From sequence record NC_054925.1: 64,000 nucleotides of DNA. One strand, 5' to 3'. Origin of the DNA: Escherichia phage vB_EcoM_NBG2. Positions 1-64,000 of the stretch are shown piece after piece (within the stretch, counting starts at the first letter, position 1; each line of letters begins with the position of its first letter). The translations under genes were made by a program, and so were the position numbers. The notes below the pieces were generated by a model. The model ran no database searches. It had not been told where the DNA came from and worked only from the letters and a program-made list of their open reading frames with translations.

Positions 1-11
1 AATTTTCCTTA

Positions 12-2189
12 TTAGGCCGCAAGGGCCTTCATAGTTTTAGCGATTTGGGAAACTTCATCATCACTTAAAGAGTTGCGATAACCGATGAAGTCGGAAACAA
101 TACGGAATTTCTTGGTAAACTCAGCAACCATTTTATCACTGTTTTTTGAAGCATTATTTGATAATACATCAAAAAGATTAGTTACTGTCCAGATGTCATG
201 ACCAATGGTATCTTTTCCACCATTAAAATATACACCGCGCAATGAACTAACTATATTAGCGAGTCGTGTATATTCTTCAGAAACTTCATCTGTACTGAAG
301 TACTTCATCATAAAATCTAACTCAGGATACTTGATAATTTTATCAATATATCGTTGAGCTGAACTTGAATAACCTACGTACTTATCATAATCTACATCAT
401 CAAAAGCATCTACATATAAATCACGCAAAGCTTCAAAAATACATTGGCACTGACCGAGTTCTTTTACCTTTTTCTGTAAAAGCGGACGAATAACATAAAA
501 TTCATTAATGCCAATAAGATTAGCCATACGAATCAAAATATTCATAGATGGATGACAAAGAGATGTAGTACCATCCATAGAGAAAATATCAGAACGATGC
601 ATATACGCTACATAACCAGTAATTTCATCTGCTTCTGATGTGAGCGTAAATAATTCCTCTTTTTCCCAGCGCCCGTCTTTAATTTCAAACTTAAATGCTG
701 TAGCAGCTTTAGGACGAGGAGCTTTACTTTTAACTACCTTTGGAATATAGCTTTTAACTAAAGCTTCAATTTCTGACAAATAATGAATGTTAACTTCATC
801 GCTTTCAAACATCGCCATAATATCAGGAAGCAAATCAATCTGCGATTCTACTTCCGGATTAATAAACAGAAGACGCTCATTATGATGAATATTCAAAGTG
901 TTATTAAATTCACTATCATCTAACGCATGTGCTAATCCACGGACAATATTAACGCGATTTTTAATATTATCAATAACAATATTAATTTTTGTTGTATTAA
1001 TACCAAACAGACGATAACTTGATGCAACGGCTGAAGTTTCATGACTTTGCTTAATGTGTTTCAGTCGAGGGTCAAGATTTACTTCATACACAACTCCTGC
1101 ATTGCATAACTTACTATCAGGTTCAAACATGCTCTGCATTTTCTTATATGACAGATTTTTAGTCGTGAATTTGACTGAATTACTAATCATATAATCTCGA
1201 GCAGAATACCCCATCTTCATCAATTCACGATATGTGTGACGAGGAGATGTAGATTCTTTAAATCGTTTTACATCTTCATTAAATGCTTTCTCACTGAGTT
1301 CTTTAACTCGTTCAATAATATTTTTACGAGTACGATCATCCAGTGAAAGAGCCTCACGAGATGGAGCAATATCAAGTGAACCCATTGGAAACTTAATGTA
1401 ATTCACTTCATTGCGAATGCTTAGCCAGTTACGGTCTCTAATAACACCGTCGATAGGATAAACAATACCGCCATAGATAGCATATAATCCACCGCGATCA
1501 GGCCAGTATCTTTCTGGATTTACGCCATAATAATCATCAAAATCCGGAAAATAATCAATTTCGCGGTCAAGGCCATTAATGATAGCCAAATCTTTGAATG
1601 GTCGCATGATATAAGAAACTTCATAAGCAAAGTTTCTAAAGTCTTTTTCTTCAACTGGAACTACGATTTCAATACCAGTTTTATCATCTGGACCCATTTC
1701 TTTTACGAATGTAGGTTTAATCTGTGGGCCATCACCATCCATGTAAGCTACATAACCACGAATTTCACCTTTATGATACGAAGTAATACTAAACGTATCA
1801 GTATAACTAAACGGAGATTTAGAACCTAAACCAAATCCGCCAATGAAATCGTTAGATTCAGCCTTAGATGAACTGAAGTATGAATTATACAGACCAGGAG
1901 AATTATCATCACCCTGAATATCAAAATCACTCATACCCGGACCAAAATCTCGACAAACAAATCGTGGATCTAAACGTCCAGGAACTTGTATGATAAATTT
2001 TTCAGGATTTCCATTGAGAGCATGAGCATCAATCATGTTAGTAATTAATTCACGGACCACTGCGCGAATCTTGTTTGTATACAAATCAGATGATAGAATT
2101 TTAAATACTTTAGGATTTGCTGCGATGCTAAATGCTTTTGATTTAGAACCATTGCCAAGAATTGTTTCTTTTTCAGTGGTGATAATCAT
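12..2189 (-). CDS. rIIA: rIIA protein (membrane-associated rapid-lysis / exclusion-sensitivity protein)
   Basis: 725 aa ORF, same length as T4 rIIA as recalled; first gene of the T4-type map; SD-like sequence upstream. Confidence 0.85.
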
Positions 2190-2199
2190 AATTTCCTCA

Positions 2200-2403
2200 T
2201 TAATTCATATTACGCTTAATAACTTCAGCAACTTCTAGTAGTTCATCTTTAGTTGCGGTATCGGATTGAATTTTATCTCTAATATCCTTAAAGCGGTTTT
2301 TAAATTCTTCGGCTTCTCCCATATCGAAAAAGCGTTGAATGATTCTATATTCTCGATGAACTGCTTTATCAAAAAGTTCTAAATTTACTTTATATGATTT
2401 CAT
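2200..2403 (-). CDS. small hypothetical protein (rIIA.1 position)
   Basis: 67 aa ORF just upstream of rIIA; GAGGA SD; early promoter module immediately upstream. Confidence 0.55.
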
Positions 2404-2427
2404 TTCAATATCCTCATTTGCCCAATT

Positions 2428-2458
2428 AATTATACCACATCCTTGTGGTAAAGTAAAC
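2428..2458 (-). promoter_or_regulatory. early promoter (GTTTAC -35, 18-nt spacer, TGGTATAAT -10) for rIIA.1-rIIA
   Basis: minus strand reads GTTTACTTTACCACAAGGATGTGGTATAAT; identical 32-bp module at 46366-46397. Confidence 0.6.
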
Positions 2459-4278
2459 TACTGGCTCATCCATTCTTTACGAAGGTCAGCATTATCTCCC
2501 ATGAGCATTTCAAAAAGCTCTTTCCAATTCTCAGGAAGTTTAACAACATCATATACTGGATTTTGAATCATCTCACGATATTCAGATTTTTCCAAAGAGC
2601 CAAGTCCTTTAATATAACGGATGCTATGTTTAGGTAGAGCATCTTTAGCACTCTCATATTCAGCGACTGTAAAAAACCATTCTTGTTTTTTACCGACCTG
2701 AGCGATGATTACAGGAGTTTTGACAAAGCGAATTCTTCCTTGCTCAAACAATTCTGGCCAATTACTAAAAAACCCGAGCAGAGAAGGATAAATGCTTCCT
2801 AGACCATCATGGTCAGCATCAGTCATAATAGCAATATTATGATAATTCAAGTTTTCAGCTTTTTCACCGAGAACTAATCCAGTGATTGCGCAAATATCAA
2901 ATAGTTCTTTGTTTTTAAGCATATCAGCATATGACATACCCCAGCTATTAAGAACTTTACCGCGCAATGGATAACCACCATGAAGTTCTTTATCACGAAC
3001 ATCAATAAGATATCCGATAGCCGAATCACCCTCAGTCAAGAAAAGAGTAGTGTCAGCATCTTTACCACAAAGATTCGCTTTGATATGTTTATGAACCTTA
3101 GCTTTAGAAGCCTTTTTAGCTGCTTTAGTTTCTGCTGCTTTTTCTGCCGCCAATTTACGAGCCAAAGCAGCTTCAATAATCGGCATTAGAATTGCTTCAT
3201 TATTTAGAATAGCGCGTGAAATCTTTTTAGCATCAAGCTGAATATGACTACGAATTTCGCCAAATGGAGAAGTCAAACGCTCTTTAGTTTGAGAATCAAA
3301 TCGCATGTTTTTCATATCACGAACAAACATAACGATAGTCAAACATTCTTTAACGCGTGCTTTAGTTACATCAATTTTGAACTTGCGTTTGATTTGTGGA
3401 ATAAGGTCTTCACAAATATCATCCATAACACAGTCAATGTGATGGCCACCATTCTTAGTGTGAATGTTATTGACGTATGTTAATTGACGAAAACCATCCG
3501 GTGAACGACCAACCGCAATAGAACAATTTTCTTGTTCTTGAACGATAGCATGCTCATCATATTGGCGTGCATATTTCTTAAAATTGCCCTGAACCTTTTT
3601 ACCATTAAAGGTAAATTGAATATCAGGATAAACTACTGCAAGTGTCTGGAGACGATCTAGTGTAATGTCAAGATAAACTTGGGACAGCTCATTAGTTTCA
3701 AATGACATAAAATCAGGAATGAAAGTAACACGAGTTCCTTTCCATTTTCCAGGAATAGTTTCCCATGATTTATTTTCCATGCCATTTGAACAACGAACTA
3801 CAATATTATTTTGACCATCACCAGTTTCACCGACAAACATCACAGAAAAAATGTTTGTCAAACTAGAACCAACACCATTCATACCGCCAGTGACGCGTTC
3901 TTTATCATCACCGAAGTTACCACCTGCTTTTGGAATAGTCCATGCAGCAACAGGACCAGGAATTTCTTCACCGGTAGGTGTTTTAACCATCGCCTGCGGA
4001 ATACCACGACCGTTATCTTCAACTGTTACTTGATTGTTTTTAATAGTAACATTAATTTTATTTGCGAATTTAAACTTAGTACGAATACCTTCATCTACTG
4101 AGTTATCGATAATTTCATCAATAAGCTTAACAAGACCAGGTACATACTGAACACTTTCCCATTTACCAAACAGAAAGCGCTCATGCATTTCATTAGCAGA
4201 AGAGCCAATATACATGCCACTACGCTTTTTGATATGCTCAATATCGCTCAGAATTTTAATTTCATTCTTAATCATCAC
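2458..4278 (-). CDS. 39: DNA topoisomerase II large subunit, uninterrupted (GHKL ATPase + TOPRIM region)
   Basis: 606 aa continuous ORF; N-terminal ATPase-like region and C-terminal MTDADHDGLGS TOPRIM-like segment in one frame; start may be 4278 or 4275 (tandem ATG). Confidence 0.85.
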   Translation of the reverse strand: MMIKNEIKILSDIEHIKKRSGMYIGSSANEMHERFLFGKWESVQYVPGLVKLIDEIIDNSVDEGIRTKFKFANKINVTIKNNQVTVEDNGRGIPQAMVKTPTGEEIPGPVAAWTIPKAGGNFGDDKERVTGGMNGVGSSLTNIFSVMFVGETGDGQNNIVVRCSNGMENKSWETIPGKWKGTRVTFIPDFMSFETNELSQVYLDITLDRLQTLAVVYPDIQFTFNGKKVQGNFKKYARQYDEHAIVQEQENCSIAVGRSPDGFRQLTYVNNIHTKNGGHHIDCVMDDICEDLIPQIKRKFKIDVTKARVKECLTIVMFVRDMKNMRFDSQTKERLTSPFGEIRSHIQLDAKKISRAILNNEAILMPIIEAALARKLAAEKAAETKAAKKASKAKVHKHIKANLCGKDADTTLFLTEGDSAIGYLIDVRDKELHGGYPLRGKVLNSWGMSYADMLKNKELFDICAITGLVLGEKAENLNYHNIAIMTDADHDGLGSIYPSLLGFFSNWPELFEQGRIRFVKTPVIIAQVGKKQEWFFTVAEYESAKDALPKHSIRYIKGLGSLEKSEYREMIQNPVYDVVKLPENWKELFEMLMGDNADLRKEWMSQ

Positions 4279-4327
4279 TTATCCTCGTTTGGTTTCGGGA
4301 ATATTATACTCCGGTAATCATAAAGCT

Positions 4328-4346
4328 AAAGGCCCGAAGGCCTTTT
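4328..4346 (-). terminator. GC-stem hairpin with UUCG tetraloop in mRNA
   Basis: plus GGCC-CGAA-GGCC flanked by A/T runs, between 39.1-like gene and gene 39. Confidence 0.5.
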
Positions 4347-4614
4347 ATTTAAAACGAATAGTTGAATCCTTAAAGAACAGCCCAGAACATACTGTTCCTT
4401 CTACTTTCTGCCCGGTAGGTCCAATAGCACGAAATCCAGTATGCTGGAAATCATTTTCAGAGCAACCGAACCAGTTATATCCAGTGATTTCAATATTAGT
4501 AAACCCACTTGAAGACAAAACTTTGGTTGCATTATCAGCATCAGTACATCCTACTAAAGATACTGCTAATACTAATGCCGCGATAGAACGATTAACATAT
4601 TTCATAATTTTCAC
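4345..4614 (-). CDS. putative lipoprotein
   Basis: 89 aa; N-terminal hydrophobic segment ending LVGC (lipobox-like). Confidence 0.5.
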   Translation of the reverse strand: MKIMKYVNRSIAALVLAVSLVGCTDADNATKVLSSSGFTNIEITGYNWFGCSENDFQHTGFRAIGPTGQKVEGTVCSGLFFKDSTIRFK

Positions 4615-4982
4615 TTAAATTTAATGGCTTGAAGAAGACTAATAACTCTCAAGCGACTTCTTTCATCTTTAACTGTAAAAGAAAGAGGGTCACCAGACTT
4701 CATAGTAATAGTGCATTCAAAATCAAAATCTTCGGAAACTTCTTTGAAGAAGTCAAATTCTTCATCATAAATTAAAACTTCACTCCGAAGACTGTGAAGA
4801 ATTTTTCCGTCATTTCCAGATGCTGTACTAATCATTGTAACATTATTACCTTTCATATCTTCAACGATAAATTCGCTTGTAGATATTACAGCATTAATAG
4901 AACCATTCCTATAAATAGCAGAAAATAGATATTTCTTTTCTTCACCTTCGCGAATGCGATATTTCTTACCGATTTTAAACAT
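4611..4982 (-). CDS. hypothetical protein
   Basis: 123 aa ORF, 4-nt overlap with downstream gene. Confidence 0.5.
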   Translation of the reverse strand: MFKIGKKYRIREGEEKKYLFSAIYRNGSINAVISTSEFIVEDMKGNNVTMISTASGNDGKILHSLRSEVLIYDEEFDFFKEVSEDFDFECTITMKSGDPLSFTVKDERSRLRVISLLQAIKFK

Positions 4983-4984
4983 AA

Positions 4985-5161
4985 TTACCCTTTAAGTAAG
5001 TCGTAAAATCCGCCATTCACATGCTTAGGGGCAGAGACTAACCGAATAGCAATCCGATGACAATCAGGACATACATCAGTATCTCTTTCAGAAATTTTCT
5101 TGATTTTTTCGTATTCTTTTGCGCAGTCTTTTGATTGACATTTATAATCATAAAGCGGCAT
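4985..5161 (-). CDS. small zinc-ribbon protein (CxxC...CxxC)
   Basis: 58 aa ORF below the track threshold, read by hand; two CxxC pairs; fills gap between flanking genes. Confidence 0.4.
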   Translation of the reverse strand: MPLYDYKCQSKDCAKEYEKIKKISERDTDVCPDCHRIAIRLVSAPKHVNGGFYDLLKG

Positions 5162-5163
5162 AA

Positions 5164-5577
5164 TTATTCCTTAAAGTGAGCTTTCAACATCTGATACAAG
5201 GACCATGCCTGTTCATCATTTTCAATAGTAACTTTCATTACAGGGAATTTAGATTGATCAGTTATCGGTGCAGATTCTTCCTGCTCTTCAGCTGCCTGGT
5301 ATGGATTTTCAACTTCATTAAAGAATTCAGCTTCATTCGATGAAAGCCAAATAAAATCTTCATCCAAAATATCTTTACCAGAAGATAGTACTAAATTTCC
5401 AGCAAATGACATAATTTTAATAGGACGCCCAAGAGCATCCACATCTAAAATTTTAAAAGGATGCATACCTAAACGGCGTGCATAGATTCCGTTATCAGTA
5501 TGGTCTTTAATAAAATTTTCTTGAGCTTGTTTATTTTTAAATTGATACCATTTATTAACTTCAAATCTAATAGCCAT
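5164..5577 (-). CDS. hypothetical early protein
   Basis: 137 aa ORF in early-gene tiling. Confidence 0.5.
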
Positions 5578-5795
5578 TAATAAATTTCCTTCCAGTAAGT
5601 TGTGCCATCTTCAGTGATTTCACGGAATACACCATAAATTGGTTGTTTATCACCGACTTTCTCATATACATAAACCGAAGTCAAGTGAGTAAACTTGATA
5701 GTGTGTTCCTTTTGAACTACTACCAAATCTGGATCGAATAATACATCTTCAAATTCATCATTAGTGCAATTCTGAACAATTTTACGTTTCATCAT
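5577..5795 (-). CDS. hypothetical protein
   Basis: 72 aa ORF, start overlaps stop of upstream gene. Confidence 0.45.
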
Positions 5796-5966
5796 AATTT
5801 CCTCATTAATTGAACATTGGAGCGATGCGTTTCAGAAGAGTATCAGCGCACCTTTAACGAATTATCCATTTTATTCTTCAAGTTGTTTTCTGTATCAGTA
5901 GTTGATATTGATATAGTACCATAATCAACTACTGATGTATATAGTTTTATGAAAAAATTTTAAACT

Positions 5967-6458
5967 TTATGCATAGCGAGCTTTGCTGTAGTGTTTAATC
6001 CAACTTTCAGGAATGACTTTGTATGTTCCTAAAAATACCGCGTTGTATAACTTAACGCCATCTTCAATCCACTGGTCAGTAATGTATGCACACATAGCGC
6101 GAGTACGCTGAGGAAGTGGTTGTCCACCTTCGGTAAATTCAAACTCATAAGGAGCAACGAACTTGATAGCTTGACCGAGTTTCCACTTAAAGTCTACACC
6201 TACATGCGAAGTATCAATCGTTTCAATTCCTTTAGCAGGAACAGCTTTCAAAAACGCAGGCTCAAGAAATTTCCATCGAACATAACCAAACTGGGGCTTA
6301 GACATTCCATCTTTAGCAATGATACGTACTTTTACTTCAGAATCTTCATCTTTAACACCGTGTTTAAGCTGAATGCTTACAACTTCGACCAATTTTCCTG
6401 CTGCTTTAGAACGGGATTTATCAGATACACGAGCAATTTCACCGATATTAATATTCAT
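5967..6458 (-). CDS. motB: MotB-like protein (named by position and size only)
   Basis: 163 aa; position between 39 region and dexA as in T4; early promoter upstream; C-terminal motif shared with next ORF. Confidence 0.45.
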   Translation of the reverse strand: MNINIGEIARVSDKSRSKAAGKLVEVVSIQLKHGVKDEDSEVKVRIIAKDGMSKPQFGYVRWKFLEPAFLKAVPAKGIETIDTSHVGVDFKWKLGQAIKFVAPYEFEFTEGGQPLPQRTRAMCAYITDQWIEDGVKLYNAVFLGTYKVIPESWIKHYSKARYA

Positions 6459-6502
6459 AATTATCTCTCACTTGTTAAAAAGATTTTATACTCCACAGGA
6501 CC

Positions 6503-6532
6503 ATTATACTCTGGTCCCAAGAGTTTGTAAAC
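6503..6532 (-). promoter_or_regulatory. early promoter upstream of motB-like gene
   Basis: GTTTAC, 18 nt, TATAAT on minus strand; spacer has GGACC/GGTCC inverted repeat. Confidence 0.5.
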
Positions 6533-7080
6533 TAGCTTACACGAACATTAATCACTGCGCTACGAGGAACTACAGAGTATTCTCCAGCATGAACTACGTT
6601 CAGAAGTTCAACGCCATCTTCAATCCACTGGTCTGTTACCCAACCACAGATAGGATTATCAAAAGGACGACGGATAGACACAGCAGCACACAACAGGTCT
6701 GTAGGGTCTTGTTCTTCAACTTCTTGGAACAGGATGAACTCATCTTCATAAACCAGGTTTTTCTTTATTTTGTTATTATCTAACCGGCGACCGTGGATGA
6801 CGTAAGATTTGTCAAACCACTCACTTTTGGCAAATTCTTCAACAATAAATTCGCCTTCGCCAAAAACATCAGTCAGAGTTTTATGACCAGAAATCAAGGC
6901 ATTAGTTTTAATTTCAGGTTCAACCAATTTGTAGGTTTTGCCGATTTCAATAGCGGTAGTCATAGTAGTTTCCTTAATTTCCAGTGGTTTAACAGGGCAT
7001 ACATAAGTGCTTACAACATCAAAATCAATCAGTTTAGTTACCGGATTTGGTATGTATTCAGGATTATAATTAAATTTCAT
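6532..7080 (-). CDS. hypothetical protein, paralog of 5967-6458
   Basis: 182 aa; C-terminal VTDQWIEDGVELLN matches ITDQWIEDGVKLYN of neighbour. Confidence 0.5.
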   Translation of the reverse strand: MKFNYNPEYIPNPVTKLIDFDVVSTYVCPVKPLEIKETTMTTAIEIGKTYKLVEPEIKTNALISGHKTLTDVFGEGEFIVEEFAKSEWFDKSYVIHGRRLDNNKIKKNLVYEDEFILFQEVEEQDPTDLLCAAVSIRRPFDNPICGWVTDQWIEDGVELLNVVHAGEYSVVPRSAVINVRVS

Positions 7081-7082
7081 AA

Positions 7083-7583
7083 TTATCTCATTTCAATAAA
7101 ATCTACAAGTTCAGCATGCGATTTGCGGAACATTACTTGGTGCCCGCCAATGATAACTTCATCTTCAGGAACTTCGTATACAGCGAGATAAAATCCTTTA
7201 GAAGATAGTTCTTCCCGCTCTTCTCGTGTGAACCATCTCATCATATCATACTCACTAGCGAAAGCAAAATGATAAAGAGCTATAAACCATCCTGGAATAT
7301 GATATTCTACTCCAACATAATCCTTCTTGAACTTAGTATTAATTACTATATTAGCGTTTTTAACTAATAATTTATCTTCGTGTGGTAAAGGAATTCTTTT
7401 ATTATTATCGCTATGATGCATAAAATTAGGTCTGTCATAACCTACGTGTAATAGCCACTCTTCGCTCCATGAATCTATTATACTCCTGTACGGCGTTATT
7501 TGAACACAAAGATTTCGACGTATTGTTATAGCATCTTCATAATCAAGAATACTAAACGATGATTCAACACGATAAATTTTCAT
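7083..7583 (-). CDS. hypothetical protein
   Basis: Track ORF 7083-7622 trimmed to internal ATG (M14) because the longer start lies inside the upstream promoter; GAGGA SD. Confidence 0.5.
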   Translation of the reverse strand: MKIYRVESSFSILDYEDAITIRRNLCVQITPYRSIIDSWSEEWLLHVGYDRPNFMHHSDNNKRIPLPHEDKLLVKNANIVINTKFKKDYVGVEYHIPGWFIALYHFAFASEYDMMRWFTREEREELSSKGFYLAVYEVPEDEVIIGGHQVMFRKSHAELVDFIEMR

Positions 7584-7610
7584 TTTATTATCCTCAGTAG
7601 CTATGGTGTT

Positions 7611-7640
7611 ATAATACCACAACTAACCGAGGAAGTAAAC
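7611..7640 (-). promoter_or_regulatory. early promoter
   Basis: GTTTAC, 18 nt, TATTAT. Confidence 0.5.
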
Positions 7641-7646
7641 AACTTT

Positions 7647-8330
7647 TTATCGTTTTGTTGGAAGAGACAGAGGATCGCACTCTTCCTCTGATGGGGCGTC
7701 TTCAAGACCCATAGCATACCGCAAAGCATACTTCATCATCAGGATGTCTTTCGCACAGTCATGAATAGAATCATGCGCAACGAATCCATCTAAAGTTCCT
7801 TTTGGAAGAGGACACGTGGTCATATCACGAACAAGGAGAAGTGCTTCAATTCTGGTACGAATATCACGCTGATTCCAGAATTTACATGGTTCTAACTTAA
7901 ATGTGTCAAGTTCATTCTCAGAAACACCATTAAGACGTTGAATATCACGAATTAGATCGACTAAAATTGGAAAATCAAACGACATTCCACGGCACCAGCC
8001 TTGAGATTTCCAAGGATCGATATTATGCGCATTGATGTAATCATTAAATTTTGCAATACCATCGATGGTGCTTACATCTTCATCTGATGGTGCAATATTT
8101 TTTCGAGCTTCAGGAGACTGATTTTTCCACCATTCGATAGTGCTTTTAGTAAAAAGACGATGTCCTTTTTGGCTTTTTAAATCAAATTTGATTTTAATGC
8201 CGCGTGAAACTAATTCATCAAATGTTTCAACTACTTCTGGGTTAGGGTCAAAAGCAATTACAGCTAAATCAATAACAGCTGCTTTTTCACCACTTCCCAT
8301 TGTTTCAAAATCTATAATAAAATCAAACAT
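7647..8330 (-). CDS. dexA: exonuclease A (DnaQ/DEDD-like 3'-5' exonuclease)
   Basis: 227 aa; N-terminal DFETMG acidic motif; size and position as T4 DexA. Confidence 0.75.
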   Translation of the reverse strand: MFDFIIDFETMGSGEKAAVIDLAVIAFDPNPEVVETFDELVSRGIKIKFDLKSQKGHRLFTKSTIEWWKNQSPEARKNIAPSDEDVSTIDGIAKFNDYINAHNIDPWKSQGWCRGMSFDFPILVDLIRDIQRLNGVSENELDTFKLEPCKFWNQRDIRTRIEALLLVRDMTTCPLPKGTLDGFVAHDSIHDCAKDILMMKYALRYAMGLEDAPSEEECDPLSLPTKR

Positions 8331-8440
8331 TAAATTTTCCTTGCTAAATCGCGAATTTGACCTACAGTATAGTCTTGAATATAAACTTTATTAATAGGTT
8401 CATCAATAAATTTTGCCATAGATTCAATATCTTTTTGCAT
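8330..8440 (-). CDS. small hypothetical ORF (36 aa)
   Basis: hand-translated; TAATG overlap with dexA start; tiles the gap. Confidence 0.3.
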   Translation of the reverse strand: MQKDIESMAKFIDEPINKVYIQDYTVGQIRDLARKI

Positions 8441-8463
8441 CTCTTCAAGACTGTATATTATCT

Positions 8464-8571
8464 TTAAAGCTTTTTCGCGAATAGTAATATTTTCAGGACC
8501 AGAATTTTCTCAATGACAGCTTTAACATTTGTCATAAGAGATTTAAACTGACACCAACTTAATTCAATCAT
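8464..8571 (-). CDS. small hypothetical ORF (35 aa)
   Basis: hand-translated; ATGATTGA overlap with upstream gene stop. Confidence 0.3.
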   Translation of the reverse strand: MIELSWCQFKSLMTNVKAVIEKILVLKILLFAKKL

Positions 8572-8824
8572 TAATAACCGCCTTATAAAGATGGCTAATT
8601 TCACCTAAAATGTAATCACTGATTGTAACAGTTTTTACTTCACCACAAAAGAATTCTAACGCAATCAAATCTCGTTCAATTTCTTCCAATTGAAGCATTA
8701 ACTTGCCTGATTCAGTTTTCACATTTTTGCGATTTTTACTATAAGCTATTTCATATATTTCGCTTACTTTATCTTGAAGAAGATAAAACTGATCTTTAGT
8801 TATTTCCACGAATAGCTTCCTCAA
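8564..8824 (-). CDS. hypothetical protein
   Basis: 86 aa ORF between dexA and dda. Confidence 0.5.
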   Translation of the reverse strand: MRKLFVEITKDQFYLLQDKVSEIYEIAYSKNRKNVKTESGKLMLQLEEIERDLIALEFFCGEVKTVTISDYILGEISHLYKAVIND

Positions 8825-8830
8825 ATTTAA

Positions 8831-10150
8831 TCATACATAAAATACATCATAACGACCACGGGTAACACCAACATAAAGAAGTTGTTGGGCCAATTCAGCA
8901 TCTGCATAATGAATACAAGGCGTATAGATGAAAGCACGGTCTACAGACATACCCTGAGCTTTATGGAATGTTGACGCAGGAAGTGCTTTCACTTTACTGA
9001 ACTGTGATTTAGCATCCCAAAAATCACTCCACGGAGCTTTTCCGCCTTTGTTCCAATTTTTATAAGTTTCTGCCGTTTTACCTAAAAATAAATTAAACTT
9101 ATATAGCTCTTCATCAGATGAAATTATTTTAATCTTTTCACGATAATATTCATCATCGCCGTAAGTTTCTACTGTTAAATCCCAATGACGAATTAGGTAT
9201 TCTCCAGAAACACCACGAGCTTTAACAAACGTCGATGTATATTCTGCTTCTATAATACGAACTAATTGTCCATTATTAAAAATAATTTCTGACACAGGCT
9301 TTCCATCAATTTTATATGTTTTAATTAATGGTTCCTGCATTACAATAATTTCACCGACAATAAAATCTTTATCAGTTTCAAAAATCTTTTTACGAATAAT
9401 GCTATTTAACTTATCAACAGATTTATTCGTAAATGCCATTACGCGATTTTCAAACAAATCATCTAGTGATTTGACGATTGAAAAATAATTTACCATAAAA
9501 TCGCGTAAAGCGGTATCACCAGTAAATCCACGTACTCCATGCCCGTCAACAACCTTATCATAAATCCACTTACCGTTACGAACATCAGTAGCTACATCAA
9601 TAATAGGAGCATTACTGCGTTTAACTTCAGTGAGTTCGCACTGATAAAAATCTTTATGCGTAAAGAATGGACTGATATAAGCAGTGTTTTCTCCTGGGTC
9701 AACAGGTCTAATTTGCTTATTATCCCCTATTCCAATTATAGTACACCAAGGTGGAATAGTTGAAAGCAGAATTTTAAATAGCTTTCTATCATACATTGAC
9801 ACTTCGTCGCAGATTAATACCCTGCATTTAGCTAAATCTGGTACTTCCTTCTGCTCAAAGAGGACATTTTCTTCATATGTTACTGGGTTAATTTTAAGAA
9901 TACTATGAATAGTACTCGCTTCTTTCCCTGATAGTTTTGAAAGAATCTTTTTAGCTGCATGAGTAGGAGCTGCTAAAATAATACCAGTTTCACCCGTAGA
10001 TATTAAAGCTTCAATGATGAACTTAGTAAGAGTAGTCTTACCAGTACCAGCAGGTCCATTAATAGTTACATGATGTTTCTTTTCTTTAATAGCCTTCATA
10101 ACAATGTTAAAGGCATTTTTCTGGCCTTCGGTCAAATCATCAAATGTCAT
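8831..10150 (-). CDS. dda: Dda DNA helicase (SF1B)
   Basis: 439 aa; Walker A GPAGTGKTT; size and position as T4 Dda. Confidence 0.9.
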   Translation of the reverse strand: MTFDDLTEGQKNAFNIVMKAIKEKKHHVTINGPAGTGKTTLTKFIIEALISTGETGIILAAPTHAAKKILSKLSGKEASTIHSILKINPVTYEENVLFEQKEVPDLAKCRVLICDEVSMYDRKLFKILLSTIPPWCTIIGIGDNKQIRPVDPGENTAYISPFFTHKDFYQCELTEVKRSNAPIIDVATDVRNGKWIYDKVVDGHGVRGFTGDTALRDFMVNYFSIVKSLDDLFENRVMAFTNKSVDKLNSIIRKKIFETDKDFIVGEIIVMQEPLIKTYKIDGKPVSEIIFNNGQLVRIIEAEYTSTFVKARGVSGEYLIRHWDLTVETYGDDEYYREKIKIISSDEELYKFNLFLGKTAETYKNWNKGGKAPWSDFWDAKSQFSKVKALPASTFHKAQGMSVDRAFIYTPCIHYADAELAQQLLYVGVTRGRYDVFYV

Positions 10151-10458
10151 CGTAAATTCCCTGCAATTGGTATACTAACAATACGCCCAGTATCTAAAAT
10201 TCGCTGATATAATCTTTGTGTGTCTACGTCAGGCTTAACATGTTTAACTTCTATTTTATTAAACCAAAACTTGCGTGGAGTCTCAACTAATCTTGGAATT
10301 CCCTTACCTAAAGCTAATCGATACTGCTCTTTAAGAGTAGTAAATACTTTATCAGCAATATTCCATTCAAAAAATACAGCAGGACGATGTTCATCAAGCG
10401 GAACTGGCGCCGTAAATCCGTCTTTGTCTCGGTAAACTATCGCATATACATAAACCAT
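10147..10458 (-). CDS. hypothetical protein (dda.1 position)
   Basis: 103 aa ORF, 4-nt overlap with dda. Confidence 0.5.
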   Translation of the reverse strand: MVYVYAIVYRDKDGFTAPVPLDEHRPAVFFEWNIADKVFTTLKEQYRLALGKGIPRLVETPRKFWFNKIEVKHVKPDVDTQRLYQRILDTGRIVSIPIAGNLR

Positions 10459-10459
10459 A

Positions 10460-11206
10460 TTATCCTCGGATAAGTTTAAAAATTGAACAATTTAGCGGAT
10501 ATCCTCTTTTCAGTTTAAGTTTATCAATAAAAGACAAATTTTGATACCGCTCTACACCTTGAATAATTTTATCACACATATCATATTGCATTTCTGCTTC
10601 TGACAGCTTTTTCACAATTTTCCAATCCGAACCTTTAAGAAGAACGTTCAGTTTAACAACTTCAGCGCCTTCTGCTATACGAGAACCATCAATACGAGCT
10701 TTAAGTGCTATAATCGTTAGCTTAACGTCAGAAGTTTGTTTTGATTTAGAAAGCTGAGAAATGTGTTCAATTCGGTTTTCACGTTTTTTCTGTATAGCTT
10801 TAATTTGATTATAGGTCTTTTTGATTTTAGCCCATTTCTTTTCATCTAAATTTAGTTTATGAACTTTTTTCGCAGATGAACGACCAATTCGCAAAGCAAA
10901 TAAATCACGCTTTTCAATCAACTCTTCTAAAGTATAATCAGAACGAAATGTATTATACTTTTTCTTTACTGCAATAACATTCCCTTTAATGTATCCAACG
11001 TTATTATCAAAACGTTCTAATGATAATTTCTCTCCTTCAATACGATTATCAAAAGGTTCTCCCGAGTAAGCACAAACTTTCTGATCTAAAATGTTCTTAA
11101 TGTAATTGAAGTCTAAGTTAAAATCTTTAGAACGTCTTTTTGCAGATGCCTGAGTATGCTCTAGACGACGTTTAATTTTACGAATTTGATTATTAGACAG
11201 CTTCAT
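10460..11206 (-). CDS. srd: Srd-like protein (named by position); contains degenerate HNH-like segment
   Basis: 248 aa, basic and K-rich; segment LSLERFDNNVGYIKGNVIAV resembles HNH-type motifs but lacks an obvious catalytic His. Confidence 0.45.
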   Translation of the reverse strand: MKLSNNQIRKIKRRLEHTQASAKRRSKDFNLDFNYIKNILDQKVCAYSGEPFDNRIEGEKLSLERFDNNVGYIKGNVIAVKKKYNTFRSDYTLEELIEKRDLFALRIGRSSAKKVHKLNLDEKKWAKIKKTYNQIKAIQKKRENRIEHISQLSKSKQTSDVKLTIIALKARIDGSRIAEGAEVVKLNVLLKGSDWKIVKKLSEAEMQYDMCDKIIQGVERYQNLSFIDKLKLKRGYPLNCSIFKLIRG

Positions 11207-11244
11207 ATTTTTCTCACATCTTACGGACGATTTAATACTTTATT

Positions 11245-11274
11245 ACTATAACATTTTTACCTTAACTTGTAAAC
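11245..11274 (-). promoter_or_regulatory. early promoter upstream of srd-like gene
   Basis: GTTTAC, 18 nt, TATAGT. Confidence 0.5.
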
Positions 11275-11331
11275 AACTTTATGTAAAAATGCTTTAAAAA
11301 TTTCATGGTATAATGAATCTAAGTCCTTCCA

Positions 11332-11934
11332 TTATAGATTAAATCCTTCAAAATCAAGAGTATAGATAGTATATGTTGAATACTTTTTATACTCATATCT
11401 ATCTGCAATTCTAAATACACTTCCAGCTGGTATCATTACTTCTTGTTCATCTGAAACTAATTCCATATTACGATAACGATGACTATCCGGAAACTTAAAG
11501 TTTGGATTGTATTCTTTACAACGTAAAGCTTTTATAGCATACTCCTGGAAATTAAACACCATAGGAGCTTTGAATTCAAAAATAACTTGTGTATTGTATT
11601 CTAATCCAGAAGCAAAATGTAGAGCTATATTTTTATCATATGAAGCTGATACGACTTTATCAAATGTAATAATATCAATTCCTTGATTTAATACTTGTTT
11701 AGTCTCAGCTGGAACACCTCTCCAAAGAGGTTTATCGTTTGGAACCAAACGAGATTTGATTATTTCATTTAACCAAGAATGATCGTCTGGTTTATTAGTA
11801 ATACAATGAATTAAAAGTTCAATTTCAGATAAATTAAACCCTTCAGAAAGTAATTCTTCACGAATAGAAGCACGCACCGATGCATCCATTGATTTTATTT
11901 TAAAATCTTTTAGTTGCATTATTGAGTATTTCAT
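11332..11934 (-). CDS. modA: ADP-ribosyltransferase ModA
   Basis: 200 aa; R (WRGV), S-x-S (VVSASYD) and E-x-E (EQEVMIP) ART motif triad. Confidence 0.7.
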   Translation of the reverse strand: MKYSIMQLKDFKIKSMDASVRASIREELLSEGFNLSEIELLIHCITNKPDDHSWLNEIIKSRLVPNDKPLWRGVPAETKQVLNQGIDIITFDKVVSASYDKNIALHFASGLEYNTQVIFEFKAPMVFNFQEYAIKALRCKEYNPNFKFPDSHRYRNMELVSDEQEVMIPAGSVFRIADRYEYKKYSTYTIYTLDFEGFNL

Positions 11935-12554
11935 TCAACTACCTCAATATCATAAACTTTAAATGTTCCAAATGAATCGTGTAATTTTTCTTTTGAAATA
12001 GAAGTTATTCTATACTTTCCAATTGGAATCATCCATTCTTGTTCACGCACAATCATCATTAAGTTATCAGTACGCTCTGAATCTAGCCCATCAGTATCTT
12101 CATACGTGTACTTAAACTCAGTATTAGGAGAAGAAAGTATAATATCGCTGATATGGTCAGAATAATTAAAAGCTTTATCAGTTTTTAAGCGAAATATTAT
12201 TTCAGTGAAATACTCAACATAAGAAAAACCACATGCTGTGTGCAAACTAGTAGTAAATGAATCTACCCTGTTCGTTGAAAACACTTCTCCAACTTGTAAA
12301 TCTTTAATAAGTTCTTCTGTTGATTTTGATATACCACGATATAACTGATAAGGTGATTTAGTTAAATGCTTTTTAATGATTTTATTCAACTGCCGATGAA
12401 GAGCTTCATTCTTTTTGGCTTCCATACATTGCCAAAGAATTGACTGCTCAAAGTCAGTAAATTTTTCACAGACTTTTTTATACATATCATATTGAAAATC
12501 AACGCTTTCAGCTTTTATAGATAACTGTTCAACATCTGCAAGATTAATAATCAT
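11931..12554 (-). CDS. modB: ADP-ribosyltransferase ModB
   Basis: 207 aa; R (LYRGI), STS-like (FSTNRVDSFTTS), EQEWMIP; 4-nt overlap with modA. Confidence 0.7.
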   Translation of the reverse strand: MIINLADVEQLSIKAESVDFQYDMYKKVCEKFTDFEQSILWQCMEAKKNEALHRQLNKIIKKHLTKSPYQLYRGISKSTEELIKDLQVGEVFSTNRVDSFTTSLHTACGFSYVEYFTEIIFRLKTDKAFNYSDHISDIILSSPNTEFKYTYEDTDGLDSERTDNLMMIVREQEWMIPIGKYRITSISKEKLHDSFGTFKVYDIEVVE

Positions 12555-12580
12555 GATAGCCTCCGTATACTTCAGAAGCT

Positions 12581-12610
12581 ATCATATCATCGTTAGAAAG
12601 GAAAGTAAAC
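12581..12610 (-). promoter_or_regulatory. early promoter upstream of modB
   Basis: GTTTAC, 18 nt, TATGAT. Confidence 0.5.
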
Positions 12611-12621
12611 AACTTTTTGAA

Positions 12622-12804
12622 TTATTTTGCCCAGGGAGCCCAAGGCGGAGGGTCAAGATGGTATGAAGCTAGTTCTTCTAGAAGAGCATCTGGGGCTTCA
12701 ATTCCATAATTCTGTAATACTATACGGTACTCTTTCTTATAATCACTAGAATCATTCTGGTTATTCGTAGAATGATTATCTTCTAACATCTCAAATAAAT
12801 CCAT
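12622..12804 (-). CDS. hypothetical protein
   Basis: 60 aa ORF. Confidence 0.45.
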   Translation of the reverse strand: MDLFEMLEDNHSTNNQNDSSDYKKEYRIVLQNYGIEAPDALLEELASYHLDPPPWAPWAK

Positions 12805-12812
12805 ATTAATTC

Positions 12813-13283
12813 CTAGCGATAAAAACCAAATTGACGATTAGCTTCAATAATCTTTCTTTCTTCTTCGGACATTCTCCAGCGTAGTCCAACGTCAAAATGA
12901 GCCCAGACCATCTTAACAAATGCATTTATATCTTTAATATCTTCAATAATGAATGTTTTACTTTTCGAAGGTTGACTCGCTAATTTAACTTTATCATCTT
13001 CAAACAGGTCAAAAAGACCATATTCATGAGCTCTTTTATAGCCTTTAATAGTTAAAGCTTCAGAAGAAGAAAACGGTGAATCAGTATTCTGCAAAATATC
13101 TTCAGTATGCTTTATAATTAGAATAATATTTTCTGGATATTTTCTTTCTTTTATATCTTTAATTAAAAAATCCGGATTTTCTGCTAAAGGAATAATTAAT
13201 GAGCATTTTTTATCAAGTGTATTTACTGATTTACCTTCTTTAGACATAAATTCTATTGAATAATGTTTTGCTACTTCAATCAT
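12813..13283 (-). CDS. hypothetical protein
   Basis: 156 aa ORF. Confidence 0.5.
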
Positions 13284-13428
13284 GTGATTTCCTTTTGCCT
13301 ACTAATGGACCATCGGGAATTTTGTTTTCCTGGATATATTTCTCATTTTCTTCCATCATTTTACTGCCAATTTTAAGAAGCAAATCCAGTGCTTCATTTG
13401 CTTTAGCTTTAGCCTCTTCCAGCGTCAT
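13276..13428 (-). CDS. small hypothetical ORF (50 aa)
   Basis: hand-translated; ATGATTGA overlap with downstream gene start. Confidence 0.35.
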
Positions 13429-13436
13429 ATCTTTGT

Positions 13437-13640
13437 TCACGATTTATCCCCATAGATGTCTCTCATCAATTTAAGCGCTGAGCGTTCTAATTTCTTTTCT
13501 TTCTCAGCACTAATCATTGATTTCATCCATTCTTCCGATTCGTTCTGCATTTCTTTATTTGCTTGTTCAACCCAGCCATCATCAATATACATTGAGTTTG
13601 GTCTATTGAACCATTCAAGAATCTTCTTGAGAGCTTTCAT
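13437..13640 (-). CDS. hypothetical protein
   Basis: 67 aa ORF. Confidence 0.45.
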
Positions 13641-14100
13641 TTATTTTACCTAAAACAATAGTAGGAGCATCGTCAAATTTATGAATTTTTAGTAAATTTG
13701 GATGTAAACTATTCCATACAGAAGAAATAAAGTATGATAAAGCATCTTCACTCGCAATTATAAATTTATTTCCTTTATCTATTTTCCAATTATATACTGA
13801 ATCGTACGAATAAAAAGATAAAGGTTTATCATTATATTGTTCTGCGCTAACATTAATGTATTCTGATTTAGTAAATGCTTCAATTGCTCTAAACGGAATA
13901 TTTGGTACAGTTTCAATAATACCAATCTTTTTAAGTTTTATTTCAGCATCTTCTGGAACTGGCATTGAAACGAAATTTTCTACGAGATACATTGGGTCAC
14001 AATAACCCTTATCAATCATTACTGCTACAGTAATTGGAACATCTTTAGCAAATGACAAACTATTACTGCTAATATACATTTCAAACAAAATCGCTTCCAT
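13615..14100 (-). CDS. hypothetical protein (possibly Mrh-like by size and position)
   Basis: Track ORF trimmed to M5 with GAGGA SD, giving 161 aa. Confidence 0.45.
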
Positions 14101-14108
14101 AATTTTCC

Positions 14109-14447
14109 TCAATCACAAGATGTAGATGAACAACTAGAATCACAAGAACTTCCACATGAATCGCCCGTCCACACATGAACAGGAACATTAGTATCATATG
14201 AATCAGAACTAGACTGTGTATTCTGCGTATTAGATGATGTAGGTGTTGACCAACGCCAAGGATTTTTATAATATTCCTGGGCTTCTTCATAAGTCATAGT
14301 AACTGCTTCTACTGTTCCATCTCCCATATAAACATATTCAACTACAGTTAAAGGAAGGTAGTCATTTGAAATAGGAACTACACCTTCTCCGGGAGTTGTA
14401 GAGAAAAAATCCGTAAAGAAACTTTTAAACCAATTAAAGATAAACAT
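14109..14447 (-). CDS. hypothetical protein with hydrophobic N-terminus and Cys/Ser-rich tail
   Basis: Trimmed to M16 (TAATG coupling with upstream stop); C-terminus [15 protein letters not shown]. Confidence 0.45.
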
Positions 14448-14659
14448 TACAAAAAGCCTCTTTGAAATTCGACTCTTTGAAATCCACCCCAATCAGTGTA
14501 TCGCATTTCAGCATTGAACTCGACTGAACCATCTGCATGCATCATGAATGAATGCGTGACGATATCACAATCCCAGCTTTTCATACCCCATTTATCAGAG
14601 ATAGCTTTATCAAGAACCTTCTGGAGGTCTTCATTTGGTTTAATCCAACGATTTAACAT
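14447..14659 (-). CDS. hypothetical protein
   Basis: 70 aa; GAGGAG SD; early promoter upstream. Confidence 0.5.
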   Translation of the reverse strand: MLNRWIKPNEDLQKVLDKAISDKWGMKSWDCDIVTHSFMMHADGSVEFNAEMRYTDWGGFQRVEFQRGFL

Positions 14660-14685
14660 AGTGTTCTCCTCTATAAGATATTTTT

Positions 14686-14715
14686 ATTATACCACACTCA
14701 TTTTGACATGTAAAC
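14686..14715 (-). promoter_or_regulatory. early promoter
   Basis: GTTTAC, 18 nt, TGGTATAAT. Confidence 0.55.
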
Positions 14716-14728
14716 CATAAAATGAAAA

Positions 14729-14750
14729 AAGGAATCCCGGAGGATTCCTT
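14729..14750 (-). terminator. intrinsic terminator downstream of soc
   Basis: 9-bp stem AAGGAATCC/GGATTCCTT, 4-nt loop, followed on minus strand by UUUUCAUUUUAU. Confidence 0.6.
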
Positions 14751-14757
14751 AAATTAT

Positions 14758-14994
14758 TTAACCATCTATTGATGTAGGCGTAAACATTGCAGCATTCTTA
14801 GTTTTCCAGTCAGCTGCATCAGAAACTACAGTAGAATATGCTGCCTTTTCAGAAGGAAAGGTCTGATAATGAGAATCTGCAATACGATGCTCGTTAGAAT
14901 AGATTTCAAACGGAACAGAAACTTCCATACCTTTAACTTCTTTGCCTTCACCTGCTGGATGAGTAAAGGTCTTTATATTAACGAAACCACCCAT
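14758..14994 (-). CDS. soc: small outer capsid protein Soc
   Basis: 78 aa; VNIKTF and HYQTFPSEKAAYSTV motifs as recalled for Soc; TATAAATA late promoter upstream, hairpin plus U-tract downstream. Confidence 0.75.
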   Translation of the reverse strand: MGGFVNIKTFTHPAGEGKEVKGMEVSVPFEIYSNEHRIADSHYQTFPSEKAAYSTVVSDAADWKTKNAAMFTPTSIDG

Positions 14995-15025
14995 AATAAA
15001 CTCCTTTATTGTTTAATTACAGGTG

Positions 15026-15033
15026 TATTTATA
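15026..15033 (-). promoter_or_regulatory. late promoter TATAAATA for soc
   Basis: exact TATAAATA on minus strand about 30 nt upstream of soc start. Confidence 0.55.
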
Positions 15034-15207
15034 TCAATCTTCAATGAAAACTTGTGCCAGGAATTCATGCTCATCTTGAATTTGTTTATATAAAGCCATT
15101 ACAGCATTTATGTTAGAGCTATCTACTTTAAGTTGATAAGCATACCACTCATGTAAATTAATTAAAGCTTTTTGACGTCTAATAAATTCTTCTTTGGATA
15201 TTTTCAT
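15034..15207 (-). CDS. small hypothetical ORF (57 aa)
   Basis: hand-translated; ATGA overlap with upstream stop. Confidence 0.35.
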   Translation of the reverse strand: MKISKEEFIRRQKALINLHEWYAYQLKVDSSNINAVMALYKQIQDEHEFLAQVFIED

Positions 15208-15413
15208 TTTGAATGCTCTATAATTAATTTTAAGGCTTCTTCACTGACAAAAATTTCGTCAGGACCTTTTTCTACAACCCAATCAACCCAATCAACCATA
15301 CGAAGCTGATTAGAAAAGAGCTCACATACGAGCTCCTTGTCATAATCTTTAAATAGCTGGTCAATACGCTTCTTGCGGGCTTTCTTGAGCTGGCGTTTAT
15401 TTAAACGAGCCAT
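15204..15413 (-). CDS. hypothetical protein
   Basis: 69 aa basic ORF. Confidence 0.45.
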   Translation of the reverse strand: MARLNKRQLKKARKKRIDQLFKDYDKELVCELFSNQLRMVDWVDWVVEKGPDEIFVSEEALKLIIEHSK

Positions 15414-15931
15414 TAATATCCTCTGTCTTGACGAGCGAAGTTTTCAGCATTTTTCAGATAATAAAGTTTAAAGATTTCCTCAGCTGACATTCCAAGAGCA
15501 ATGAATTTATTCATGAAAAAGTGAAATTGATCAATCAGTTCAAATTTAATTTCAAGCTGATCTTCGGGAGATAAATCTTGAATTTTCTTGGATTGCATTT
15601 CAGAATAACGTTTCTTCCAAGGTTTCCATACGGCAGAAGCTTCTTTTTCACCATTACTCATACCACCAAGAGAAGTATATAGCTCGCGAGTTTCATCTGC
15701 GATATAATCGTCTTGGTTTCGCAACCAAGCAAGAACTTCTCCTGCAGTTTCAAGTGAATCAGGATGACGATTTGTTTCTGGTTTATCATTAGCCAAACGA
15801 ATCTGTAAAGACCGCTGCATATCAAGCATAACCTGCAATGGGTCAATATTGTGCATAATATTCTCAGCATATGCACGAGTTGCTTTATCAACACCTTCGA
15901 TCAAATGAGCACATTCATTAAAGTGAGCCAT
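15413..15931 (-). CDS. 56: dCTP pyrophosphatase (gene 56, MazG-like)
   Basis: Track ORF trimmed to M32 (AAGGA SD), giving 172 aa, close to T4 gp56 size. Confidence 0.75.
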   Translation of the reverse strand: MAHFNECAHLIEGVDKATRAYAENIMHNIDPLQVMLDMQRSLQIRLANDKPETNRHPDSLETAGEVLAWLRNQDDYIADETRELYTSLGGMSNGEKEASAVWKPWKKRYSEMQSKKIQDLSPEDQLEIKFELIDQFHFFMNKFIALGMSAEEIFKLYYLKNAENFARQDRGY

Positions 15932-15961
15932 TATTTTTCCTTTCAATTCATGGATTAATAG

Positions 15962-15990
15962 ATTAATTATACAATAAATATATAAAGCAA
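15962..15990 (-). promoter_or_regulatory. MotA-dependent middle promoter candidate for gene 56
   Basis: TTGCTTTAT box and TATAAT-like -10 on minus strand. Confidence 0.35.
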
Positions 15991-16002
15991 TAAGGAGGAC
16001 AT

Positions 16003-16203
16003 ATGGTACAAAAATTAATGGCACTTGTTAATGCCATAAAAGGTAATAAGAAACGTATAGCTTTTACTATTTCTGCTATGATAGGAATTTTACTTTGGAA
16101 TTTTGTTCTATCACCTGTTGCAATTGCACATGGTATTAATATTCCAGTAGTTACTCTTGATACATTCGTAGATTTAGCATTTGCTTTAGTTGGGTTAATT
16201 TAA
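16003..16203 (+). CDS. small hydrophobic protein (two predicted TM segments), plus strand
   Basis: 66 aa; strong AAGGAGG SD 7 nt upstream of ATG; stop overlaps primase stop (TTAA); only credible plus-strand ORF in the window. Confidence 0.35.
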   Translation: MVQKLMALVNAIKGNKKRIAFTISAMIGILLWNFVLSPVAIAHGINIPVVTLDTFVDLAFALVGLI

Positions 16204-17228
16204 ATCTTGGCATATTTAGATAACCGCATTTTAGCCATCAACCCCTGGGCAATATTATTTTTCATATATTCCATAATTTGTTCAGGGGTTGCACCTTCCT
16301 TTCTAATCATATCATTAACATCTTTTGATTTCCAGGGAGATTTATCCCAAAACATAACCCTTTCTCCTGCATCAACTAATTTAGTCATTCGCTTAATAGT
16401 GTCAGGATGACGAGGTTCATTATCTAAAACCCACACACGTCTATCTTTAAATGGAACAACTTCTAGGTCTAATTGACCACCTGTAATAGCTATACCATTT
16501 TCAATAAAAAGTGAATCTATAGGTCCTTCTAGAACATATACATCACCATCTTTAACTCGTTCGACTCCATAGATTTTTGTTGCCTCAGGATAAGCTTTGA
16601 TGGTGATATATTTTTGAGGAGCATCTTTCTTTAATGCACGTCCTTGAAAAGACTCAGCTTTTCCATTAGCATTATAAATTGGAATAACAAGACGAGGCTC
16701 AGGTATTTCCTTTTTATATGTTCCTGGTGCTATACTATTAACTAATTTAGGCCATTCAGTTGTAAACCAAAGATATTTCCATTTATCCTTTGGAATACAA
16801 CGAGCTTTTACGTATTTTATAATTGGATGGTCTTCCGCCAATTTATCTAGTCTAATGCATGACGGAAGAGATTTAATTATTTTCTTCTCAGGTTGTTTAG
16901 GAAGTTCTTTAGGTTTTTCTACTGGACGACTTTTACCTTTTTCTTTTCTTATTTCAAAGATATACTCACGATATAAATCAGGTTCAAACTCCTTTAAATA
17001 TATTCCGATTGGTGCATGATAGTTACAGTTATAACAATGAATATTTCCTTCATTATTATCACCATAATACCATCCACGAGCTTTATTCTGGTCGGTTTTT
17101 GAATCTCCACAAACAGGGCATCTAAACCGCAATTTAAAAGTTGAACTATTATTTACTTGTGTGAATTTAGGTAAATGAGCTAATGCACGATACGCAAACT
17201 CATTATCAATCCAAGGTATTGATGACAT
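16200..17228 (-). CDS. 61: DNA primase (gene 61)
   Basis: 342 aa; zinc-ribbon CPVCGD...CYNC then TOPRIM-like core; size as T4 gp61. Confidence 0.85.
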   Translation of the reverse strand: MSSIPWIDNEFAYRALAHLPKFTQVNNSSTFKLRFRCPVCGDSKTDQNKARGWYYGDNNEGNIHCYNCNYHAPIGIYLKEFEPDLYREYIFEIRKEKGKSRPVEKPKELPKQPEKKIIKSLPSCIRLDKLAEDHPIIKYVKARCIPKDKWKYLWFTTEWPKLVNSIAPGTYKKEIPEPRLVIPIYNANGKAESFQGRALKKDAPQKYITIKAYPEATKIYGVERVKDGDVYVLEGPIDSLFIENGIAITGGQLDLEVVPFKDRRVWVLDNEPRHPDTIKRMTKLVDAGERVMFWDKSPWKSKDVNDMIRKEGATPEQIMEYMKNNIAQGLMAKMRLSKYAKI

Positions 17229-17230
17229 TT

Positions 17231-17395
17231 TTACTCTTCTTTTTCTTTAGATTCCTCTTTTTTCTTTTTAGGAATCTGCTCAGGACCTTTATTTACTACA
17301 GAGCCTGACGTTGTTCCAGTAGAGATATTTTCAGGATTACCACCTGAATCTCCAGCGACCATATCTTCTTTGATAAATTCTTTATATGTTTTCAT
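17231..17395 (-). CDS. small protein with capsid-targeting-sequence-like N-terminus
   Basis: 54 aa hand-translated ORF; starts MKTYKEFIKE, similar to the MKTYQEFI start of the internal-protein ORF at 60763-61236; coupled to flanking genes. Confidence 0.4.
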   Translation of the reverse strand: MKTYKEFIKEDMVAGDSGGNPENISTGTTSGSVVNKGPEQIPKKKKEESKEKEE

Positions 17396-17396
17396 A

Positions 17397-17753
17397 TTAA
17401 CCTCTATTCATAAAAGCATTAAAAATTTGGTCATCAATAGATGGTGCAGTAATATTTTCTGCATCATTTAGCAAATCATTAATTTCATCAGATAGCATAA
17501 CACATGTACCTTTATTTCCTGTAATTGTTACTGCGCAATTACGAACGTTTTCTTTATTAAATTTTAGGTTAATATTTTCGTAATGAAAATCCTTTAATGC
17601 TGAATATATTTTTAAAATAAAATTGTCTTTTACTACAATAAACCCAACCTCACTATTAAAACGTGGTTCATGGAAACTGTAATAAACCTTTTCATCTATA
17701 AAATCGTATGAAATTTTTTCCATTTTTAAATATGAAAATTCAGAACTATACAT
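17397..17753 (-). CDS. hypothetical protein
   Basis: 118 aa ORF. Confidence 0.5.
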   Translation of the reverse strand: MYSSEFSYLKMEKISYDFIDEKVYYSFHEPRFNSEVGFIVVKDNFILKIYSALKDFHYENINLKFNKENVRNCAVTITGNKGTCVMLSDEINDLLNDAENITAPSIDDQIFNAFMNRG

Positions 17754-17765
17754 ACTAACCTCTAA

Positions 17766-18059
17766 TTACTCACCTACCACTTCAGCGATGATATTTTTGT
17801 TATTAAAGTTTTTATCGCAATACAGAACATAATTATACTGCATTACACCACCAGACTTAAGCTGTTTTTGCACTTCGGCTTTCATTTCAGGACGATCGCG
17901 CTCAACGATATTCATAATATCTGCTTCAATTTGAGTTTCAACCTCAGTCTGATCAGCAGTCATAGACCATTCGCACAAATCTTTATCATAACCTGCCATA
18001 GCAGGCTGAGCAGCACAAGAAGATAAAGCAAAAATTGTAGCAAAGATAAATTTTTTCAT
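17766..18059 (-). CDS. sp: periplasmic protein, Spackle-like
   Basis: 97 aa; cleavable signal peptide (…AAQPAMA); size and position as T4 sp. Confidence 0.6.
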   Translation of the reverse strand: MKKFIFATIFALSSCAAQPAMAGYDKDLCEWSMTADQTEVETQIEADIMNIVERDRPEMKAEVQKQLKSGGVMQYNYVLYCDKNFNNKNIIAEVVGE

Positions 18060-18119
18060 GATAATCTCCTCAGCAGTTTATGTTTATATAGTATCTCAAT
18101 TTCCAACAAAAGTAAACAG

Positions 18120-18377
18120 TTATTTTAAAACTTCTGCGTAATCACATGTTACAAACTGTTTCTCTAGCTTAACGATCTTACGAAAATACCTTTTACACTG
18201 ACGAATCTGTCGCTTCGTAGGACGTACAGCAAACTTAATAAATTCAACTCGACCAAATGGAGGACTTTCTTCTGCTGGAATATCTAACACCAATTCCCAC
18301 GTATCTGAAATAAGTGCTTTGAATTGCGTATTTTTCCTGACGTTATACGGAGTAGGTTTAAATAAAACAATATGCAT
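18120..18377 (-). CDS. hypothetical protein
   Basis: Trimmed to M15 immediately after dmd stop; 85 aa. Confidence 0.45.
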   Translation of the reverse strand: MHIVLFKPTPYNVRKNTQFKALISDTWELVLDIPAEESPPFGRVEFIKFAVRPTKRQIRQCKRYFRKIVKLEKQFVTCDYAEVLK

Positions 18378-18378
18378 A

Positions 18379-18561
18379 TTATCCTCGGCAATCCACTTCA
18401 CACACTTTCTTGTCATCAATGAAAGCTTTAACTAATGCTTTATTAACTTCGGCATATTGAGTAGTAGCCCATTGAACGTCATCTTTCATCATTGTAGTTT
18501 CTTTAGTAAACATGCTTTCATTCTTAAACCACCCCATAAAAACTACCTTTACCAATTCCAT
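18379..18561 (-). CDS. dmd: Dmd-like small protein (anti-RnlA/LsoA antitoxin analog)
   Basis: 60 aa; position immediately downstream of gene 41 as in T4; GAGGAG SD. Confidence 0.55.
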   Translation of the reverse strand: MELVKVVFMGWFKNESMFTKETTMMKDDVQWATTQYAEVNKALVKAFIDDKKVCEVDCRG

Positions 18562-18590
18562 AACAATCTCCTCATTTAACCAACAAGACT

Positions 18591-18620
18591 ACTATACCAT
18601 AGTCTTGTCAGCTTGTAAAC
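18591..18620 (-). promoter_or_regulatory. early promoter upstream of dmd
   Basis: GTTTAC, 18 nt, TGGTATAGT. Confidence 0.55.
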
Positions 18621-20047
18621 TAAAATTTTAATTCATTTGCCAAAGCATCTAACTGAGCTCGAGTGGATTCATTTCTTTGATAGCGATTCTGCTCAGCCTG
18701 AATCTGTTGTGAACCTGCTACTTCGTTCACTTCAGTTGGAGTAGAATCTTGTTCAATTTCTACCCATTTTTGATTTCCTTTTTGAACACCCATCAAAAAC
18801 TTATTCCATTTGTTCTTATCACCATATCGTGATTTGATTTGCTTAATGAGTTGTTGTTCAGCAGCTGCTAGCTCCTCGGTTTCAATGACCGCAAGCATAA
18901 AATCGGCTGTTGCTGGAAGACCAGCAGATTCTGCAATATCGCTCATGTTAACATCAGAAGAATCCCAAGCCTGTTTACCAACCTGTGCTGCAGTCCAAAG
19001 AACAGTTTCGGTTTCAACAGCAAGAGCACGCAATTCCTCTGCAATAGCTTTAACAGTTGTGTAACTATTTTCTGAATAAACTCTAATGCGGCAAGATTTA
19101 CAAATACCTAGATAGTCGACAATAATGATTGTTGGAACAAAATTCTTCTTGAGCTTTAATTCGTTTAAAAGCGATCGAAATGTATTAGCATCTGCTCCAC
19201 CAGTAGGATACTGTTTAACGATTAAACGACCGAGAGTAGATTTCTCACGCCATTTTTCCATTTTTCCTTTATACTCAGCGTAAGAAATATGCCCATCATC
19301 AATGTCATCAAGAGAAACATCAAGCATATTAGCATCAATACGTTTAGCACAGACTTCTTCTGCCATTTCCATGGAAATGTAAAGAACATTGTGTCCGAGC
19401 TGCAAATAATCTGCTGCCAATGAACACAATCCTAATGACTTACCGACGTTAACGCCAGCCATTAAAACGTTCAGTGTTCCAGTCTCAGCTCCGCCTTTAG
19501 TAATTTTGTTTAGAATTCTGAGTTTAAATGGAACCTTACGAGCTTTATTCATATAAGATAGCCAACGTGCTTCGTAGTCATCCATCCAATCATGACCAAC
19601 GTAACTATCAAATGAAATAGATAATGCCTGGCGCATGATGTCAGGAATAGCACCAACATCTGGCATTTTCTTATTTCGTTTTTCCGGAGGAAGCTCAGCA
19701 TTAGTTTGAATTTCGATTATTTTAGACGTAGCATTAAACATCGCCCTTTGCTGAACATATTTTTCTGTTTCTTTTATTAACCAACTGTGGTCTTCCGGAG
19801 AATCAGCCAGTTTTGAAATAAGTGTTTTTACACCAGAATATTCTGTTTCAGTAAATGAACTATTTTCTAATGCAACATTTAACGCATTAATAGATGGAAC
19901 GCTATGATACTCATTAACATGAGATTTAATTAATTTGAATGTATTTTTAGCTGGACCACTTTCAAAATATTCTGAATCCATATATGGCCAAACTTTTGAA
20001 AAATAAGCTTGATCAAATATGAGATGAGAAAGAATAATTTCTACCAC
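18620..20047 (-). CDS. 41: replicative DNA helicase (gene 41, DnaB-like)
   Basis: 475 aa; Walker A GVNVGKS; size as T4 gp41. Confidence 0.9.
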   Translation of the reverse strand: MVEIILSHLIFDQAYFSKVWPYMDSEYFESGPAKNTFKLIKSHVNEYHSVPSINALNVALENSSFTETEYSGVKTLISKLADSPEDHSWLIKETEKYVQQRAMFNATSKIIEIQTNAELPPEKRNKKMPDVGAIPDIMRQALSISFDSYVGHDWMDDYEARWLSYMNKARKVPFKLRILNKITKGGAETGTLNVLMAGVNVGKSLGLCSLAADYLQLGHNVLYISMEMAEEVCAKRIDANMLDVSLDDIDDGHISYAEYKGKMEKWREKSTLGRLIVKQYPTGGADANTFRSLLNELKLKKNFVPTIIIVDYLGICKSCRIRVYSENSYTTVKAIAEELRALAVETETVLWTAAQVGKQAWDSSDVNMSDIAESAGLPATADFMLAVIETEELAAAEQQLIKQIKSRYGDKNKWNKFLMGVQKGNQKWVEIEQDSTPTEVNEVAGSQQIQAEQNRYQRNESTRAQLDALANELKF

Positions 20048-20056
20048 ACTTACTCC

Positions 20057-20401
20057 TTAAAAGAATTTAAATTTTTTCTTTGACCTTTTATTAAATGCAT
20101 CTTGCAGTTGCATTGTAATACATTTTTCTACATGAGGAGCTAACTCAGCTTTTCTTTCTTGGTCAAGAACAGCAAAGTCCATTACAACCTTTCCATCAAC
20201 CCAATCCAGTTTAGTTACATACACTATATGTGTAGAACCATCTTCTAGTTTAATGACAATCTCCTGGATAACATTTTCCATAGCGGATTTAATTATCTTA
20301 AGAGACTCATTAAAAAGACGTTCTTTTCTTTCTTCTTCCCCCTCCGAAGAGGGGGATTCATCGATAATTTCTAGATCTAAATCTAAATCATCTTTATTCA
20401 T
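20057..20401 (-). CDS. 40: gene 40-like protein (named by position)
   Basis: Track ORF starts on GTG at 20419; internal ATG at 20401 overlaps uvsX stop (ATGAATAA); start uncertain. Confidence 0.45.
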   Translation of the reverse strand: MNKDDLDLDLEIIDESPSSEGEEERKERLFNESLKIIKSAMENVIQEIVIKLEDGSTHIVYVTKLDWVDGKVVMDFAVLDQERKAELAPHVEKCITMQLQDAFNKRSKKKFKFF

Positions 20402-21575
20402 TAAATTCTTCCATATCACTTAACTGTTCGAGGTCAGTTTCTAAATCAGCAGCTGATTTACTTTTACTTTCTGGAGATTTAAATTTTTCAACCTTTGAGT
20501 TAATCAATTCATCAACTTCAGCTTCAACAATTTCATTACTATCAATAGCACCTAACTGATAAGCACGTTTAATAGCATCTCGGAATGGTTGATGCTTAAA
20601 TAAAGGGCCCCAGAATGTAGTGCAGTTAGTATCTTTTGCACGCCAAGATTTTTCTTCGCGAATCATCTCGCCGGTTTCTTCATCAAGAAATTCACGAGCA
20701 TACCAGCCATTTTTAGGTTTTACTACAAATCCTAATTCTAGAGCCATATCTAACAATCCAGAATAAGGATCGATACCACCGTCAAATTTAACATCAATAA
20801 AGAATTTACTTTTTTCTTTAACGGTACGAGATTTTTCTACATTTAGAACAAATTGATATCCCTGAAGATCAGAACCATCTTTAATCTGACGCTTACCGAT
20901 AATGAATACAGTATCAGCTGAATACATTACGCCTGTACCACCTGTCATCACGGTTTTACTAAACATTTCAATGGTTTCAATTGTATGGTTAACCGCAACA
21001 CATGGAATATTTTTAATGCTAAAATAAGGAGTAACAATACGGAATAATGACTTCAGTGATTTAGCACGAGTCATATCTGCCACAGATTTTTCATTCAAGG
21101 CATCTTCCGTTTCTTTCTTAGAAGCCATATTACCAATTGAGTCGATGAATACAATAACCTTTTCACCACGCTCAATAGCTTCAAGCTGATTCACCATATC
21201 AATTTTCAGCTGTTCAACTGACTGGATTGGTGTATGAATTACTCGTTCCGGGTCAACTCCCATGGATCGCAAATAAGCTGGAGTAATACCAAATTCGCTA
21301 TCATAGAATAGACAAACTGCATCAGGATATTTGTTCAAATACGCTGCAACCATAGTCAAAGACATATTTGATTTAAAGTGTTTAGAAGGCCCTGCGAAAA
21401 TAGTTAAACCAGACTGCATACCGCCATCAATCGCACCAGAAATAGCAATATTAAGCATTGGGATTTTTGTACGGATTACATCCTTTTCATTAAAGAATTT
21501 AGATGTAGTCAGTTCAGCAGTCATTTTAGAAGTGGAAGCTTTAATCAAACGGGATTTTAAATCTGCAATAGACAT
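20394..21575 (-). CDS. uvsX: UvsX recombinase (RecA-like)
   Basis: 393 aa; RecA-fold P-loop region (AGPSKHFKS); acidic C-terminus. Confidence 0.9.
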   Translation of the reverse strand: MSIADLKSRLIKASTSKMTAELTTSKFFNEKDVIRTKIPMLNIAISGAIDGGMQSGLTIFAGPSKHFKSNMSLTMVAAYLNKYPDAVCLFYDSEFGITPAYLRSMGVDPERVIHTPIQSVEQLKIDMVNQLEAIERGEKVIVFIDSIGNMASKKETEDALNEKSVADMTRAKSLKSLFRIVTPYFSIKNIPCVAVNHTIETIEMFSKTVMTGGTGVMYSADTVFIIGKRQIKDGSDLQGYQFVLNVEKSRTVKEKSKFFIDVKFDGGIDPYSGLLDMALELGFVVKPKNGWYAREFLDEETGEMIREEKSWRAKDTNCTTFWGPLFKHQPFRDAIKRAYQLGAIDSNEIVEAEVDELINSKVEKFKSPESKSKSAADLETDLEQLSDMEEFNE

Positions 21576-21652
21576 TCATTTTTTCCATAGGCATCATTAT
21601 ATTTTCCTCACTGGTTAAAGATAGAGTAATTATAACACAATAAATTTAGGCA

Positions 21653-22501
21653 TTAATCAACTGCTATTGGATGAATAGCATTAAACTTATGAAATGCTTC
21701 TGATTTTTCTTTACGCGAAACACACATGCGAAGAACCTTTAATGGATCGTCTTCTTCACCCAACGATTTTCGTTTTTCAATATTCGATGTTTTCCAACGA
21801 GCTTGCTCTGGAAACTCTCTATTGATTTGCTCAAGCGCTCTATTATGTTTAGAATTACTACGAATTGAACTGCACCCGCCAGGAGCTTGTGCTTTTCCAG
21901 ATACAACCAGATATTTGAACAAGGCCAAATGCGGATAACCTTGATTAATTAAATTGAGAAATGCATACATATCTTCGCATAAATCAATTTTTCCATACCC
22001 AATTTGTTCTGTCGTAAGTTTTCCAAGGTCATACCATGTATTCGTGAATCCATATGAATTTTCACGATAATTACCCCAAGATGAAGTAATTTTAAAAATT
22101 GGTAGACGAGCATGGCCATGATAATATCCGCAATCCATGGCATCCTCAACATATTGAATCAATTCATAGAACTGTTCACGAGTTAATTGATTAATTTTAT
22201 CTACGCAGCGACGATCATCTTTCTTTCGCATTGAACTCATACGAATAGTAGTATCATCATCGATCATCCAAATTCGCTGACCTGCATACATATCAGTAAT
22301 TGCTTTACGAGTTCCAGCAATTCCATTAACATCATCAGGAATAGTTATAATTTTAGCTCTAGACCCATAAGCGTCATAATAAGCTTTTTCTTCGTGTTTA
22401 CGTACTACAATATGAGGTTCATAATCAGATGGAAACATATCAAGGGCAGAAACTGCCCCTACGCGTTGATAGCTTGGAATTACGAATTGAATCATTTCCA
22501 C
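21653..22501 (-). CDS. putative GT-A fold (GT2-like) glycosyltransferase at the beta-gt locus
   Basis: 282 aa; N-terminal FVIPSYQR and DxD-like WMIDDDT; between uvsX and gene 42. Confidence 0.55.
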   Translation of the reverse strand: MEMIQFVIPSYQRVGAVSALDMFPSDYEPHIVVRKHEEKAYYDAYGSRAKIITIPDDVNGIAGTRKAITDMYAGQRIWMIDDDTTIRMSSMRKKDDRRCVDKINQLTREQFYELIQYVEDAMDCGYYHGHARLPIFKITSSWGNYRENSYGFTNTWYDLGKLTTEQIGYGKIDLCEDMYAFLNLINQGYPHLALFKYLVVSGKAQAPGGCSSIRSNSKHNRALEQINREFPEQARWKTSNIEKRKSLGEEDDPLKVLRMCVSRKEKSEAFHKFNAIHPIAVD

Positions 22502-23232
22502 TCACCGTTATAATCTTTTTTCGCAATATGAGTTTCGCCAGTTTTCCACCAATGGTCAACCAAGTAAAAATGACGGGAATACACATGAAGACTTCCGACA
22601 TTCCATATAATGGAACCCGCTTTATACTGGCGAGTTGAATCACCTGCATTCAAATCAGATACTAATTTATCTAGTACGTATTTTTGCCACGCATAATCAT
22701 TGCGGAATCCGAAGACCACGTCATTTGAGCGCATGTTAACTACTGCATTGACTTTCTTATCACGAATCAGATACTGTACTGTATTCGTACACATGAAATC
22801 TGACATACCATCTTTATTGTAGTCAAACTGCATGGATGGACGAGTATAAATCATGATACCACGTCGAGAATCAGGATTTTGACCAAGTTCAGCTAAACAC
22901 ATATCATACTGGGCATAGTTATCTTCTGACCAGATAGCCCAGCCATAATTCGAGTTAATTTCACCTTTAGAAGATGCTACCTGTTGCCAAATCTTTGGCG
23001 TTTCGCCTGGAATATCTTTAACAAACAGACTTTGAGACTTATACCATTCAAGTTCACGTTGAATGTATTCATCATTAAGAGCACCAAAAATAAAAGGTTC
23101 ATCTGCTACAAATGATGCGCCAATAATTTCAATAGTTTTAACACCAGTTTTATCAACTACGAAATCTTTTTCCTTTAATGCAATTCCCAAATGAAGACGG
23201 GTTTCTTCAACTGTCATAGAGTCATTAATCAT
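22492..23232 (-). CDS. 42: dCMP hydroxymethylase (gene 42)
   Basis: 246 aa; thymidylate-synthase-like family; size as T4 gp42. Confidence 0.9.
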   Translation of the reverse strand: MINDSMTVEETRLHLGIALKEKDFVVDKTGVKTIEIIGASFVADEPFIFGALNDEYIQRELEWYKSQSLFVKDIPGETPKIWQQVASSKGEINSNYGWAIWSEDNYAQYDMCLAELGQNPDSRRGIMIYTRPSMQFDYNKDGMSDFMCTNTVQYLIRDKKVNAVVNMRSNDVVFGFRNDYAWQKYVLDKLVSDLNAGDSTRQYKAGSIIWNVGSLHVYSRHFYLVDHWWKTGETHIAKKDYNGEWK

Positions 23233-23385
23233 TTAAACCTCAATTGATACATTCATATTTAACTTGTAACAGTAATAAGCTCCAGCCTAAAATAATAGTT
23301 GGAATCATACAAGGAACTGCTACGCTATAGTATATACTTATTATAATCATCAAGATTAAAAGCAACACTGCTAAAATTTTGCTTT

Positions 23386-23637
23386 TCATTCCTTCTCTCT
23401 GATGATAATTACTTGATTTTGCTGTACAGATTTTTTAGTTTCACCCGCAATTGACCAAATAAATGTAATAAACCAACCAATGATTGACCAGTTAAACAGT
23501 AAAGATGTGAAAAAGATTCCTACTGTCGATTTTGACCCACGCATCAAGGCGATGAACCACGGAAGCATGTATATAATAATAGCCAACACACCTGAAACTA
23601 AAACCATAAAAATTGAACCTGCTACTAAAGTTTCCAT
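23386..23637 (-). CDS. imm: immunity (superinfection exclusion) membrane protein
   Basis: 83 aa, two hydrophobic helices; position upstream of gene 42. Confidence 0.7.
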   Translation of the reverse strand: METLVAGSIFMVLVSGVLAIIIYMLPWFIALMRGSKSTVGIFFTSLLFNWSIIGWFITFIWSIAGETKKSVQQNQVIIIREKE

Positions 23638-23644
23638 GTTTTCC

Positions 23645-24025
23645 TCACTTAGTCAAATTTTTTACACATGAATTATAAGAATTTACTACATACTCCATCG
23701 GAGCATTTTTACCAGTACGCCATTGATAATTATTAGCCCAATTAGCCCAAAGTTCGGCACAGTAACTTTCAATTTTTTCTTCACGCGTAATCACATCTGA
23801 ATTACGATATGCTTGTGCAGATTCATCTGGACGAATAGCTTCGTCAAAATTCGCCTGCATTTGTTCTACTGTCTGTTTTGGAGCTTCTTTATAACACTTA
23901 ACATTAGGATTATAAAATTTGCTTGAACAGTTTACAATTTTTCCTACATCAGATTGATTTACTACCGGTCCTTGAGCTACACAACCAGTAAGACCCAATG
24001 CAATAACCAAAATAGCGATTTTCAT
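23645..24025 (-). CDS. putative lipoprotein (imm.1 position)
   Basis: Track ORF starts on TTG inside promoter; trimmed to ATG (M5) with GGAGAAT SD; signal peptide with LTGC lipobox. Confidence 0.5.
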   Translation of the reverse strand: MKIAILVIALGLTGCVAQGPVVNQSDVGKIVNCSSKFYNPNVKCYKEAPKQTVEQMQANFDEAIRPDESAQAYRNSDVITREEKIESYCAELWANWANNYQWRTGKNAPMEYVVNSYNSCVKNLTK

Positions 24026-24059
24026 TTCATTCTCCAAATCCGCATCAGTTGATAGTTGT

Positions 24060-24089
24060 ATAGTACCATGGAAGAACAGGGATGTAAAC
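24060..24089 (-). promoter_or_regulatory. early promoter upstream of imm.1-like gene
   Basis: GTTTAC, 18 nt, TGGTACTAT; part of a ~60-bp module repeated at 50748-50811. Confidence 0.55.
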
Positions 24090-24176
24090 AGTTTTGTGAA
24101 AAATTTTTAATGAATTCCAGAGGTCCAGAATCATCTATTTTTCCTAAGTATAGATTTATATTACTTGTATGAAAAA

Positions 24177-24192
24177 GGGACCCGGAGGTCCC
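24177..24192 (-). terminator. hairpin downstream of gene 43
   Basis: GGGACC-CGGA-GGTCCC. Confidence 0.5.
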
Positions 24193-24205
24193 TAGATTTA
24201 TTCTA

Positions 24206-26902
24206 TCAGCCAAACAGGAAGTCTAACGAAGCTTTTTCCTCATAGTCCATACCTGCCGATTCACACATACCCGCAAGCGGTTTAACAAACGATTTTTGGA
24301 ACAAAGTTGAGTAGTCAATCCAAGACAGTACATCAGAACGAATTTCTTTTGGAAGTTCCGTACCCGATGGCCAAGCAATGCACTTGTCACCAAATGGATT
24401 TCCCTCACGTAATGGAAGAACCATTACCTTATTTCCATCCAAAATTGGAGCTACACCTAAACCACTAACAGCTCGACGATAAGTTAGCACCCCACGAATG
24501 TGGAACGGGCATTTAAATCCTGGCCAACCTTTATCATCATATTTCGCTATATCGTTCGCAGTTTTTACTTCAGCAATAACTTTATAGTCAAGTTGACGAT
24601 ATTCTTTCTCAAAGTTCTTGTAGTATTCTTGGACAGACTCTTCGCCTTCCTGAAGAATGCGACGAATACTTTCTTCGAGAGCTTCTTGTACTGCTTTTGG
24701 TGTTGAACTCTGCTGAGTTTCCATACCCATGATTTTTAGATGCGGTTCAGCAAATCGCTTATCTTCCATATCATAAACGTTTAGAGCATAACGTTTTTTC
24801 GCTTTCCAAAATCCACCAACACCCTTTGAACCAAGCGGAGGGCAAGAAATAGCTTCACGGTCCATATGCATCAGATGCTCGCGGTTATTCATATAATCAC
24901 ATAACTCACGATATGCAACATCAATCATAGGTTCCATCTTTTTCTTACCAAACTGATTCATGAATTCAACTAAATCATTTTGTTCTTTAAAGCGGTCAAG
25001 ACCTACTTTTTCAATTACTTTATCTACACAAACATATACCGAATCAGTATCACCTGCTGCGATGAAATCTTCACCATTAGTTCCACATACTTTATTCAGA
25101 TATTCATTAATTTTGCGAGCAATCCACTGAATACCGACTTGACCGAAAATTGTGATAGCAGTAGCATTTCGCAAATCATAGTAACGGAAATGAATATTAC
25201 CAAGAGCACCATAAAGACTGTTAATAAGAATTTTACGGTTCAGCTGATTTGTGTTAGCAAGTGTAGCTGCTTTTTCACATTCTTCGATCAGACTATTAAG
25301 AACAGATTCGGTGTAATTTGATAGTTCATTTAAGAAATCATCACTGAACTTAACATATCGTTCAACTTCCGGTTTAGTTGAACAAGACCCTGCGCCTTTC
25401 ATAATAATCTTTTTAATAGCTTCGGCATTCATTTCTTCAGCGAACATTTTCTTTTTCCAATCTTTACGCTGGAAAAATACTTTAGCGATTTCCTTTGGAA
25501 TGATACCTTCTTGATGTTTATCATACATCCATCCATTCGGAGAGCAAGAATATTCATCACTTGGCTTAGGAGCTGTTCCTGCGATATATTCATGAATTGG
25601 ATGAACTTTAAACTGCCCACGAATAGTTTCAGGACTAATGTTAACCTGACGAATAATGCTAGGATACAGAGACGTCAAGTCAAAACTCATAATGTATCGA
25701 CGAGCAATCGGTTTAGGTTCAAATACAAATGCACCTGGAAAACTCTGCTTAACGTGCGAACCTTGTTGAGGAATAACCTTATGTTCACCTTTCAATGAGT
25801 TAAAAATAATAGCATCCCAAGTTTTAATAGGACTCATTACACCAGAAAAAGGCATTTTAGCGTAATAAGACATACTTAAAACTAGATCGATAAACCCACG
25901 AATTTTATCAATTGCTTGAACTGATTCTACGTCAATGATGTTATAACTAATGTATCGTTGATGATTAGTCTCACGAAGTTTATTAATAGGACCATCGTAC
26001 GGCAATTTACCTTTTTTGGTTTCGTGCTGAGCAACTGATTCCAAAGAGAATGATGGCAAATTAGTAAATGCGAATTTTTTGTACAAATCTAAATAATCAA
26101 GAATAGATACGCCATCAATCGAATAAATTTCTTTGCTACCGTACATATTTTGAATTAGTTTAGATTTTACTCGACCGATTGGAGAGAAGCGTTTCATACT
26201 ACGTTCACCAAGAACCATTTTAACACGATTCATGATATACGGAACGTCAAATCCCTCAATATTCCAACCAGTAAAAATAGCAGGTCGTTTCTGTTCCCAG
26301 AGATTAATATATTCCATGAGCATATCACGCTCATTATCAAATGGCATATAAATTACTCGGTCAAGAATTTCTTGAGGAACTTCATCACCACCTTCACAGT
26401 CAAGTTTAGCAGCTAACTTTGCATCCCATTTTGATACTGAACCGTACATTGAATTCAACAAATCAAAGACGTAAAAACGATCGTCAATTGAATCATAATG
26501 AGTGATAGCATCAATTTCATATTCCGCTTTCATTGGGTCAGGAAATTTATCGCCAGTAACCTCAATGTCACAGTTAGCTACACGAACAAATTTTCGGTCA
26601 TAAACAATTTCTGAACCATATGTATCACTGATATAAGCGAGTTTAAAATCGTTCATACCAAGAGCTTCGAGACCGATGTCTTCCATTCGTTTCATCCAAT
26701 CTCGGGCATCTTTCATTGATGGAAATTTTTGAGGAGCGCAATTTTTACCATAAATGTCTTTGTATTTTGATTCTTCCTTACAGTGTCTAAACATAGTCGG
26801 AAGATATTCTACTTCACGAGTACGTTCCTTTCCGTTTTCATCAATATAACGTTCAACGATGTTATTTCCGACTGTTTCAATAGAGATATAAAATTCTTTC
26901 AT
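24206..26902 (-). CDS. 43: DNA polymerase (gene 43, family B)
   Basis: 898 aa; exo motif CDIEV, pol motifs SLYPS, NSLYGALG, GDTDS. Confidence 0.95.
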   Translation of the reverse strand: MKEFYISIETVGNNIVERYIDENGKERTREVEYLPTMFRHCKEESKYKDIYGKNCAPQKFPSMKDARDWMKRMEDIGLEALGMNDFKLAYISDTYGSEIVYDRKFVRVANCDIEVTGDKFPDPMKAEYEIDAITHYDSIDDRFYVFDLLNSMYGSVSKWDAKLAAKLDCEGGDEVPQEILDRVIYMPFDNERDMLMEYINLWEQKRPAIFTGWNIEGFDVPYIMNRVKMVLGERSMKRFSPIGRVKSKLIQNMYGSKEIYSIDGVSILDYLDLYKKFAFTNLPSFSLESVAQHETKKGKLPYDGPINKLRETNHQRYISYNIIDVESVQAIDKIRGFIDLVLSMSYYAKMPFSGVMSPIKTWDAIIFNSLKGEHKVIPQQGSHVKQSFPGAFVFEPKPIARRYIMSFDLTSLYPSIIRQVNISPETIRGQFKVHPIHEYIAGTAPKPSDEYSCSPNGWMYDKHQEGIIPKEIAKVFFQRKDWKKKMFAEEMNAEAIKKIIMKGAGSCSTKPEVERYVKFSDDFLNELSNYTESVLNSLIEECEKAATLANTNQLNRKILINSLYGALGNIHFRYYDLRNATAITIFGQVGIQWIARKINEYLNKVCGTNGEDFIAAGDTDSVYVCVDKVIEKVGLDRFKEQNDLVEFMNQFGKKKMEPMIDVAYRELCDYMNNREHLMHMDREAISCPPLGSKGVGGFWKAKKRYALNVYDMEDKRFAEPHLKIMGMETQQSSTPKAVQEALEESIRRILQEGEESVQEYYKNFEKEYRQLDYKVIAEVKTANDIAKYDDKGWPGFKCPFHIRGVLTYRRAVSGLGVAPILDGNKVMVLPLREGNPFGDKCIAWPSGTELPKEIRSDVLSWIDYSTLFQKSFVKPLAGMCESAGMDYEEKASLDFLFG

Positions 26903-26903
26903 A

Positions 26904-26941
26904 GATATTCCTTAGTTTATAGCCCGAGTTATTAGGCTCTT
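26904..26941 (-). promoter_or_regulatory. gene 43 translational operator (hairpin 5' of the gene 43 SD)
   Basis: mRNA reads GAGCC-UAAUAACUC-GGGCU then AAGGAAUAUCUAUG; matches the gp43 operator loop as recalled. Confidence 0.6.
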
Positions 26942-26960
26942 GATATATTATACTCCAAAT

Positions 26961-26978
26961 AAGGGGCCGAAGCCCCTT
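26961..26978 (-). terminator. hairpin (UUCG loop in mRNA) between regA and gene 43
   Basis: AAGGGGC-CGAA-GCCCCTT. Confidence 0.5.
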
Positions 26979-26980
26979 GC

Positions 26981-27349
26981 TTAATTACCAATCGTATATT
27001 TGGGAACGAGTTTCCATTCATGTTTTTGTTTAAAAGAAATAACTCGGAAGTTATTAGTTAAATCTTTCATAAAAGTTCTTTGACCCGGGGCAATTTCAAT
27101 CAGTCCCCAATCTTCTAACAGCCATGCAATCGAATCACGACGAACTTCATCTTCTTCTGTCATTTCAACCTGGCGACCATCCATACGAAGCATTTCTTTA
27201 AAATGAACGATATAGTATAGTCCTTTTTTCTGGAGAATATGACAGGATTGATACAGAACTTTATCTTTATTATTAGCAATTCCCATACGAGTCAGAGTTT
27301 CTTTAACTTTCAAAAAATCTTCAGGTTTTTTAAGAGTAATTTCAATCAT
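26981..27349 (-). CDS. regA: translational repressor RegA
   Basis: 122 aa; size and position between 62 and 43. Confidence 0.8.
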   Translation of the reverse strand: MIEITLKKPEDFLKVKETLTRMGIANNKDKVLYQSCHILQKKGLYYIVHFKEMLRMDGRQVEMTEEDEVRRDSIAWLLEDWGLIEIAPGQRTFMKDLTNNFRVISFKQKHEWKLVPKYTIGN

Positions 27350-27350
27350 T

Positions 27351-27914
27351 TTACCATTCCAATGCTAGTTTTTTGAGTTGTTTCTGTTCTTTTACATTCT
27401 TAGTCACTTCTTTCAAAAAATCATCCGTGACTAAACCTTTTAGTTCTTTTAATACTAAAGGAAGTTTTCCATTTTTAGTAAGAATTGATTTATAGTTAAT
27501 TGCATCATTTGTATTAACTTGATACCGCTTAGCAAGTAACTTAATAATCAATACTTCGGTAGAATCTTCAACCAGTTTTGCCCATTTACCATATCTTTTA
27601 CCCCGAGGAACAGCAGCCATTAGATAATTAAAATGGGCTTCATCGCTTAAACCTGATCCAATTAAATTCATAGCATATACAGCTGGCATGCATTCAGGAA
27701 ATTGTGATAATGCATTCTCAACCATGTATTTTGAATAATCTTTTTGAGCAATAGAGCATTTAGTTTTATTATTGATAGCTCCAATTATTTCAAAAAATTC
27801 ATTTTCAGCTTTTTCCTTGAAAGAATCAGCAGCAGATTGGACAGCTGTCCAATCTTTTGAATACCAAGCAACTTGATGCTCGTTTAATTGAATATCATCT
27901 TCAAATAAGCTCAT
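27351..27914 (-). CDS. 62: clamp loader small subunit (gene 62)
   Basis: 187 aa; directly downstream of gene 44. Confidence 0.8.
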
Positions 27915-27915
27915 A

Positions 27916-28875
27916 TCACTTCCACTGCATTTCGCATGCCAATTGAATGAAAAGATATGCTAAATGTAATTCCGTATTAGCCGCAATTCCGTGATACTGG
28001 TTATTTTCACCAACAATTTCATACATACGAATAATACTTTGCGGAGTTACGCGTGTATAGATTTCTTCGGCAAGTTTACCTACGAACCACGAATAATCAG
28101 CTGCATATTTTGGTGCTAAAGCTCTGAGCTGTTTAACATCTTTATTTTTGAGAGACTCAAGAACATCATCAATAGCACCACGATCGTTAGTAACCAGTGA
28201 TAAAATACCAGCATCCAAAACACCTTTAGATGAATAACTATCGAGCTCGCCAATAGTTTTACGAAAATCAGGAAAATTCTTTTTAACCAAAGCTGCTACA
28301 ACTTTCATATCAGCTATAGCAATTCCTTCATGCTTACAGATTTCAGTCAATCGACGAATCATCTGCTTCATCATTTCAATTTTATCTTCATCGGTCGGTT
28401 GACCGAATGTAATAACTCGACAGCGTGACTGAAGTGGTTTAATAATACCATCAATATTGTTAGCAGTAATAATAATACTACAGTTTGAACTATAAGCTTC
28501 CATAAAGGAACGAAGATGTCGCTGAGACTCTGCTAATCCTGAACGGTCAAATTCATCAATGACGATTACTTTTTGACGACCATCAAATGAAGCTGCACTA
28601 GCAAAATTAGTCAAAGGACCACGAACGAAATCAATTTTACAATCTGACCCATTCACAAACATCATATCAGCATTTACGTCATGACACAATGCTTTTGCTA
28701 CGGTTGTTTTACCTGTTCCTGGAGAAGGAGAATGAAGAATAATATGTGGAATCTTACCTTTACTTGTAATAGATTTAAAGGTTTCTTTATCAAAGGCGGG
28801 AAGAATACATTCATCGATAGTAGATGGACGATATTTCTGTTCAAGAATGTGTTCTTTTTCATTTACAGTAATCAT
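27916..28875 (-). CDS. 44: clamp loader large subunit (gene 44, AAA+)
   Basis: Track ORF starts on TTG; trimmed to ATG (M6), 319 aa; Walker A GTGKTT, Walker B VIVIDEFD. Confidence 0.9.
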
Positions 28876-28905
28876 AATTTCCTCATTCAAGTTTTAATGT
28901 AAATT

Positions 28906-28927
28906 ATAGAGGGCCGAAGCCCTCTAT
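28906..28927 (-). terminator. hairpin (UUCG loop) between genes 45 and 44
   Basis: 9-bp stem ATAGAGGGC-CGAA-GCCCTCTAT. Confidence 0.5.
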
Positions 28928-29613
28928 TAAAAGTCGTGGGTAGAATCAGCTTCAAGAGCTACTACATAATTCGCGTGTTCACCTTCAAATTTAGCAGCAC
29001 CTTGTTTACCTTTTGCCCAGAGCAGAAGTTTATAATTTCCTGGTTGCATTTTCATATTTGCCATATTGATAATGAAATTAAATGTATTTTCACCATCATA
29101 ATCACCAAGAGTCAAAGAATATTTAACACGGGTCAAAGCAGAATCTTCTACTTTATTAAAACCGTTAATTACGATTTTACCTTCTTTTACTGTGATAGCG
29201 ATTGTATCAATCTGCAGACCACGAGATACACGCAACAGTTGTTGAAGGTCTTCAGCTTTAATTTCAGTAACAACAGATGCTACCGGGAATGGAATTGGTT
29301 TATTAGGAGCAACTACTGTACTCGGATCGGCTGCTGGCCAAAAAATTGTTGAGCGTGCATCAGCAATTTTAATATTTCCATCTTCTGACTGGGAAATTTC
29401 TGCATCATCATTAACTAGAGACAGAATACCGAGAAAACCGTTCAAATCGTAAATTGCTACATCAAAATCAATAGTGTCAGAAATATTTGCTTCCGCATAA
29501 GTGGTACCATTAACCGCGCGAGTCATAATAAATTGACCGGATTTAAGCATAATACCGGAGTTAATAGTAGCGAAATTTTTAAGCAGAGCAGTAGTATCTT
29601 TAGACAGTTTCAT
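28927..29613 (-). CDS. 45: sliding clamp (gene 45)
   Basis: 228 aa; size and position as T4 gp45; MotA-type middle promoter upstream. Confidence 0.85.
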   Translation of the reverse strand: MKLSKDTTALLKNFATINSGIMLKSGQFIMTRAVNGTTYAEANISDTIDFDVAIYDLNGFLGILSLVNDDAEISQSEDGNIKIADARSTIFWPAADPSTVVAPNKPIPFPVASVVTEIKAEDLQQLLRVSRGLQIDTIAITVKEGKIVINGFNKVEDSALTRVKYSLTLGDYDGENTFNFIINMANMKMQPGNYKLLLWAKGKQGAAKFEGEHANYVVALEADSTHDF

Positions 29614-29639
29614 GTAATTTCCTTCAATTCAAATGAGAT

Positions 29640-29670
29640 TTAATTTTATAACTAATTTAATAAAGCAATT
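29640..29670 (-). promoter_or_regulatory. MotA-dependent middle promoter candidate for gene 45
   Basis: minus strand has TTGCTTTA MotA-box-like element about 12 nt upstream of TATAAA. Confidence 0.4.
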
Positions 29671-30058
29671 AACGATTAAAATCAGCAGCAATTGTTTCCG
29701 CAACAATTTGAGCAGCAACAATTAGACGTTCATCTGCATTACCACAATAATCATCTTCAAGGCGTTCACCACATGAAGTCATAATAAATTTGGCGCCAGC
29801 GTTTAGAGATTCTGCCGTATGTTTGCGCATCAGTTCAATCCATTTATCACTCACTTCACGATCGATAGCTTCATAATACGCATGACGAGCAGGTGCAGAT
29901 TTAATTTTGTTCTGAATAACTTCCATTGCGTTATCAGAAAGAGACAAAACCCATGCTCGACGAATTTTATTTTGGTTTTGCGGATTTGATTCAGAACGCA
30001 CGTGTTTTGGCTGAATATCTTTTACATCAACAGTATAATTCACAGTAATTTTAGTCAT
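29669..30058 (-). CDS. rpbA: RNA polymerase-binding protein RpbA
   Basis: 129 aa; position upstream of gene 45. Confidence 0.6.
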
Positions 30059-30067
30059 AATACACCT

Positions 30068-30256
30068 TTAGTCATAATAATCAGTAACAGTCCAAGCTTC
30101 ATTTCTATTGGACATTATTTTCGTATATTCTGCTTTAAATGCATTTTTGAGCATAGATTCAGTAACTATATGCTCTTCATTAGAAAAATTATTTCTCAGA
30201 ATATATCGTTTTATTTCAGGAATAGTTAATAGATGCTGTCCAGTTGAATATTCCAT
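30068..30256 (-). CDS. hypothetical protein
   Basis: 62 aa ORF. Confidence 0.45.
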   Translation of the reverse strand: MEYSTGQHLLTIPEIKRYILRNNFSNEEHIVTESMLKNAFKAEYTKIMSNRNEAWTVTDYYD

Positions 30257-30311
30257 GTTTTTCCTCCATAGAGATTATACTCTAATAAATTAAAGCATAA
30301 TCTCTTATAAA

Positions 30312-31994
30312 TTAAACCATTACAGTAAATCGACCAACTTTCTTCATTTGAAGATGCTGACCATATTCTTGTGGGTCATGGTCTTTATGCGAAATTATAA
30401 AAACATTAGTGTTTTTCATTGAATTTATAATATTAGCTACACCTTTAATACCTTCGGCATCAAATGACCCATCAAACACTTCATCAAGAATTAATGTACT
30501 AATACTAACACCAGATACAATAGAAGCAATATCACGCCAAGTAAATAAAAGAGCAATATCGATTCGTGCCTTTTCGCCTTCACTAAATGAAGCATAACTA
30601 AAATCTTCACGACCACGGGATTTAATTGTCTCATTAAATTCTTCATCTAATGTAAACACATAATCCGCTTCCATTATTTTAAGATAATGGTTAATCTGCT
30701 TATTAAATAATGGAATGTACTTTTTAATAATAGCACCTTTAATACCAGAATCTTTGAGCATATCAGTCAAAATTCCTCTGTGGTATTTTTCCATTACTAA
30801 ATTAGTTTTTGTCTTAACAATTTTATCAAGTTCTTCTTGAAGCAGTGCTATTTCATCAGCATGGTCAATAAACTCAGATGATGCTTTTTCTATAGCCGCT
30901 TTAACTTTTTTAGCTTTATCTACCGTCGTGATTAAGGATTGCTTTTTATTGCGAATATCATTTGCCAGCGTCTGCTGGGTTTTAATATTATCTCGGTATT
31001 CATCAACAAGAACTTTTAAATTATCACGATGTGTTGAAAGCTGTTCAAAAGAATGCGTGCATTCAGAAATTTTATCTTTAATTTTAGAAACAACTTTATC
31101 ACCGGAACTTAATTGTGACAAACAGGTTGGACATAATCCACCTTCGTGATACATATTAATGACTTTATTATACGAGTCAATTTTTGATTTAATTAAAAAT
31201 GCTTCTTGACCGATTTTATTAAATGCATCAGTCGGGTCTTCATCCAAAACAATATTAACTAATCTTTCATTAGCTTCTTCTATTTCCGATTTTAGCGTTC
31301 TAGCTTCTTTTGCCAAATCATCGTACATATTCTGCAGACGAGTAAGGTTGTCACCAGACAATTTTTTCTGGCGTTCAACATTATCATTATATATTTTAAT
31401 TTGCTGGATAATACTATCTTTTTTAACATCAAGCACTTGGTTTTGTGAATTTAATTCACGTATTAGTGCTTTATTAAGCTTATCCATTTCAGCTAATGTT
31501 CCTACCTCGAGCAGGTCTTCGACGAGTTTTCTTCTTGCAGGAGTGGATAGGCCCATGAAAGGGGTATATCCAGCCGTGCCGAGTACGACGATCTGTTTGA
31601 AACTGGCGTATGACATTCCGATAAGCTGTTCAAATTCTGCTTGGAAATCTTTACTGCTGGCAGATTCATTAAGACGTGTACCGTTAACGGTGATTTCGAA
31701 AACATTTGGTTTTTGTCCTCTTTTGATATAGTACTTTTTCTCATCATATTCCATCCACAGTTCAACTAAAAGCTCTTTCTTATTTGTGCTGTTTATTAAT
31801 TGGCCTTTCTTTACATCACGAAATGGCTTGCCAAAAAGCCCAAATGTGATGGCTTCTAACATAGTAGACTTACCACCGCCATTTCGTCCAGTAATAAGAG
31901 TTTTTTGAACCTTATCTAATTGAATGTCAATAGGGTTTCCACCTACTGACATTATATTTTGATACCTAACTCGGTTTAGTTTAAAATTCTTCAC
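30312..31994 (-). CDS. 46: recombination nuclease ATPase subunit (gene 46, Rad50/SbcC-like)
   Basis: 560 aa; Walker A GRNGGGKST, central coiled coil with CPTC hook-like motif, C-terminal DEVFDGSFD. Confidence 0.85.
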   Translation of the reverse strand: MKNFKLNRVRYQNIMSVGGNPIDIQLDKVQKTLITGRNGGGKSTMLEAITFGLFGKPFRDVKKGQLINSTNKKELLVELWMEYDEKKYYIKRGQKPNVFEITVNGTRLNESASSKDFQAEFEQLIGMSYASFKQIVVLGTAGYTPFMGLSTPARRKLVEDLLEVGTLAEMDKLNKALIRELNSQNQVLDVKKDSIIQQIKIYNDNVERQKKLSGDNLTRLQNMYDDLAKEARTLKSEIEEANERLVNIVLDEDPTDAFNKIGQEAFLIKSKIDSYNKVINMYHEGGLCPTCLSQLSSGDKVVSKIKDKISECTHSFEQLSTHRDNLKVLVDEYRDNIKTQQTLANDIRNKKQSLITTVDKAKKVKAAIEKASSEFIDHADEIALLQEELDKIVKTKTNLVMEKYHRGILTDMLKDSGIKGAIIKKYIPLFNKQINHYLKIMEADYVFTLDEEFNETIKSRGREDFSYASFSEGEKARIDIALLFTWRDIASIVSGVSISTLILDEVFDGSFDAEGIKGVANIINSMKNTNVFIISHKDHDPQEYGQHLQMKKVGRFTVMV

Positions 31995-32254
31995 AAAAGA
32001 TTCCTTTTAATGTATCTTTTAGACCATTCTATCATATCATCATAATCTAAAAAGTATTCATCAAATTCAGCCATGCAAACAACGCCTTGTGCTGCTTTTG
32101 ATGTGATATAAATTATTCCAACATATCTAGAATCTTCTTCGGTGTAATCAATATTTGCTATGAATTCATCGTTAATGTCAAATGTCGAAAACTTCACAGT
32201 ATGCATCCTTAATACAAGATACAGCCATATCTTGTAATGATTTAGGTGTGTCAT
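31991..32254 (-). CDS. hypothetical protein
   Basis: 87 aa ORF; start uncertain (overlaps upstream ORF). Confidence 0.4.
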   Translation of the reverse strand: MTHLNHYKIWLYLVLRMHTVKFSTFDINDEFIANIDYTEEDSRYVGIIYITSKAAQGVVCMAEFDEYFLDYDDMIEWSKRYIKRNLL

Positions 32255-32441
32255 TATCTAAAATGTTGAAGTTAAAAGATACAGCCCAATCTGTACAGAC
32301 CGTAACCTTTTTAATACAATTATCTTCAACCTCTAGCGGTTCAAACCAGTATTCAATAGTTTCTTTATGCCCAATATCATCTTTTACTTCGCATTCAAAA
32401 TGCTGACTCATCATAACATTTTTAAATTCATCAAAAGTCAT
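32178..32441 (-). CDS. hypothetical protein
   Basis: 87 aa ORF, 4-nt overlap with gene 47. Confidence 0.45.
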   Translation of the reverse strand: MTFDEFKNVMMSQHFECEVKDDIGHKETIEYWFEPLEVEDNCIKKVTVCTDWAVSFNFNILDNDTPKSLQDMAVSCIKDAYCEVFDI

Positions 32442-33457
32442 TGTGTTGCCTCTACATATAACTGATTTGCATATTGAATAAGTGCTTCACGGTCAGAATC
32501 AGTGATGTCTGGAATTGCATTAATGTATTCTTCCATCAATGTCTGAAGCGATTGAACTTCAACTTCTTCACTGTCATCTGACTCGACAGAGTTATCAATC
32601 TTTGACACAACTCGTAATGAATGCACAACTTTTTCTAGTTCAGATTCGAACTTCGTTAGATTTTTGTCTACTTCAGTTACTATAACACGTACTGATAGAT
32701 TTGTAAAATCTTTATAGTCAATTTTTCCTTTAAATGGATAATGAATTCTACGATGCCAGGTAGTATTGTTTGGAATAAATTCCATTCGTTCTGTTTCTGT
32801 ATCAAACATCCAGAACCCACGAGGGTCATTCTCGTCACCTGCAGTTAGTGTCCATGGTGTCCCAATATATCTGACGTTTGCAGCCTCAGAAATAGTATGG
32901 AAGTGACCAGACCACACTTCTTTATAAGTCTTAAGGAAATCGGGTTCAAGACCGTGAGATTTCATTCCTTTATAAAAATAAAATCCATTCAGTTCCCAGT
33001 GACCAACACAAAAAGAAGCAGATGAAGTTTTGATGTGTTCAAGAATTTCACCAGTGTTTTCTTCACACATCCAAGGAATCAAATCAATCAAACACCCGTC
33101 AAACTCTACTGTAGTAGGCTTATCATATACTTTAACATTAGGATATTTAGCCAAAAGCTCAGTAGAGGCATTTGGATGCATTACATTTTTATAGTGGAGA
33201 TCGTGATTTCCTACAATAGTGTGTAATGTAATTCCAGCATCATCAAGCGTTTGAACTATTTCACGGGCAAACTCCATAGTTTTATGTGTGATCGCTTTTC
33301 TCACATCAAAAATATCACCATATTGAATCCAGGTAGTAATTCCATTTTTCTTAGAATATTCTATTGCTTGTTTAATTCCATCAATTTGAATACCGCGAAT
33401 CCACTCATCATCAGCTTTAACGCCTAAATGCCAATCACCCAAGTTTAGTATTTTCAT
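32438..33457 (-). CDS. 47: recombination nuclease subunit (gene 47, Mre11/SbcD-like)
   Basis: 339 aa; phosphoesterase motifs GDWHLG, GNHD, GHWE. Confidence 0.85.
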   Translation of the reverse strand: MKILNLGDWHLGVKADDEWIRGIQIDGIKQAIEYSKKNGITTWIQYGDIFDVRKAITHKTMEFAREIVQTLDDAGITLHTIVGNHDLHYKNVMHPNASTELLAKYPNVKVYDKPTTVEFDGCLIDLIPWMCEENTGEILEHIKTSSASFCVGHWELNGFYFYKGMKSHGLEPDFLKTYKEVWSGHFHTISEAANVRYIGTPWTLTAGDENDPRGFWMFDTETERMEFIPNNTTWHRRIHYPFKGKIDYKDFTNLSVRVIVTEVDKNLTKFESELEKVVHSLRVVSKIDNSVESDDSEEVEVQSLQTLMEEYINAIPDITDSDREALIQYANQLYVEATQ

Positions 33458-34058
33458 GGTGTCTTTTCCATCCTAATTTAGCTGCTTTTGAAACTAGTTC
33501 TTTAATTTTTCCTTTTGTCCATTCAGGACCAGGAGGTTCATGACATAACATTTGCTTAACTCCGTTATTATACCATTTTTTACCTTTATTATGTGATGAA
33601 GCTTTAAATTTATTTGACCTTCCTTTTACATAACCTTCTGGAATATAAGGCAAAAAGGCAGATTTTCCTGTTAATGGATCATGTGAATGTATATTTCCTT
33701 TACAATTATGAGAACCATATAATGGATGATTTTGTCCTTTATTATCTCTTCCAAATGAACCTTTTGGAGCAGCATATGACATATTAAAGAATAATGGATT
33801 TTTAACTGCATCATGCAATCGTTGATAATATAACTCGCATTTAATAGCTTCTTCACGCGTATCAAATTTAGCTAAAATGCATGAATCAAATAAGTGAGGA
33901 TTATCTGAAAGCTCTTTATTATAAATTTTCTTATACTTTTTAGATAAAACTGAACCATGATATCCAGCTAAATGCCTATCTAAAGACGTAGATCCAATAT
34001 AAAAAGGAGGAAGTTTATCTCCACTATATATTGTTAAATAAGTTATATATTTTTTCAT
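33435..34058 (-). CDS. GIY-YIG-like protein, possible homing-endonuclease relative
   Basis: 207 aa; N-terminal YITYLTIYSG...FYIGSTS...R motif and basic K/N-rich C-terminus; overlaps gene 47 start by 23 nt. Confidence 0.4.
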   Translation of the reverse strand: MKKYITYLTIYSGDKLPPFYIGSTSLDRHLAGYHGSVLSKKYKKIYNKELSDNPHLFDSCILAKFDTREEAIKCELYYQRLHDAVKNPLFFNMSYAAPKGSFGRDNKGQNHPLYGSHNCKGNIHSHDPLTGKSAFLPYIPEGYVKGRSNKFKASSHNKGKKWYNNGVKQMLCHEPPGPEWTKGKIKELVSKAAKLGWKRHHENTKLG

Positions 34059-34218
34059 ATATCAAGAACCGTCATTGAAATGCAAAATAAAATTATTGAA
34101 ATAAACCCATCTGGTGTGCTAAAGAACCCAATCCAACATGCTCTAGTGAATAGATAAAATGCAAGAAAAAGTATCACATATCCAAGAAATATCATTATAT
34201 CAAACTCCGCATAAAGCT

Positions 34219-34236
34219 AAAGGGCCGAAGCCCTTT
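34219..34236 (-). terminator. hairpin (UUCG loop) downstream of alpha-gt
   Basis: AAAGGGC-CGAA-GCCCTTT. Confidence 0.5.
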
Positions 34237-35437
34237 ATTTTGTAATAATGTCAAACTGTTCTTTAAAACAGAAGCTTGAATCTTGGTGCTGATACAAAAA
34301 TTCATATGCTTTTTCTCGCTCACGGTCATAAAGAGCTCGGTCAGATGACAGTTCTTTAATACGTTCAAACGTTGATTCCATATCATTTTCATCAAACCAA
34401 ATGATACCGCTATCATGCGAGGTCAAAGGAGTATTATCAACACGGAATTTTAAATTTTCGCCAGTAGATTTCCAAAATACCGGAATTGTTCCACATGCAC
34501 CAAGCTCGAGATGAGTATATTCTAAAGAACGTTGTAGATATTTTTTGTCCAACTTACTCAGCTGATAACCAAATCCGGATTTACTCATGCGTTCAAGCAT
34601 TTCGCTATTTACATAACGATCAAGAATTTGCGTTGGCAAATTAGGAGCAATTTTAATTTGGTCTACTTGATGAAGACGATAATACTCGTATGGAATTCCT
34701 TTTTCTTTAATAGGAATGAACGCTGGAGAACGTTCCAGACCTTCCATAATAGTACTTAGTCCTGCAGGTTTAAGATGTTTTTCATGAAAATCAAACATCT
34801 GATAAAAACCTTTCCATGTAGTCGTACGACCAATCCAACGGTTAACATTCATGTTAATTTCAGAAACATCTTTCCAGTAGGTTGACCGAACCTTCGCAAT
34901 ATCCATAGGAGGCTGAAAGTTATATACTGTCGGTGCTTCTTCAATATCATCAAACAGAGAAACAGTTTCTGGATACCATTCTTTCATCAGAACTTTATTA
35001 AAATCACCATTATCAGAATGACTAAAAATAACATCAGCTCGACGAACAGTTTCTTCTAATCCCAAATTTCGACGCAAAGAAAGAGAAGAATGGTCATGTT
35101 GATAAACTACAACACGAACAGAAGGTTTAATGTTATCAATAATTTTTTTATAGTTATTAATAGTGTCTTCTTCAACCGAAGTAGCAGGAACTGAATTGAT
35201 AATTAGAATATCACAATCATTTACCAGCTTAAGTGTTTTATCATATTCTTTTGCCAATAAAACCGGAATTGAAAATGATTTATAATCATGCGCGCAATTA
35301 CGAGTAAATGATTTATCTTTAGCATAAACCAAAGTTACTTCATGACCATTCTTAATAAACCAATCACGTTGCTCAAGAGAAAATTTAGTTACACCACAAC
35401 CTTCAAGACCTCGAGCCATAAAAATACATACTTTCAT
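34235..35437 (-). CDS. agt: DNA alpha-glucosyltransferase
   Basis: 400 aa; size and position as T4 alpha-gt; N-terminal glycine-rich GLEGCGVTKF. Confidence 0.8.
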   Translation of the reverse strand: MKVCIFMARGLEGCGVTKFSLEQRDWFIKNGHEVTLVYAKDKSFTRNCAHDYKSFSIPVLLAKEYDKTLKLVNDCDILIINSVPATSVEEDTINNYKKIIDNIKPSVRVVVYQHDHSSLSLRRNLGLEETVRRADVIFSHSDNGDFNKVLMKEWYPETVSLFDDIEEAPTVYNFQPPMDIAKVRSTYWKDVSEINMNVNRWIGRTTTWKGFYQMFDFHEKHLKPAGLSTIMEGLERSPAFIPIKEKGIPYEYYRLHQVDQIKIAPNLPTQILDRYVNSEMLERMSKSGFGYQLSKLDKKYLQRSLEYTHLELGACGTIPVFWKSTGENLKFRVDNTPLTSHDSGIIWFDENDMESTFERIKELSSDRALYDREREKAYEFLYQHQDSSFCFKEQFDIITK

Positions 35438-35464
35438 TTAATATCCTCTTTGTTTTGGTTTATT

Positions 35465-35490
35465 TTACCAAAAATTTATAAAGCAATATA
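35465..35490 (-). promoter_or_regulatory. MotA-dependent middle promoter candidate for alpha-gt
   Basis: TTGCTTTAT box followed by TATAAAT on minus strand. Confidence 0.4.
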
Positions 35491-35506
35491 GGAGCCGAAG
35501 CTCCTA
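35487..35506 (-). terminator. hairpin (UUCG loop) upstream of alpha-gt
   Basis: ATAGGAGC-CGAA-GCTCCTAT. Confidence 0.45.
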
Positions 35507-35680
35507 TCCACATAATACGCCATACAGAGGCTCGTTAGAACTTTTAAATTTTATGCGCTTATATTTTATAGTTCCTTCTGCTTTAGCTTTATCATGAGAC
35601 GCTTTAAAGAGTCTCATCATTTCCTCTTTAGAGGAACGAATTTTATTATAATCTATTTCAGAAGTCTGGGTGTTCATCTT

Positions 35681-35887
35681 TCATAACTGCCACCATTTTT
35701 TGACTTGATAAGAATCAACCCACACTTTCATATTAGGGTCTGCTCTTACAATAGGAGGATTAACTTCTTTAATTGAACTATCATGGTATTCTTTTTCAGA
35801 AATTTTCACACAAAGATGACCATTCAAAGATTCAGTAAATCCTGCATTAATTTTAAGACGCTTGAATTTTACGTGTGTAAGCATCAA
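35681..35887 (-). CDS. hypothetical protein
   Basis: 68 aa ORF. Confidence 0.4.
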   Translation of the reverse strand: MMLTHVKFKRLKINAGFTESLNGHLCVKISEKEYHDSSIKEVNPPIVRADPNMKVWVDSYQVKKWWQL

Positions 35888-36170
35888 TCATATCCTCAAT
35901 TTGCGATCTAGTAGTCTTCCAAAGAATACTGATGAGTTCATCGTTATATGGCTGTTTTAGAATATCCCGACTTTTCTTGATAGCATATTCGTATTGAGCA
36001 AAATTATTGTTTTCAGCTGCAATCTGAGCGTGCTTATAAAGACGATTCAGTTCGCGTTTGTTTTTAGACAATAACTTATTTGCTTTTCTTTCTGCTTCAA
36101 GACGGTTCTTTTCTTCAATAGAAGAAATAAGCTTTTCCACTTCATCATTAATTTCGGGTTTATCAGTCAT
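35853..36170 (-). CDS. hypothetical protein
   Basis: 105 aa ORF, coiled-coil-like. Confidence 0.45.
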   Translation of the reverse strand: MTDKPEINDEVEKLISSIEEKNRLEAERKANKLLSKNKRELNRLYKHAQIAAENNNFAQYEYAIKKSRDILKQPYNDELISILWKTTRSQIEDMIDAYTRKIQAS

Positions 36171-36171
36171 A

Positions 36172-36390
36172 TTATTTCTCTAATATAAAATAAAAATCAT
36201 CATCTGTTAAATGATACCTGTAATTTAATTCTACACCATTAGATTTAAAAGCGGTATCATACGGATTTTCTGGATCAATATCAATGTCAAGAGCTAAAAC
36301 TTCCCTGAGATACATTTTAAGTAAATAGGGAATAGCTTCAACTTCAGGTATTTCTTCCAAGAATCCGGAGAGGTTAATCGTTAGCCTCAT
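36172..36390 (-). CDS. hypothetical protein
   Basis: 72 aa ORF. Confidence 0.45.
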
Positions 36391-36931
36391 ATAAAAAATC
36401 CAAACTAGGAGAATCGTCTACAACACTTTTCTTTTCAGCCCCCGGTGTTCTATAGGTTGATTCTTCGTAATGCGTCATTTTATCGTAGATGTCTTGAATA
36501 AAAGTTTCATCTACTAACGCAACCATATCGTCGTCACGGCTGTCATAGACATTGTGAACGAAGTAACTGTATTTCTTTGCAACTTCCTTACGTTCTTTTT
36601 TAATACGTTGGACGAATGCATTAAAACAAGCTTGAGTTATATATGCATGCGGGTTTTTATATTTCGTTTCATCAAAATTGTGAAGCCCCTTAATAGAAGC
36701 TTCTATACCATCTGCAATCATTTCTTGTTTCCAAGACTGGGTGTATCCTGAAAAGTTGAAACGTTTAGATAAGCCTTCTGCAATAAGCATAATGGCTAAT
36801 CCGATAGTATCATTCTGACGAACTACTTTATTTGGGTCTTTATTATTTGCTAATTCTGTTTTCCAATCAATAATAGCTTGTAAAAGCTCTTTATTGTTTA
36901 CGTAATTATATTTAGGCTTAGTTTCTGACAT
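36374..36931 (-). CDS. 55: late-transcription sigma factor gp55
   Basis: Trimmed to M3, 185 aa; size and position as T4 gp55. Confidence 0.8.
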
Positions 36932-37009
36932 TTTCACCTCTTAGCTCAATTCATAGATCTATTATATCATAATATTTGAAGATCTATCTTAAAGCATAGA
37001 GGATATCAG

Positions 37010-37279
37010 TTATCTAAGTAAACAGTATGCTTGGAATACTTTCTCCATCATCTTTTTAAATTCATGAATATCTATGTAATGACTAGTTAAATCAGCATGA
37101 TATAAAAAGTCTAAAAACTTTTCATGTGTGCTAACATATTCGCTTTCATTTAATTCAGAAACATGGCTTTCCCAATATCCAACACCAGTCTTATTTGGGA
37201 AAAATGAAATTTTCATATATTGGTCAACATAGAAAATTCCATAATTTTCAATAGTAATAGAAATATTAATAAATTTCAT
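37010..37279 (-). CDS. hypothetical protein
   Basis: 89 aa ORF. Confidence 0.45.
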   Translation of the reverse strand: MKFINISITIENYGIFYVDQYMKISFFPNKTGVGYWESHVSELNESEYVSTHEKFLDFLYHADLTSHYIDIHEFKKMMEKVFQAYCLLR

Positions 37280-37491
37280 ACATTCATCAACTTAGCCGCT
37301 TCGAGAGCTGCATCTAGTGAATCAAATTGATCGACATATTCAATTAATTCGCCATAATTAGCATATAACCACCATTGGCTAAATTCATACTCAAGGATAA
37401 ATCCATTTCCTTCAATTTGAGTTAAACCAATACCGTTTGTATTTACTTCATATCCGGCAAGACGTAAATCGTTAATAAGAGCTTCATTCAT
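37276..37491 (-). CDS. hypothetical protein
   Basis: 71 aa ORF. Confidence 0.45.
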   Translation of the reverse strand: MNEALINDLRLAGYEVNTNGIGLTQIEGNGFILEYEFSQWWLYANYGELIEYVDQFDSLDAALEAAKLMNV

Positions 37492-37493
37492 AA

Positions 37494-37820
37494 TTATACC
37501 TTAGTAATTTTCAGGTCAGCAAATTTTTTCTTGCGTTGATTTTTCATACGACGAATAGTTTTATCAGAAATTTCATGCTTCTGATAAGCTTTAGATTCTA
37601 CACCAAAAGCTTTAACATCAAATTCTGACAAGATATATTGAACCAACAATTCACGGACAGTATTTCGTCCAATTTTCTGATCATTCTGTTTCATCATCTG
37701 ATGAAGCTCTTTTTCCCATTTATCCAAAATTTGAGGAGTTACAATATCGCCTTTTTCTAGCAAAGAAACTACTTTATCATATGCGTAAGAATTGATGGCG
37801 TTTTTAATTTGAATAGTCAT
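37494..37820 (-). CDS. hypothetical protein
   Basis: 108 aa ORF. Confidence 0.5.
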   Translation of the reverse strand: MTIQIKNAINSYAYDKVVSLLEKGDIVTPQILDKWEKELHQMMKQNDQKIGRNTVRELLVQYILSEFDVKAFGVESKAYQKHEISDKTIRRMKNQRKKKFADLKITKV

Positions 37821-37858
37821 ACATTATCCTCAATTACATTAAAATTTTATTATCCAAA

Positions 37859-37874
37859 AAGGGCCGAAGCCCTT
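37859..37874 (-). terminator. hairpin (UUCG loop)
   Basis: AAGGGC-CGAA-GCCCTT. Confidence 0.45.
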
Positions 37875-38073
37875 AGCTAAACTGTTTGGCACCCTTCCAG
37901 CCTTCGTACATCATTGCAGCTGATATTAATATTGCTCCTGCGCATTTTGAGTATTTGTGATTCCAAAACCAGTTCAGAAAAACTTCGTCATCAATACCTT
38001 GGGCTATCATATTTTCAAAGAACTGACGACGAGCTTCGGCAATTCGTTGCGATAATTTAGATTCAGGATTCAT
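37873..38073 (-). CDS. hypothetical protein
   Basis: 66 aa ORF. Confidence 0.45.
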   Translation of the reverse strand: MNPESKLSQRIAEARRQFFENMIAQGIDDEVFLNWFWNHKYSKCAGAILISAAMMYEGWKGAKQFS

Positions 38074-38205
38074 TTAAATTTTCCAGTTACCGTTTTCATC
38101 AATAAATTTAATCCAGTCATTTACTGACCACTTGGTCGTATCGCCTTTTGGAGCAACATTTAAAGTGTATAATCCTTGTTTAAAAAGCATGCGTTTGATA
38201 TTCAT
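38074..38205 (-). CDS. small hypothetical ORF
   Basis: Track ORF 38074-38289 trimmed to M29 with GAGGAAAAT SD; 43 aa. Confidence 0.3.
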   Translation of the reverse strand: MNIKRMLFKQGLYTLNVAPKGDTTKWSVNDWIKFIDENGNWKI

Positions 38206-38212
38206 ATTTTCC

Positions 38213-38506
38213 TCAGCTATAACGATAACACTCGTTTGATTTGCGCTTAGCAACTCGTTGAGAAGTATTGTAATCAAAATCATCGTCAATGTAAACTGAT
38301 TTTTTCAACTTTCTTACTTCACTACGTAATTGACGATTTAGCTCATCTTTAACTTCTGAATCAATGCCTTTCATTCTACGCCATTTATCAGAGCGAAAAA
38401 TGTTTTCAACCATATCTTTATGACTTACACCATCAGGAGCTTTACGCTTTCCGAAATAGTCATAATCACGTACTTTTAAATCTTTACGACGATACGTTTT
38501 ACCCAT
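38213..38506 (-). CDS. hypothetical basic protein
   Basis: Trimmed to M16 directly after upstream stop; 97 aa. Confidence 0.4.
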   Translation of the reverse strand: MGKTYRRKDLKVRDYDYFGKRKAPDGVSHKDMVENIFRSDKWRRMKGIDSEVKDELNRQLRSEVRKLKKSVYIDDDFDYNTSQRVAKRKSNECYRYS

Positions 38507-38681
38507 GGAGTTTAATTTCCTTAGCAACTGAACTAAATACAGCACGATCACAAATCATCTGTTTATGTAACTTGAGTATAAGATAATAAACTTCAAAACC
38601 GTTTACATAAGTAACACGAACAACATTACCATTAATAAAATAATATTGTCCCTTTTTAATCTCTTTATCAACCACAACCAT
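38499..38681 (-). CDS. hypothetical protein
   Basis: 60 aa; early promoter upstream. Confidence 0.45.
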   Translation of the reverse strand: MVVVDKEIKKGQYYFINGNVVRVTYVNGFEVYYLILKLHKQMICDRAVFSSVAKEIKLHG

Positions 38682-38711
38682 ATCAAATCCTCAAAGGCAA
38701 TTCATATGTTA

Positions 38712-38741
38712 ATAATACCACAGTTTGAACTTGTTGTAAAC
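38712..38741 (-). promoter_or_regulatory. early promoter
   Basis: GTTTAC, 18 nt, TGGTATTAT. Confidence 0.5.
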
Positions 38742-38821
38742 AACTTTGTGAAATTATTTTAGGGAATGATAAGAAGGGAACGATAGCTTAGAATGGTAAT
38801 ATACAGAATGTGAGAAAGAAA

Positions 38822-38834
38822 GGCCCAGAGGGCC
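38822..38834 (-). terminator. GC hairpin downstream of nrdH
   Basis: GGCCC-AGA-GGGCC. Confidence 0.4.
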
Positions 38835-38838
38835 CGTC

Positions 38839-39147
38839 TTAGTCTTCTATGATATCTCTATCATATCCAAGTGAAATGAGAGTTTCTTTGAAGTGTTTAA
38901 TGTTCTTTTGTCTAGAATCATTAATGAAAATGACTGGATAACGAATGTTAAGAGATGTGAATCCAGCGCGTTTAGCAAGAGATACAATCAGTGGACGATC
39001 ATACTCAATCTTACCATTATTTGTAAGAACTTTATAGAAAGTAAAAGGAGCATTGAGCTCCTTTAGAAGTTTTGTAACTGATTGACATCCAGGACAACGA
39101 CCTACTTCATCTGGAATTCCATAGACTTCAATCTTGTTTTGTTTCAC
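38839..39147 (-). CDS. nrdH: glutaredoxin-like protein NrdH
   Basis: 102 aa; CPGC redox motif near N-terminus. Confidence 0.7.
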   Translation of the reverse strand: MKQNKIEVYGIPDEVGRCPGCQSVTKLLKELNAPFTFYKVLTNNGKIEYDRPLIVSLAKRAGFTSLNIRYPVIFINDSRQKNIKHFKETLISLGYDRDIIED

Positions 39148-39149
39148 AA

Positions 39150-39362
39150 CTATTCCTTACTAAGAGCAGCATTCAGCTTGTTAGTAATTTTATCCAGACG
39201 CTCATTGAATTCGCTAGAAGATAAGCCTTTTTCTGGAGAAATCAAACTAATCACGAAAAATATAGCAATAAAAGGAATAAGGAAAATAGCTCCAACTGCC
39301 ATAAACAGAAAGAATGTTACAGTTGTAAGAAAATCAGCTAAACCTTTACGAAATTTATACAT
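39150..39362 (-). CDS. small membrane protein
   Basis: 70 aa; long hydrophobic segment. Confidence 0.45.
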   Translation of the reverse strand: MYKFRKGLADFLTTVTFFLFMAVGAIFLIPFIAIFFVISLISPEKGLSSSEFNERLDKITNKLNAALSKE

Positions 39363-39477
39363 ATTTTACCCTTAATTGATTAACCAAGCATTGATAAGCA
39401 CTAAACTATACTGCGAATAAAATTCTGGACCAAAATGAAAAATCATATCATTTATAGTATCCATAATGTAATTCAAT

Positions 39478-39948
39478 TTAATCATGTGTCCACACCCCAT
39501 CGGTATTTGACCAAAGTCGCTGATTATCTGATCCTCGCCACAGCTTTTTGGTCGGAAGATTTTTCTCATACTTCCCATCAATAATAACATCAACATATTT
39601 AAGCATTTCTAGTTGTTTAATATCTTCAAACTTATATCCTGTCCACAACCAAATGCTTTTATTCGGATAAAGATTTTTTACTGTTTGAACAATGCAATGA
39701 ACAACATCTCGGTTATCAGGATAAAGAGGGTCTCCTCCAGTTATAGTTAATCCTTCTATATAATCATTATTCAAACATTCAATTAATTGTTCTAGCGTTT
39801 CACCAGTGAATGGAACGCCATTTCTAGCATTCCATGTTGATTTATTATAACACCCTTCACATTTATGCAAACAACCTGTAACGAAAAGAACGACCCTGCA
39901 TCCAGGGCCATTCACAAAATCGCAGGGATAAAATCTATCGTAATTCAT
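39478..39948 (-). CDS. nrdG: anaerobic ribonucleotide reductase activating protein NrdG (radical SAM)
   Basis: 156 aa; CLHKCEGC cluster motif. Confidence 0.85.
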   Translation of the reverse strand: MNYDRFYPCDFVNGPGCRVVLFVTGCLHKCEGCYNKSTWNARNGVPFTGETLEQLIECLNNDYIEGLTITGGDPLYPDNRDVVHCIVQTVKNLYPNKSIWLWTGYKFEDIKQLEMLKYVDVIIDGKYEKNLPTKKLWRGSDNQRLWSNTDGVWTHD

Positions 39949-41762
39949 TGGTGTTTAACCCTATGCATGATTTCTTTATTTTTTCCAAGATTAAATCCGC
40001 GTTCATTCGGATTTCCCAAATAACCACAAGTTCTTCTTATGGTGTTCATCTTTTTAGGATCAGTTTCTCCACAAATAGAACAAACAAATCCGTTTTCAGT
40101 AGGAGTCATTTCATGGGTACTTCCGCATGTAAAACATTTATCTACTGGCATATTAACACCAAAATAATCTAAATGTTGTGCAGCATAATCCCATACAGCC
40201 TCAAGACCTTTTAGGTTATTTTTCATATCAGGAAGTTCAACATAAGAAATGTGACCACCTGTCGCAATGAAATGATACGGTGCTTCGCGAGAAATCTTTT
40301 CAAACGGAGTAATATTTTCTTCTACTGAAACGTGGAAACTGTTAGTGTACCAGCCTTTATCGGTAACATCTTTTACACTTCCATATTTTTCGGTATCAAG
40401 TTTACAGAAGCGATAGCACAGATTTTCAGCAGGAGTAGAATACAAACTAAAAGCAAAACCAGTTCTTTCAGTCCACTGCTTAAGATGAGTATTCATTTTA
40501 GTTAAAATTTCCTGTCCAATATCACGACCGACAAGAATATTCAATTCGTGAATACCAATGTATCCTAGGGATACTGAACTTCTACCGTTTTTAAATAACT
40601 CAATTATATCGTCATCAGGTTTAAGACGGACCCCGAATGCACCTTCTTGGTAAAGAATAGGAGCAACAGTAGCTTTAACTCCTTTTAAGGAACTAATTCT
40701 ACACAGCAAAGCTTCAAAACATAAATCCATTCGTTCATTGAACAATTCGGCAAATTTCTGTTCATTGAACTGTGTTCCAATATAAGAATCTAATGCAATA
40801 CGAGGAAGATTCAGTGTTACAACGCCAAGATTATTACGTCCATCAAGAATTTCACTACCAGTCGAATCTTTCCATACACCCAAGAAACTACGGCAACCCA
40901 TTGGAGAAACAGGAATAGATGAACCTGTGATAGCTTTATTGTTCTTAGCCGAAATGATGTCAGGATACATTCTTTTGCTTGCACACTCTAGAGCAAGCTG
41001 CTTAATATCATAGTTCGGGTCGTCTTTATAAAGATTAACACCTTCTTCAACGAACATAACAAGCTTAGGGAAAATAGGAGTTATCCCATCACGACCGAGA
41101 CCTTTAATACGATTTTTCAGAATTGCTTTCTGAATCATTCGTTCAGTCCAGTCAGTTCCCGTGCCAAATGTAATTGTTACAAAAGGCGTTTGTCCGTTTG
41201 AACTAAAGAGAGTATTTACTTCATATTCATAAGCTTGGAATGCATCGTATACATCTTTTTCTGTTTTAGATTGAGCATAATTTAACGCATCAGCGATTTG
41301 CCATTTTTCTGCATCCTCAATATGTTTTGCATAGGTGCGTTTAACATAAGGAGAAAGTACTTTATCTACATTAGCAAAAGTCGTTCCGCCATATTGATGG
41401 GAAGCAACTTGCGCAGTAATTTGTGCCATAATTGCAGTAGCAACGCCAATTGATTTAGGAGTTTCAATCTGCGCATTACCAAGCTTAAATCCGTTCTCAA
41501 GCATTCCTTTTAAATCTACTAAACAGCAATTAGTAAATGGAAGAGCAGGGGAATAATCAATATCATGAAAATGAATAATTCCGCTTTCATGCGCTTTCAT
41601 AATAAAAGACGGGACCATATTTTTGGCAATGTGTTTAGACACAATACCAGCCATAAGGTCCCGTTGAGTTGGAAAAACACGAGAATCTTTATTAGCATTC
41701 TCGTTTAAAAGGTCTTTATTAGTTTTATGAATCAATCCTTCAATTTCTTTTTCAATTGTCAT
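39945..41762 (-). CDS. nrdD: anaerobic ribonucleoside-triphosphate reductase NrdD, intronless
   Basis: 605 aa continuous ORF; glycyl-radical motif RRTCGYLG; C-terminal Zn ribbon. Confidence 0.9.
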   Translation of the reverse strand: MTIEKEIEGLIHKTNKDLLNENANKDSRVFPTQRDLMAGIVSKHIAKNMVPSFIMKAHESGIIHFHDIDYSPALPFTNCCLVDLKGMLENGFKLGNAQIETPKSIGVATAIMAQITAQVASHQYGGTTFANVDKVLSPYVKRTYAKHIEDAEKWQIADALNYAQSKTEKDVYDAFQAYEYEVNTLFSSNGQTPFVTITFGTGTDWTERMIQKAILKNRIKGLGRDGITPIFPKLVMFVEEGVNLYKDDPNYDIKQLALECASKRMYPDIISAKNNKAITGSSIPVSPMGCRSFLGVWKDSTGSEILDGRNNLGVVTLNLPRIALDSYIGTQFNEQKFAELFNERMDLCFEALLCRISSLKGVKATVAPILYQEGAFGVRLKPDDDIIELFKNGRSSVSLGYIGIHELNILVGRDIGQEILTKMNTHLKQWTERTGFAFSLYSTPAENLCYRFCKLDTEKYGSVKDVTDKGWYTNSFHVSVEENITPFEKISREAPYHFIATGGHISYVELPDMKNNLKGLEAVWDYAAQHLDYFGVNMPVDKCFTCGSTHEMTPTENGFVCSICGETDPKKMNTIRRTCGYLGNPNERGFNLGKNKEIMHRVKHQ

Positions 41763-42232
41763 TTTAAACTCTTTCTAAGCTGCTTCTTAAATGAAGCTAT
41801 TAATTGTGTTTTAGTGTCAGATTCATTATATTCAAATCCTCTTTGAAGCATCTCGGCCATCATTTCCTCTTTTCCTAAACGAGAAAATTCCTTTGATTTA
41901 TCTCCAACAAAGTTAGGGTGAATATTATTTTGGGTGTAATCGGATTTTAAATAAGTAAGTAAATTTTCTAACCATTCAAGATAATCAACACCTTGTCCCT
42001 TTAAGCCAGAACGATTAAATTTATGTTTCATTTGACCTTCTGCCGCATTACAGAGATTACAGAGCAATCCACGTACCTTTCCAGCTTTCGGTCCATTTAA
42101 TTCATGGTCATGGTCAAGATGATTAGCTTGAACATCAGGATTTAATTCTCGTTGGCAAATTAAGCATTTACCATTTTGTGCATTATAAAATTTTTGTTTT
42201 TCTTCTTTGTATAATTTGCCAGTCAATAACAT
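41759..42232 (-). CDS. 49: endonuclease VII (gene 49, Holliday junction resolvase)
   Basis: 157 aa; N-terminal CxxC...H-rich zinc site; size as T4 gp49. Confidence 0.85.
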   Translation of the reverse strand: MLLTGKLYKEEKQKFYNAQNGKCLICQRELNPDVQANHLDHDHELNGPKAGKVRGLLCNLCNAAEGQMKHKFNRSGLKGQGVDYLEWLENLLTYLKSDYTQNNIHPNFVGDKSKEFSRLGKEEMMAEMLQRGFEYNESDTKTQLIASFKKQLRKSLK

Positions 42233-42274
42233 AATAAAACCCTTACCTTAAATAGATAAGGGTATTTATTATTT

Positions 42275-42451
42275 TCAAGTATTGTAAAACATTCGATGCA
42301 ATCGCTTATATTGCCGAATCATCTTTTTAGTAGGACGAGAATAAGTTCCTACACAAGTGGTCATATTAGGGTCTGTAGAATTTCCTTTAATAAAAAGTTT
42401 CCAAACCTTACCACCATTTAACTTTTCAGTATAAATCAATTCAGTTTTCAT
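42275..42451 (-). CDS. small hypothetical ORF (58 aa)
   Basis: hand-translated; TAATG overlap with upstream stop. Confidence 0.35.
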   Translation of the reverse strand: MKTELIYTEKLNGGKVWKLFIKGNSTDPNMTTCVGTYSRPTKKMIRQYKRLHRMFYNT

Positions 42452-42915
42452 TAAAATGCTCGGTCAGAAAAAGAAATTTGAGTTTCAAGCCATTCAATAT
42501 ATTCTGCCGCAGCTTGCATCAAATTTCCTTCATAACCATCGTTATTTTCTTGCGCAGCCAATTTAGCTAATGCATATGAAATGCGTTCACCTTGAAAAGC
42601 GGCTTTAGGTTTATGAATAGCTTGATCAACTCGTTCTACAACTTCTTCAATTTCGCCATTTTCTACTGATTCAGTATTCCACAAGCACCAATACGTAATT
42701 GGCTTATCATAGATGTTAATAATCTTTCCGTCATAAAGTTCAATTTCAATAATTCCAGTATCAGGTTCTATATCATCTTCGCATTCTTTTGCAAGTTCAC
42801 GAACTTTAAAGACAGTACCTGCACTAAGTTCCGGCCAGTAATTACACAGCCCTTTATCAGCACGATTAATTCTAAACCACTTATCTACTGTAATCATGTC
42901 CCATCTCCATATCAA
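42451..42915 (-). CDS. hypothetical protein
   Basis: 154 aa ORF. Confidence 0.5.
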   Translation of the reverse strand: MIWRWDMITVDKWFRINRADKGLCNYWPELSAGTVFKVRELAKECEDDIEPDTGIIEIELYDGKIINIYDKPITYWCLWNTESVENGEIEEVVERVDQAIHKPKAAFQGERISYALAKLAAQENNDGYEGNLMQAAAEYIEWLETQISFSDRAF

Positions 42916-43020
42916 TTATGTCATTTATTGTAGGTTCATTATATACTGTTTCTTCATCAGTGTAAACCGGTTCTTCCGGCTCTGGCTCTACAGTTTCCCA
43001 TCTAGCCGCCCACCAGGGTT

Positions 43021-43329
43021 TTATAGCGTAATCCATTCTCGTATTGTCTGAGTTACTACACGTTCACGGGGTTCGACTAATTCAACAGTCGGAACTGCAT
43101 AATACCAGTCAGAATGATAAGAACCTGAACGGCATTCATTTACGGAAACATGTACATTATGTTTTGGGCTAAAATAAACACATTGCCGATATTGGCATTT
43201 GCCATCTTGTACCCAGTCTTCTATTTCGATAGGTTTAAGATAATCCGAAAAATCGAAATCATAATTTTCTGAAAATGCATCATGGTCTTCGATTATTTCG
43301 CTCAAAACTGCATCAACATCGTAAATCAT
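43021..43329 (-). CDS. hypothetical protein
   Basis: 102 aa ORF. Confidence 0.5.
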   Translation of the reverse strand: MIYDVDAVLSEIIEDHDAFSENYDFDFSDYLKPIEIEDWVQDGKCQYRQCVYFSPKHNVHVSVNECRSGSYHSDWYYAVPTVELVEPRERVVTQTIREWITL

Positions 43330-43331
43330 AT

Positions 43332-43547
43332 TTACCCCAATTTAACCATGCAATCGCCATATTTCCATTTAGAAATAGACTTTTCACCGTTAGAATAATA
43401 AACTTCGAGTTTAGCGCGGCCATTTTTAATTTGAATAACCTTTGCTGTCATCAAAGTTCCATACCCATAGTAAACTGCAACCTCATCACCCACATATACC
43501 GCGCTTCCGCGGTAGTCATGGATATAATCAGTTCCTTCAAGCATCAT
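43332..43547 (-). CDS. hypothetical protein
   Basis: 71 aa ORF. Confidence 0.5.
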   Translation of the reverse strand: MMLEGTDYIHDYRGSAVYVGDEVAVYYGYGTLMTAKVIQIKNGRAKLEVYYSNGEKSISKWKYGDCMVKLG

Positions 43548-43807
43548 TTAAAGTATTCCCGCAATTGGTCAAATCCACCAATATGACTTCCATCAGGAGC
43601 AAATACCTGAGGCATCGTCAATCCGATTTGAGTATCACGACCCAGTTTAGTCAGAAGCTCAGCGATTTTCTCATCATCAAAAACACCTTTTTCCGGCATA
43701 ATATTGATAAATTCAAACGGCTGTTTCTTCACAGTCAAGAGACGTTTTGCATTATCGCAATACACACATTTGTGGATGTTGCTATCATAACCATATACTT
43801 TAAACAT
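43544..43807 (-). CDS. nrdC: thioredoxin/glutaredoxin NrdC
   Basis: 87 aa; CVYC active-site motif. Confidence 0.8.
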   Translation of the reverse strand: MFKVYGYDSNIHKCVYCDNAKRLLTVKKQPFEFINIMPEKGVFDDEKIAELLTKLGRDTQIGLTMPQVFAPDGSHIGGFDQLREYFK

Positions 43808-43808
43808 A

Positions 43809-44099
43809 TTATTCCTTAATTCCTAGTACTTGTTTAAAAATCTCGTCATAATCAAGACTTTGGCCCGTTTGTTCTTTATGTTTGTATATAATATCACTTA
43901 CTTCTGATAGCATATTTTTATATGAACGAGTTAAAGCAGATTTAAGAACGCTATATCTATCAGGAAATTTACCATGTTCATTATAATAAGCTATTGCTAA
44001 TTCACGGACTGCTTTTTCAGCAATCTCCATATATTCTTTACGCTTGGTCATTTTCTTCTCTCTCAAATCGGTGTTTGCAATGACGACATTTATATTCAA
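43809..44099 (-). CDS. hypothetical protein
   Basis: 96 aa ORF. Confidence 0.5.
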
Positions 44100-44355
44100 G
44101 CTCTGGTTTACGCCAGTTAATCAATTGTACCTGTTCAGTACCACATTTTGGACAGTTCGGAACATTCTTAGAAGCTCTTTCGCGGCGTTCAACCATAACC
44201 ATAATGGCATCCCAAGCAGGAGGTTTAAAGTCTAGATCGTCACAGCCATGAATCTTTCCACGCATTTCCAGATCGTCTTCTTCGCCAGCCATAATAATTT
44301 TAATTAGACTAGAATTACTTGAAGCTGCAATATCTTCTAATAAGCGCTTTTTCAT
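44038..44355 (-). CDS. zinc-ribbon protein
   Basis: 105 aa (start probably internal); C-terminal CPKCG...CRHC. Confidence 0.45.
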
Positions 44356-45281
44356 TTCAATACCTCAATAGCATTACGTAAACCATTTGCTTTTGCATTA
44401 AGAGCTTTTAACAATTTAGTGTGTTCGGCAATCTGGGCTTCAACTTCAATCAAACGAGCATTGAGATATTCGCGTTCTTCGCTCAGGTTATCAACCTTTT
44501 CTACTTTAGGTTCTTTTACAACTGGCTTATATGTATTAGGGTTCTTCAGTTTAATTAGAATGCGTGAACTGTACAGCATTGAACCATTATCTTCGGTTTC
44601 GTCATACATTTCCACTACGTCCATCATCTCCACCATCGTGCAGAGTTTATAAGACAACGAACGAATAATTTTGTTGTGCTTATTAATTTCTCTAGCTGTC
44701 ATGGTGCCGAGATTACGTGAGTAATAATAAGGAACCTGGATATTAATTAATACTGATGAACCACCTGGCTTGTGTGTTACTTCATCAGCAATAACCCAAT
44801 CCTTAACATGAACTGTATTTGTACGGTCATCGCCCGCGGTAAATAGTTTACGAGCATGCTTAAAAAGCATATTCACTTGGTCATTGAATTGACAAGCGAA
44901 TTTATCAGCAAATTTAGTTTCGGGAATGGTAGATAACCAATCAGCCAAATGGGTCTTTTTAACATCGTTAACAATAGTAAATTCAACCAAATCGGTTATA
45001 GATGTCTCAGATTTAATGAAGCTCGGCTTCATAAAGTTTTTAATGTTATCACTAGCTACAGTAGAAGATAACAGACGAGAACGTTTAAACCATTGAAGCA
45101 AATTGCCTAACGAATGAGAATAAGCGTTTTGAGTATCTTTACAGATATGATTTTCCTGGCCAACATATTGAAGGAAATCACGAAGAATATTATTGATTAC
45201 TGCTCTGTGTCCGATCTGATAATTACGGTGTTTAGTAATAAGACTGTCAAAATAATCAATATAATGTTTACGAGTTTTCAT
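44352..45281 (-). CDS. hypothetical protein, member of tandem paralog array (coiled-coil C-terminus)
   Basis: 309 aa; central motif FNDQVNMLFKHARKLFTAGDD and C-terminal heptad region shared with the next three genes. Confidence 0.55.
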   Translation of the reverse strand: MKTRKHYIDYFDSLITKHRNYQIGHRAVINNILRDFLQYVGQENHICKDTQNAYSHSLGNLLQWFKRSRLLSSTVASDNIKNFMKPSFIKSETSITDLVEFTIVNDVKKTHLADWLSTIPETKFADKFACQFNDQVNMLFKHARKLFTAGDDRTNTVHVKDWVIADEVTHKPGGSSVLINIQVPYYYSRNLGTMTAREINKHNKIIRSLSYKLCTMVEMMDVVEMYDETEDNGSMLYSSRILIKLKNPNTYKPVVKEPKVEKVDNLSEEREYLNARLIEVEAQIAEHTKLLKALNAKANGLRNAIEVLK

Positions 45282-45335
45282 GTTCTTCTCACTTGGTTAA
45301 TGGTTTATACTCCGAGCCATCCTTGGCTTTAAATT

Positions 45336-46337
45336 TTACTTAATTAACTGTAAAGCTTGTTCAAGACGATCCAGGCGATTAACAGATTCTTCCCAAATCC
45401 TTTTAGCCTGCTCATATTCTTTCTGTGCTTTATTAGAAATTTCTAGAACTTCTTTATAAGCTTTTTCTAATGCAATAACTTCTGGACGAATTTCTATCGG
45501 TTCAGGTGAATCGTCAAGACATTCCATTAGTTCCTCAAGGGTAGTTTCTTCTTTAGGAGTATTCACAATTTCATCACATTTTTGCTGGTAAATTTCTTTA
45601 TCAGTCGGTGAGTACGCACACTTTACTTCACGAAGACTAACTACAATTTTATATCCTTCCCAGCCGCATATATTCTTAAAAGGATATGTATGAATATTTT
45701 CTACTGTTTCCATACAAAGTAATGCGGTCTCTAATTGACGAGTTATAGTACTAGCAATTGAGAAAAATTTATTAATGTTCTTTTGGTTAGCTTCTGGTGT
45801 AAAAAATCTGTAATTAATAAAAATAGCTACTTTGTTTTTATCAAGCTCATATTCTTCTGCTATAATCATATCATCAGCTAAGGGATGAATTGTACGATAA
45901 TCACCATAACATAATTTAGAAGCTGATTTTAGAATCTGTCCTTTGAAAAGTCTGAAATTACTAATCCAACGACGAGTAAAAATATTCTCGGTGTCTTCTT
46001 TGACATTAAGATGATAAGAATTAACATCACCGAACCAATTATATCCTACTACATCTTTGGTTCGTTTAATTTCTTTCCCAAAATTACCAAGAATATCCCG
46101 ATTAACCAAATATGAAAGAAGACGAGACTCTTTAAAGGCTTTCTTGATAACATCTTTATCTACACGGCTAGAAATTTTACGAATTTCATGAATAAATTTA
46201 ACAGAAGAAACAATACTTGCGTCAACACTATTGAGCCATTGATTGATAATGGAAATAACGCTATTTTGGCCAAACAACGGTATAGCTTTATCATCAATAA
46301 CGCTATTGAATGATTTGATATATTCGTTACGAGTCAT
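45336..46337 (-). CDS. hypothetical protein, member of tandem paralog array
   Basis: Trimmed to M11 (GAGGAG SD); 333 aa; motif FKGQILKSASKLCYGDY; coiled-coil tail. Confidence 0.55.
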   Translation of the reverse strand: MTRNEYIKSFNSVIDDKAIPLFGQNSVISIINQWLNSVDASIVSSVKFIHEIRKISSRVDKDVIKKAFKESRLLSYLVNRDILGNFGKEIKRTKDVVGYNWFGDVNSYHLNVKEDTENIFTRRWISNFRLFKGQILKSASKLCYGDYRTIHPLADDMIIAEEYELDKNKVAIFINYRFFTPEANQKNINKFFSIASTITRQLETALLCMETVENIHTYPFKNICGWEGYKIVVSLREVKCAYSPTDKEIYQQKCDEIVNTPKEETTLEELMECLDDSPEPIEIRPEVIALEKAYKEVLEISNKAQKEYEQAKRIWEESVNRLDRLEQALQLIK

Positions 46338-46365
46338 ATTAATCTCCTCAGTAGAAAGTAAGAAC

Positions 46366-46395
46366 ATTATACCACATCCTTGTGGTAAAGTAAAC
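46366..46395 (-). promoter_or_regulatory. early promoter (copy of 2428-2458 module)
   Basis: identical 32-bp sequence. Confidence 0.6.
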
Positions 46396-47423
46396 TAGTT
46401 CAGTGCATTTAGTGCATTGTTCAGTTTAGAACGTTGCTTCGTGAGATTTTTGACTTTTTCTTGAGCTTTTTCTAACATCTTTTCAGCTTCTAACACTTCA
46501 TTAGTTGCTTTAACGAGTTCATCATCTACTGCCTTGATAGACTTCTCAATCGCATCAGCATGCCATTTTTCAACAGGTTTAAGACTCGGATTTTCAACAG
46601 GAAGAAAATTCACTTTATTGAATTTCCATGCATCCTTATTACCTGAACTATACATCCAAAATTTAGGATCGTTTGATGAGTAATTGGATAAATTTAAATT
46701 TAAGTTATCTTGCACTTCCTGCTTTTTCTCTTGCGTGACTTCATCCTTTCTCAAAAAATCGTATTTAAATGAAACGATCATATCAAGTTCATATGTTGTT
46801 GTGTCTAATTTAAATCGTTCGAAATGCTTTGAAATCTTAGACTGAACAGCGGCAACAACATCCATATACTTAAATGCTTCTGTCAACTGCGATTTAAGGC
46901 ATTCACAAATTGAAAGAGAATTTTTTGTATTAGGTTTAAAGCTAATTCGTGCAGTTCTATTATTTTCTTTTAATGGTCTTACTTCCATCTGAAGAGTATA
47001 ACCATCAAATTTCAGATTCTTTAAGTTAATATCAGAACCTTTTAATCGACTCGCAGTTGATAAAATTTGCTTTAATTGTCTACGGAACAGAGCAATAAAT
47101 CTCCATTCAATACGATAATGATTTGGATTGAAAAATCCAGATGATAAATCAACCTTACTCTGACCAACGCCTTGAACAAATAGAGGATTTTTATAATCAA
47201 TAGTTTTACAGAAATCGGTGAGCTGCTCACGAGCAGTCATTTGCGTAATATACCCTGCTTTACTAAAATTACGCACCCATTCACTGCTATTCTTATACTT
47301 AAAGTGATGAATAGTACGATTAACTTTATCAAGGTCTAAATTATTTTCACACAAAAATGTCATAACATCACGAGTATCGCTGGCATTACGAACCATATCT
47401 TCAATTTGAGAACGAGTTTTCAT
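46395..47423 (-). CDS. hypothetical protein, member of tandem paralog array
   Basis: 342 aa; motif FRRQLKQILSTASRLKGSD; coiled-coil tail. Confidence 0.55.
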   Translation of the reverse strand: MKTRSQIEDMVRNASDTRDVMTFLCENNLDLDKVNRTIHHFKYKNSSEWVRNFSKAGYITQMTAREQLTDFCKTIDYKNPLFVQGVGQSKVDLSSGFFNPNHYRIEWRFIALFRRQLKQILSTASRLKGSDINLKNLKFDGYTLQMEVRPLKENNRTARISFKPNTKNSLSICECLKSQLTEAFKYMDVVAAVQSKISKHFERFKLDTTTYELDMIVSFKYDFLRKDEVTQEKKQEVQDNLNLNLSNYSSNDPKFWMYSSGNKDAWKFNKVNFLPVENPSLKPVEKWHADAIEKSIKAVDDELVKATNEVLEAEKMLEKAQEKVKNLTKQRSKLNNALNALN

Positions 47424-47431
47424 AGTGTTCC

Positions 47432-48337
47432 TTAAGATTTAAGTAAATCAACAATTTTAATTAACTTTTCACGCTCAGATTTAGCTTTACTACTCAATCC
47501 AGATAGTCTGAAAATTTCATCGTCATACTGTTGAATAGAAATATTCAGCTCTTCAATCTGTTTATTAAAATAATCAATTTGTTCAGAGTGTTTTTCGTTA
47601 CTACGAACTGGTACAGGTTTCGTAGGCAATTTAGTTGAACTGGATTCATCCGGGCGATAAATCAAAATGCAATTTGAACCAATCGGGCATTTAGCACCAG
47701 ACGTATATTCTAATGTTCCAGCTTCTTTTAAAACTTCAAAAGCTAAACAGAGATGATGCCCCATATTAGCATAATCTGTAGAGTAAGCTCTGATGTAATA
47801 ATCATCTCCACGAATACTAAATTTAAAGCATTTAAGGTCTTCTGTATTATTGGTCTTAAAAATCATTTGTTTATCTAGACCTTTAGCTAATCGAGCGCCT
47901 AATGCTAATAATCGTCTTTGATTTTCCCACAAATCCGCAATCATTTGATCGAATGATAATTTTGGCATTAGTCGACCATAAAGGTCATATCCTTTATTAT
48001 AATTACGAAGGATTTCACTCGCATTAATGCGAGACAACGCTCCAATTTTATTAAGGGCTTTCATAATACGATTAGATAAACTCATTCCAGACCCATTTGT
48101 TCGCTGTAGATGTTTTTCTAATCCAAATCCAATATCAACTTTAAACTTATCTAAAATTTCGGCATGAACATCTCTATCAATAACATTCAAATCCAAAGTT
48201 GGGTTAAATCTATGAAAAAATTTATCTGGCTCTCCACGACGAAATACAGTCCATTCATTCATCATTTTTTTATTAACTAAAGATTTAATTACTGCATTGA
48301 CATTATTAATTACTACTGACATATTTTCCTCACTCAA
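47432..48337 (-). CDS. hypothetical protein, member of tandem paralog array
   Basis: 301 aa; motif NQRRLLALGARLAKGLD; coiled-coil tail. Confidence 0.55.
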   Translation of the reverse strand: MSEENMSVVINNVNAVIKSLVNKKMMNEWTVFRRGEPDKFFHRFNPTLDLNVIDRDVHAEILDKFKVDIGFGLEKHLQRTNGSGMSLSNRIMKALNKIGALSRINASEILRNYNKGYDLYGRLMPKLSFDQMIADLWENQRRLLALGARLAKGLDKQMIFKTNNTEDLKCFKFSIRGDDYYIRAYSTDYANMGHHLCLAFEVLKEAGTLEYTSGAKCPIGSNCILIYRPDESSSTKLPTKPVPVRSNEKHSEQIDYFNKQIEELNISIQQYDDEIFRLSGLSSKAKSEREKLIKIVDLLKS

Positions 48338-48731
48338 TTTTACTAATTACGCGAAATAAGATTGAACAGACTACATAAGCACCGCACACAGATTGAACTA
48401 ATACCATTCCAAAGAACCAAATAATATTATCAAACCATGTCTGTTTTACGTCGAAAGGACGTAAACTTACAGTAATATTATCGCCTTTTTCTATTGAAGA
48501 ATACATCTCTGGTGAAATATATTCACTAAATCTATAACCGTCATTTAGTTCATATACAGCAATAAACGATAAACTAGACCCCTTTCCTTGAGTTCCTGTA
48601 AGGGTATTAACTACAGTAACATCATAATCTTTATAATGCATATAATCATTAATAGCATAATAACCATATGCAATTACTATACATAAACAACATATCAATA
48701 AATTCAATCTTTTAATTATCAACTGTTTCAT
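48330..48731 (-). CDS. membrane protein
   Basis: 133 aa; N- and C-terminal hydrophobic segments. Confidence 0.5.
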   Translation of the reverse strand: MKQLIIKRLNLLICCLCIVIAYGYYAINDYMHYKDYDVTVVNTLTGTQGKGSSLSFIAVYELNDGYRFSEYISPEMYSSIEKGDNITVSLRPFDVKQTWFDNIIWFFGMVLVQSVCGAYVVCSILFRVISKIE

Positions 48732-48786
48732 AATAATCTCAATTAAAAGGGCTTAGAACCATTATACCATCCTTGGTATAAAGCAG

Positions 48787-49314
48787 TTATGCGAGTACCG
48801 TCTTTAACCGTTCTTCAAACTTCCGAAGAGTATTTTGGCGTTCAGCTCTTTGCTTTTTGTAAGTTTCAATACGCTCTGAAATGAGAGTGTATCGTTCATT
48901 TACTGATTCTTTCATAAAATCAGGAATTTCACGAGAAGCTTTAATCTCATCAAATTTATCAATAACAGCTTGCTCTTCAGCAATTAAGTTATCATACATT
49001 AAAATATCTTTCTTGATGAACTCAATATCTTCTTGAGTTACACGAGATAATTTAGATACTTTATCCTTTTTGTACTGTTCGTTAGTATCACGAGACCAGT
49101 GCAATGTACGATTTTTATTCGTATTCTTGTAAATTTCTACAATACCAATCTCATCGATAATAACGATCCAATTCCAACGGGATTTGTAAATTTGTCCTCC
49201 ATCAACAGTGATTTCACCTCCGATTGAGATGTCATTAAAGAACTTACTTTGTGCTTCAGATTTAAATTTACCATCGTTGTAATTTACCAAGTTGAAAATA
49301 TCTTTAGCGTTCAT
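48787..49314 (-). CDS. hypothetical protein with coiled-coil C-terminus
   Basis: 175 aa; GGAGGAA SD; early promoter upstream. Confidence 0.5.
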   Translation of the reverse strand: MNAKDIFNLVNYNDGKFKSEAQSKFFNDISIGGEITVDGGQIYKSRWNWIVIIDEIGIVEIYKNTNKNRTLHWSRDTNEQYKKDKVSKLSRVTQEDIEFIKKDILMYDNLIAEEQAVIDKFDEIKASREIPDFMKESVNERYTLISERIETYKKQRAERQNTLRKFEERLKTVLA

Positions 49315-49342
49315 TTTGTGTTCCTCCGTAGTTGATAGTTGT

Positions 49343-49372
49343 ATAGTACCACAGAGGAACAGTCTTGTAAAC
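49343..49372 (-). promoter_or_regulatory. early promoter
   Basis: GTTTAC, 18 nt, TGGTACTAT. Confidence 0.5.
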
Positions 49373-49374
49373 CA

Positions 49375-49689
49375 CTAAAAGAAACTTCTTTCACAATTTT
49401 TTCCACTGAACCATGCGCTTACCGCTTTCTTAGTCTCAGGAGCAGTGTTATCCATAAACCATTCAAAGGCAGCCTTTTTATGATTCTGGAGGGCTTCTCG
49501 GGCTTTAATCTGCTCACGGTCTATTAACACTAACATATGAGCCTTTCTTGTCACCATGGGCTTCTTATGATTTTTTGAATACTCCCAGTCATTTGTCCAT
49601 CGCATTGTCGTTGCAAATTGAAATACAGCTTCTTTAATCTTAGTTTCGTAAATTTCACGAGCCTTTGAGTATAACATCACTACCTCCAT
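49375..49689 (-). CDS. hypothetical protein
   Basis: 104 aa ORF. Confidence 0.5.
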   Translation of the reverse strand: MEVVMLYSKAREIYETKIKEAVFQFATTMRWTNDWEYSKNHKKPMVTRKAHMLVLIDREQIKAREALQNHKKAAFEWFMDNTAPETKKAVSAWFSGKNCERSFF

Positions 49690-49778
49690 TTACCAGTTTA
49701 ATTCTAGTCATCTTTTTAATGGCAGTCCATATAATCTATTTCTGAACTGCCTTTTTGTCATAGAAGTCCTCTTATGAA

Positions 49779-50747
49779 TTATTTCAGAAGAGTAACCTCA
49801 GCAATTTCTTCCCAACCGTTTTTGTCGGTCATAATAAAGTCAGCAAGATAAAGAGCAGTACGCAGTGAAACATTGCGTAAACGATTAACATTGACTTTCA
49901 TCCATGATAATGCTTTATAAGTTTCTTCATCAGAAAGACCGCGCTTTTGCATCATGTCAGTTGAAAGAATAACATCTTCAACCCTGACCATAATTTCTTC
50001 ATTAGTGTGAACACCCAAATCTAAATAAACCGAGCGGGACACTAATGCTTGTAAATGTGGAGCAAGTTTAGTACCGCGGTCTAATTCGCGGTCAATGTCA
50101 ACGTTTGTGATAAAAACAATCGTTCCTTTAAATTCAAACTCACGGTCAATGCCTTTTTCTTCTAAGTAAGAAGATGCAGTGCTCCAGCAGACTTTACGGG
50201 TCTCTCCAGTGTCCAGAGCAGCTTTTAGAAGATTAAGAATGTCCATATCAGAGAAAACATCCACATCATCAATCAAAAGGACAGAGTTCTCTTCACGATT
50301 ATACCAAAGCTGCTCATAAAGACCAATACCAGAGATTTTACCATTAATGCTTTTATATTCAATGTATCCAATATCGTTTGCTTTATTTAAAGCTTTATCT
50401 AAAGAATACGTTTTACCAATACCTGCTGCGCCAGAGATAATTAATGAACGAATATTTCCATTAATAATACCATTCGTCATCATTCCCATAACATTAAATC
50501 TTTTATTAATGCGGGTTTTCATATCTTCATATGATTCTTTAACTTCTTCAACTTTTACACCATCATATGAAATATCTGATTTGTAAACCCAAACACCACG
50601 ACGTTTACCGTCAATTTCAACAAAAACTTTACCATCTCCTTGTGCATCTACCGGAGCATTATCTGGGAACCATTCGCCTAAGAGCTCAAAAGTTCCAGAG
50701 ATTTCTTTACCGAAGTAGATACCCTTATTGATAGTTACAGTTTTCAT
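49779..50747 (-). CDS. P-loop ATPase (AAA-like)
   Basis: Track ORF trimmed to M57 (longer start runs through promoter and hairpin); 322 aa; Walker A GAAGIGKT, Walker B LLIDDVD. Confidence 0.6.
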   Translation of the reverse strand: MKTVTINKGIYFGKEISGTFELLGEWFPDNAPVDAQGDGKVFVEIDGKRRGVWVYKSDISYDGVKVEEVKESYEDMKTRINKRFNVMGMMTNGIINGNIRSLIISGAAGIGKTYSLDKALNKANDIGYIEYKSINGKISGIGLYEQLWYNREENSVLLIDDVDVFSDMDILNLLKAALDTGETRKVCWSTASSYLEEKGIDREFEFKGTIVFITNVDIDRELDRGTKLAPHLQALVSRSVYLDLGVHTNEEIMVRVEDVILSTDMMQKRGLSDEETYKALSWMKVNVNRLRNVSLRTALYLADFIMTDKNGWEEIAEVTLLK

Positions 50748-50781
50748 TTTATTCTCCAAATCCGTATCAGTTGATAGTTGT

Positions 50782-50811
50782 ATAGTACCATAAAGCTTTA
50801 TGCTTGTAAAC
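50782..50811 (-). promoter_or_regulatory. early promoter upstream of P-loop ATPase gene
   Basis: GTTTAC, 18 nt, TGGTACTAT. Confidence 0.55.
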
Positions 50812-50841
50812 AGTTTTGTGAAAAATTTTTGAAATAAAAAA

Positions 50842-50859
50842 GGGAGCCCGAAGGCTCCC
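50842..50859 (-). terminator. hairpin (UUCG loop) preceding early promoter
   Basis: GGGAGCC-CGAA-GGCTCCC. Confidence 0.5.
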
Positions 50860-50862
50860 TTA

Positions 50863-51876
50863 TCATTTATAATAACTTCGGTGGTTTTCAAGATAAACCC
50901 TCTCAAGGAAGTCATCCCAGAAACCCATGTCTACTTTTTGCTGCATACCGTTCTTAGAAGCTTCAATGGATGCTGCTTCTACTTGATCGACCACATCTTC
51001 CAAAAACTCTTGGACAGTTTTAAATGGATGTTTACCCAACTTCACGTCGAGAATAAATGGAGCATCTTGGAGTGGATAAACCAAATCACCAGTTTTGTAA
51101 ATTTCCAATAGTTGGAGTCCACCACGGCAAGCATGACTAAGAGCTTTCCAGTCAATGCCCTCATTCGCTTCAGCCTTACGAGCACGTTCGCCGTATTCAG
51201 CATCTAATTTGTTCAGTGACTGCTTAAGCTCAATAAGAGAAAGCGTTGTCTGATATTTACGACCCAACACAGTATAGAACGTTTGCGGGCCTGTTTTCTC
51301 GTGATTATGGAACACCCATTCACAGAACTCGTTCTCTGGAAGACGATGCTTAATATCTTCAACTTTAGTGCGACGCTGCTTAATGGAACCGTCTTCTTGA
51401 TAATCAACCCACTGATCGGGGATTTGATTAACTACTTTCAATACATCACGCAATGCGGCCAAACGAGAACCCTTAACACCATATTTAGAAGCTTGCTTGC
51501 GAACATATCCTAAATAGGATTTCATGTTAGTTGTATAAAACCGTGAACGATTGTCTTGAATAAACTTCCATACATCAGGCAAATCTGATTTAACTACTAG
51601 TTCAGGTGGAGTGTGGAGCATATCCAATGCTACAGTTTCACCATCTGCTGCTAATTTAAAGAAATACTTAAGACTGTATAGTTCATGGTCAATATCATCT
51701 TTAGTGTTTTTAGATGATGTGTTGTTAGTGTTTTTACTCATATGCTCTTTAACATTTCCGATAAGAATATCGCGAGCAGGAGGAACAAAGATTTCTTTAA
51801 AATCTACATCAGATTCTGGAGTAGAAGTTCCATAAAGATGACTACCAAAATAGCTTTTCATTACTGTTTTCATCAT
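50863..51876 (-). CDS. putative nucleotidyltransferase (Pol-beta-like fold)
   Basis: 337 aa; N-terminal GSHLYGTSTPESDVDF and downstream DMLH acidic residue. Confidence 0.5.
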   Translation of the reverse strand: MMKTVMKSYFGSHLYGTSTPESDVDFKEIFVPPARDILIGNVKEHMSKNTNNTSSKNTKDDIDHELYSLKYFFKLAADGETVALDMLHTPPELVVKSDLPDVWKFIQDNRSRFYTTNMKSYLGYVRKQASKYGVKGSRLAALRDVLKVVNQIPDQWVDYQEDGSIKQRRTKVEDIKHRLPENEFCEWVFHNHEKTGPQTFYTVLGRKYQTTLSLIELKQSLNKLDAEYGERARKAEANEGIDWKALSHACRGGLQLLEIYKTGDLVYPLQDAPFILDVKLGKHPFKTVQEFLEDVVDQVEAASIEASKNGMQQKVDMGFWDDFLERVYLENHRSYYK

Positions 51877-52334
51877 TCAGCCTTATATTCAATAACAGGA
51901 CATACTTTAGCTTTACGAGCTTTTAAAAATTCGACGATAATAGATTTCTTGGGTTGAATAGGAGGTAAACCTTTATACGCCCTATCAATATTTTCTACAT
52001 GTAAAGCATAATCCTTTTTCCATTTATAATCTTTATATTTTTCATGCAGTTGTGCAGGAATAACACATGAACCGATAATAAGTAAAACAAGCAAAATAGC
52101 AAGTATAAATGCTGATGGAATAAGAGTCCATAAACTACCAAAAATAAGCCATTTCTGTATGATTTCTGCACAGATGATAGTTAGACCTGCGAGTATAGTA
52201 CATCCGAAAAAAGAAACGAAAAATGTAGGAATAACAATAGACCAAAAATACGCGCACAGTGTCTTAGGTCGTTTCCATTCATCATTAAACATTTTGAATA
52301 ATTTATAATGCCAAGAGTTTTCATTAATAATCAT
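51873..52334 (-). CDS. membrane protein
   Basis: 153 aa; 3-4 hydrophobic helices. Confidence 0.5.
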   Translation of the reverse strand: MIINENSWHYKLFKMFNDEWKRPKTLCAYFWSIVIPTFFVSFFGCTILAGLTIICAEIIQKWLIFGSLWTLIPSAFILAILLVLLIIGSCVIPAQLHEKYKDYKWKKDYALHVENIDRAYKGLPPIQPKKSIIVEFLKARKAKVCPVIEYKAE

Positions 52335-52336
52335 AA

Positions 52337-52858
52337 TTATCCTTTCATTGAAGGTGTAACAGTTGTTAAATACTTAATCATAGCTTCAGCTTCTGATTTT
52401 GATAATGAAATTTCTCCATTGTTTTGACGAATAGAAATAAAATCCGGATGACGGTCACCACCAGCTTTTAAAACACACATATAAGTATCAGTTTCATCTT
52501 CAATATTTGAAATGATTGAAGCAGTTCCACATGAATGTGGTTTTTGATAAATCAATACAGCTTTTCTTCCACCGTTTGACTGTTCATAAACTTTTAACAC
52601 ATCAAACAAATCACTTCTTTTATCAATAGCTAAGATGTTGTTTTCATCTTCAATGTTAAATCCTTCGGATACTTCATAAAGCGTTACCCATAAATCACCT
52701 ATATCGATAGTAGCATTTTCCTTTCCATGACTTTCAAGAGCATGACAAATTTTCTTGATTTCATCATAACTCATTTTAATAATATCATCTCCTTGAATAA
52801 GGAAGATGTCATTTTTAAATTCAACACGAATTAAACCGCTTCCACTTGAAATAAACAT
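52337..52858 (-). CDS. hypothetical protein, paralog of 52865-53431
   Basis: 173 aa; C-terminal SKSEAEAMIKYLTTVTPSM resembles TKDEAIALKTYLDSVIPTM of neighbour. Confidence 0.5.
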   Translation of the reverse strand: MFISSGSGLIRVEFKNDIFLIQGDDIIKMSYDEIKKICHALESHGKENATIDIGDLWVTLYEVSEGFNIEDENNILAIDKRSDLFDVLKVYEQSNGGRKAVLIYQKPHSCGTASIISNIEDETDTYMCVLKAGGDRHPDFISIRQNNGEISLSKSEAEAMIKYLTTVTPSMKG

Positions 52859-52864
52859 ATTTCC

Positions 52865-53431
52865 TCACTTTGAAATCATAGTTGGAATGACAGAATCAAG
52901 ATAAGTCTTTAGCGCAATAGCTTCGTCTTTTGTAAATGTAACAATATGTGCTCGAAAATCGTCAATTTGGCGAATAGTTAAGACATCTCCTTCTTCATAA
53001 CATTTTGATACATTTAAAACAGTTTCATCATTCTGATCGCACTGATCGCAAGCGTTAGTAATAATAGCATTGCAATTTTTGAGCCATTTTAAACTATGTT
53101 TTCTTTCATTAGAATAATAAAAATATTTAATCTTAGCTATAAAACTATCCCAATGGATAACTGATAAACACATTGACTCACTTTTAATATTAAATCCTGG
53201 GCATGAAGAATAAAAATGAATTTTGTGCTCATCATTGATGCTTACTATTTTATCAGTATAAGGATATTCAATTTGGATTAAATGAACGATTTCACTAGGC
53301 GTAAAATATAGCATATCGTCTTCTTGCGTCAAACGATACATGTTATTTACTTTTTCTATAGCCAATTCACCAAAAAGCGGACTAACTTCTAATACTAATC
53401 GTTTCATATTGATTCTCTTCGACTCACTCAC
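52865..53431 (-). CDS. hypothetical protein, paralog of 52337-52858
   Basis: 188 aa; shared C-terminal motif. Confidence 0.5.
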   Translation of the reverse strand: MSESKRINMKRLVLEVSPLFGELAIEKVNNMYRLTQEDDMLYFTPSEIVHLIQIEYPYTDKIVSINDEHKIHFYSSCPGFNIKSESMCLSVIHWDSFIAKIKYFYYSNERKHSLKWLKNCNAIITNACDQCDQNDETVLNVSKCYEEGDVLTIRQIDDFRAHIVTFTKDEAIALKTYLDSVIPTMISK

Positions 53432-53566
53432 AATTACATACTCCTTTGAATAATATCAATAATGTTGTTCACCAGATTATAAGTAAACATTGGGTAATTA
53501 TATTGAATCATCACATACACAACAAACAAAACTTTCATTCTCTTCTCCTTGACCGTTGACAAGATT

Positions 53567-53596
53567 ACTATACCATAACCTTGTCAACTTGTAAAC
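53567..53596 (-). promoter_or_regulatory. early promoter
   Basis: GTTTAC, 18 nt, TGGTATAGT. Confidence 0.5.
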
Positions 53597-53761
53597 CATT
53601 AAATGACGTTTTCAATAAAATTCTGAAGCTTTGTGTGAGCATCAACCATAATTTTCATTTCTTCCTTTGCGAAAGCTGTACCTCTTTCCCGAGCAGAATA
53701 CTCATAGTCAGAAACTGCATTAGCATATTCTTCAATTAGCTTCATTAAAAACATTTGCTTT

Positions 53762-53956
53762 TCAGTTTTCATTATTCCACCTAATCATTTCAAGATATTG
53801 AACTAACTTAGCTTTGGATTTATCCAAATCCTTTTTAGCTGCTTCTATACCGTCGTATGAATATCCTTCACAGTGCTCAACTGCCAATTGATATGAATCT
53901 ATTTCAATATCACGTGCTAATTTAATGATTTTTTCAAACTGTTCACGTGTTAGCAT
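53762..53956 (-). CDS. hypothetical protein
   Basis: 64 aa ORF. Confidence 0.4.
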   Translation of the reverse strand: MLTREQFEKIIKLARDIEIDSYQLAVEHCEGYSYDGIEAAKKDLDKSKAKLVQYLEMIRWNNEN

Positions 53957-53958
53957 AA

Positions 53959-54198
53959 TTAAACTCTCGTATTATGATCGATAATTTCATCAAGAAACAT
54001 ATCTAACGCTTCTAAAGCATTATCAACTTTAGCTTCAAATTTTTCAATACCTTTATTTGCAATGCCTGCCGAAAACCAAGCAAAGTCACTAAGTTCCTCA
54101 TCTGCTTTGCGAATTAAAGCTACCAATTCTTTAATTTTATCTGCTTGTTCAATTCTAGTCATTATTCCACCACATATGAAAGAGAGAATATTGCACAC
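53959..54198 (-). CDS. hypothetical protein
   Basis: 79 aa ORF. Confidence 0.4.
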
Positions 54199-54350
54199 GC
54201 CATATGAGTTGCAGCTTCATCACACATATCATAACGTTTCTTAAGAAGTTCTACAAGTTCTTCACTAGTAACTTCATCCATGTCGACGAAAAAATCACCA
54301 TTAATGATGACGTAGATATTTCCTTCTTGATTAAGTGCTTCAATTTTCAT
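54162..54350 (-). CDS. hypothetical protein
   Basis: Trimmed to M16 with GAGGAG SD; 62 aa. Confidence 0.4.
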
Positions 54351-54378
54351 GATGTTCTCCTCTTTATCCGATAGTTGT

Positions 54379-54408
54379 ATAGTATCACAGCTCAAATGGA
54401 AAGTAAAC
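54379..54408 (-). promoter_or_regulatory. early promoter
   Basis: GTTTAC, 18 nt, TGATACTAT. Confidence 0.5.
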
Positions 54409-54423
54409 CGGTAAAATGAAAAA

Positions 54424-54441
54424 AGTCTCCCGAAGGAGACT
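54424..54441 (-). terminator. hairpin (UUCG loop) preceding early promoter
   Basis: AGTCTCC-CGAA-GGAGACT. Confidence 0.5.
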
Positions 54442-54445
54442 AATG

Positions 54446-54832
54446 TTATTCGAGGGAAAGAAGATATTTACTCTGGTAAAACATCCCAGTAATATCATCT
54501 ATCGTGCTTTGAATGGCTGGAGGCATTTCTTTATAAATGCTGTTAGATTGGTCTAGTATGCGATCAATCATTTTAATTGTGTCAGTAGGAAGTTTACTGG
54601 CATCTGGAATAGAAGGCGTGTATTTTCTACCAGAATACCCCAAATATTGCTCACCAAATTTATCAATCAAATCTGGCAACTCAGAGAAAATAAAATCGTA
54701 TGCTTTGTGTCTAGCATAACTTTTAGTTTCAAAATGCGCAGAATGAAAATAAGCTTGTGTAGCCATTAATAAACCTAAGTATTCATCTGCCTTTGAAGGT
54801 TTTCCACTTTGTGAAAAGTCGCTGAATTTCAT
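54446..54832 (-). CDS. hypothetical protein
   Basis: 128 aa ORF upstream of rI. Confidence 0.5.
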
Positions 54833-55122
54833 TCAGTCTCCAATTTAATGTTCATAATTCTAGCGTATGATTGTGCCATCTCCGCGCCTCGCTCTATACA
54901 TTCAAAATCGGAAGAGCACGGGTCATTTTTATAAGTCGTTCGCATAAAACTATAGAACTGTTCAGATGATTCTACGCTTTTGTTTTCAAAAAGCATATAA
55001 ACGTGTCTAATACCAGATTCCATAAATTTATCAAAATGAGGATCGACATTCGCTTCAATTGGTGGAGATAAAGCAAACGCTAATCCTAGCATGGCAAATA
55101 GTGCCGTTGCTTTTAAGGCCAT
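54829..55122 (-). CDS. rI: lysis-inhibition regulator rI (periplasmic)
   Basis: 97 aa; N-terminal signal-anchor MALKATALFAMLGLAFALSPPIEA; size and position next to tk. Confidence 0.7.
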   Translation of the reverse strand: MALKATALFAMLGLAFALSPPIEANVDPHFDKFMESGIRHVYMLFENKSVESSEQFYSFMRTTYKNDPCSSDFECIERGAEMAQSYARIMNIKLETE

Positions 55123-55134
55123 AAAGGCCTCCTA

Positions 55135-55347
55135 TCATTTTTGTCCTGTATTTACTTTATGCCGATGCACGGCCTTAACTTTATCAAGGTATTTTTCAAA
55201 ATTTCGCAATCTAGTATAGTCTGCCGGAGATTGGTTGAGTGATACTTCTCGACGCAAAGCTGAAATGATATTTCCAACTTCCCTACGAATTTCATCTAAT
55301 TGAAGCACAGTAAGATTGCGAAGTTGCTTTTCAGTTAATTGTAGCAT
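55135..55347 (-). CDS. hypothetical protein
   Basis: 70 aa; TATAAATA-like late promoter upstream. Confidence 0.45.
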
Positions 55348-55372
55348 ATATACCCCTTTAGTTAGATAAACC

Positions 55373-55380
55373 TATTTATA
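55373..55380 (-). promoter_or_regulatory. late promoter TATAAATA upstream of rI-region genes
   Basis: exact TATAAATA on minus strand. Confidence 0.4.
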
Positions 55381-55389
55381 ACTTTTGCA

Positions 55390-55971
55390 CTAACCGAGCT
55401 TTTTAGTTAATTCATTCCAATGTTTTCTACACAAAGAAACATAAATTTCATCACCAATACAGATTTGATTACCTTCTTTAACTGGTGTTCCATCTTCCGT
55501 TAATCGAGCTGTCATAATCGCTTTTTTACCGCAATGACAAACCGCCTTTAGTTCAATAAGTTTATCTGCAATCGCTAAAAGTTCTTTAGAACCTTCAAAC
55601 AATTTTCCAGCGAAATCAGTCCTTAATCCATAAGCCATAACAGGAACATTATATGTATCAACAATTCGACTTAATTGATGCACCTGTTCAGTTTTTAAAA
55701 ACTGAGCTTCATCTACAAATACGCAATGAATATCTTTTTGTGCTTCAGCCCATTTATAGAACTCGAAAATATCCATATCATCTGTAATAATATTTGCTTC
55801 CTGCCTAATTCCAATGCGAGAAACGACTTCACAGACAGAATCGCGAGTATCAATAGCAGGCTTAAGAACTAATACACTCATTCCACGTTCTTTATAATTA
55901 TGTGCAGCAGTCAAAAGAGAAGCAGATTTTCCAGCATTCATTGCTGCATAAGTAAAAATTAAACTCGCCAT
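55390..55971 (-). CDS. tk: thymidine kinase
   Basis: 193 aa; P-loop AAMNAGKS; C-terminal Zn-binding Cys pairs. Confidence 0.85.
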   Translation of the reverse strand: MASLIFTYAAMNAGKSASLLTAAHNYKERGMSVLVLKPAIDTRDSVCEVVSRIGIRQEANIITDDMDIFEFYKWAEAQKDIHCVFVDEAQFLKTEQVHQLSRIVDTYNVPVMAYGLRTDFAGKLFEGSKELLAIADKLIELKAVCHCGKKAIMTARLTEDGTPVKEGNQICIGDEIYVSLCRKHWNELTKKLG

Positions 55972-55980
55972 ATCACCTTC

Positions 55981-56166
55981 TTAAAGCGTATTCACATAAG
56001 CTATTAATTCATTTTCTTTCTTATCAAACCGATCAGCAAATTCTTCCTGCTGTTCGGGAGATAACGGGCCGTATTCATCATAAAAGGTGTTTGCTTCTGT
56101 ATGCTCATCTAGAAGTTCATGGATAAGCTCAAATAATTTATCTTTTTGTTCTTTACTCAGACTCAT
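55981..56166 (-). CDS. hypothetical acidic protein
   Basis: 61 aa ORF. Confidence 0.45.
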   Translation of the reverse strand: MSLSKEQKDKLFELIHELLDEHTEANTFYDEYGPLSPEQQEEFADRFDKKENELIAYVNTL

Positions 56167-56336
56167 ATATTAATTTCCAAAAGTTTTAAAATAATTCGCT
56201 TTTGCTTAAATATTTCCACAGTTAAATGATCAGTATCTTTTTGACCGATTCCAATGGCAAAACCTTTATTAACAGCGAGTTCAATTAAATTATCAAGCTC
56301 ACGTAACACTTCGTATTGTAACTCAGAACTATTCAT
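56163..56336 (-). CDS. small hypothetical ORF (57 aa)
   Basis: hand-translated; ATGA overlaps at both ends; coordinates anchored to flanking track ORFs. Confidence 0.35.
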   Translation of the reverse strand: MNSSELQYEVLRELDNLIELAVNKGFAIGIGQKDTDHLTVEIFKQKRIILKLLEINI

Positions 56337-56539
56337 TTCGGTTTACCTTCTTTAACGAAATCTGAATAAGGATAAAATCCCGAATAAAATCCTTCACCTT
56401 TATGATTGATGCATCCTTTATTAGAACAATAGCACCAATAATCGAAATCACAAACCATTTCATCGTTGCATAAAGCAAAAACAACCGGCCACTTACACTT
56501 TTCACAATGGGCATTTTTAAGAATACTAGTTTGGCTCAT
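56333..56539 (-). CDS. Cys-rich small protein
   Basis: Trimmed to M8 (ATGA overlap with upstream stop); many Cys (CEKC, CNDEMVCDFDYWCYC). Confidence 0.4.
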   Translation of the reverse strand: MSQTSILKNAHCEKCKWPVVFALCNDEMVCDFDYWCYCSNKGCINHKGEGFYSGFYPYSDFVKEGKPK

Positions 56540-56763
56540 AACCATGTCACCTTCAAGCAATATTCTTCTACGTGCTGTTTGCGACCTTTCTTATCAATAA
56601 AGGTATATTCAACGAATGTTCCAATGTAGTCTTTATCTACATCATGTAGGCTATTAATTGGGCATTTAGTACGGCAAATGCGTTCCCATTGACGAATAAT
56701 TACTGCCTTATTCTTTGGGTCATATGGATGTGGATAATGTATATTCATAATAACGGTTCCCAA
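56536..56763 (-). CDS. hypothetical protein
   Basis: 75 aa ORF (TTG start in track). Confidence 0.4.
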   Translation of the reverse strand: MGTVIMNIHYPHPYDPKNKAVIIRQWERICRTKCPINSLHDVDKDYIGTFVEYTFIDKKGRKQHVEEYCLKVTWL

Positions 56764-57212
56764 TCAACAATCACAATTTCTAATTTAGAGGAATATGTAT
56801 CTAAAATCCCCTCAATAATATCCCAGTTCCCTTTACCTATGCCTGCACCAATCCTAGGCATATAGATTGTAGGTTTAATCAGTTTATTTTCACCAAACTC
56901 ATTTAATTCTAACATACAATTCATTAAAGCGGAATACTCAAAATTTGGCCCTGGTTGAAATTGAGTATAAAGATTAAAGCAGTAAGCTTTATGAGTCCTA
57001 AAGTATTTTTCATAAACTGAGTAAGAACCAAGTTTAGTTACATCACCCCATTCAGTCTGTAATTTATCAGCTTCCAAAATTTTAGGGAAAGCTTTAGTTA
57101 ATTGACCCGCTACGCCTGAACCCATAGTATGAAAACAATTGCATCCATGCGCAATATTTTTACCTTCAGCGAAAAGGGCGACAATATCGCCCTTGATATA
57201 TTTTACAATCAT
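56745..57212 (-). CDS. macro-domain protein (ADP-ribose binding/processing)
   Basis: 155 aa; N-terminal IKGDIV...AHGCNCFHTMGSGVAGQL resembles macro-domain glycine-rich site. Confidence 0.55.
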   Translation of the reverse strand: MIVKYIKGDIVALFAEGKNIAHGCNCFHTMGSGVAGQLTKAFPKILEADKLQTEWGDVTKLGSYSVYEKYFRTHKAYCFNLYTQFQPGPNFEYSALMNCMLELNEFGENKLIKPTIYMPRIGAGIGKGNWDIIEGILDTYSSKLEIVIVDWEPLL

Positions 57213-57550
57213 CTAGTACTCAATCCTCGATTATAAGAATCTACCAAACGGTCAACCATTGAATGACAAGCGGCTTTATCTTTCTCCTCCGCAACTGAAC
57301 ATTCTAAGGTATTCCACTTTTTAGCATATCGTTTTAATAATGTATCGTTTTTGTATCTGCTTGATTTATCTCTTTCTCCGTCTTTATATGCATATATTAA
57401 TTTCTGTGCAAATTCAGCTTGGCATGCTTTATTTTTCCCACAATAATCTGCCGCAGTGCGGTTTACATATTCTCTAATTTCAGTATATGATGTATCTGCT
57501 GACGCAGAAAATGAAATTAATCCTATACATAAAACCAAAATTTTAGTCAT
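57209..57550 (-). CDS. secreted hypothetical protein
   Basis: 113 aa; signal peptide MTKILVLCIGLISFSASA. Confidence 0.5.
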   Translation of the reverse strand: MTKILVLCIGLISFSASADTSYTEIREYVNRTAADYCGKNKACQAEFAQKLIYAYKDGERDKSSRYKNDTLLKRYAKKWNTLECSVAEEKDKAACHSMVDRLVDSYNRGLSTR

Positions 57551-58088
57551 TTACTATTTCCAAAAGTTTATTATTTTTAAGGTAATTAGCCTTTTCTAGG
57601 ACTTCAGAAGCATATTTAGAACCTGCTTTAACATTCCATCCCGAATTATAAGAGGATATTGCTTTTCTTATATCGCCCTTATGTATATTTAACCAATAAG
57701 AAAGTTCAATGTACGCCCAGGAAGCTGAATTGGACCGTTTATTCAACATTCTTTTTATTTCAGCATCGGTCATATTATAACCAAGTTCCTTAACTCTTGC
57801 TCGCATAGTAGGCAAATAATTTTGGAACATTCCATAAGCGTGATGCTTTGGTTTAGATTTTAAATTAACTCCGCCAGAGCTTTCTTGCCATAAAATAGCA
57901 GCCATTATATGACCTAATCCGCTCTTGTGGATATTTTTGTGTGTTTTATATTTTCCATCCTTAGAAAATTGTTCCCCGAATTGATACGCGTAACGCATGT
58001 TATCGAGTTGGACATTACTGAAAGTATGCTCGGAGCTATGTGCCATCATTGAAATGGCCAATAGACCAGCGAGTAGTGCTTTTCTCAT
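57543..58088 (-). CDS. SLT-domain lytic transglycosylase-like protein, secreted
   Basis: 181 aa; signal peptide; QESSGG...AYGMFQ resembles the ES-GLMQ motif. Confidence 0.55.
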   Translation of the reverse strand: MRKALLAGLLAISMMAHSSEHTFSNVQLDNMRYAYQFGEQFSKDGKYKTHKNIHKSGLGHIMAAILWQESSGGVNLKSKPKHHAYGMFQNYLPTMRARVKELGYNMTDAEIKRMLNKRSNSASWAYIELSYWLNIHKGDIRKAISSYNSGWNVKAGSKYASEVLEKANYLKNNKLLEIVND

Positions 58089-58095
58089 GCTTACC

Positions 58096-58557
58096 TCATT
58101 GAGTTTTAATTACTGCTTTAGAAGCCTTTCCTGGTAAACGACGACTATTGATAATTGCCATCCTGCATTGAAGCGACGGGTCTTTGAACTTCGCATTAGG
58201 TTTACAAACTGTAAATCCAAGCCAAAGATTTCCATCTGTGATTTCTAAACGTCCAGGACGGTATTCAACCCCATCAATAAAATCCTCATCAATGTCAGGA
58301 CGCGGAGGCATACTCAGGAATTCATTAACTTCTAAAACATGGTCTTTTATTTTGTGGAATAATTCAAAAACATATGTCTCATCAATCTCCCGTTGAATTG
58401 CACGATCAAGAAGATGCTGAGAATATTTTAGATGAAACGATGAGACCCCTGCTGCTTTTGATGCCTCACGAATCTCATTGTTAATTTGACGAAACTCCGA
58501 CTCAAAATGACGACGAAGCTTATTTCGACGGATAAAAACTTCTGTATTGATAGTCAT
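58096..58557 (-). CDS. regB: endoribonuclease RegB
   Basis: 153 aa; size and position as T4 RegB; early promoter upstream. Confidence 0.75.
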   Translation of the reverse strand: MTINTEVFIRRNKLRRHFESEFRQINNEIREASKAAGVSSFHLKYSQHLLDRAIQREIDETYVFELFHKIKDHVLEVNEFLSMPPRPDIDEDFIDGVEYRPGRLEITDGNLWLGFTVCKPNAKFKDPSLQCRMAIINSRRLPGKASKAVIKTQ

Positions 58558-58584
58558 GTTGTTCTCCTCTTAACTGATAGAAAA

Positions 58585-58614
58585 ATTATACCACAGTCAA
58601 GAGGAAAAGTAAAC
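58585..58614 (-). promoter_or_regulatory. early promoter upstream of regB
   Basis: GTTTAC, 18 nt, TGGTATAAT. Confidence 0.55.
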
Positions 58615-58616
58615 AG

Positions 58617-58895
58617 TTATTCTTTAAATCTAATCAATTTATTCATAGACTTTGAAACTTCTGCACGAACCTCATGTAGATTTTTGAGCTGTTCAAGACG
58701 CTGCGTATAGTAAGCAATTTCATCTTCTTCGAGACAGTCCTGTGAATCTTCTTTAAGATACCGTGCATAGTCCTGGAAAGCGTTACGGACTACTTCCTGG
58801 AAGTCATCAAGACTTTGAATTTTCTTAGGAGCAGCAGACACACGACGAGGGGCAGTATAATACTCATAACCAAACCCTGCGCTTAATTGAGCCAT
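58617..58895 (-). CDS. hypothetical protein
   Basis: Trimmed to M15 (TAATG coupling); 92 aa. Confidence 0.45.
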
Positions 58896-59161
58896 TAGTA
58901 TTTTTCCTCTGGTTGGAACACAGCACGACAAGCCCACATACTGGCTTCTTTGAGTTTCGTTTTAGCAATAGCTAACTGATCGAGGCTTTCAGCATAATTC
59001 TTCGCGAGTTCAAAGTCTTCGCAATTATCTAGTGCTTCCCAGAATTCATCATATAAAGCATCAAAGATAAGTCCTAAACGAACTTCAGCGTCTTTAATAG
59101 CATTTACTTTACCGATTTTTTCGTCGGTATGTGGCTTATAACCTTTAATATCTTCAATCAT
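58895..59161 (-). CDS. hypothetical protein
   Basis: Trimmed to M13; 88 aa. Confidence 0.4.
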
Positions 59162-59375
59162 ATTTGACTTCCTCACCAGTACATAAATCGTATTCAACTA
59201 AACGAATAGGTTCATGAATGCCATATCCTTGAACAGAAATTTCTGTCGTAGGATAAATTCCATTAATATCACCCATGTTCCATGCTTCGTTAAATTGCTG
59301 TTCGCCTGAATTACTAAACCACTCGGCGAAAGCATTTAGCACATCTTCAGAACCTTCAATAATTATCTTTGCCAT
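59154..59375 (-). CDS. hypothetical acidic protein
   Basis: 73 aa ORF. Confidence 0.45.
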   Translation of the reverse strand: MAKIIIEGSEDVLNAFAEWFSNSGEQQFNEAWNMGDINGIYPTTEISVQGYGIHEPIRLVEYDLCTGEEVKYD

Positions 59376-59737
59376 TACAAACTCTCGGTGAAGGTACGAG
59401 CGATAACGTCGCGCTGCTGTTCCGGAGTCAGAGAGTTAAAGCGAACTGCATAACCGGATACACGGATGGTCAGCTGCGGATATTTTTCCGGATGCTTAAC
59501 TGCATCTTCCAGAGTTTCACGACGCAGAACGTTAACGTTCAGGTGTTGACCACCTTCAATTTTAACTGTAGGCTGTTGCTCAATTTCAATTTCACGGGCA
59601 TGCAAACCATAGAAAATTTCTGGGTCTACAAAAGAGTCCTCTTTAAAGGTTTTAGAGACAATAATTCGTGCTTGAATACCATCTTCAAAATAAATAGTAC
59701 CTTTATGTGTGCCTTCAAGAATTTGATATGCTTTCAT
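59375..59737 (-). CDS. autonomous glycyl-radical cofactor (GrcA/YfiD-like)
   Basis: 120 aa; C-terminal [28 protein letters not shown] glycyl-radical motif; coding DNA visibly more GC-rich than neighbours. Confidence 0.7.
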
Positions 59738-59743
59738 ATAACC

Positions 59744-60073
59744 TCAATTAGAAAATAAATTTATCCAAGATTGTTCTTTAATTAAAAATGGCTCAGAATC
59801 ATATGCCATTAAACTCTGTGTGATTAGTCCTTTAAAAGGCCCATCAATAAATTCCATGGTAAAATATGGAATTTTATTCATTAGCCGTGCATTAGGAGCC
59901 GTGCACAAAACTCTGCATCCTTTGAATACGCCTTTTTGTAATTTGTATTGCTTGGGATAAAATTCGCTCAAAATGTTATTTTTTGCCAAAATTTCAAAAT
60001 GATTCACCAATTTATTTTTAATAGTTTTTGGCGAAAAATAAAGATATTCGAAAAGCTGAGTGTCTGTCATCAT
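59744..60073 (-). CDS. hypothetical protein
   Basis: Trimmed to M18 (ATGA coupling); 109 aa. Confidence 0.4.
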   Translation of the reverse strand: MMTDTQLFEYLYFSPKTIKNKLVNHFEILAKNNILSEFYPKQYKLQKGVFKGCRVLCTAPNARLMNKIPYFTMEFIDGPFKGLITQSLMAYDSEPFLIKEQSWINLFSN

Positions 60074-60657
60074 TGCATTCCGATTACGAAAAACTGTGGA
60101 CGAGTAATACCACCAATGCAACATTTAATATTACAGCAGCAGTGTACAGTGTCAATATGGACACTATAAATCTTATCCATATCAGGAGATTTGACAGGCT
60201 CATCAATTATATACAAAATTCGCGAAAGCGATAAACCTCTGAACTTACTTCCTTTATTACCGATAAAACTGCGCACAGAATCAGTAAATAAACGAAAACG
60301 TATATCATCATTAGAATAACGCGAAAATTCCTTTTTGATGTTATTTGCAGAAATTTTAGCGTAAGCTGAAGTATTAGAAAGAACAATAACTGTTCCACCG
60401 TCATACAACCAATTAGCGGCAAAATTAGTTACTGCAGTTGATTTACCAGATTGACGCCCACCATCTAGTCGAAGTGTACAATACTGCTTAAGTAAGTCTT
60501 CAAATGGTGGGATATAATCGTTTTTACAAATTTCTTCTACTCTAGCATCAGAATGGTGTGTAAAAGCATTCATCAGGGATAGATAAGGACCAGTTAAAAA
60601 TGTTCTCATTTTATTCTCTCTAAATTTGGGCCATTCCATGGCGCATGAATTGTCCAT
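60070..60657 (-). CDS. hypothetical protein with P-loop-like motif
   Basis: 195 aa; GGRQSGKST Walker-A-like and ILYIIDEP; start uncertain. Confidence 0.45.
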   Translation of the reverse strand: MDNSCAMEWPKFRENKMRTFLTGPYLSLMNAFTHHSDARVEEICKNDYIPPFEDLLKQYCTLRLDGGRQSGKSTAVTNFAANWLYDGGTVIVLSNTSAYAKISANNIKKEFSRYSNDDIRFRLFTDSVRSFIGNKGSKFRGLSLSRILYIIDEPVKSPDMDKIYSVHIDTVHCCCNIKCCIGGITRPQFFVIGMQ

Positions 60658-60762
60658 TTCTGTATTTACCCATTACCGCACTCAGGCTCGACCTTATTAC
60701 AGGTTGGCGGGAATCCCTCATAGAATCATGAGGTCCAGTTTGTTCCCATATTTCTTATTTGC

Positions 60763-61236
60763 TTATTTGAACGATTTAACGTACTGAATAGAACCTTTAC
60801 TATTTACAAAGGCAATTTTACCATTTTTATTATACATTGTAGCAGTACGTTGATAGCCATAAGTTTGTTTACCAGATTGATAACCAACTAATGCAAAATT
60901 ATCTTCACCCATTTTATTCTGTTTAGCGCGAATGCGTTCATGACCATGTGCCATAAGAACCTTAGCATCACCAGTTGCAATGGATCGACGAGTTTTTTCA
61001 TCTTCAACTGTATTAACAAAGTCGTCAAATGAATCAAATTTAGCATGAGATTTATTATACAGTTTTCCATCTACTGCATAATTATATCCCTGTACATCCA
61101 TCTCAACTTCTGTACCATCATCCAATACAGCAGTAATTTTTTGACCTTTTTTAAATTTCAAAAGATCAGTAAAAGATTCAGCGATAATTTGAGAATTAAT
61201 AGCTGCTTCAGTGATAAATTCTTGATATGTTTTCAT
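60763..61236 (-). CDS. internal protein with capsid targeting sequence
   Basis: 157 aa; N-terminal MKTYQEFITEA matches the T4 IP targeting sequence as recalled; immediately upstream of gene e. Confidence 0.65.
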   Translation of the reverse strand: MKTYQEFITEAAINSQIIAESFTDLLKFKKGQKITAVLDDGTEVEMDVQGYNYAVDGKLYNKSHAKFDSFDDFVNTVEDEKTRRSIATGDAKVLMAHGHERIRAKQNKMGEDNFALVGYQSGKQTYGYQRTATMYNKNGKIAFVNSKGSIQYVKSFK

Positions 61237-61290
61237 ATGTTTCCTTTAAATATTTTAATTAGTAATTTGTCTCTTCAAGCAACTGTGAAT

Positions 61291-61320
61291 ATACTATCAC
61301 AATTCTAGGAGAAAGTAAAC
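61291..61320 (-). promoter_or_regulatory. early promoter upstream of internal-protein gene
   Basis: GTTTAC, 18 nt, TGATAGTAT. Confidence 0.5.
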
Positions 61321-61324
61321 AACT

Positions 61325-62293
<969 letters not shown>

Positions 62294-62312
<19 letters not shown>

Positions 62313-62782
62313 TCAGTGATAAAGTTATTTAAATTTTGAGTATATTTCTTTTCATCAAAAATCTTTTGTTGTCTGCGTAAACGCCATGGCATTTCAATGA
62401 ACATACGCCATATTCCTGATAATACTGCTGCTGTAAAAATATTAACAAGTATAGTTAAAAGAACCCAATCTCCTATTCTGTCCATTGGATTTTTTATAAA
62501 AAAGTAAAATACGAACGATGATATAGGAAGACTAATGATATACCACAGAAGAACCTTCTTATCTGTGAACCAATCAGCATTCGTTAACTTAGCGCGACCG
62601 TTTTGAATACATACGAACTTATCATCTGTTACAGTAAATGGCTTAGCTGCTTGATATCCCATTCTAAACTCCCTAATTAATCGTTTCTTTGTATCTTCAG
62701 AACAACCATTCCAGTCAACTCTATCAACTGGAATGCCATCATCCCCATCATCTAAATCATACCAGCGAGTTTTTAAAATCAT
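62294..62782 (-). CDS. small membrane protein, paralog family (C-terminal CRK motif)
   Basis: 162 aa; TM helices; C-terminus FITECRKLK. Confidence 0.5.
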
Positions 62783-63141
62783 TTAATTTTCCTACAATCA
62801 CTCACAAACTCTTTCATTGACTCATTTTCAATATAAGACATGTAGCTATTATATTCCTTTAATTGTATTTTGTAATCCTTTTTTCTTTGCCAATTTATTT
62901 TAAAATTATCATAATGAAAATATAAAATGATACCAAAGAATGAAAACAATGAAATAATTTTAGTATAACAAAGCTCATTCCAAACTTCTGTTATATTTAC
63001 TGTGCCGTCGATGTTTAAAATAAGACAGTCAATTAACAATCCAAAAAGACTACCCGCAAGAGCTGCAGCCAACGCCACAGCAAAAATTAAAAATGACTCA
63101 GAAAACGAATATTTGACTTTATTTAGTTTTGGCTTTTGCAT
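62779..63141 (-). CDS. small membrane protein, paralog family
   Basis: 120 aa; C-terminus FVSDCRKIK. Confidence 0.5.
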   Translation of the reverse strand: MQKPKLNKVKYSFSESFLIFAVALAAALAGSLFGLLIDCLILNIDGTVNITEVWNELCYTKIISLFSFFGIILYFHYDNFKINWQRKKDYKIQLKEYNSYMSYIENESMKEFVSDCRKIK

Positions 63142-63536
63142 CGTGATTCCTTAACAAATTTCATAATTTCATTAAATTCATACTCAGCAAGTTTAAGCTG
63201 GTGTTCCTTTTTAATCTTTTTACACTGAGCTTTCCAATCGTGTACACGTTTACGATAATGTCTTCCTTGATACCAGTATCCTACCCAATTTACGGGTACT
63301 AATAAAAGTGGAACTACCAATGGAAGAATTAGCATTAACACAAGTATTTCGCCAGAATCAATATCAGTCATAACATCTAAAACACCTCCAATAATCAATA
63401 GAATTACAAATGATATAAGTATAACAGGACCTATTAATACATCAGTAGAAATTATCTGGTGCTTTGATTCATACTTCAAAGGTTTACTTGGAAGGTATAG
63501 TGATGGTTTTGACATATTCTCTACATTCCTTAACAA
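63123..63536 (-). CDS. small membrane protein, paralog family
   Basis: 137 aa; C-terminus FVKESRCKSQN. Confidence 0.5.
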   Translation of the reverse strand: MLRNVENMSKPSLYLPSKPLKYESKHQIISTDVLIGPVILISFVILLIIGGVLDVMTDIDSGEILVLMLILPLVVPLLLVPVNWVGYWYQGRHYRKRVHDWKAQCKKIKKEHQLKLAEYEFNEIMKFVKESRCKSQN

Positions 63537-63867
63537 ATTTTTCTAATAATAAATCGCTTTCAAAATTGGGATTTTCCACGAATTTATCAAAAAGATCATC
63601 AACAATAGTTAAGATATTCTTTTTACTAAGAATACGCTTATTTTCATGCTTCGTTTCAGAATCAACTATAAGAGTAAAGAAATATTTCTTGCCCTGAAAT
63701 TTTACAGTAGTATCAATATAGAATAAATTTGACTTTTGTAAATTACGTTTAAACCATGCGTCACTTAAACTATAAACACCGAGATAATCATAATCGTCGT
63801 TTAAATAACATACTGTCCATTCAGGAGAAATGAAATCAGTAAATTCAACATCAAAATCACGCGTCAA
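63484..63867 (-). CDS. hypothetical protein
   Basis: 127 aa; C-terminal KFVKECREYVK; start probably internal. Confidence 0.4.
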   Translation of the reverse strand: MTRDFDVEFTDFISPEWTVCYLNDDYDYLGVYSLSDAWFKRNLQKSNLFYIDTTVKFQGKKYFFTLIVDSETKHENKRILSKKNILTIVDDLFDKFVENPNFESDLLLEKFVKECREYVKTITIPSK

Positions 63868-64000
63868 TGAATGAATTGATTCAATACTGTTAATAAGTAT
63901 TCCAGGACGTATTAAAGACTTTTTACCTCTGGAAAATCTTCCAGAAAGACTTTCATCAGTTTCATATGAAGAACCCCAATAATAATTACGTCCTTCTGCC
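63867..64000 (-). CDS. partial ORF running off the window end (C-terminal part only)
   Basis: open minus-strand frame to the window edge; no track entry. Confidence 0.3.

Follow-up and report, generated by a model that had tools for sequence, protein, structure and literature searches.

A two-block repeat in Escherichia phage vB_EcoM_NBG2 is best read as a pair of T4-type early promoter cassettes

Introduction

Why do two unrelated genes of a T4-like phage begin behind nearly the same stretch of DNA? This question is raised by a 64,000-nucleotide region of Escherichia phage vB_EcoM_NBG2 (NC_054925.1), hereafter called the window. An initial annotation made from its letters had described a repeated module comprising a promoter, a 5ˊ UTR and a ribosome-binding site (RBS), located upstream of an imm.1-like lipoprotein gene and again upstream of a P-loop ATPase gene. 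Our analysis indicates, with a probability of about 0.9, that the two sites are members of a single T4-type early promoter subfamily, each continuing into a short leader and an RBS, and that they are alike because of descent and recombination. The repeat is an already known feature: these are T4 early promoters, one of them named (Pe26.4), that are organised as PeSL-type cassettes.

Extent and identity of the repeat

The repeat resides on the minus strand of this Tequatrovirus (T4-like) genome, at positions 24018-24108 (copy A) and 50740-50830 (copy B), and the two copies are identical at 78 of 91 nucleotides (85.7%). The initial annotation had assigned it the narrower coordinates 24026-24089 and 50748-50811, where 52 of 64 nucleotides agree (81.2%), a value barely above the 80% identity below which its author had been prepared to abandon the proposal. 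The block is present as described, although the sequence quoted for it overruns its assigned end by 19 nt, to 24108 and 50830. Each quoted block occurs exactly twice in the window, compared with an expectation of zero from dinucleotide shuffles, and beyond the module the two loci soon diverge, with 27% and 42% identity in the 40-nt flanks. The existence of a repeated module at both sites is thus well founded.

What had been regarded as a single block is better described as two, arranged around an unrelated spacer. The A/T tract and the -35 box (A5T5-CACAAAACTG-TTTACA) are alike at all 26 positions. The segment running from ATGG-TACTAT to ATGAAAA, which includes the extended -10 element, the start region, the leader, the GGAG sequence and the start codon, is alike at 49 of 52. 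Between these segments lie the 13 leading bases of the 17-nt spacer, of which just three agree. Read along the minus strand, both copies have the same layout, which begins with an upstream stop codon, a hairpin that is rich in G+C and has a T run, the tract AAAAATTTTTCACAAAACTG, and TTTACA. This is followed by a 17-nt spacer, whose last bases are TGG, and by TACTAT, ACAACTATCAACTGAT(G/A)CGGATTT, GGAGAAT(G/A)AA, and ATGAAAA. The strand, the two-block form, the membership of a larger promoter family and the presence of the module in T4 itself had all been overlooked previously.

Anatomy of the two copies

Copy A is flanked by gene 43, encoding DNA polymerase, and the imm.1-like gene. Directly past the gene 43 stop codon at 24206 (ORF 24206-26902), a terminator scan identifies a minus-strand hairpin, AGGGACC-TCCG-GGTCCCT followed by TTTTT (24176-24193; -13.9 kcal/mol, z = -2.4), which does not adjoin the A/T tract but lies farther upstream, at a distance of approximately 62 nt. 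A weak promoter-like site, TTTTCA-17-TATACT (9 of 12 positions), is also present on the minus strand between this terminator and copy A, at 24147-24175. Copy A itself starts with an A/T-rich UP-like tract (24089-24108) that is identical in copy B. The consensus scan then places a -35 hexamer, TTTACA, at 24083-24088 and a -10 hexamer, TACTAT, at 24060-24065, separated by the 17-nt spacer TCCCTGTTCTTCCATGG (24066-24082). The first 13 nt of this spacer (24070-24082) are unrelated to copy B, and its last three, TGG (24066-24068), place the TG of an extended -10 (TGn) element before the second hexamer. From the -10 spacing and homology to T4, the putative start is the A at 24053, which would yield the 28-nt leader ATCAACTGATGCGGATTTGGAGAATGAA (24026-24053). 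This leader is predicted to be unstructured (fold z = 0.07). The Shine-Dalgarno sequence GGAG is found within GGAGAATGAAA (24025-24035), and the ATG that follows opens the imm.1-like gene (23645-24025), which codes for a 126-aa lipoprotein of the DUF5481 family and is itself followed by imm.

Copy B has the same parts on the same strand. Its terminator hairpin, AAGGGAGCC-TTCG-GGCTCCCTT followed by TTTTTT (50840-50861; -19.3 kcal/mol, z = -5.0), is located directly past the stop codon, at 50863, of an nrdC.11-like nucleotidyltransferase gene. The A/T-rich UP-like tract (50811-50830) is followed by TTTACA (50805-50810), the 17-nt spacer AGCATAAAGCTTTATGG (50788-50804), which is that of the T4 frd.3 promoter, and TACTAT preceded by TGG (50782-50787), with both hexamers again found by the consensus scan. 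Within the spacer is the 12-nt palindrome ATAAAGCTTTAT. We considered whether it might be an internal stem-loop of the PeSL type and discounted this, given that 12 nt without a loop is too short. Homology with copy A and T4 places a putative start at the A at 50775 and a 28-nt leader at 50748-50775, which is likewise predicted to lack structure (z = -0.29). The Shine-Dalgarno GGAG within GGAGAATAAAA (50747-50757) precedes the nrdC.10-like gene (49779-50747), encoding a 322-aa P-loop ATPase (weak-AAA). A separate family of terminator hairpins that resemble one another (GGGCC-GAAG-GCCC type) occupies intergenic sites of the window at 4328-4351, 26961-26984, 28908-28931, 34219-34242, and 37858-37881.

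Both program-made ORFs had been suspected of artificial extension into or through the repeated block, and this proves to be correct. The ORF at 23645-24037 opens at a TTG located four codons ahead of the real ATG at 24025, and the ORF at 49779-50915 opens 56 codons ahead of the real ATG at 50747. The T4 annotation begins at the same codons, giving MKIAILV for imm.1 and MKTVTIN for nrdC.10. For annotation, the practical outcome is that the starts are corrected from 24037 to 24025 and from 50915 to 50747, and that two early transcription units can be marked together with their terminators. One further gene in the window deserves mention. Downstream of gene 42, where T4 has a 351-aa beta-glucosyltransferase, there is a 282-aa minus-strand ORF (21653-22501), and phage RB7 has a gene annotated as 'beta-glucosyl-HMC-alpha-glucosyl-transferase' at the same place, which suggests that this ORF is a T2/T6-type glucosylation gene.

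Correspondence to T4 early promoters

The early promoters of T4 constitute a class defined by an upstream A/T element, a -35 element, a TGn element and a -10 element, which together create an unusually long consensus (PMC2988021). For the early promoters of T4 and PST, one report gives the consensus as TTTACW-N17-TAYWAT (PMC4122927). Both copies carry GTTTACA, which fits the T4-type -35 element GTTTAC(A/T), and their 17-nt spacers, TGG and TACTAT fit the TGn and TAYWAT features of the class in the consensus scan. The A/T-rich tract AAAAATTTTTCACAAAAC upstream of the -35 is identical in copies A and B and similar in other early promoters of the window and of T4. The earlier proposal of a shared promoter, 5ˊ UTR and RBS ahead of two unrelated genes is supported, as all parts of a T4 early promoter are present at both sites.

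Comparison with T4 itself leads to the same identification. Approximately 500 T4-like phages match 1.2-kb pieces around each copy at 95-99%, and T4 carries the module before imm.1 and nrdC.10, with a partial copy before nrdC.8. As in the window, the T4 imm.1 and nrdC.10 promoters are located after the gene 43 terminator and the nrdC.11 terminator, respectively, and their upstream tract, -35, -10, start region, leader and RBS are all as in the window. The differences are as follows. The imm.1 spacer begins TCCC in the window and AGAC in T4 (TCCCTGTTCTTCC and AGACTGTTCTTCC, respectively), the window's imm.1 copy lacks one ACT of an ACTACT repeat and has one G/A change relative to T4, and the A/T runs differ in length by one base. 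A time-resolved omics study places T4 imm.1, nrdC.10, and nrdC.8 in the early-RNA/early-protein class.

Start sites can be proposed by the usual spacing rule, which takes the A 7 nt downstream of the -10 box. Applied to the T4 imm.1 copy, this rule yields T4 base 27044. In a T4 transcription study, map unit 27,044 is given as the beginning of the region that lies downstream of Pe26.4, Pe20.3 and Pe19.8 (PMC6024815). The predicted start of T4 imm.1 therefore coincides with the start of the region assigned to Pe26.4, meaning that this promoter has already been named and that its start site agrees with ours. By homology, the corresponding starts in the window would be 24053 and 50775. In addition, the T4 motA early promoter (GenBank Z48569) shares with the module the A/T tract, GTTTACA, TGG-TACTAT and the start region through CAACTACTGATAC. 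In that record, the depositors mark GTTTACA as the -35 signal and TACTAT, the hexamer present in copy A, as the -10 signal. The motA promoter differs from the module in having its own 13-nt spacer, distal leader and RBS (AGAATTACGGAGATTAGAAAATG).

These correspondences allow a simple model for the use of the module. Right after infection, unmodified E. coli RNA polymerase carrying sigma-70 would bind the A/T tract, GTTTACA and TGn-TACTAT, and transcription would begin at the A located seven bases downstream of the -10. The product would carry a 28-nt unstructured leader with GGAG positioned 6 nt before the ATG, and the terminator hairpin upstream of each copy would shield the unit from read-through. 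Because promoter, leader and RBS are the same, the imm.1-like and nrdC.10-like genes would receive the same immediate-early signals for the initiation of transcription and translation.

A mosaic promoter family

The two copies are not the only members of their kind. A blastn search with the 96-nt module matched 549 phage records, essentially all from Tequatrovirus, at approximately seven to eight places per genome. In T4, the family comprises approximately eight promoters (ndd.6, motA, frd.3, e.8, mobD.5, nrdC.10, nrdC.8 and imm.1) along with decayed copies at cef and denV. The 17-mer GGTACTATACAACTATC is identical in seven of these eight, and the start region ACAACTATCAACT(ACT)GATAC is kept in six to seven T4 promoters. 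Two additional members occur on the minus strand of the window. An nrdC.8-type promoter at 49312-49372 has the same -35, -10 and start region (GGTACTATACAACTATCAACTAC), with a spacer that resembles that of copy A and its own leader, GGAGGAACACAAAATG. At 5866-5961, a decayed, cef-type member shares the upstream tract, reads TATACA at the -35, carries GGTACTATATCAATATCAACTACTGATAC, and has an e.8-type leader in which the RBS is mutated to GAAG.

For comparison, 19 early-promoter-like sites in the window were paired with one another, giving 171 pairs. The A-B pair ranks first of 171 both in the 26 nt that precede the -35 (85% identity, versus a mean of 39%) and in the 30 nt after the -10 (97% versus 34%), whereas its spacer is at background (41% versus 38%). 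Other pairs of promoters in the window also exhibit extended likeness. The sites at 2429-2460 and 46366-46397 (-) agree at all 32 positions from -35 to -10, TTTACT-TTACCACAAGGATGTGG-TATAAT, with a small inverted repeat, CCACA...TGTGG, in the spacer, and this pair may be the one that the initial annotation counted as its 'first' repeated module. The sites at 18583-18620 and 53559-53596 (-) are 89% identical over 38 nt. Here the inverted repeat ACAAGACT...AGTCTTGT brackets the -10, reminiscent of PeSLs of the subclass in which stem-loop and -10 overlap.

Among T4 family members, the segments have different affinities from one promoter to the next. The frd.3 promoter is the same as that of motA in the upstream segment (30/30) and as that of nrdC.10 in the spacer (15/15), and it has a leader of its own. 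The imm.1 leader matches the ndd.6 leader (96%), and the match runs on into ATGAAAATCGCT. Within the T4 family, the nearest relatives of the imm.1 spacer are those of e.8 and nrdC.8 (73% each). The different spacer of the window's imm.1 copy is also found, as a 13-mer, in other phages, among them a Dhakavirus, where it belongs to promoters of the e.8 type. This segmental incongruence is the pattern expected from exchange between copies, and neither convergence nor simple drift predicts it.

We also compared how both copies vary together in five genomes (the window, T4, RB7, G8 and one metagenomic genome), using the ACT indel, the A/T run length and the R polymorphism. The ACT indel is concordant between the copies in three of the five, at sites that are prone to slippage. 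A scan of IMG/VR with a 21-mer recovered 20 loci from approximately six contigs, which serve as examples rather than as statistics. Finally, the T4 imm.1 (27013-27058) and ndd.6 (166996-167064) modules are identical through the first four codons, MKIA, and thus the shared cassette extends into the coding part of the genes for two small envelope proteins.

Alternative explanations

Three other accounts of the likeness between the copies were weighed. The most credible of them, although still improbable, is that an old duplication has been held in place by purifying selection, while the unconstrained spacer drifted and no recombination took place among copies. This account agrees with the fact that the conserved parts are the functional ones and that the divergent spacer is a segment in which length alone matters. 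However, the spacers do not appear to have drifted at random, as that of nrdC.10 recurs at 15 of 15 positions in frd.3, and the spacer of the window's imm.1 promoter recurs in e.8-type promoters of other phages even though T4 has a different one at this locus. Hybrid promoters at an insertion junction, described below, also speak for exchange. Much harder to sustain is the notion that each block was selected separately toward a long early-promoter consensus and a strong RBS, with neither shared ancestry nor exchange. The T4 consensus is indeed unusually long, extending over the upstream tract, -35, TGn, -10 and further positions, and the RegB/S1 consensus accounts for the RBS with its A-rich tail. 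Yet the 24 leader bases between the -10 and GGAG belong to neither consensus and are identical at 23 positions, whereas other early promoters of the window average just 34% in the segment after the -10. Moreover, T4 members share whole spacers and leaders in varied combinations.

We consider it equally far-fetched that the shared leader acts as a cis-acting RNA element, such as a riboswitch, a binding site for an sRNA or protein, or a leader peptide. Conservation of ACAACTATCAACT(ACT)GATAC across several T4 promoters could be taken in its favour. Nevertheless, the leader is only 28 nt long, has a predicted fold z-score of about 0 and contains no ORF, and the search found few matches outside Tequatrovirus, with the Dhakavirus record that was examined having one place. 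A structured regulatory leader was rejected because both leaders fold no better than shuffled controls, and an Rfam scan of the copy A region returned only a sub-threshold chance match and no known RNA family. A related idea, which we regard as quite doubtful, is that this start region did not simply hitch-hike as a relic of common ancestry but is a functional mark of a co-regulated immediate-early set (motA, imm.1, nrdC.10, e.8, ndd.6, frd.3 and nrdC.8). If it were functional, the region might tune escape from promoters that bind polymerase very tightly, or might instead be the handle by which T4 early promoters are abruptly shut off. We therefore favour the reading as related early promoters whose likeness would reflect common descent together with recurrent homologous recombination between promoter copies that act as portable PeSL linkers ahead of variable genes.

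The ribosome-binding site as a candidate RegB target

The 3ˊ end of the module resembles a second known regulatory signal. Together with ribosomal protein S1, the nuclease RegB is reported to cut early T4 mRNAs within intergenic GGAG sequences. The same report gives an 11-nt consensus for RegB/S1, GGAGRAYARAA, whose commonest form in T4 is GGAGAAUAAAA (PMC1702504). Such sites are single-stranded, intergenic GGAG sequences in early leaders followed by an A-rich 7-mer, and both copies in the window are alike in this respect, with predicted structure at the two sites that is not significant. Copy B agrees with the consensus at all 11 positions and has exactly the commonest T4 form. Copy A, with GGAGAAUGAAA, agrees at 10 of 11; it has a G at position 8, one of the three positions at which A is most conserved, and the imm.1 copy of other phages has an A there. 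In T4, all intergenic GGAG sites are reported to have been tested, and that of nrdC.8 to be moderately cleaved (Durand 2006, PMC1702504). RegB, acting with S1, would target the GGAG and A-rich 11-mer of both leaders in our model. Since the shared 11-mer matches the RegB target, this end of the module probably gives both genes the same post-transcriptional shut-off as well, judging from the match to the consensus.

Gene turnover and comparison with known systems

Genes located directly behind these promoters differ among relatives. In a metagenomic Tequatrovirus, the nrdC.11 gene and its terminator are followed, as usual, by an nrdC.10-type promoter, but the leader behind it is a different one, and three small genes come before nrdC.10. 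The left junction of this insertion falls in the start region (CTATCAA), and nrdC.10 retains GGAGAATAAAATG, preceded by a promoter that is decayed and of a different type. On the contig concerned (IMGVR_UViG_3300045988_128797, 1530-2400), the inserted ORFs encode approximately 49, 87 and 66 aa, an internal early-like promoter is present, and CTATCAA is found at both junctions. Similarly, the promoter after denB fronts MKFKFYY in RB68 and other phages and MKIAEIE (ndd.6) in T4, and the imm.1 locus carries either MKIAILV or MKIVMGC/MKIVYGC lipoprotein alleles behind the same module. In RB7, a gene annotated as 'site-specific intron-like DNA endonuclease' (30403-31122) lies between nrdC.10 and nrdC.9 and is absent from T4 and the window.

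Direct recombination between copies A and B was considered as a source of mini-circles and rejected, as the 26.7-kb interval between them carries essential replication genes that such an event would delete. Exchange therefore has to draw on other members of the family or on other genomes. Such repeats in T4-like genomes are to be understood as promoter cassettes, and not as mobile elements or assembly artefacts.

The closest known counterparts are the PeSL cassettes. As portrayed in two reports (PMC2839356, PMC4122927), a PeSL consists of an AT-rich tract, -35 and -10 elements and a stem-loop, together with the Shine-Dalgarno sequence and start codon of the gene that follows, and is tied to insertions and deletions. 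According to the same reports, these cassettes serve as linkers for homologous recombination, a process for which homology of less than 50 bp suffices in T4. The modules in the window resemble them in several ways. Each pairs an early promoter with a stable hairpin and T run (24176-24193 and 50840-50861), the Shine-Dalgarno sequence and start codon end the repeated unit, with identity between A and B extending through GGAGAAT-AAATGAAAA, and there are multiple copies per genome whose adjoining genes are inserted, deleted or replaced among relatives. The PeSLs of RB49 and phi1 are described as having near-perfect TTGACA and TATAAT elements and a G/C-rich stem-loop that is often inside the promoter, and deletion products or mini-circles are reported for these two phages. 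In the window, by contrast, the hairpin is a separate upstream terminator, well removed from the promoter in copy A.

The mosaic sharing of segments and the three-gene insertion offer a compact example of the published proposal that conserved promoter cassettes serve as recombination linkers through which T4-like phages shuffle genes; they do not introduce a further type of element. Morons and integron gene cassettes are likewise portable and supply accessory genes with expression signals that are either brought along or reused. The modules differ from them in that no integrase or attachment site takes part, and the promoter itself is the proposed linker for the general homologous recombination of the phage.

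Follow-up and report, generated by a model that had tools for sequence, protein, structure and literature searches.

A putative GIY-YIG homing endonuclease gene of Seg type at the 47.1/47 junction of a subset of T-even phages

What is an open reading frame (ORF) of 207 aa doing immediately upstream of gene 47 of a T4-like phage, at a junction that is empty in T4? The window analyzed here, that is, the whole stretch of 64,000 nucleotides from Escherichia phage vB_EcoM_NBG2 (NC_054925.1), is of a Tequatrovirus with the gene order of T4 (46, 46.1, 46.2, 47, 47.1, a-gt), and the ~4 kb around the ORF share 98.6% identity with the Escherichia phages vB_Eco_Some and TadeuszReichstein. The ORF, referred to below as the seg ORF, is encoded on the minus strand at positions 33435-34058 (ATG at 34058, TGA at 33435-33437), and both these limits and the N-terminus KKYITYLTIYSGDKLPPFYIGSTSLDRH reported for it in the initial annotation are correct. 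Its downstream neighbor and presumed target gene is gene 47 (32438-33457, minus strand), which encodes a Mre11/SbcD-like recombination nuclease subunit, and its upstream neighbor is ORF 47.1 (34055-34195, minus strand, 46 aa), which is annotated in T4 as a predicted membrane protein. The initial annotation had assigned the ORF to the 47/alpha-gt junction, which holds for the side that adjoins gene 47 and not for the other, where the neighbor is the small ORF 47.1 rather than a-gt. All three reading frames have the same orientation and are closely packed, as the TGA of 47.1 and the ATG of the seg ORF overlap in the sequence ATGA, and the 3′ end of the seg ORF and the start of gene 47 have exactly 23 nt in common (33435-33457), the overlap that had been claimed for them.

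Insertion site and distribution

The seg ORF is intergenic and is not part of an intron or intein. Alignment with T4 showed that it corresponds to a clean insertion that extends exactly from the stop codon of 47.1 to the ATG of gene 47, and that measures 601 bp (33458-34058) relative to T4, T2, T6, RB7, RB14, RB32 and RB51. In this alignment the insertion is bordered by a 7-nt direct repeat, ATGAAAA, on the minus strand, the left copy of which (34052-34058) is the start of the seg ORF and corresponds to the start of gene 47 in T4, and the right copy of which (33451-33457) is the start of gene 47 in the window. Because of this repeat, the boundaries of the insertion can slide by 7 nt. The GC content of the insertion is 29.6%, compared with 34.3% for the window. 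As a consequence of this placement, the seg ORF takes over the translation start context of T4 gene 47, and gene 47 in phages with the insertion (seg+) has a new upstream context, which is supplied by the 3′ end of the insert.

The presence or absence of the ORF in related phages had been proposed as a check on its nature, and the insertion is indeed polymorphic. It is present in 67 of the 502 records that match the 1.8-kb region at 90% identity or more (about one in eight, ~13%), and the remaining records, which include T4, T2, T6, RB7, RB32 and RB51, align in two pieces over 1200 nt instead of 1801. The seg ORF itself was found at 95% identity or more in 67 records of the phage collection. 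When the family HMM was run against all 256 ORFs of at least 60 aa in the window, no paralogue of seg was found. That the reading frame arose by chance was considered as well and was ruled out by a shuffle test, by homologues and by dN/dS (see below): 30 shuffled versions of the window contained no ORF of 207 aa, the longest being 150 aa, and the database contains 170 homologues of the protein.

Protein fold, family and selection

The seg protein is composed of a GIY-YIG nuclease domain (residues 1-98) and a putative DNA-binding region (residues 99-207) that is made up of two beta-hairpin repeats and a terminal helix (191-202). With a pI of 10.0 and 21 lysine and arginine residues vs 7 aspartate and glutamate residues, this C-terminal half is indeed basic, as had been noted at the outset. 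Its repeats have the form W-x-N-N-G ... P-x-G-[FW]-x-K-G and are located at about residues 121-146 and 159-183, and the corresponding hairpins in the AlphaFold2 model are at 123-136 and 161-172.

A profile or structure search for the GIY-YIG fold, the other check proposed in the initial annotation, points in the same direction by two routes. GIY-YIG (PF01541) is the one Pfam family found, aligned over profile positions 2-74 of 78 (E 5.6e-4) with a score of 20.6 bits, which is just below the gathering cut-off of 22.6 bits and thus a near miss; some of the homologues have a precomputed PF01541 match (P0064). The AlphaFold2 model, for which 53 homologues were used, has the GIY-YIG alpha/beta fold with a mean pLDDT of 85.8, rising above 90 over residues 1-95. 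When this model was compared with the PDB by Foldseek, the first match was the catalytic domain of I-TevI (1ln0/1mk0; probability 0.99, target-normalised TM 0.6), and comparison with predicted viral structures gave 59 matches at E<=1e-3, of which the named ones are mostly GIY-YIG, Seg-like or homing endonucleases. The relationship to I-TevI, which is encoded in the td intron of T4, is visible by structure comparison and Pfam only. Sequence searches of the PDB with the protein (phmmer) and with the 53-sequence profile (hmmsearch) gave nothing relevant, the nuclease domain was not matched when the family alignment was compared with the sequence of I-TevI by hhalign, and a search of NCBIfam gave no meaningful match. 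The seg protein also differs from I-TevI in that it is free-standing rather than intron-encoded and has neither a zinc finger nor a helix-turn-helix, and its counterpart of Arg27 is uncertain.

The two residues E75 and N92, which correspond to the metal-binding Glu and the structural Asn, are invariant in the 53 homologues, and Y11, Y20, I21 and G22 are conserved in at least 90% of them. The first motif, T-I-Y11, is on a strand of the model (4-11), with Y11 aligned to Y6 of I-TevI and to the Tyr of the Seg proteins, and the second, F19-Y20-I21-G22, which contains the YIG motif, is on the strand 19-25. In an alignment with SegA-G and I-TevI, E75 and N92 are opposite E75 and N90 of I-TevI, the Glu being one column off relative to I-TevI, and the sequence G-Y33-x-G35-S corresponds to the Seg signature D-G-Y-M-G-S-G. 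Position 28 is Arg in the seg protein (helix 26-30) and Lys in the family consensus and is not opposite R27 of I-TevI in this multiple alignment, in which T4 SegA-G also have no residue opposite R27.

In public records the gene product is named 'putative homing endonuclease', 'HNH endonuclease' or 'hypothetical protein'. That it is an HNH endonuclease, according to RefSeq/PGAP records and to PHROG 10820, has a practically negligible probability, as the names are all that this assignment has in its favor and it is refuted by the fold and profile results. A search of PHROGs retrieved phrog_10820 (E 2e-94), which is named 'HNH endonuclease', and phrog_314 (E 4e-17), which is named 'homing endonuclease'. 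No HNH family of Pfam was matched even at E<=10, and no HNH structure was placed above the GIY-YIG nucleases among the fold matches in the PDB. The name given by RefSeq and PHROG is therefore a mis-annotation, and the present assignment corrects what has become a widespread labeling of these genes as 'HNH endonuclease' or 'hypothetical protein'. The HNH name now stands in many records (RefSeq NC_054919, NC_054920, NC_054911 and others), and in several records (GiZh RefSeq, EO1) the gene has been left unannotated.

Of the T4 homing endonucleases, SegE is the best match to the family HMM, over its full length (41.9 bits), followed by SegG (20.7), SegC (14.4), SegA (11.4), SegD (10.1), SegB (9.1), SegF (5.7) and I-TevI (0.7), and BLASTP aligns the seg protein with SegE at 27% identity over 193 aa. 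SegE resembles the seg protein in having a GIY-YIG domain at the N-terminus that includes the Seg signature G-Y-x-G-S, two C-terminal hairpin repeats of the same W-x-N-N-G type and a similar length (205 vs 207 aa). The two genes are also alike in that each is followed directly by a DNA-metabolism gene with which it shares its orientation, segE being situated between inh/hoc.1 and uvsW. They differ in locus and presumed target, which for the seg ORF is 47.1/47 and not uvsW, and in that the seg ORF, unlike segE, overlaps the downstream gene. SegE cuts the hoc.1-uvsW region of phages that do not have it and homes with co-conversion of the flanks (PMC2330249). The remaining T4 enzymes (SegA, B, C, D, F and G) belong to the same class and have motifs in common with the seg protein, and they are unlike it in their loci and in their C-terminal DNA-binding modules.

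Homologues with 60-76% identity are found directly upstream of gene 47 in three other Tevenvirinae, and in each case the 3′ end of the gene overlaps the start of gene 47. These are a 'homing endonuclease' of 202 aa in Klebsiella phage KP185 (Jiaodavirus; 17-nt overlap), a protein of 205 aa in the IMG/VR locus L024 (14-nt overlap), and one of 251 aa in the IMG/VR locus L027, which has an ATGA overlap and a third hairpin repeat. They differ from seg in their C-terminal tails and in host genus. The gene is missing from most of the relatives of these three phages: it is found in one of the five loci of the group comprising L021-L024 and L030, and KP185 is the only Klebsiella record among the matches listed that aligns through the insertion. 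Many members of the family are longer (250-310 aa) and have a C-terminal region of ~60 aa that is helix-turn-helix-like, a tail carried by members of 267-311 aa and not by the seg protein and its closest relatives. In other members the nuclease domain has ~70% nucleotide identity and the C-terminal halves are different, and one of them, in Yersinia phage TG1, is at a quite different position in its record. Modularity of this kind is usual among GIY-YIG homing endonucleases.

The seven Tequatrovirus copies that were fetched are all intact (624 nt) and fall into two allele classes, between which 17 synonymous and 4-5 non-synonymous differences were counted (dS ~0.15, dN ~0.008, dN/dS ~0.05). The low ratio and the intact copies are the mark of a protein under purifying selection and not of a decaying remnant. 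No solid case of a degenerate copy was found among KNP1, KNP5, ESh34, GiZh and the fetched copies. What looks like an internal deletion in KNP1 and KNP5 is an assembly gap that consists of a run of N, the seemingly decayed copy in ESh34 results from one extra A in an A-run in an UNVERIFIED record, and the copy in GiZh is intact and merely unannotated.

Linked changes at the start of gene 47

A cluster of silent substitutions in codons 3-6 of gene 47 (33440-33449, minus strand) accompanies the insertion. These codons are ATA CTA AAC TTG in the window and ATT TTA AAT TTA in phages without seg (seg-), the differences being at nt 9, 10, 15 and 18 of the gene (33449, 33448, 33443 and 33440 of the window). 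All seg+ loci begin gene 47 with ATG AAA ATA CTA AAC TTG, except for one that has ATA TTA, all of the seg- Tequatrovirus loci that were compared begin it with ATG AAA ATT TTA AAT TTA, and every difference is silent. In gap-free alignments of eight seg+ and 14 seg- loci over 1400 nt on each side of the insertion, nt 9, 15 and 18 of gene 47 are the sole fixed differences, and nt 10 is nearly fixed (frequency of 0.88 in seg+ vs 0.07 in seg- loci). All of the other differences in the flanks are polymorphisms common to both groups, from which it follows that the flanks have been reshuffled often while nt 9, 15 and 18 stayed linked to the insert. Mean divergence is raised only over the first 200-400 nt of gene 47, the extent of a seg+-associated haplotype, where it is 0.080 between the groups vs 0.033 within seg+, and no comparable rise was seen upstream. 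Such a one-sided pattern would be expected if a break on the gene 47 side had been repaired with co-conversion. The silent substitutions in codons 3-6 are candidates for target-site immunity changes or for donor-derived flank. They may represent donor flank that was brought in when the gene was originally acquired, or they could be selected for the tail of the seg protein, as they alter the end of its reading frame from ...FKFR* to ...TKLG*.

Two side observations concern wobble positions in this stretch. T4 and three loci (L014, L016 and L018, 2501-2529) whose gp47 is only ~71% identical have the same 29 nt at the start of gene 47 (ATGAAAATTTTAAATTTAGGTGATTGGCA), so that even the wobble positions of the presumed homing site are conserved, which is unusual. 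In the L024 group, in which gp47 is also ~71% identical, the seg+ locus (L024:2501-2520) has ATT CTT AAT ACG where the seg- loci L021, L022, L023 and L030 have ATA TTA AAC ACA, and the next 30 nt are almost alike. These wobble differences in codons 3-6 parallel those in Tequatrovirus, with a single seg+ locus in the group.

Some phages have the seg+-type codons without the gene. A synthetic 72-nt query in which the end of 47.1 is joined directly to a seg+-type start of gene 47 was matched in one piece and at 100% by eight records representing seven phages (SHFML-26, BCPEco_001, BCPSen_003, PBM-1, Ec_YwIITB1, UGKSEcP1 and EPIMAM01), and at 98.6% by UGKSEcP2. The T4-type site is represented by 422 records that match the query at 90-95%. 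In two of these empty sites with seg+ codons that were fetched, the first 200 nt of gene 47 differ by 0.027 from seg+ phages vs 0.082 from seg- phages. In the simplest reading of such sites, the two ATGAAAA copies recombined and seg was precisely lost, an event that would produce an empty allele with possible resistance to cleavage. RB14 (L045 1529-1546) also has an empty site, and its gene 47 has an intermediate start, ATT CTA AAT TTA, with one of the four seg+-type changes.

These data bear on whether seg is now no more than a domesticated or inactive remnant, kept since it carries the translation initiation region of the essential gene 47 and is therefore hard to delete, which we consider very unlikely. 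Such a role would fit the arrangement of the locus, in which the sequence that precedes the ATG of gene 47 is provided by the 3′ end of seg, with an overlap of 23 nt, an overlap with gene 47 is conserved in other genera, and the protein does not have the C-terminal tail of its longer relatives; host signals embedded in homing endonuclease genes are, moreover, a known mechanism of their retention (PMC2988022). However, the dN/dS of ~0.05 spans all 207 codons rather than the 3′ end alone, the catalytic Glu and Asn are invariant, and ~87% of the close relatives express gene 47 without seg. The absence of the gene from this majority and its apparent precise loss in ~7 phages indicate that it is dispensable and removable.

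Expression, proposed homing and possible benefit

What the sequences show is the fold, the conserved catalytic residues, the indel, purifying selection, the linked silent sites, the one-sided haplotype and the position in other genera. The initial annotation had already suggested that the ORF may be a homing endonuclease, active or domesticated, that resembles the Seg type, and this interpretation is supported. The seg ORF is likely to encode a functional GIY-YIG homing endonuclease of the Seg type of T4, closest to SegE, and to be a free-standing, selfish element. The enzyme is very probably active and mobile, and its target is most likely the 47.1/47 junction or the first part of gene 47. 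The seg genes of T4 are intergenic and have the orientation of the host gene, and T4 seg and mob genes are often promoter-less cassettes, with overlapping stop and start codons reported for several of them (PMC2988022).

No promoter site above the expectation from shuffling was found within the insertion, no late promoter (TATAAATA) is present near the seg ORF, the nearest being far away, and RNA structure around the starts of seg and gene 47 is not significant (z-scores of +0.3 to +2.1). A possible MotA-type middle promoter, common to T4, was recognized by eye at 34194-34221 on the minus strand and consists of TTTAGCTTTA, which we take to match the MotA-box consensus, a 12-nt spacer and TATAAT. 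The TATAAT is perfect (34194-34199), is preceded by the MotA-like box and overlaps the ATG of 47.1, so that a transcript from there would exclude the start codon of 47.1. It may be, then, that 47.1 is in part a leader for gene 47 or seg and not a real gene. In the record of RB32, 47.1 was not predicted by GeneMarkS or Glimmer. A GC-rich hairpin just after a-gt (34218-34237), which the possible promoter directly follows, is annotated as a terminator in related records.

By analogy with SegA-G, a homing cycle can be proposed for seg, in which the cleavage activity, the exact target, the immunity mechanism and the mode of expression are inferred. The gene would have no promoter of its own and would be transcribed together with 47.1-47-46, and its translation would begin at the initiation region that T4 uses for gene 47. 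During co-infection with a T-even phage without seg, the basic C-terminal region would bind DNA at the 47.1/47 junction and the 5′ end of gene 47, or close to them, and the N-terminal GIY-YIG domain would then cut both strands. Repair by recombination with the seg+ genome would transfer the 601-bp gene, along with a variable length of gene 47, to the recipient, and the seg+ genome would itself be protected by its split site, by the linked silent changes in codons 3-6, or by both. In T4, gp47 belongs to the resection nuclease on which homing itself depends.

A complete version of the cycle, in which the enzyme recognizes the first ~30 nt of gene 47, which are very conserved and extend to the GDWHLG codons (codons 7-12, which we take to encode metallophosphoesterase motif I), three or four silent changes confer immunity, and the ~7 empty sites are resistant alleles that remained after loss through ATGAAAA, is put forward tentatively as a possibility that falls short of being probable. 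If it is true, nature already provides susceptible, occupied and empty-resistant alleles with which the model of invasion, fixation, loss and resistance could be tested directly in T-even phages. The main value of the element is the natural series of alleles that these phages provide for the study of target recognition, immunity and loss, comprising the T4-type susceptible site, the occupied site, the empty site with seg+ codons and the RB14 intermediate.

An active enzyme might also serve chiefly as a weapon in competition or bring the phage some other benefit, rather than be purely selfish, through the localized exclusion of markers in the gene 46/47 region of co-infecting phages or through recombination or amplification that is stimulated by double-strand breaks, and we regard this as unlikely. 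Seg enzymes are known to exclude markers of T2 and RB30 (PMC2330249), SegB was recently reported to promote amplification of anti-defence loci (PMC13096335), and the gene 47 flank haplotype travels with seg. Nothing in the sequence separates such a role from ordinary homing, however, with which it is compatible, and a gene that only ~13% of relatives have gives no sign of strong benefit. For crosses or cocktails in which seg+ and seg- T-even phages are mixed, the present result predicts localized exclusion of markers in the gene 46/47 region.

The element at 47.1/47 is of an ordinary kind and belongs to a well-known class. T4 has nothing at this junction, and in the literature no paper was found that describes a seg gene there. 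It adds an uncharacterised Seg-family endonuclease beside the gp46/47 recombination nuclease genes, and it accounts for a 601-bp indel and for the local mosaic of gene 47 among Tequatroviruses.

Other endonuclease genes are found nearby. A CDS of 855 nt is located between 46 and 46.1 in T6, SHFML-11, SHFML-26 and BCPEco_001 (L031:1-595, L032:1-595, L036:1-595 and L043:2992-3072) and is annotated as 'homing endonuclease' in SHFML-11 and SHFML-26. T2 has a shorter CDS (615 nt) at this site, and the window (31991-31994), T4 and RB7 have none. The 46/46.1 junction is thus a second polymorphic endonuclease site, ~1.5 kb from 47.1/47. In T4, the HNH gene mobB is found between a-gt and a-gt.2 (L002:4886-5680), where the window has a 66-nt spacer (35438-35503). 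From the polymorphisms at 46/46.1, 47.1/47 and a-gt/a-gt.2 it follows that the 46-55 region has three alternative endonuclease sites, the occupied combination of which differs from phage to phage.

Follow-up and report, generated by a model that had tools for sequence, protein, structure and literature searches.

Genes nrdC.3 to nrdC.6 of a T4-like phage are tandem paralogs of one Straboviridae-specific family that includes the ortholog of the anti-Dsr1 gene nrdC.5

The T4 gene nrdC.5 restores infection of Dsr1-carrying Escherichia coli (Srikant, Guegler and Laub 2022, PMC9391042), and a plasmid-borne copy alone rescued plating of a T4 deletion clone on the Dsr1 host (PMC9391042). Dsr1 is triggered by the major capsid protein (PMC12803255). 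Another phage protein, DSAD1, inhibits the SIR2 defense protein DSR2 by binding the sensor (PMC10973363, PMC10981675, PMC11087589). The T4 internal proteins are directed against a different defense in each case, IPI being active against GmrSD and IPIII against an unknown ECOR17 system (PMC9391042). In the literature searched, nrdC.5 is handled as a single uncharacterized early gene, and none of that literature describes the paralogy, a common fold, or the copy-number series of nrdC.3 to nrdC.6. Here we analyzed these genes in a window of 64,000 nucleotides from Escherichia phage vB_EcoM_NBG2 (NC_054925.1), a Tequatrovirus (T4-like) genome.

Gene content and promoters of the array

Four consecutive minus-strand ORFs of 309, 333, 342, and 301 amino acids (aa), first described in a sequence-only reading of the window, were borne out by ORF calls and are T4 nrdC.3, nrdC.4, nrdC.5, and nrdC.6. 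The array occupies a constant site upstream of nrdC.2 and nrdC. The M(K)TR start ascribed to all four proteins is present in three (MKTR, MTR, and MKTR), whereas the fourth begins MSVVINN.

The nrdC.3-type paralog (44352..45281, minus strand; 309 aa) was assigned from its ORF, PHROG 1435, and mapping to T4. Its product matches the phrog_1435 HMM over the full length (E 4e-116) and represents a divergent allele with just 60% identity to T4 NrdC.3. The 333-aa nrdC.4 paralog (45336..46337, minus strand) also matches phrog_1435 over the full length (E 9e-166) and is 94% identical to T4 NrdC.4; an AlphaFold model was available (pLDDT 79.5, pTM 0.64). Its true start is at 46337; the T4 early promoter runs down to 46366, so the ATG at 46367, upstream of this start, is excluded from the nrdC.4 transcript.

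The nrdC.5 paralog (46395..47423, minus strand; 342 aa) is orthologous to the T4 anti-Dsr1 gene, with 94.3% identity to T4 NrdC.5 over 333 aa and a syntenic position flanked by nrdC.6 and nrdC.4. Membership in Pfam DUF7235 (PF23882) was defined as a full-length HMM match above the gathering score of 30 bits. The 342-aa protein matched over residues 1 to 342 with 415.7 bits (E 1.6e-124), while NrdC.3, NrdC.4, and NrdC.6 gave no match to this model, making one of the four paralogs a member.

The longest nrdC.6 ORF spans 47432-48337 and encodes 301 aa from a TTG at 48337. The true start is likely the ATG at 48322, which gives a gene of 296 aa (47432..48322, minus strand) instead of 301; a GAGGAA Shine-Dalgarno sequence precedes this ATG, and NrdC.6 homologues are 296 aa long. 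NrdC.6 matches phrog_2257 (PHROG 2257) over the full length (E 1.1e-151), and its AlphaFold model has a pLDDT of 74.4. The tag PF26899 is attached to 105/105 NrdC.6 homologues, and the precomputed tag PF26897 to NrdC.4 homologues and to the NrdC.3-derived part of P0056. The earlier statement that no functional domain is recognizable thus needs qualification: the 342-aa gene is DUF7235 and near-identical homologues of the others bear PF26897 or PF26899, but all three families are of unknown function.

Two other genes at the locus are not members of the paralog family. One is nrdC.7 (48330..48731, minus strand), which encodes a small membrane protein, lies within the array, and is missing in JS98, CJ20, and P8. 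The other, nrdC.8 (48787..49314, minus strand), was confirmed as an ORF of 175 aa and had been read as a fifth gene with a similar tail. That likeness did not hold up, as its heptad signal is only weak (p = 0.03) and it has no detectable similarity to the four. The nrdC.8 product is 67 to 70% identical to its JS98/CJ20 counterparts, versus 22 to 52% for the paralogs, and dN/dS is 0.03 to 0.12. Judged from these sequence comparisons, nrdC.8 is unrelated to nrdC.3 to nrdC.6 and far more conserved.

A consensus scan and reading of the sequence located a T4 early-type promoter (GTTTAC..N..GTGGTATAAT; 46366..46394, minus strand) for nrdC.4, nrdC.3, and nrdC.2. A T4 middle-type promoter (MotA box TGCTTTA plus TATAAT; 48761..48785, minus strand) was read from the sequence and drives nrdC.7, nrdC.6, and nrdC.5. 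Both have annotated equivalents in phage SA20RB. With these T4 early and middle elements, transcription of nrdC.3 to nrdC.6 precedes replication.

Shared ancestry and architecture of NrdC.3 to NrdC.6

The proposal that the four genes are tandem paralogs was upheld by sequence, profile, and structure evidence. The relationship of NrdC.3 and NrdC.4 is detectable from sequence: both fall in one PHROG (1435), blastp gave 27% identity over 204 aa, and the alignment of NrdC.3 with the NrdC.4 family is colinear and full length. NrdC.5 was compared with NrdC.3/4 by hhalign using broadened profiles, with a probability of 76% (E 2.3e-5) and a score of 44.5 versus 23.2 ± 2.4 for a block-shuffle colinearity null (0/100). 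The corresponding score of NrdC.6 against NrdC.3/4 was 28.2 versus a null of 16.6 ± 2.4 (0/100). The direct NrdC.5-NrdC.6 profile comparison by hhalign was neither significant nor above the null; the connection between these two proteins is solely a transitive one, supplemented by bridging proteins.

The AlphaFold models of NrdC.4 and NrdC.6 were compared through BFVD targets and element order rather than by direct superposition. Their secondary-structure elements occur in identical order, and both models match the same seven full-length BFVD targets (E 1e-8 to 6e-3), all uncharacterized Straboviridae proteins. TM-scores to these targets are only 0.4 to 0.47 with large rmsd, which probably reflects flexible multi-domain models. 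Natural intermediates were also found. P0234/Marfa_080 combines an NrdC.3/4-like body with an NrdC.5-like tail, and IME523 gp085 is a second natural bridge between the families. Such bridges give scores against several of the family HMMs, with reversed decoys at about 0, and in other genera they are found at the syntenic position. NrdC.5 thus enters the family by way of the profile evidence and these intermediates, and NrdC.6 by way of the predicted structures.

Between families, neither blastp nor HMM-versus-sequence comparison was significant, with HMM-versus-sequence scores not above reversed decoys, and hhalign with family-only profiles returned probabilities of just 1 to 7%. These results, and the null comparison of NrdC.5 with NrdC.6, fit an alternative in which true paralogy is confined to nrdC.3 and nrdC.4 and the resemblance of nrdC.5, nrdC.6, or both is convergent, since similar length, a helical N terminus, and a coiled-coil end are common among small phage proteins. 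We regard convergence as very unlikely, given the 76% probability and colinear scores 5 to 9 standard deviations over the block-shuffle null with broadened profiles, the transitive consistency of the three pairwise profile alignments, the identical element order and seven common fold-search targets, and the syntenic bridging proteins. The array therefore consists of tandem paralogs of one Straboviridae-specific gene family.

NrdC.3 to NrdC.6 are predicted to share a layout that starts with a helical bundle at the N terminus and continues with a segment rich in helices that bears an A-x-[KR]-L..G-[DS] motif, a small alpha/beta domain made of a hairpin, a long helix, and a second hairpin, and a disordered linker. 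Each protein ends in an amphipathic heptad helix of about 50 residues, which most likely forms a coiled-coil oligomer. The central motif had been written as [QR]xLxxxxxxASRLxxG[DS]; in this literal form it matches 0/4 proteins, and only a loosened form, ..[LI][LFK]..[AG][SRA][KR]L..G.[DS], fits all four. The loosened motif, although written post hoc, matches once per paralog at comparable positions (residues 118 to 155) and has no other match among 31,938 aa of ORF segments from all six frames. On the minus strand it lies at 44826..44879 in NrdC.3 (QVNMLFKHARKLFTAGDD), 45900..45944 in NrdC.4 (KGQILKSASKLCYGD), 47031..47072 in NrdC.5 (KQILSTASRLKGSD), and 47873..47920 in NrdC.6 (QRRLLALGARLAKGLD).

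Unbroken hydrophobic heptad periodicity over at least five heptads, the criterion used for a coiled-coil tail, is present in 4/4 proteins. The heptad-rich C-terminal tails are real, with 79 to 93% hydrophobic residues at positions a/d (shuffle p 0.0000 to 0.0035). The last 49 residues of each protein form unbroken heptads in a register that is identical relative to the C terminus. All encoded on the minus strand, these tails comprise residues 261 to 309 of NrdC.3 (44355..44501; heptad test p = 0.0025), 285 to 333 of NrdC.4 (45339..45485; p = 0.0035), 294 to 342 of NrdC.5 (46398..46544; p < 0.0005), and, in ORF numbering, 253 to 301 of NrdC.6 (47435..47581; p = 0.0005). In the AlphaFold models, the NrdC.4 tail is a single 48-residue helix (285 to 332) and the NrdC.6 tail region comprises helices 251 to 277 and 283 to 300. 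P0234/Marfa_080 and IME523 gp085 have tails homologous to that of NrdC.5.

The sequence-only reading had also described a constant tail and a variable head. The N-terminal halves are indeed highly diverged, yet they are homologous, and the best-conserved blocks (up to 40% identity) lie in the body. The tails are not constant; they are 14 to 29% identical between paralogs, as diverged as the bodies. The heptad tail is a conserved architectural feature and not a conserved sequence between paralogs.

Heptad helices in the same register in all four proteins could mean that the proteins assemble through their tails into one hetero-oligomeric complex serving a joint process, possibly Dsr1 evasion, and do not act as independent inhibitors. 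In favor of such a complex, the genes share one orientation and are driven by early and middle promoters that lie next to each other, and natural in-frame chimeras with swapped tails occur. We nevertheless consider it unlikely, because nrdC.5 by itself is sufficient on a Dsr1 host (PMC9391042), phages have 1, 2, 3, or 4 members with single members lost naturally, and the low tail identity between paralogs favors homotypic over heterotypic pairing.

Copy number and counter-defense

Copy number varies across T4-like phages, a comparison that the earlier reading had called for. The syntenic locus holds one copy in Klebsiella and Enterobacter phages, three in JS98 and CJ20, and four in the T4 type. 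Phages with two members were also found, and natural deletions and in-frame chimeras, some of which swap tails, occur at the array. The paralogs evolve 5 to 10 times faster than flanking genes. Their gene-wide dN/dS is 0.05 to 0.31, below 1, which does not bear out the suggested diversifying selection; an arms race at nrdC.3 to nrdC.6 is not demonstrated.

The locus had further been proposed to act in counter-defense. This stands for nrdC.5, whose T4 ortholog, 94% identical, overcomes Dsr1 (PMC9391042), and is plausible for the other three. Because their paralog nrdC.5 is known to neutralize Dsr1, nrdC.3, nrdC.4, and nrdC.6 are good candidates for undiscovered immune-evasion factors. Neighboring genes with counter-defense roles are pin and gp49.2; a homologue of gp49.2, which is an anti-OLD gene in T6 (PMC13096335), is found in the window at a distance of 1 kb from the array.

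The array adjoins nrdC, and many GenBank records label its genes thioredoxin. This label derives from the gene name and not from similarity, and a thioredoxin/glutaredoxin identity was rejected: Pfam, NCBIfam, and PDB searches with NrdC.3 to NrdC.6 found no thioredoxin or other enzyme domain and no known fold, and the NrdC.4 and NrdC.6 models have no thioredoxin fold. Residues 30 to 86 of NrdC.3 weakly matched the N-terminal domain of XerD/XerC (E 0.0017), with a score of 17.7 bits that falls far short of the cut-off. The nrdC neighborhood, the GenBank labels, and this match would suit a housekeeping or host-takeover role, for example in nucleotide metabolism or in DNA binding or regulation via the N-terminal helical bundle, with an indirect effect on Dsr1. 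Such a role is quite unlikely in view of the search results, the deletion of array genes both in nature and in the laboratory, and paralog divergence much faster than that of true nucleotide-metabolism neighbors.

The reading that we favor, with moderate confidence, is a tandem paralog family in which NrdC.5 inhibits Dsr1 by binding it and the other copies act against other immune sensors. No catalytic domain or universally conserved polar residues are visible in NrdC.3 to NrdC.6, and we infer for this reason that their action is non-enzymatic. By analogy with DSAD1, NrdC.5 would bind the SIR2-TPR sensor Dsr1 stoichiometrically, and this binding would either keep the major capsid protein from activating the sensor or block NADase assembly. 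Avidity, or a fit to the oligomeric state of the target, would come from the coiled-coil tail. Duplication of a single ancestral gene may have raised the copy number from one to three and then four, and nrdC.3, nrdC.4, and nrdC.6 may have diverged against other immune sensors of the host or against variant sensors of the Dsr1/Avs7 type in Enterobacteria. Since the array is not needed on laboratory hosts, its members would be gained, lost, and recombined by microhomology-mediated events.

A bolder version, which we regard as doubtful, is that the array constitutes an inhibitor repertoire, each paralog directed against a different clade of capsid-sensing TPR domain (Dsr1, Avs7, and relatives) or against other oligomeric immune sensors. 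The body of each paralog would bind the sensor and the coiled-coil tail would multimerize the inhibitor. If this is true, the one-to-four expansion in E. coli-infecting T-even phages tracks sensor diversity in Enterobacteria, and nrdC.3, nrdC.4, and nrdC.6 are three new anti-defense genes with a fold that is in no solved structure.

Comparison with known systems

The closest system is T4 NrdC.5 itself, to which the 342-aa gene is orthologous; nrdC.3, nrdC.4, and nrdC.6 are its paralogs and have the same predicted architecture, but their products do not reach the DUF7235 model. DSAD1 is likewise a phage protein that evades a SIR2 NADase sensor triggered by a virion structural protein, and no similarity of NrdC.3 to NrdC.6 to DSAD1 was found in sequence or fold. 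The T4 internal proteins IPI, IPII, and IPIII resemble the array in being a small T-even accessory set with one shared module and divergent bodies, and in being lost in compensatory deletions. However, the module that the internal proteins share is a capsid-targeting sequence at the N terminus, and injection takes place along with the DNA, whereas NrdC.3 to NrdC.6 are homologous over their whole length, have a coiled-coil end, and are made after infection from early/middle transcripts. Like the T4 anti-defense clusters (the dmd-tifA-adfA "anti-TA island"; pin and gp49.2), the array comprises non-essential early counter-defense genes or candidates subject to microhomology-driven amplification and deletion. 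Those clusters consist of unrelated genes, whereas nrdC.3 to nrdC.6 are a single-family tandem expansion.

Gene content of the array

Gene names were assigned by mapping the window ORFs onto the T4 reference annotation. The window is from a T4-like myovirus (Tequatrovirus), and its 5.7-kb array region matches 736 phage records, the top one being phage IME340 (96.4% identity). The mapping places, all on the minus strand, nrdC.2 (44038-44355), nrdC.3 (44352-45281), nrdC.4 (45336-46337), nrdC.5 (46395-47423), nrdC.6 (47432-48337), nrdC.7, which encodes a membrane protein (48330-48731), nrdC.8 (48787-49314), and nrdC.9 (49375-49689); nrdC.10 and then nrdC.11 lie beyond. The sequence-only reading had described four tandem paralogs and a fifth gene with a similar tail. 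An ORF check found all five as described, and the mapping therefore identifies the four as nrdC.3 to nrdC.6 and the fifth as nrdC.8.

Two neighbors were also inspected. The start of nrdC.2 shares 4 nt with the stop of nrdC.3; the 105-aa nrdC.2 product carries a C-terminal CxxC...CxxC zinc ribbon with weak Pfam zinc-ribbon matches, and the gene is the constant downstream neighbor of the family in all genera examined. The longest nrdC.10 ORF (49779-50915, minus strand, 378 aa) has 53 nt in common with nrdC.11. Because the PHROG match and T4 NrdC.10 (325 aa) both begin at ORF residue 57 (MKTVTINKG, start about 50747), the real gene is probably shorter. Its product has weak AAA/clamp-loader-like similarity.

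For nrdC.4, the 333-aa start chosen earlier is correct: the alternative ATG, at 46367, lies upstream of position 46366, where a T4 early promoter (GTTTAC...GTGGTATAAT) has its end. A common M(K)TR start had been claimed; MKTR or MTR is present in three of the four genes, but NrdC.6 starts with MSVVINN at the ATG at 48322, which is preceded by the Shine-Dalgarno sequence GAGGAA and fits the 296-aa homologues. The proposed central motif occurs in its literal form in none of the four proteins, whereas a loosened form, formulated after the data were seen, occurs once in each, at residues 118 to 155, with no other occurrence when the window is translated in six frames.

The heptad tails are real. 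In the last 49 residues of the paralogs, 79 to 93% of a/d positions are hydrophobic, compared with 17 to 29% elsewhere (shuffle P = 0.0025 for NrdC.3, 0.0035 for NrdC.4, below 0.0005 for NrdC.5, and 0.0005 for NrdC.6), and all four share one register, counted from the C-terminal ..A[IL]xxL[KN] ending. Control proteins gave no signal in this test, and that of NrdC.8 was weaker (P = 0.03). The picture of a constant tail on a variable head did not hold: between paralogs, tails are 14 to 29% identical and body blocks up to 40%, which rules out the tail as the best-conserved part. Inside each orthologous family, tail conservation is just slightly above that of the alpha/beta domain. Similarity of NrdC.8 to the other four was not found, and it was rejected as a family member; it is conserved like a housekeeping gene, with 67 to 70% identity to JS98 and CJ20 and a dN/dS of 0.03 to 0.12.

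Paralogy of NrdC.3 to NrdC.6

The claim of tandem paralogs was supported by sequence, profiles, structure models, and bridging proteins. NrdC.3 and NrdC.4 are paralogous by sequence, with 27% identity across 204 residues, a full-length colinear alignment, and a single PHROG. All-against-all plain blastp gave no other link. HMM-versus-sequence searches across families did not outscore reversed decoys (with coiled-coil decoys, scores went up to 12 bits), and hhalign with family-only profiles, too shallow to decide, returned probabilities of just 1 to 7%. It became informative only once the nrdC.5 positional orthologues of CJ20, Yersinia phage P8, and JS98, just 22 to 26% identical to nrdC.5, joined the NrdC.5 profile. 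This broadened profile matched the NrdC.3/4 profile with a probability of 76% (E value of 2.3e-5, 131 columns) and a score of 44.5, compared with 23.2 ± 2.4 (0/100) when the target profile was shuffled in 15-column blocks and 13.1 for a reversed profile. NrdC.6 scored 28.2 against the NrdC.3/4 profile (null, 16.6 ± 2.4; 0/100), and the direct profile comparison of NrdC.5 with NrdC.6 was not significant. The three pairwise alignments are mutually consistent: within an F-K-x-S-R-L-L-S...D-x-L-x-N-F-G-K block, residue 65 of NrdC.4 is matched with residue 50 of NrdC.5 and residue 92 of NrdC.6, and the segments that carry the A-x-[KR]-L motif line up as well.

Run exhaustively through HMMER against 1.8 billion representatives, the NrdC.3/4 profile yielded only 11 matches, none beyond T4-like phages and none a typical NrdC.5 or NrdC.6 member. 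The sole useful match was an intermediate protein, P0234 (Marfa_080), whose body gives 35 bits against the NrdC.3/4 HMM and whose linker and tail give 31 bits against that of NrdC.5. IME523 gp085 likewise bridges the families, with 23 bits for the NrdC.6 HMM, 16 for the NrdC.5 HMM, and 7 for the NrdC.3/4 HMM; reversed decoys score about 0. Marfa_084, Marfa_082, Marfa_078, Marfa_086, and IME523 gp088 were rejected as additional members. Marfa gp082 (144 aa; locus positions 4272-4706) ends in ...NIDNGLFALK, resembling the ending of the paralog tails, and scores no higher than decoys with the family HMMs; the likeness could mark a tail-only remnant or be coincidental.

AlphaFold models of NrdC.4 (pLDDT, 79.5; pTM, 0.64) and NrdC.6 (pLDDT, 74.4; pTM, 0.65), each built from its own separate family alignment, have an identical order of elements. 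Six N-terminal helices, a few short strands, and three more helices lead into a long helix flanked on either side by a beta-hairpin; a low-confidence linker and a long C-terminal helix complete the chain. Foldseek searches of BFVD with either model retrieved almost only uncharacterized Straboviridae proteins of 300 to 370 residues in full-length alignments, and seven targets were common to both searches (phages PM2, IME523, fHyAci03, Acj9, Acj61, fHe-Yen9-01, and CBH8). Paralogy of all four genes is thus well supported, its structural part resting on the NrdC.4 and NrdC.6 models. Separately, NCBIfam gave NrdC.3 residues 30 to 86 (45024-45194) a weak match to the core-binding domain at the N terminus of XerD/XerC tyrosine recombinases (E value of 0.0017, 17.7 bits, far under the cutoff), which may hint at an N-terminal helical bundle of that type.

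Copy number and evolution of the family

The family always lies at one site, with nrdC.2, nrdC, pin, and gene 49 downstream of it, and its copy number varies across T4-like phages. Klebsiella phage Marfa and Enterobacter phage IME523 carry one copy; JS98, CJ20, and P8 carry three (nrdC.6, an nrdC.5-like gene, and nrdC.4), without nrdC.3 and nrdC.7; T4-type phages carry four. The array is unstable inside Tequatrovirus as well. ACG-C40 has retained nrdC.6 alone, plus out-of-frame remnants, and Pinarejo has lost nrdC.6. Salmonella phage Manna encodes an in-frame chimera, NrdC.6(1-262)::NrdC.4(251-333), joined at a "DEI" microhomology (locus positions 3215-4252), and the protein P0056 is a natural in-frame NrdC.5::NrdC.3 chimera. 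Both arose by deletions at short microhomologies that kept the body-linker-tail layout. An NrdC.6 homologue about 80 residues over the usual length was also seen in Shigella phage Sf25 (P0121, 378 aa) and in BFVD entry A0A2K9VMF6; it is 96% identical in the shared part, and the long form may be a fusion, perhaps with nrdC.7, or a miscalled start. The copy series and the in-frame chimeras provide a small, tractable case of duplication and recombination at microhomologies building and pruning the anti-immune repertoire of a phage.

Alleles of nrdC.3 fall into classes of about 97%, 77%, and 60% identity; the window copy is just 60% identical to that of T4, and its flanking genes are 98 to 100% identical. 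Between genera, the paralogs are 22 to 52% identical and their neighbors 67 to 87%. Pairwise dN/dS was 0.12 to 0.31 for nrdC.3, 0.16 to 0.20 for nrdC.4, 0.10 to 0.20 for nrdC.5, and 0.05 to 0.09 for nrdC.6 (up to 0.24 against the Manna chimera), and mostly 0.00 to 0.08 for gene 49, nrdC, nrdC.8, nrdC.9, nrdC.10, and nrdC.11 (one nrdC.8 comparison, 0.12). The paralogs are under relaxed constraint or evolve faster. Diversifying selection had been suggested, and these pairwise values revealed no gene-wide positive selection in the paralog genes.

Counter-defense role and annotation

T4 is the reference lytic phage, and about half of its genes, including nrdC.3 to nrdC.6, are without an assigned function. 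Pfam, PADLOC, NCBIfam, and PDB sequence searches turned up neither a known domain or enzyme signature nor a homologue of solved structure: PADLOC and NCBIfam gave no match above threshold, and the PDB searches were empty. The earlier view that no functional domain is recognizable stands as to function, except that NrdC.5 has the sole Pfam match, DUF7235. Homologues of nrdC.1 to nrdC.11 are widely labeled "thioredoxin" in hundreds of GenBank phage records, those of the genes at 44352-49314 included, and occasionally "Mur ligase domain," "tail sheath stabilizer," or "RNA ligase." None of these labels is backed by any similarity. "Thioredoxin" is a naming artifact, and the wrong labels look like errors propagated from the gene name; the finding flags a widespread misannotation.

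Neither ECOR17 nor MG1655 with the dsr1 gene of ECOR17 allowed plating of a T4 clone with compensatory deletions, and expression of nrdC.5 alone restored its plating (Srikant, Guegler, and Laub, 2022; PMC9391042). The suggestion of a counter-defense locus thus holds for one member, the anti-Dsr1 gene nrdC.5 (PMC9391042), and leaves nrdC.3, nrdC.4, and nrdC.6 as candidates. According to a 2026 preprint, phage major capsid protein triggers the Dsr1 TPR sensor (PMC12803255). T4 early promoters lie upstream of nrdC.8 and nrdC.4, and one MotA-type middle promoter lies upstream of nrdC.7, nrdC.6, and nrdC.5; the array is therefore expressed before capsid synthesis. We propose that NrdC.3 to NrdC.6 would inhibit host immune sensors nonenzymatically, by binding them as oligomers, with the coiled-coil tail supplying multimerization. 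NrdC.5 would block Dsr1 ahead of the appearance of capsid protein, and NrdC.3, NrdC.4, and NrdC.6 may be diverged copies directed at other sensors.

The neighboring gene pin encodes an inhibitor of the host Lon protease (T4 annotation). A second neighbor linked to host functions, a 102-aa ORF at 43021-43329 (minus strand), is 96% identical to T4 gp49.2, whose T6 homologue is reported to inhibit the OLD defense nuclease (PMC13096335); T4 gp49.3 has no match within the window, and a different 71-aa ORF (43332-43547) takes its place.

Among the papers searched, none was found on the function of nrdC.3, nrdC.4, or nrdC.6, on later mechanistic work with nrdC.5, or describing nrdC.3 to nrdC.6 as one paralogous family with a shared fold and a 1, 3, or 4 copy series. 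The anti-Dsr1 role of nrdC.5 is already published, and NrdC.3 and NrdC.4 are already grouped by automated resources. If nrdC.5 is one of four paralogs that share a fold not seen before, the three anonymous T4 genes beside it would be specific counter-defense candidates that are cheap to test, and the arrangement of body domain, disordered linker, and coiled-coil tail offers a structural framework for how Dsr1 is inhibited.

What the first reader, a model, noticed from the sequence alone, without database searches (positions are those of the whole stretch)
56745..57212. Macro-domain protein in the tk-downstream cluster
The N-terminal glycine-rich segment IKGDIV...NIAHGCNCFHTMGSGVAGQL resembles ADP-ribose-binding macro domains. 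Macro domains can reverse ADP-ribosylation or degrade ADP-ribose-derived signals, so this is a candidate counter-defence or host-takeover factor alongside ModA/ModB.
Basis: partly seen in the sequence, partly recalled or inferred. Interest (0 to 1): 0.45.

Follow-up and report, generated by a model that had tools for sequence, protein, structure and literature searches.

The report
T4 Tk.4/AdfM anti-DarT macrodomain gene

Summary
The ORF at 56745..57212 (minus strand, 155 aa) is real. Its protein is 100% identical to phage T4 Tk.4, and all 7 DNA differences from T4 are synonymous.

It is a macro domain:
- Pfam Macro scores above the curated cut-off.
- The AlphaFold2 model has pLDDT 95.7.

RefSeq T4 already annotates it as "phosphatase; A1pp motif". 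A 2025 bioRxiv preprint (HIDEN-SEQ) found tk.4 to be the only T4 gene needed on a DarTG2 host. A clean knockout sensitised T4, and the authors named the gene adfM. So the macro-domain and counter-defence reading is supported, and the finding is already known.

What I add:
- The protein is not a captured DarG. It lacks DarG's C-terminal domain and scores 30 bits against a 250-bit cut-off.
- An invariant Gln84 sits where DarG Lys80 and TARG1 Lys84 do catalysis.
- The Asn25/Gln84/Gly124 trio matches SCO6735, a Gln-type macrodomain shown to cleave thymidine-linked ADP-ribose from DNA.
- Unlike SCO6735, Tk.4 has the short DarG-length loop.

Hydrolysis by Tk.4 itself has not been shown anywhere I could find. 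ModA and ModB lie in the window but 45 kb away.

The parts
56745..57212 (-). tk.4 / adfM coding sequence, 155 aa plus stop; 17.5 kDa, pI 5.9. The whole protein is one macro domain.
   Evidence: ORF. 100% protein identity to T4 NP_049723. 461/468 nt identical to T4, and all 7 differences are third-position synonymous. Pfam Macro residues 22-132. AF2 model with strands 2-8, 20-25, 64-70, 75-84, 115-118, 145-151 and helices 10-15, 33-41, 43-52, 93-108, 130-140.
57108..57149 (-). Loop 1 (phosphate/ribose-binding), residues 22-35, HGCNCFHTMGSGVA. It contains Asn25, which aligns with DarG N22, SCO6735 N27 and PhiKZ AdfM N23.
   Evidence: Translation check. Residue mapping. N25 is present in 118/119 word-index hits and 139/139 sequences of the representative set, which includes Tk.4 itself. 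Mutating the equivalent Asn reduces activity in DarG (PMC5179494), SCO6735 (PMC9411070) and PhiKZ gp104 (PMC13309987).
56961..56975 (-). End of strand beta-4, residues 80-84, NLYTQ. Gln84 (56961-56963) occupies the position of the catalytic Lys of DarG (K80) and TARG1 (K84), and of Gln85 of SCO6735.
   Evidence: Alignments. Q84 is invariant in 119/119 and 139/139 sequences. DarG K80A is inactive. SCO6735 Q85A is inactive.
56823..56858 (-). Loop 2 (diphosphate-binding), residues 119-130, PRIGAGIGKGNW. G122, G124 and G126 align with DarG G117, G119 and G121. G124 aligns with SCO6735 G128. G126 sits where TARG1 has Asp125.
   Evidence: P119, I121, G122 and G124 are invariant in the 66-sequence alignment. 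The larger sets keep G122 and G124 in every sequence and P119 and I121 in nearly all. DarG G119E and SCO6735 G128E reduce activity.
57066..57068 (-). Asp49, a family-specific near-invariant residue in helix 43-52. DarG, SCO6735 and BT_1257 have Tyr here. Its role is unknown.
   Evidence: 118/119 and 139/139 sequences. Alignment.
57209..57212 (-). ATGA overlap of the vs stop codon with the tk.4 start codon, which suggests translational coupling.
   Evidence: ORF coordinates: vs 57209..57550, tk.4 56745..57212. Sequence.
57224..57228 (-). GAGGA Shine-Dalgarno-like element, 11 nt upstream of the tk.4 ATG.
   Evidence: The minus-strand upstream sequence reads TATAATCGAGGATTGAGTACTAG followed by ATG.
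56745..56763 (-). 19-nt overlap of the tk.4 3' end with the longest tk.3 ORF (56536..56763). T4's annotated tk.3 matches 56539-56748, an ATGA-type 4-nt overlap.
58585..58613 (-). Best sigma-70-like promoter match upstream of regB (TTTACT-17-TATAAT with TG). It is a possible early promoter for the regB-vs.1-vs-tk.4 run. Inference only.
   Evidence: The number of promoter-like sites in the region is not above the shuffled expectation (15 found, 16 expected), so this is weak evidence.

Best explanation
The gene is tk.4 (adfM) of a T4-type Tequatrovirus. It encodes a stand-alone, single-domain macro protein of the ALC1/TARG1-like class.

Proposed mechanism. The gene sits in the early-gene region and is probably co-transcribed and translationally coupled with regB-vs.1-vs. 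The protein acts as an 'orphan antitoxin' against the host DarTG2 defence. DarT2 attaches ADP-ribose to thymidine in single-stranded phage DNA and so blocks replication. Tk.4 binds the ADP-ribose in the cleft formed by loop 1 (HGCNC...MGSG) and loop 2 (PRIGAG). It then hydrolyses the ribose-thymine bond, releasing ADP-ribose and restoring the DNA.

Likely chemistry. It is probably not the lysine-nucleophile chemistry of DarG/TARG1, because position 84 is an invariant Gln. The Asn25/Gln84/Gly124 constellation matches SCO6735. There, Gln85 (held by Asn27) positions the distal ribose and a backbone-activated water is proposed to do the chemistry.

Status of each step:
- Shown here: ORF, identity to T4 Tk.4, macro fold, class, active-site residue mapping, absence of a DarT-binding domain, family-wide conservation.
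- Shown by others on the identical protein: the tk.4 knockout makes T4 sensitive to DarTG2.
- Inferred: the enzymatic removal of dT-ADP-ribose, the Gln-dependent mechanism, and the timing of expression.
For: - Identity: 155/155 aa to T4 Tk.4. Neighbouring genes are 95-100% identical to T4 rI, tk, tk.3, vs, vs.1 and regB.
- The only hit in both curated defence/annotation libraries is the N-terminal macro part of DarG. PADLOC gives E 1.3e-9 over profile positions 2-145/329. NCBIfam gives positions 2-146/338.
- 7 of 11 ADP-ribose-contacting residues of T. aquaticus DarG are identical in Tk.4: N25, V34, Q37, T83, G122, G124, G126.
- N25, Q84 and G124 equal SCO6735 N27, Q85 and G128, each needed for dT-ADPr hydrolysis by SCO6735. 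SCO6735 rescues E. coli from DarT and is faster than DarG.
- Q84 is invariant in 119/119 and 139/139 sequences. N25 and G124 are invariant or nearly so (N25 118/119, 139/139).
- Purifying selection: 7 synonymous and 0 non-synonymous differences from T4.
- Genetics in T4: tk.4 was the single significant hit on DarTG2 and a clean knockout is sensitised. T4 lacking adfA and adfN was already known to stay DarTG2-resistant, which predicted another factor.
- Precedents: the DarG macrodomain alone suffices as antitoxin. The PhiKZ macro protein gp104 removes DarT2-made ADP-ribose from DNA in vitro.
Against: - No biochemical assay of Tk.4 on ADP-ribosylated DNA was found in the held literature. The genetic result is in a preprint and was obtained under special conditions (M9 glucose, 30 C).
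- The catalytic Lys of DarG/TARG1 is absent: Q84. TARG1 Asp125 aligns with G126.
- The two DNA-contacting lysines of SCO6735 (K34, K89) align with S32 and G88. The long 'mobile loop' said to characterise the SCO6735 subclass is absent, at 9 residues against 14-15.
- The protein is mildly acidic (pI 5.9), which is not what one expects for a strong ssDNA binder.
- The family is roughly equidistant from BT_1257, TARG1, Poa1p, SCO6735 and DarG. Homology alone therefore does not fix the substrate.
Confidence: 0.75

Rival explanations
1. Tk.4 is an ADP-ribose-1''-phosphate phosphatase or O-acetyl-ADP-ribose deacetylase. This is the historical 'A1pp phosphatase' annotation. It would process small ADP-ribose metabolites rather than modified DNA.
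Against: These names come from domain-level transfer, not from assays. This reading does not explain why tk.4 is specifically required on a DarTG2 host. The active-site trio matches a proven dT-ADPr DNA hydrolase.
Confidence: 0.07
2. Tk.4 mainly reverses ADP-ribosylation of protein or RNA. Candidates are Glu/Asp-linked protein ADP-ribose, uracil-linked ADP-ribose on RNA, and marks made by T4's own Alt/ModA/ModB or by other host ART defences. The DarTG2 phenotype would then be one facet of a broader eraser.
For: TARG1 and SCO6735 act on Glu/Asp-ADP-ribosylated proteins as well as on DNA. TARG1, DarG and SCO6735 also remove uracil-linked ADP-ribose from RNA. modA and modB are in the same genome.
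Against: Alt, ModA and ModB make arginine-linked ADP-ribose (for ModA and Alt targets). From my own knowledge, ALC1-like macrodomains are not known to cleave that linkage. T-even phages remain sensitive to the mRNA ADP-ribosyltransferase CmdTAC although they carry tk.4 (abstract of PMC11618068). tk.4 is dispensable on plain E. coli K-12 and was flagged only on DarTG2.
Confidence: 0.1
3. Tk.4 neutralises DarTG2 without catalysis, either by binding DarT2 (as AdfA/AdfB-type inhibitors do) or by binding ADP-ribose or ADP-ribosylated DNA.
For: The canonical catalytic Lys is missing. Full-length DarG also inhibits DarT by protein-protein contact. Other anti-DarT factors, AdfA and AdfB, are reported to act by interaction with the toxin.
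Against: DarG's toxin-binding region is its C-terminal half, and Tk.4 lacks it. DarG-macro K80A alone does not inhibit DarT. The near-total conservation of N25, Q84 and G124 over >250 diverse relatives argues for an enzyme active site. Gln at this position supports full activity in SCO6735.
Confidence: 0.05
4. Tk.4 degrades or sequesters ADP-ribose-derived immune signals, such as Thoeris gcADPR or His-ADPR.
Against: Similarity to ThsA macro is far weaker than to the DNA/protein ADP-ribosylhydrolase class. I found no genetic or biochemical evidence for this. The published phenotype is DarTG2-specific.
Confidence: 0.03

Closest known systems
Phage T4 Tk.4 = AdfM (NP_049723; bioRxiv 10.1101/2025.11.20.689424)
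   Same: Identical protein (155/155) in the same gene order, regB-vs.1-vs-tk.4-tk.3...tk. The published anti-DarTG2 phenotype therefore applies directly.
   Different: Only 7 synonymous nucleotide differences. The small ORFs between tk.4 and tk differ from T4: T4 tk.1 has no match, tk.2 is 54% identical, and there are two extra ORFs.
PhiKZ gp104 'AdfM' (Cell Rep 2026, PMC13309987)
   Same: A stand-alone phage macrodomain that counters DarTG2. The conserved Asn (N23 there, N25 here) is present in both.
   Different: A different lineage. gp104 keeps the DarG FPTK lysine and matches DarG at E 1e-24 to 3e-19. Tk.4 has YTQ and matches DarG only at E 5e-4 to 6e-3 as a single sequence. gp104 is imported into a phage nucleus, and T4 has none. 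In vitro hydrolysis has been shown for gp104 but not for Tk.4.
DarG (DarG2) antitoxin macrodomain, e.g. T. aquaticus 5M31/5M3E and M. tuberculosis 5M3I
   Different: No C-terminal DarT-binding domain. No adjacent darT. Catalytic K80 is replaced by Q84, and W83 by P87. The score is far below the family cut-off, 30 bits against 250.
SCO6735 (5E3B) / BT_1257 (2FG1, 2AFC): Gln-type ALC1-like macrodomains
   Different: Only 29% identity to BT_1257. The loop after the Gln is 5-6 residues shorter, at 9 against 14-15. Lysines K34 and K89 are absent. Tk.4 has its own near-invariant residues C26, D49 and Y82. The genes examined lie on phage contigs, not bacterial chromosomes.
Human TARG1 / C6orf130
   Different: The Lys84/Asp125 catalytic dyad is absent: Q84 and G126.
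T4 AdfN (gp30.3, NADAR family)
   Same: A functional analogue in the same phage: an orphan antitoxin-like enzyme that removes ADP-ribose from phage DNA.
   Different: An unrelated fold (NADAR). It is specific for guanosine-linked ADP-ribose made by DarT1 and has no effect on DarTG2. It is encoded elsewhere in the genome, outside this window.

Membership tests
Macro domain superfamily (Pfam PF01661) | Profile score above Pfam's gathering threshold | tested here: met
   27.7 bits against a cut-off of 22, E 2.9e-6, residues 22-132.
Macro domain superfamily (Pfam PF01661) | Three-layer alpha/beta/alpha fold with a six-stranded mixed sheet | tested here: met
Macro domain superfamily (Pfam PF01661) | Binds ADP-ribose in the cleft between loop 1 and loop 2 | not testable with these tools
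   Only residue conservation could be checked. 7 of 11 DarG contact residues are identical. No ligand docking or model coordinates were available.
ALC1/TARG1-like macrodomain class | Closest structural and sequence neighbours are class members (TARG1, DarG, SCO6735/BT_1257, Poa1p) | tested here: met
T4 Tk.4 / AdfM | Orthology: sequence identity and conserved gene neighbourhood | tested here: met
   155/155 identity. The flanking genes vs, vs.1, regB, tk.3 and tk are 98-100% identical.
T4 Tk.4 / AdfM | Required for phage growth on a DarTG2-expressing host | not testable with these tools
   Reported for the identical T4 protein in bioRxiv 10.1101/2025.11.20.689424. Not an in-silico test.
DarG antitoxin (NCBIfam NF048014 / PADLOC DarG) | Full-length match above the curated cut-off | tested here: not met
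   30.3 bits against a cut-off of 250. Only profile positions 2-146 of 338 are matched. PADLOC matches positions 2-145 of 329.
DarG antitoxin (NCBIfam NF048014 / PADLOC DarG) | C-terminal DarT-interacting domain | tested here: not met
   The protein ends at residue 155, immediately after the macro fold.
DarG antitoxin (NCBIfam NF048014 / PADLOC DarG) | Catalytic lysine (K80 in T. aquaticus and M. tuberculosis DarG) | tested here: not met
   K80 aligns with Q84, which is invariant in the family.
DarG antitoxin (NCBIfam NF048014 / PADLOC DarG) | Encoded next to a darT toxin gene | tested here: not met
   The neighbours are vs and tk.3. The contigs of three relatives are phage-like and no DarT family was listed.
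SCO6735 / BT_1257 subclass | Gln at the catalytic position, held by a conserved Asn, plus a conserved loop-2 Gly | tested here: met
   Q85, N27 and G128 align with Q84, N25 and G124. The functional importance of these residues in SCO6735 comes from PMC9411070.
SCO6735 / BT_1257 subclass | Mobile loop five residues longer than in DarG/TARG1, which the authors call characteristic of the subclass | tested here: not met
   The segment from the Gln to the next conserved position is 9 residues in Tk.4. It is 14 in SCO6735, 15 in BT_1257 and 9 in DarG and TARG1.
SCO6735 / BT_1257 subclass | DNA-positioning lysines K34 and K89 | tested here: not met
   They align with S32 (Ala, Ser or Gly in the family) and G88.
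TARG1 | Lys84/Asp125 catalytic dyad | tested here: not met
   K84 aligns with Q84 and D125 with G126.
Poa1p-type ADP-ribose-1''-phosphate phosphatase | Appr-1''-p phosphatase activity | not testable with these tools

The most novel reading that the evidence does not exclude
The Tk.4/AdfM family may be a separate subclass of ALC1-like macrodomains, found on phage-like contigs in all three cases checked. It combines a Gln-type (lysine-free) active site with a short DarG-length loop and its own near-invariant residues (Cys26, Asp49, Tyr82). On this reading it uses a catalytic arrangement not yet described, perhaps with Asp49 as a general base. It could also have a wider substrate range than DarG, for example uracil-linked ADP-ribose on RNA or Glu/Asp-linked protein ADP-ribose as well as thymidine-linked DNA ADP-ribose.
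Probability: 0.2. Interest if true: 0.45.

Novelty: already known. Interest (0 to 1): 0.15.

Why it matters
DNA ADP-ribosylation by DarT toxins is a widespread anti-phage defence. T-even phages appear to carry a matched pair of erasers: AdfN (NADAR) for guanosine-linked marks and Tk.4/AdfM (macro) for thymidine-linked marks. This instance adds no new biology, because the protein is identical to T4's.

The useful residue of this analysis is mechanistic. T4 AdfM is not a DarG copy. It has Gln where DarG and TARG1 use their catalytic Lys, as does the proven DNA de-ADP-ribosylase SCO6735. That gives precise mutants to test (N25A, Q84A/K, D49A, G124E). It also argues that phages acquired anti-DarT2 macrodomains at least twice, in the T4 lineage and the PhiKZ lineage.

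Tried and rejected
- Promoter/terminator scan of 55300-59500. The number of sigma-70-like sites (15) equals the shuffled expectation (16 +/- 3.9), so it gives no real evidence on transcription. Only the site upstream of regB is a good match. The terminator-like hairpin at 57174-57194 is on the + strand, antisense to tk.4, and within chance.
- 'Captured DarG' hypothesis. Rejected: 30 bits against 250, no C-terminal domain, no Lys80, and PhiKZ gp104 is far closer to DarG than Tk.4 is.
- Full membership of the SCO6735 subclass. Rejected because the long mobile loop and K34/K89 are missing.
- Clues from domain fusions. Of 10 longer relatives, 8 show only the Macro domain in Pfam (3 of them below its cut-off) and one shows no family at all. 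One is a macro-NUDIX fusion.
- Bacterial context or DarT adjacency for relatives labelled as bacterial MAG proteins. Both contigs turned out to be T4-like phage contigs.
- Placing Asp49 relative to the active site. Model coordinates are not exposed to the scripting tool, so this stays open.
- Literature search for a biochemical assay of Tk.4. None found. One search failed because of term-length limits.

Full report
**1. The observation**

The window contains an ATG-initiated ORF of 155 codons at 56745..57212 on the minus strand. The start codon overlaps the stop codon of the upstream gene in an ATGA arrangement. A GAGGA element lies 11 nt upstream.

**2. Identity of the gene**

The DNA is 98.7-99.6% identical to many Tequatrovirus genomes (T2, VEc20, PhiZZ6 and others). 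There the gene is tk.4 and is labelled variously 'hypothetical protein', 'phosphatase' or 'macro domain protein'. In RefSeq T4 (NC_000866) tk.4 is annotated 'phosphatase; Tk.4; contains A1pp phosphatase motif'.

The window protein is 155/155 identical to T4 Tk.4. The two genes differ at 7 of 468 nucleotides, and all 7 are third-position synonymous changes.

The neighbourhood is that of T4. On the minus strand the order is:
- regB (58096-58557)
- vs.1 (57543-58088)
- vs (57209-57550)
- tk.4
- tk.3 (56536-56763)
- three further small ORFs
- tk (55390-55971)

The flanking T4 genes match at 98-100% identity. The gene is therefore transcribed before tk, not after it. modA (11335-11934) and modB (11934-12554) are in the window but about 45 kb away.

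**3. Is it a macro domain?**

Yes, on four lines of evidence:
- Pfam Macro (PF01661) scores 27.7 bits against a gathering score of 22.
- A profile of 66 homologues hits the PDB sequences of BT_1257 (5e-18), TARG1 (2e-15), Poa1p (5e-14), SCO6735 (5e-14) and DarG macrodomains (1.5e-13 and 6e-11).
- An AlphaFold2 model built on that alignment is very confident (pLDDT 95.7, pTM 0.91). It shows six strands and five helices.

The protein belongs to the ALC1/TARG1-like class.

**4. What is already known about its function**

bioRxiv 10.1101/2025.11.20.689424 describes HIDEN-SEQ, a transposon screen of T4. It reports tk.4 as the single significant hit on an E. coli host expressing DarTG2. A clean tk.4 knockout sensitises T4 to DarTG2, and the authors rename the gene adfM, for anti-DarT factor Macrodomain. 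They infer, but do not show, enzymatic removal of ADP-ribose from DNA.

This fits an earlier prediction. T4 lacking adfA and adfN remained fully DarTG2-resistant, so another factor was expected (PMC11825919).

Independently, the PhiKZ macrodomain protein gp104, also named AdfM, was shown to remove DarT2-made ADP-ribose from DNA in vitro and to rescue cells from DarT2 (PMC13309987).

I found no paper that assays T4 Tk.4 biochemically.

**5. What the sequence adds**

The only hit in NCBIfam and in PADLOC is DarG. It covers just the N-terminal macro part, profile positions 2-146 of 338, and scores 30 bits against a cut-off of 250. Tk.4 has no DarT-binding C-terminal domain and no adjacent toxin gene.

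I aligned the family with DarG, TARG1, SCO6735, BT_1257 and PhiKZ gp104:
- **ADP-ribose contacts.** 7 of the 11 ADP-ribose-contacting residues of T. aquaticus DarG (listed in PMC5179494) are identical in Tk.4.
- **Catalytic position.** DarG K80 and TARG1 K84 align with Gln84, and TARG1 D125 aligns with Gly126.
- **Conservation.** Gln84 is invariant in 119/119 homologues from the word-indexed search. It is also invariant in 139/139 sequences of the exhaustive-search set, which is 138 representatives at 50% identity plus Tk.4 itself. Asn25 and Gly124 are invariant or nearly so.
- **PhiKZ gp104.** It keeps the DarG 'FPTK' lysine and matches DarG at E 1e-24. The two proteins named AdfM therefore belong to different lineages of the class.

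**6. Why a Gln is compatible with the proposed activity**

SCO6735 and BT_1257 also carry Gln at this position. PMC9411070 reports the following for SCO6735:
- It rescues E. coli from DarT.
- It removes thymidine-linked but not guanosine-linked ADP-ribose from DNA, faster than DarG or TARG1.
- It loses activity on Q85A, N27S and G128E.
- The authors propose a water-mediated mechanism in which Gln85, held by Asn27, positions the distal ribose.

Tk.4 has all three equivalents: Asn25, Gln84 and Gly124.

Tk.4 is not a full member of that subclass, however:
- Its loop after the Gln is 9 residues, as in DarG and TARG1. SCO6735 has 14 and BT_1257 has 15.
- The DNA-contacting lysines K34 and K89 align with Ser32 and Gly88.
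- The family has its own near-invariant residues, Cys26, Asp49 and Tyr82. DarG, SCO6735 and BT_1257 have Tyr at the Asp49 position.

The role of these residues is unexplained. I could not inspect the model coordinates.

**7. Distribution**

The family is large. 1,182 clusters at 50% identity match the profile at E <= 1e-30.

I examined three contigs of relatives. Two of them are labelled as bacterial MAGs, and both are T4-like phage contigs (Rnl1, Dda-like helicase, PNKP, spanin, dCMP deaminase, DNA ligase). The third looks phage-like. No DarT gene was listed on any of them. One relative is fused to a NUDIX domain and lies near NAD-salvage genes. BFVD contains many other phage macrodomain proteins with the same fold.

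**8. Best explanation and rivals**

The best-supported model is a stand-alone ADP-ribosyl-DNA hydrolase. It erases DarT2-made thymidine ADP-ribosylation from replicating phage DNA, probably by a lysine-independent, SCO6735-like mechanism. My confidence is about 0.75.

The fold, class, residue mapping and identity to T4 Tk.4 are shown here. The DarTG2 phenotype was shown by others, in a preprint. The chemistry is inferred.

Rivals:
- A small-molecule ADP-ribose-1''-phosphate phosphatase or deacetylase. This is the old annotation and is based on domain transfer only.
- A broader protein/RNA ADP-ribose eraser. This is possible as an added activity, because TARG1, DarG and SCO6735 also act on uracil-ADPr RNA. 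Against it, T-even phages remain sensitive to the RNA ADP-ribosyltransferase CmdTAC.
- Non-catalytic inhibition. This is disfavoured by active-site invariance and by the lack of DarG's toxin-binding half.
- Degradation of an immune signal. No evidence supports it.

**9. Verdict**

The macro/A1pp annotation of T4 tk.4 is long-standing, and its counter-defence role against DarTG2 was reported in 2025 for a protein identical to this one.

Interest is therefore low. The only modestly new point is the Gln-type active site, with a lineage distinct from DarG and PhiKZ AdfM. That point sharpens the experiments still needed to establish the mechanism.

Noticed in passing
window 55981-56763 (minus strand): The cassette of small ORFs between tk and tk.4 differs from T4. 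T4 tk.1 has no tblastn match and T4 tk.2 is only 54% identical (55984-56166). Two ORFs have no match to the T4 tk-region proteins I queried: 56163-56336 (57 aa) and 56333-56560 (75 aa, Cys-rich with CxxC-like motifs). The flanking tk, tk.3 and tk.4 are 98-100% identical, so this is a hypervariable islet.
   Followed up: partly
window 17400-17816 (minus strand): The T4 gp61.2 homologue in this window is only 31% identical to T4's over residues 74-208, against 95-100% for most other genes compared. The allele is strongly diverged.
   Followed up: no
window 57066-57068 (Asp49), 56967-56969 (Tyr82), 57135-57137 (Cys26): Three residues are invariant or nearly so across >250 Tk.4-family sequences but are not shared with DarG, SCO6735, BT_1257 or TARG1. 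Those proteins have Tyr at the Asp49 position. Their role in catalysis or substrate choice is unknown.
   Followed up: partly
related proteins P0012, BFVD K4I435 and A0A2H4YG67, PHROG 15329: Truncated tk.4 fragments (92-104 aa, up to 97% identical) occur in some T4-like phages. They even have their own PHROG, which suggests the gene is split or decayed in some lineages. Such phages might be DarTG2-sensitive.
   Followed up: no
L005 2468-3211 and 5643-7922: One Tk.4-family relative (P0211) is a macro-NUDIX fusion. Its phage-like contig also encodes a nicotinate phosphoribosyltransferase and a CTP_transf_like (NMNAT-type) enzyme. This puts an ADP-ribose eraser next to NAD-salvage genes.
   Followed up: partly
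window 59375-59737 (minus strand): A 120-aa ORF ends in ...[29 protein letters not shown]. From memory, this looks like the glycyl-radical motif of pyruvate formate-lyase/GrcA-type proteins. I did not test it.
   Followed up: no
window 57209-57550 (vs) next to tk.4: The HIDEN-SEQ preprint reports the adjacent vs gene (valyl-tRNA synthetase modifier) as the T4 gene most strongly depleted in minimal medium. vs and tk.4 overlap by ATGA and may be translationally coupled.
   Followed up: no
L003 and L004 (contigs labelled Bacilli bacterium and Culicoidibacterales MAGs): Both contigs deposited as bacterial MAGs carry T4-like phage genes (Rnl1, Dda-like helicase, PNKP, spanin, dCMP deaminase, DNA ligase, SLT). 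They are probably phage contigs binned into bacterial genomes.
   Followed up: partly
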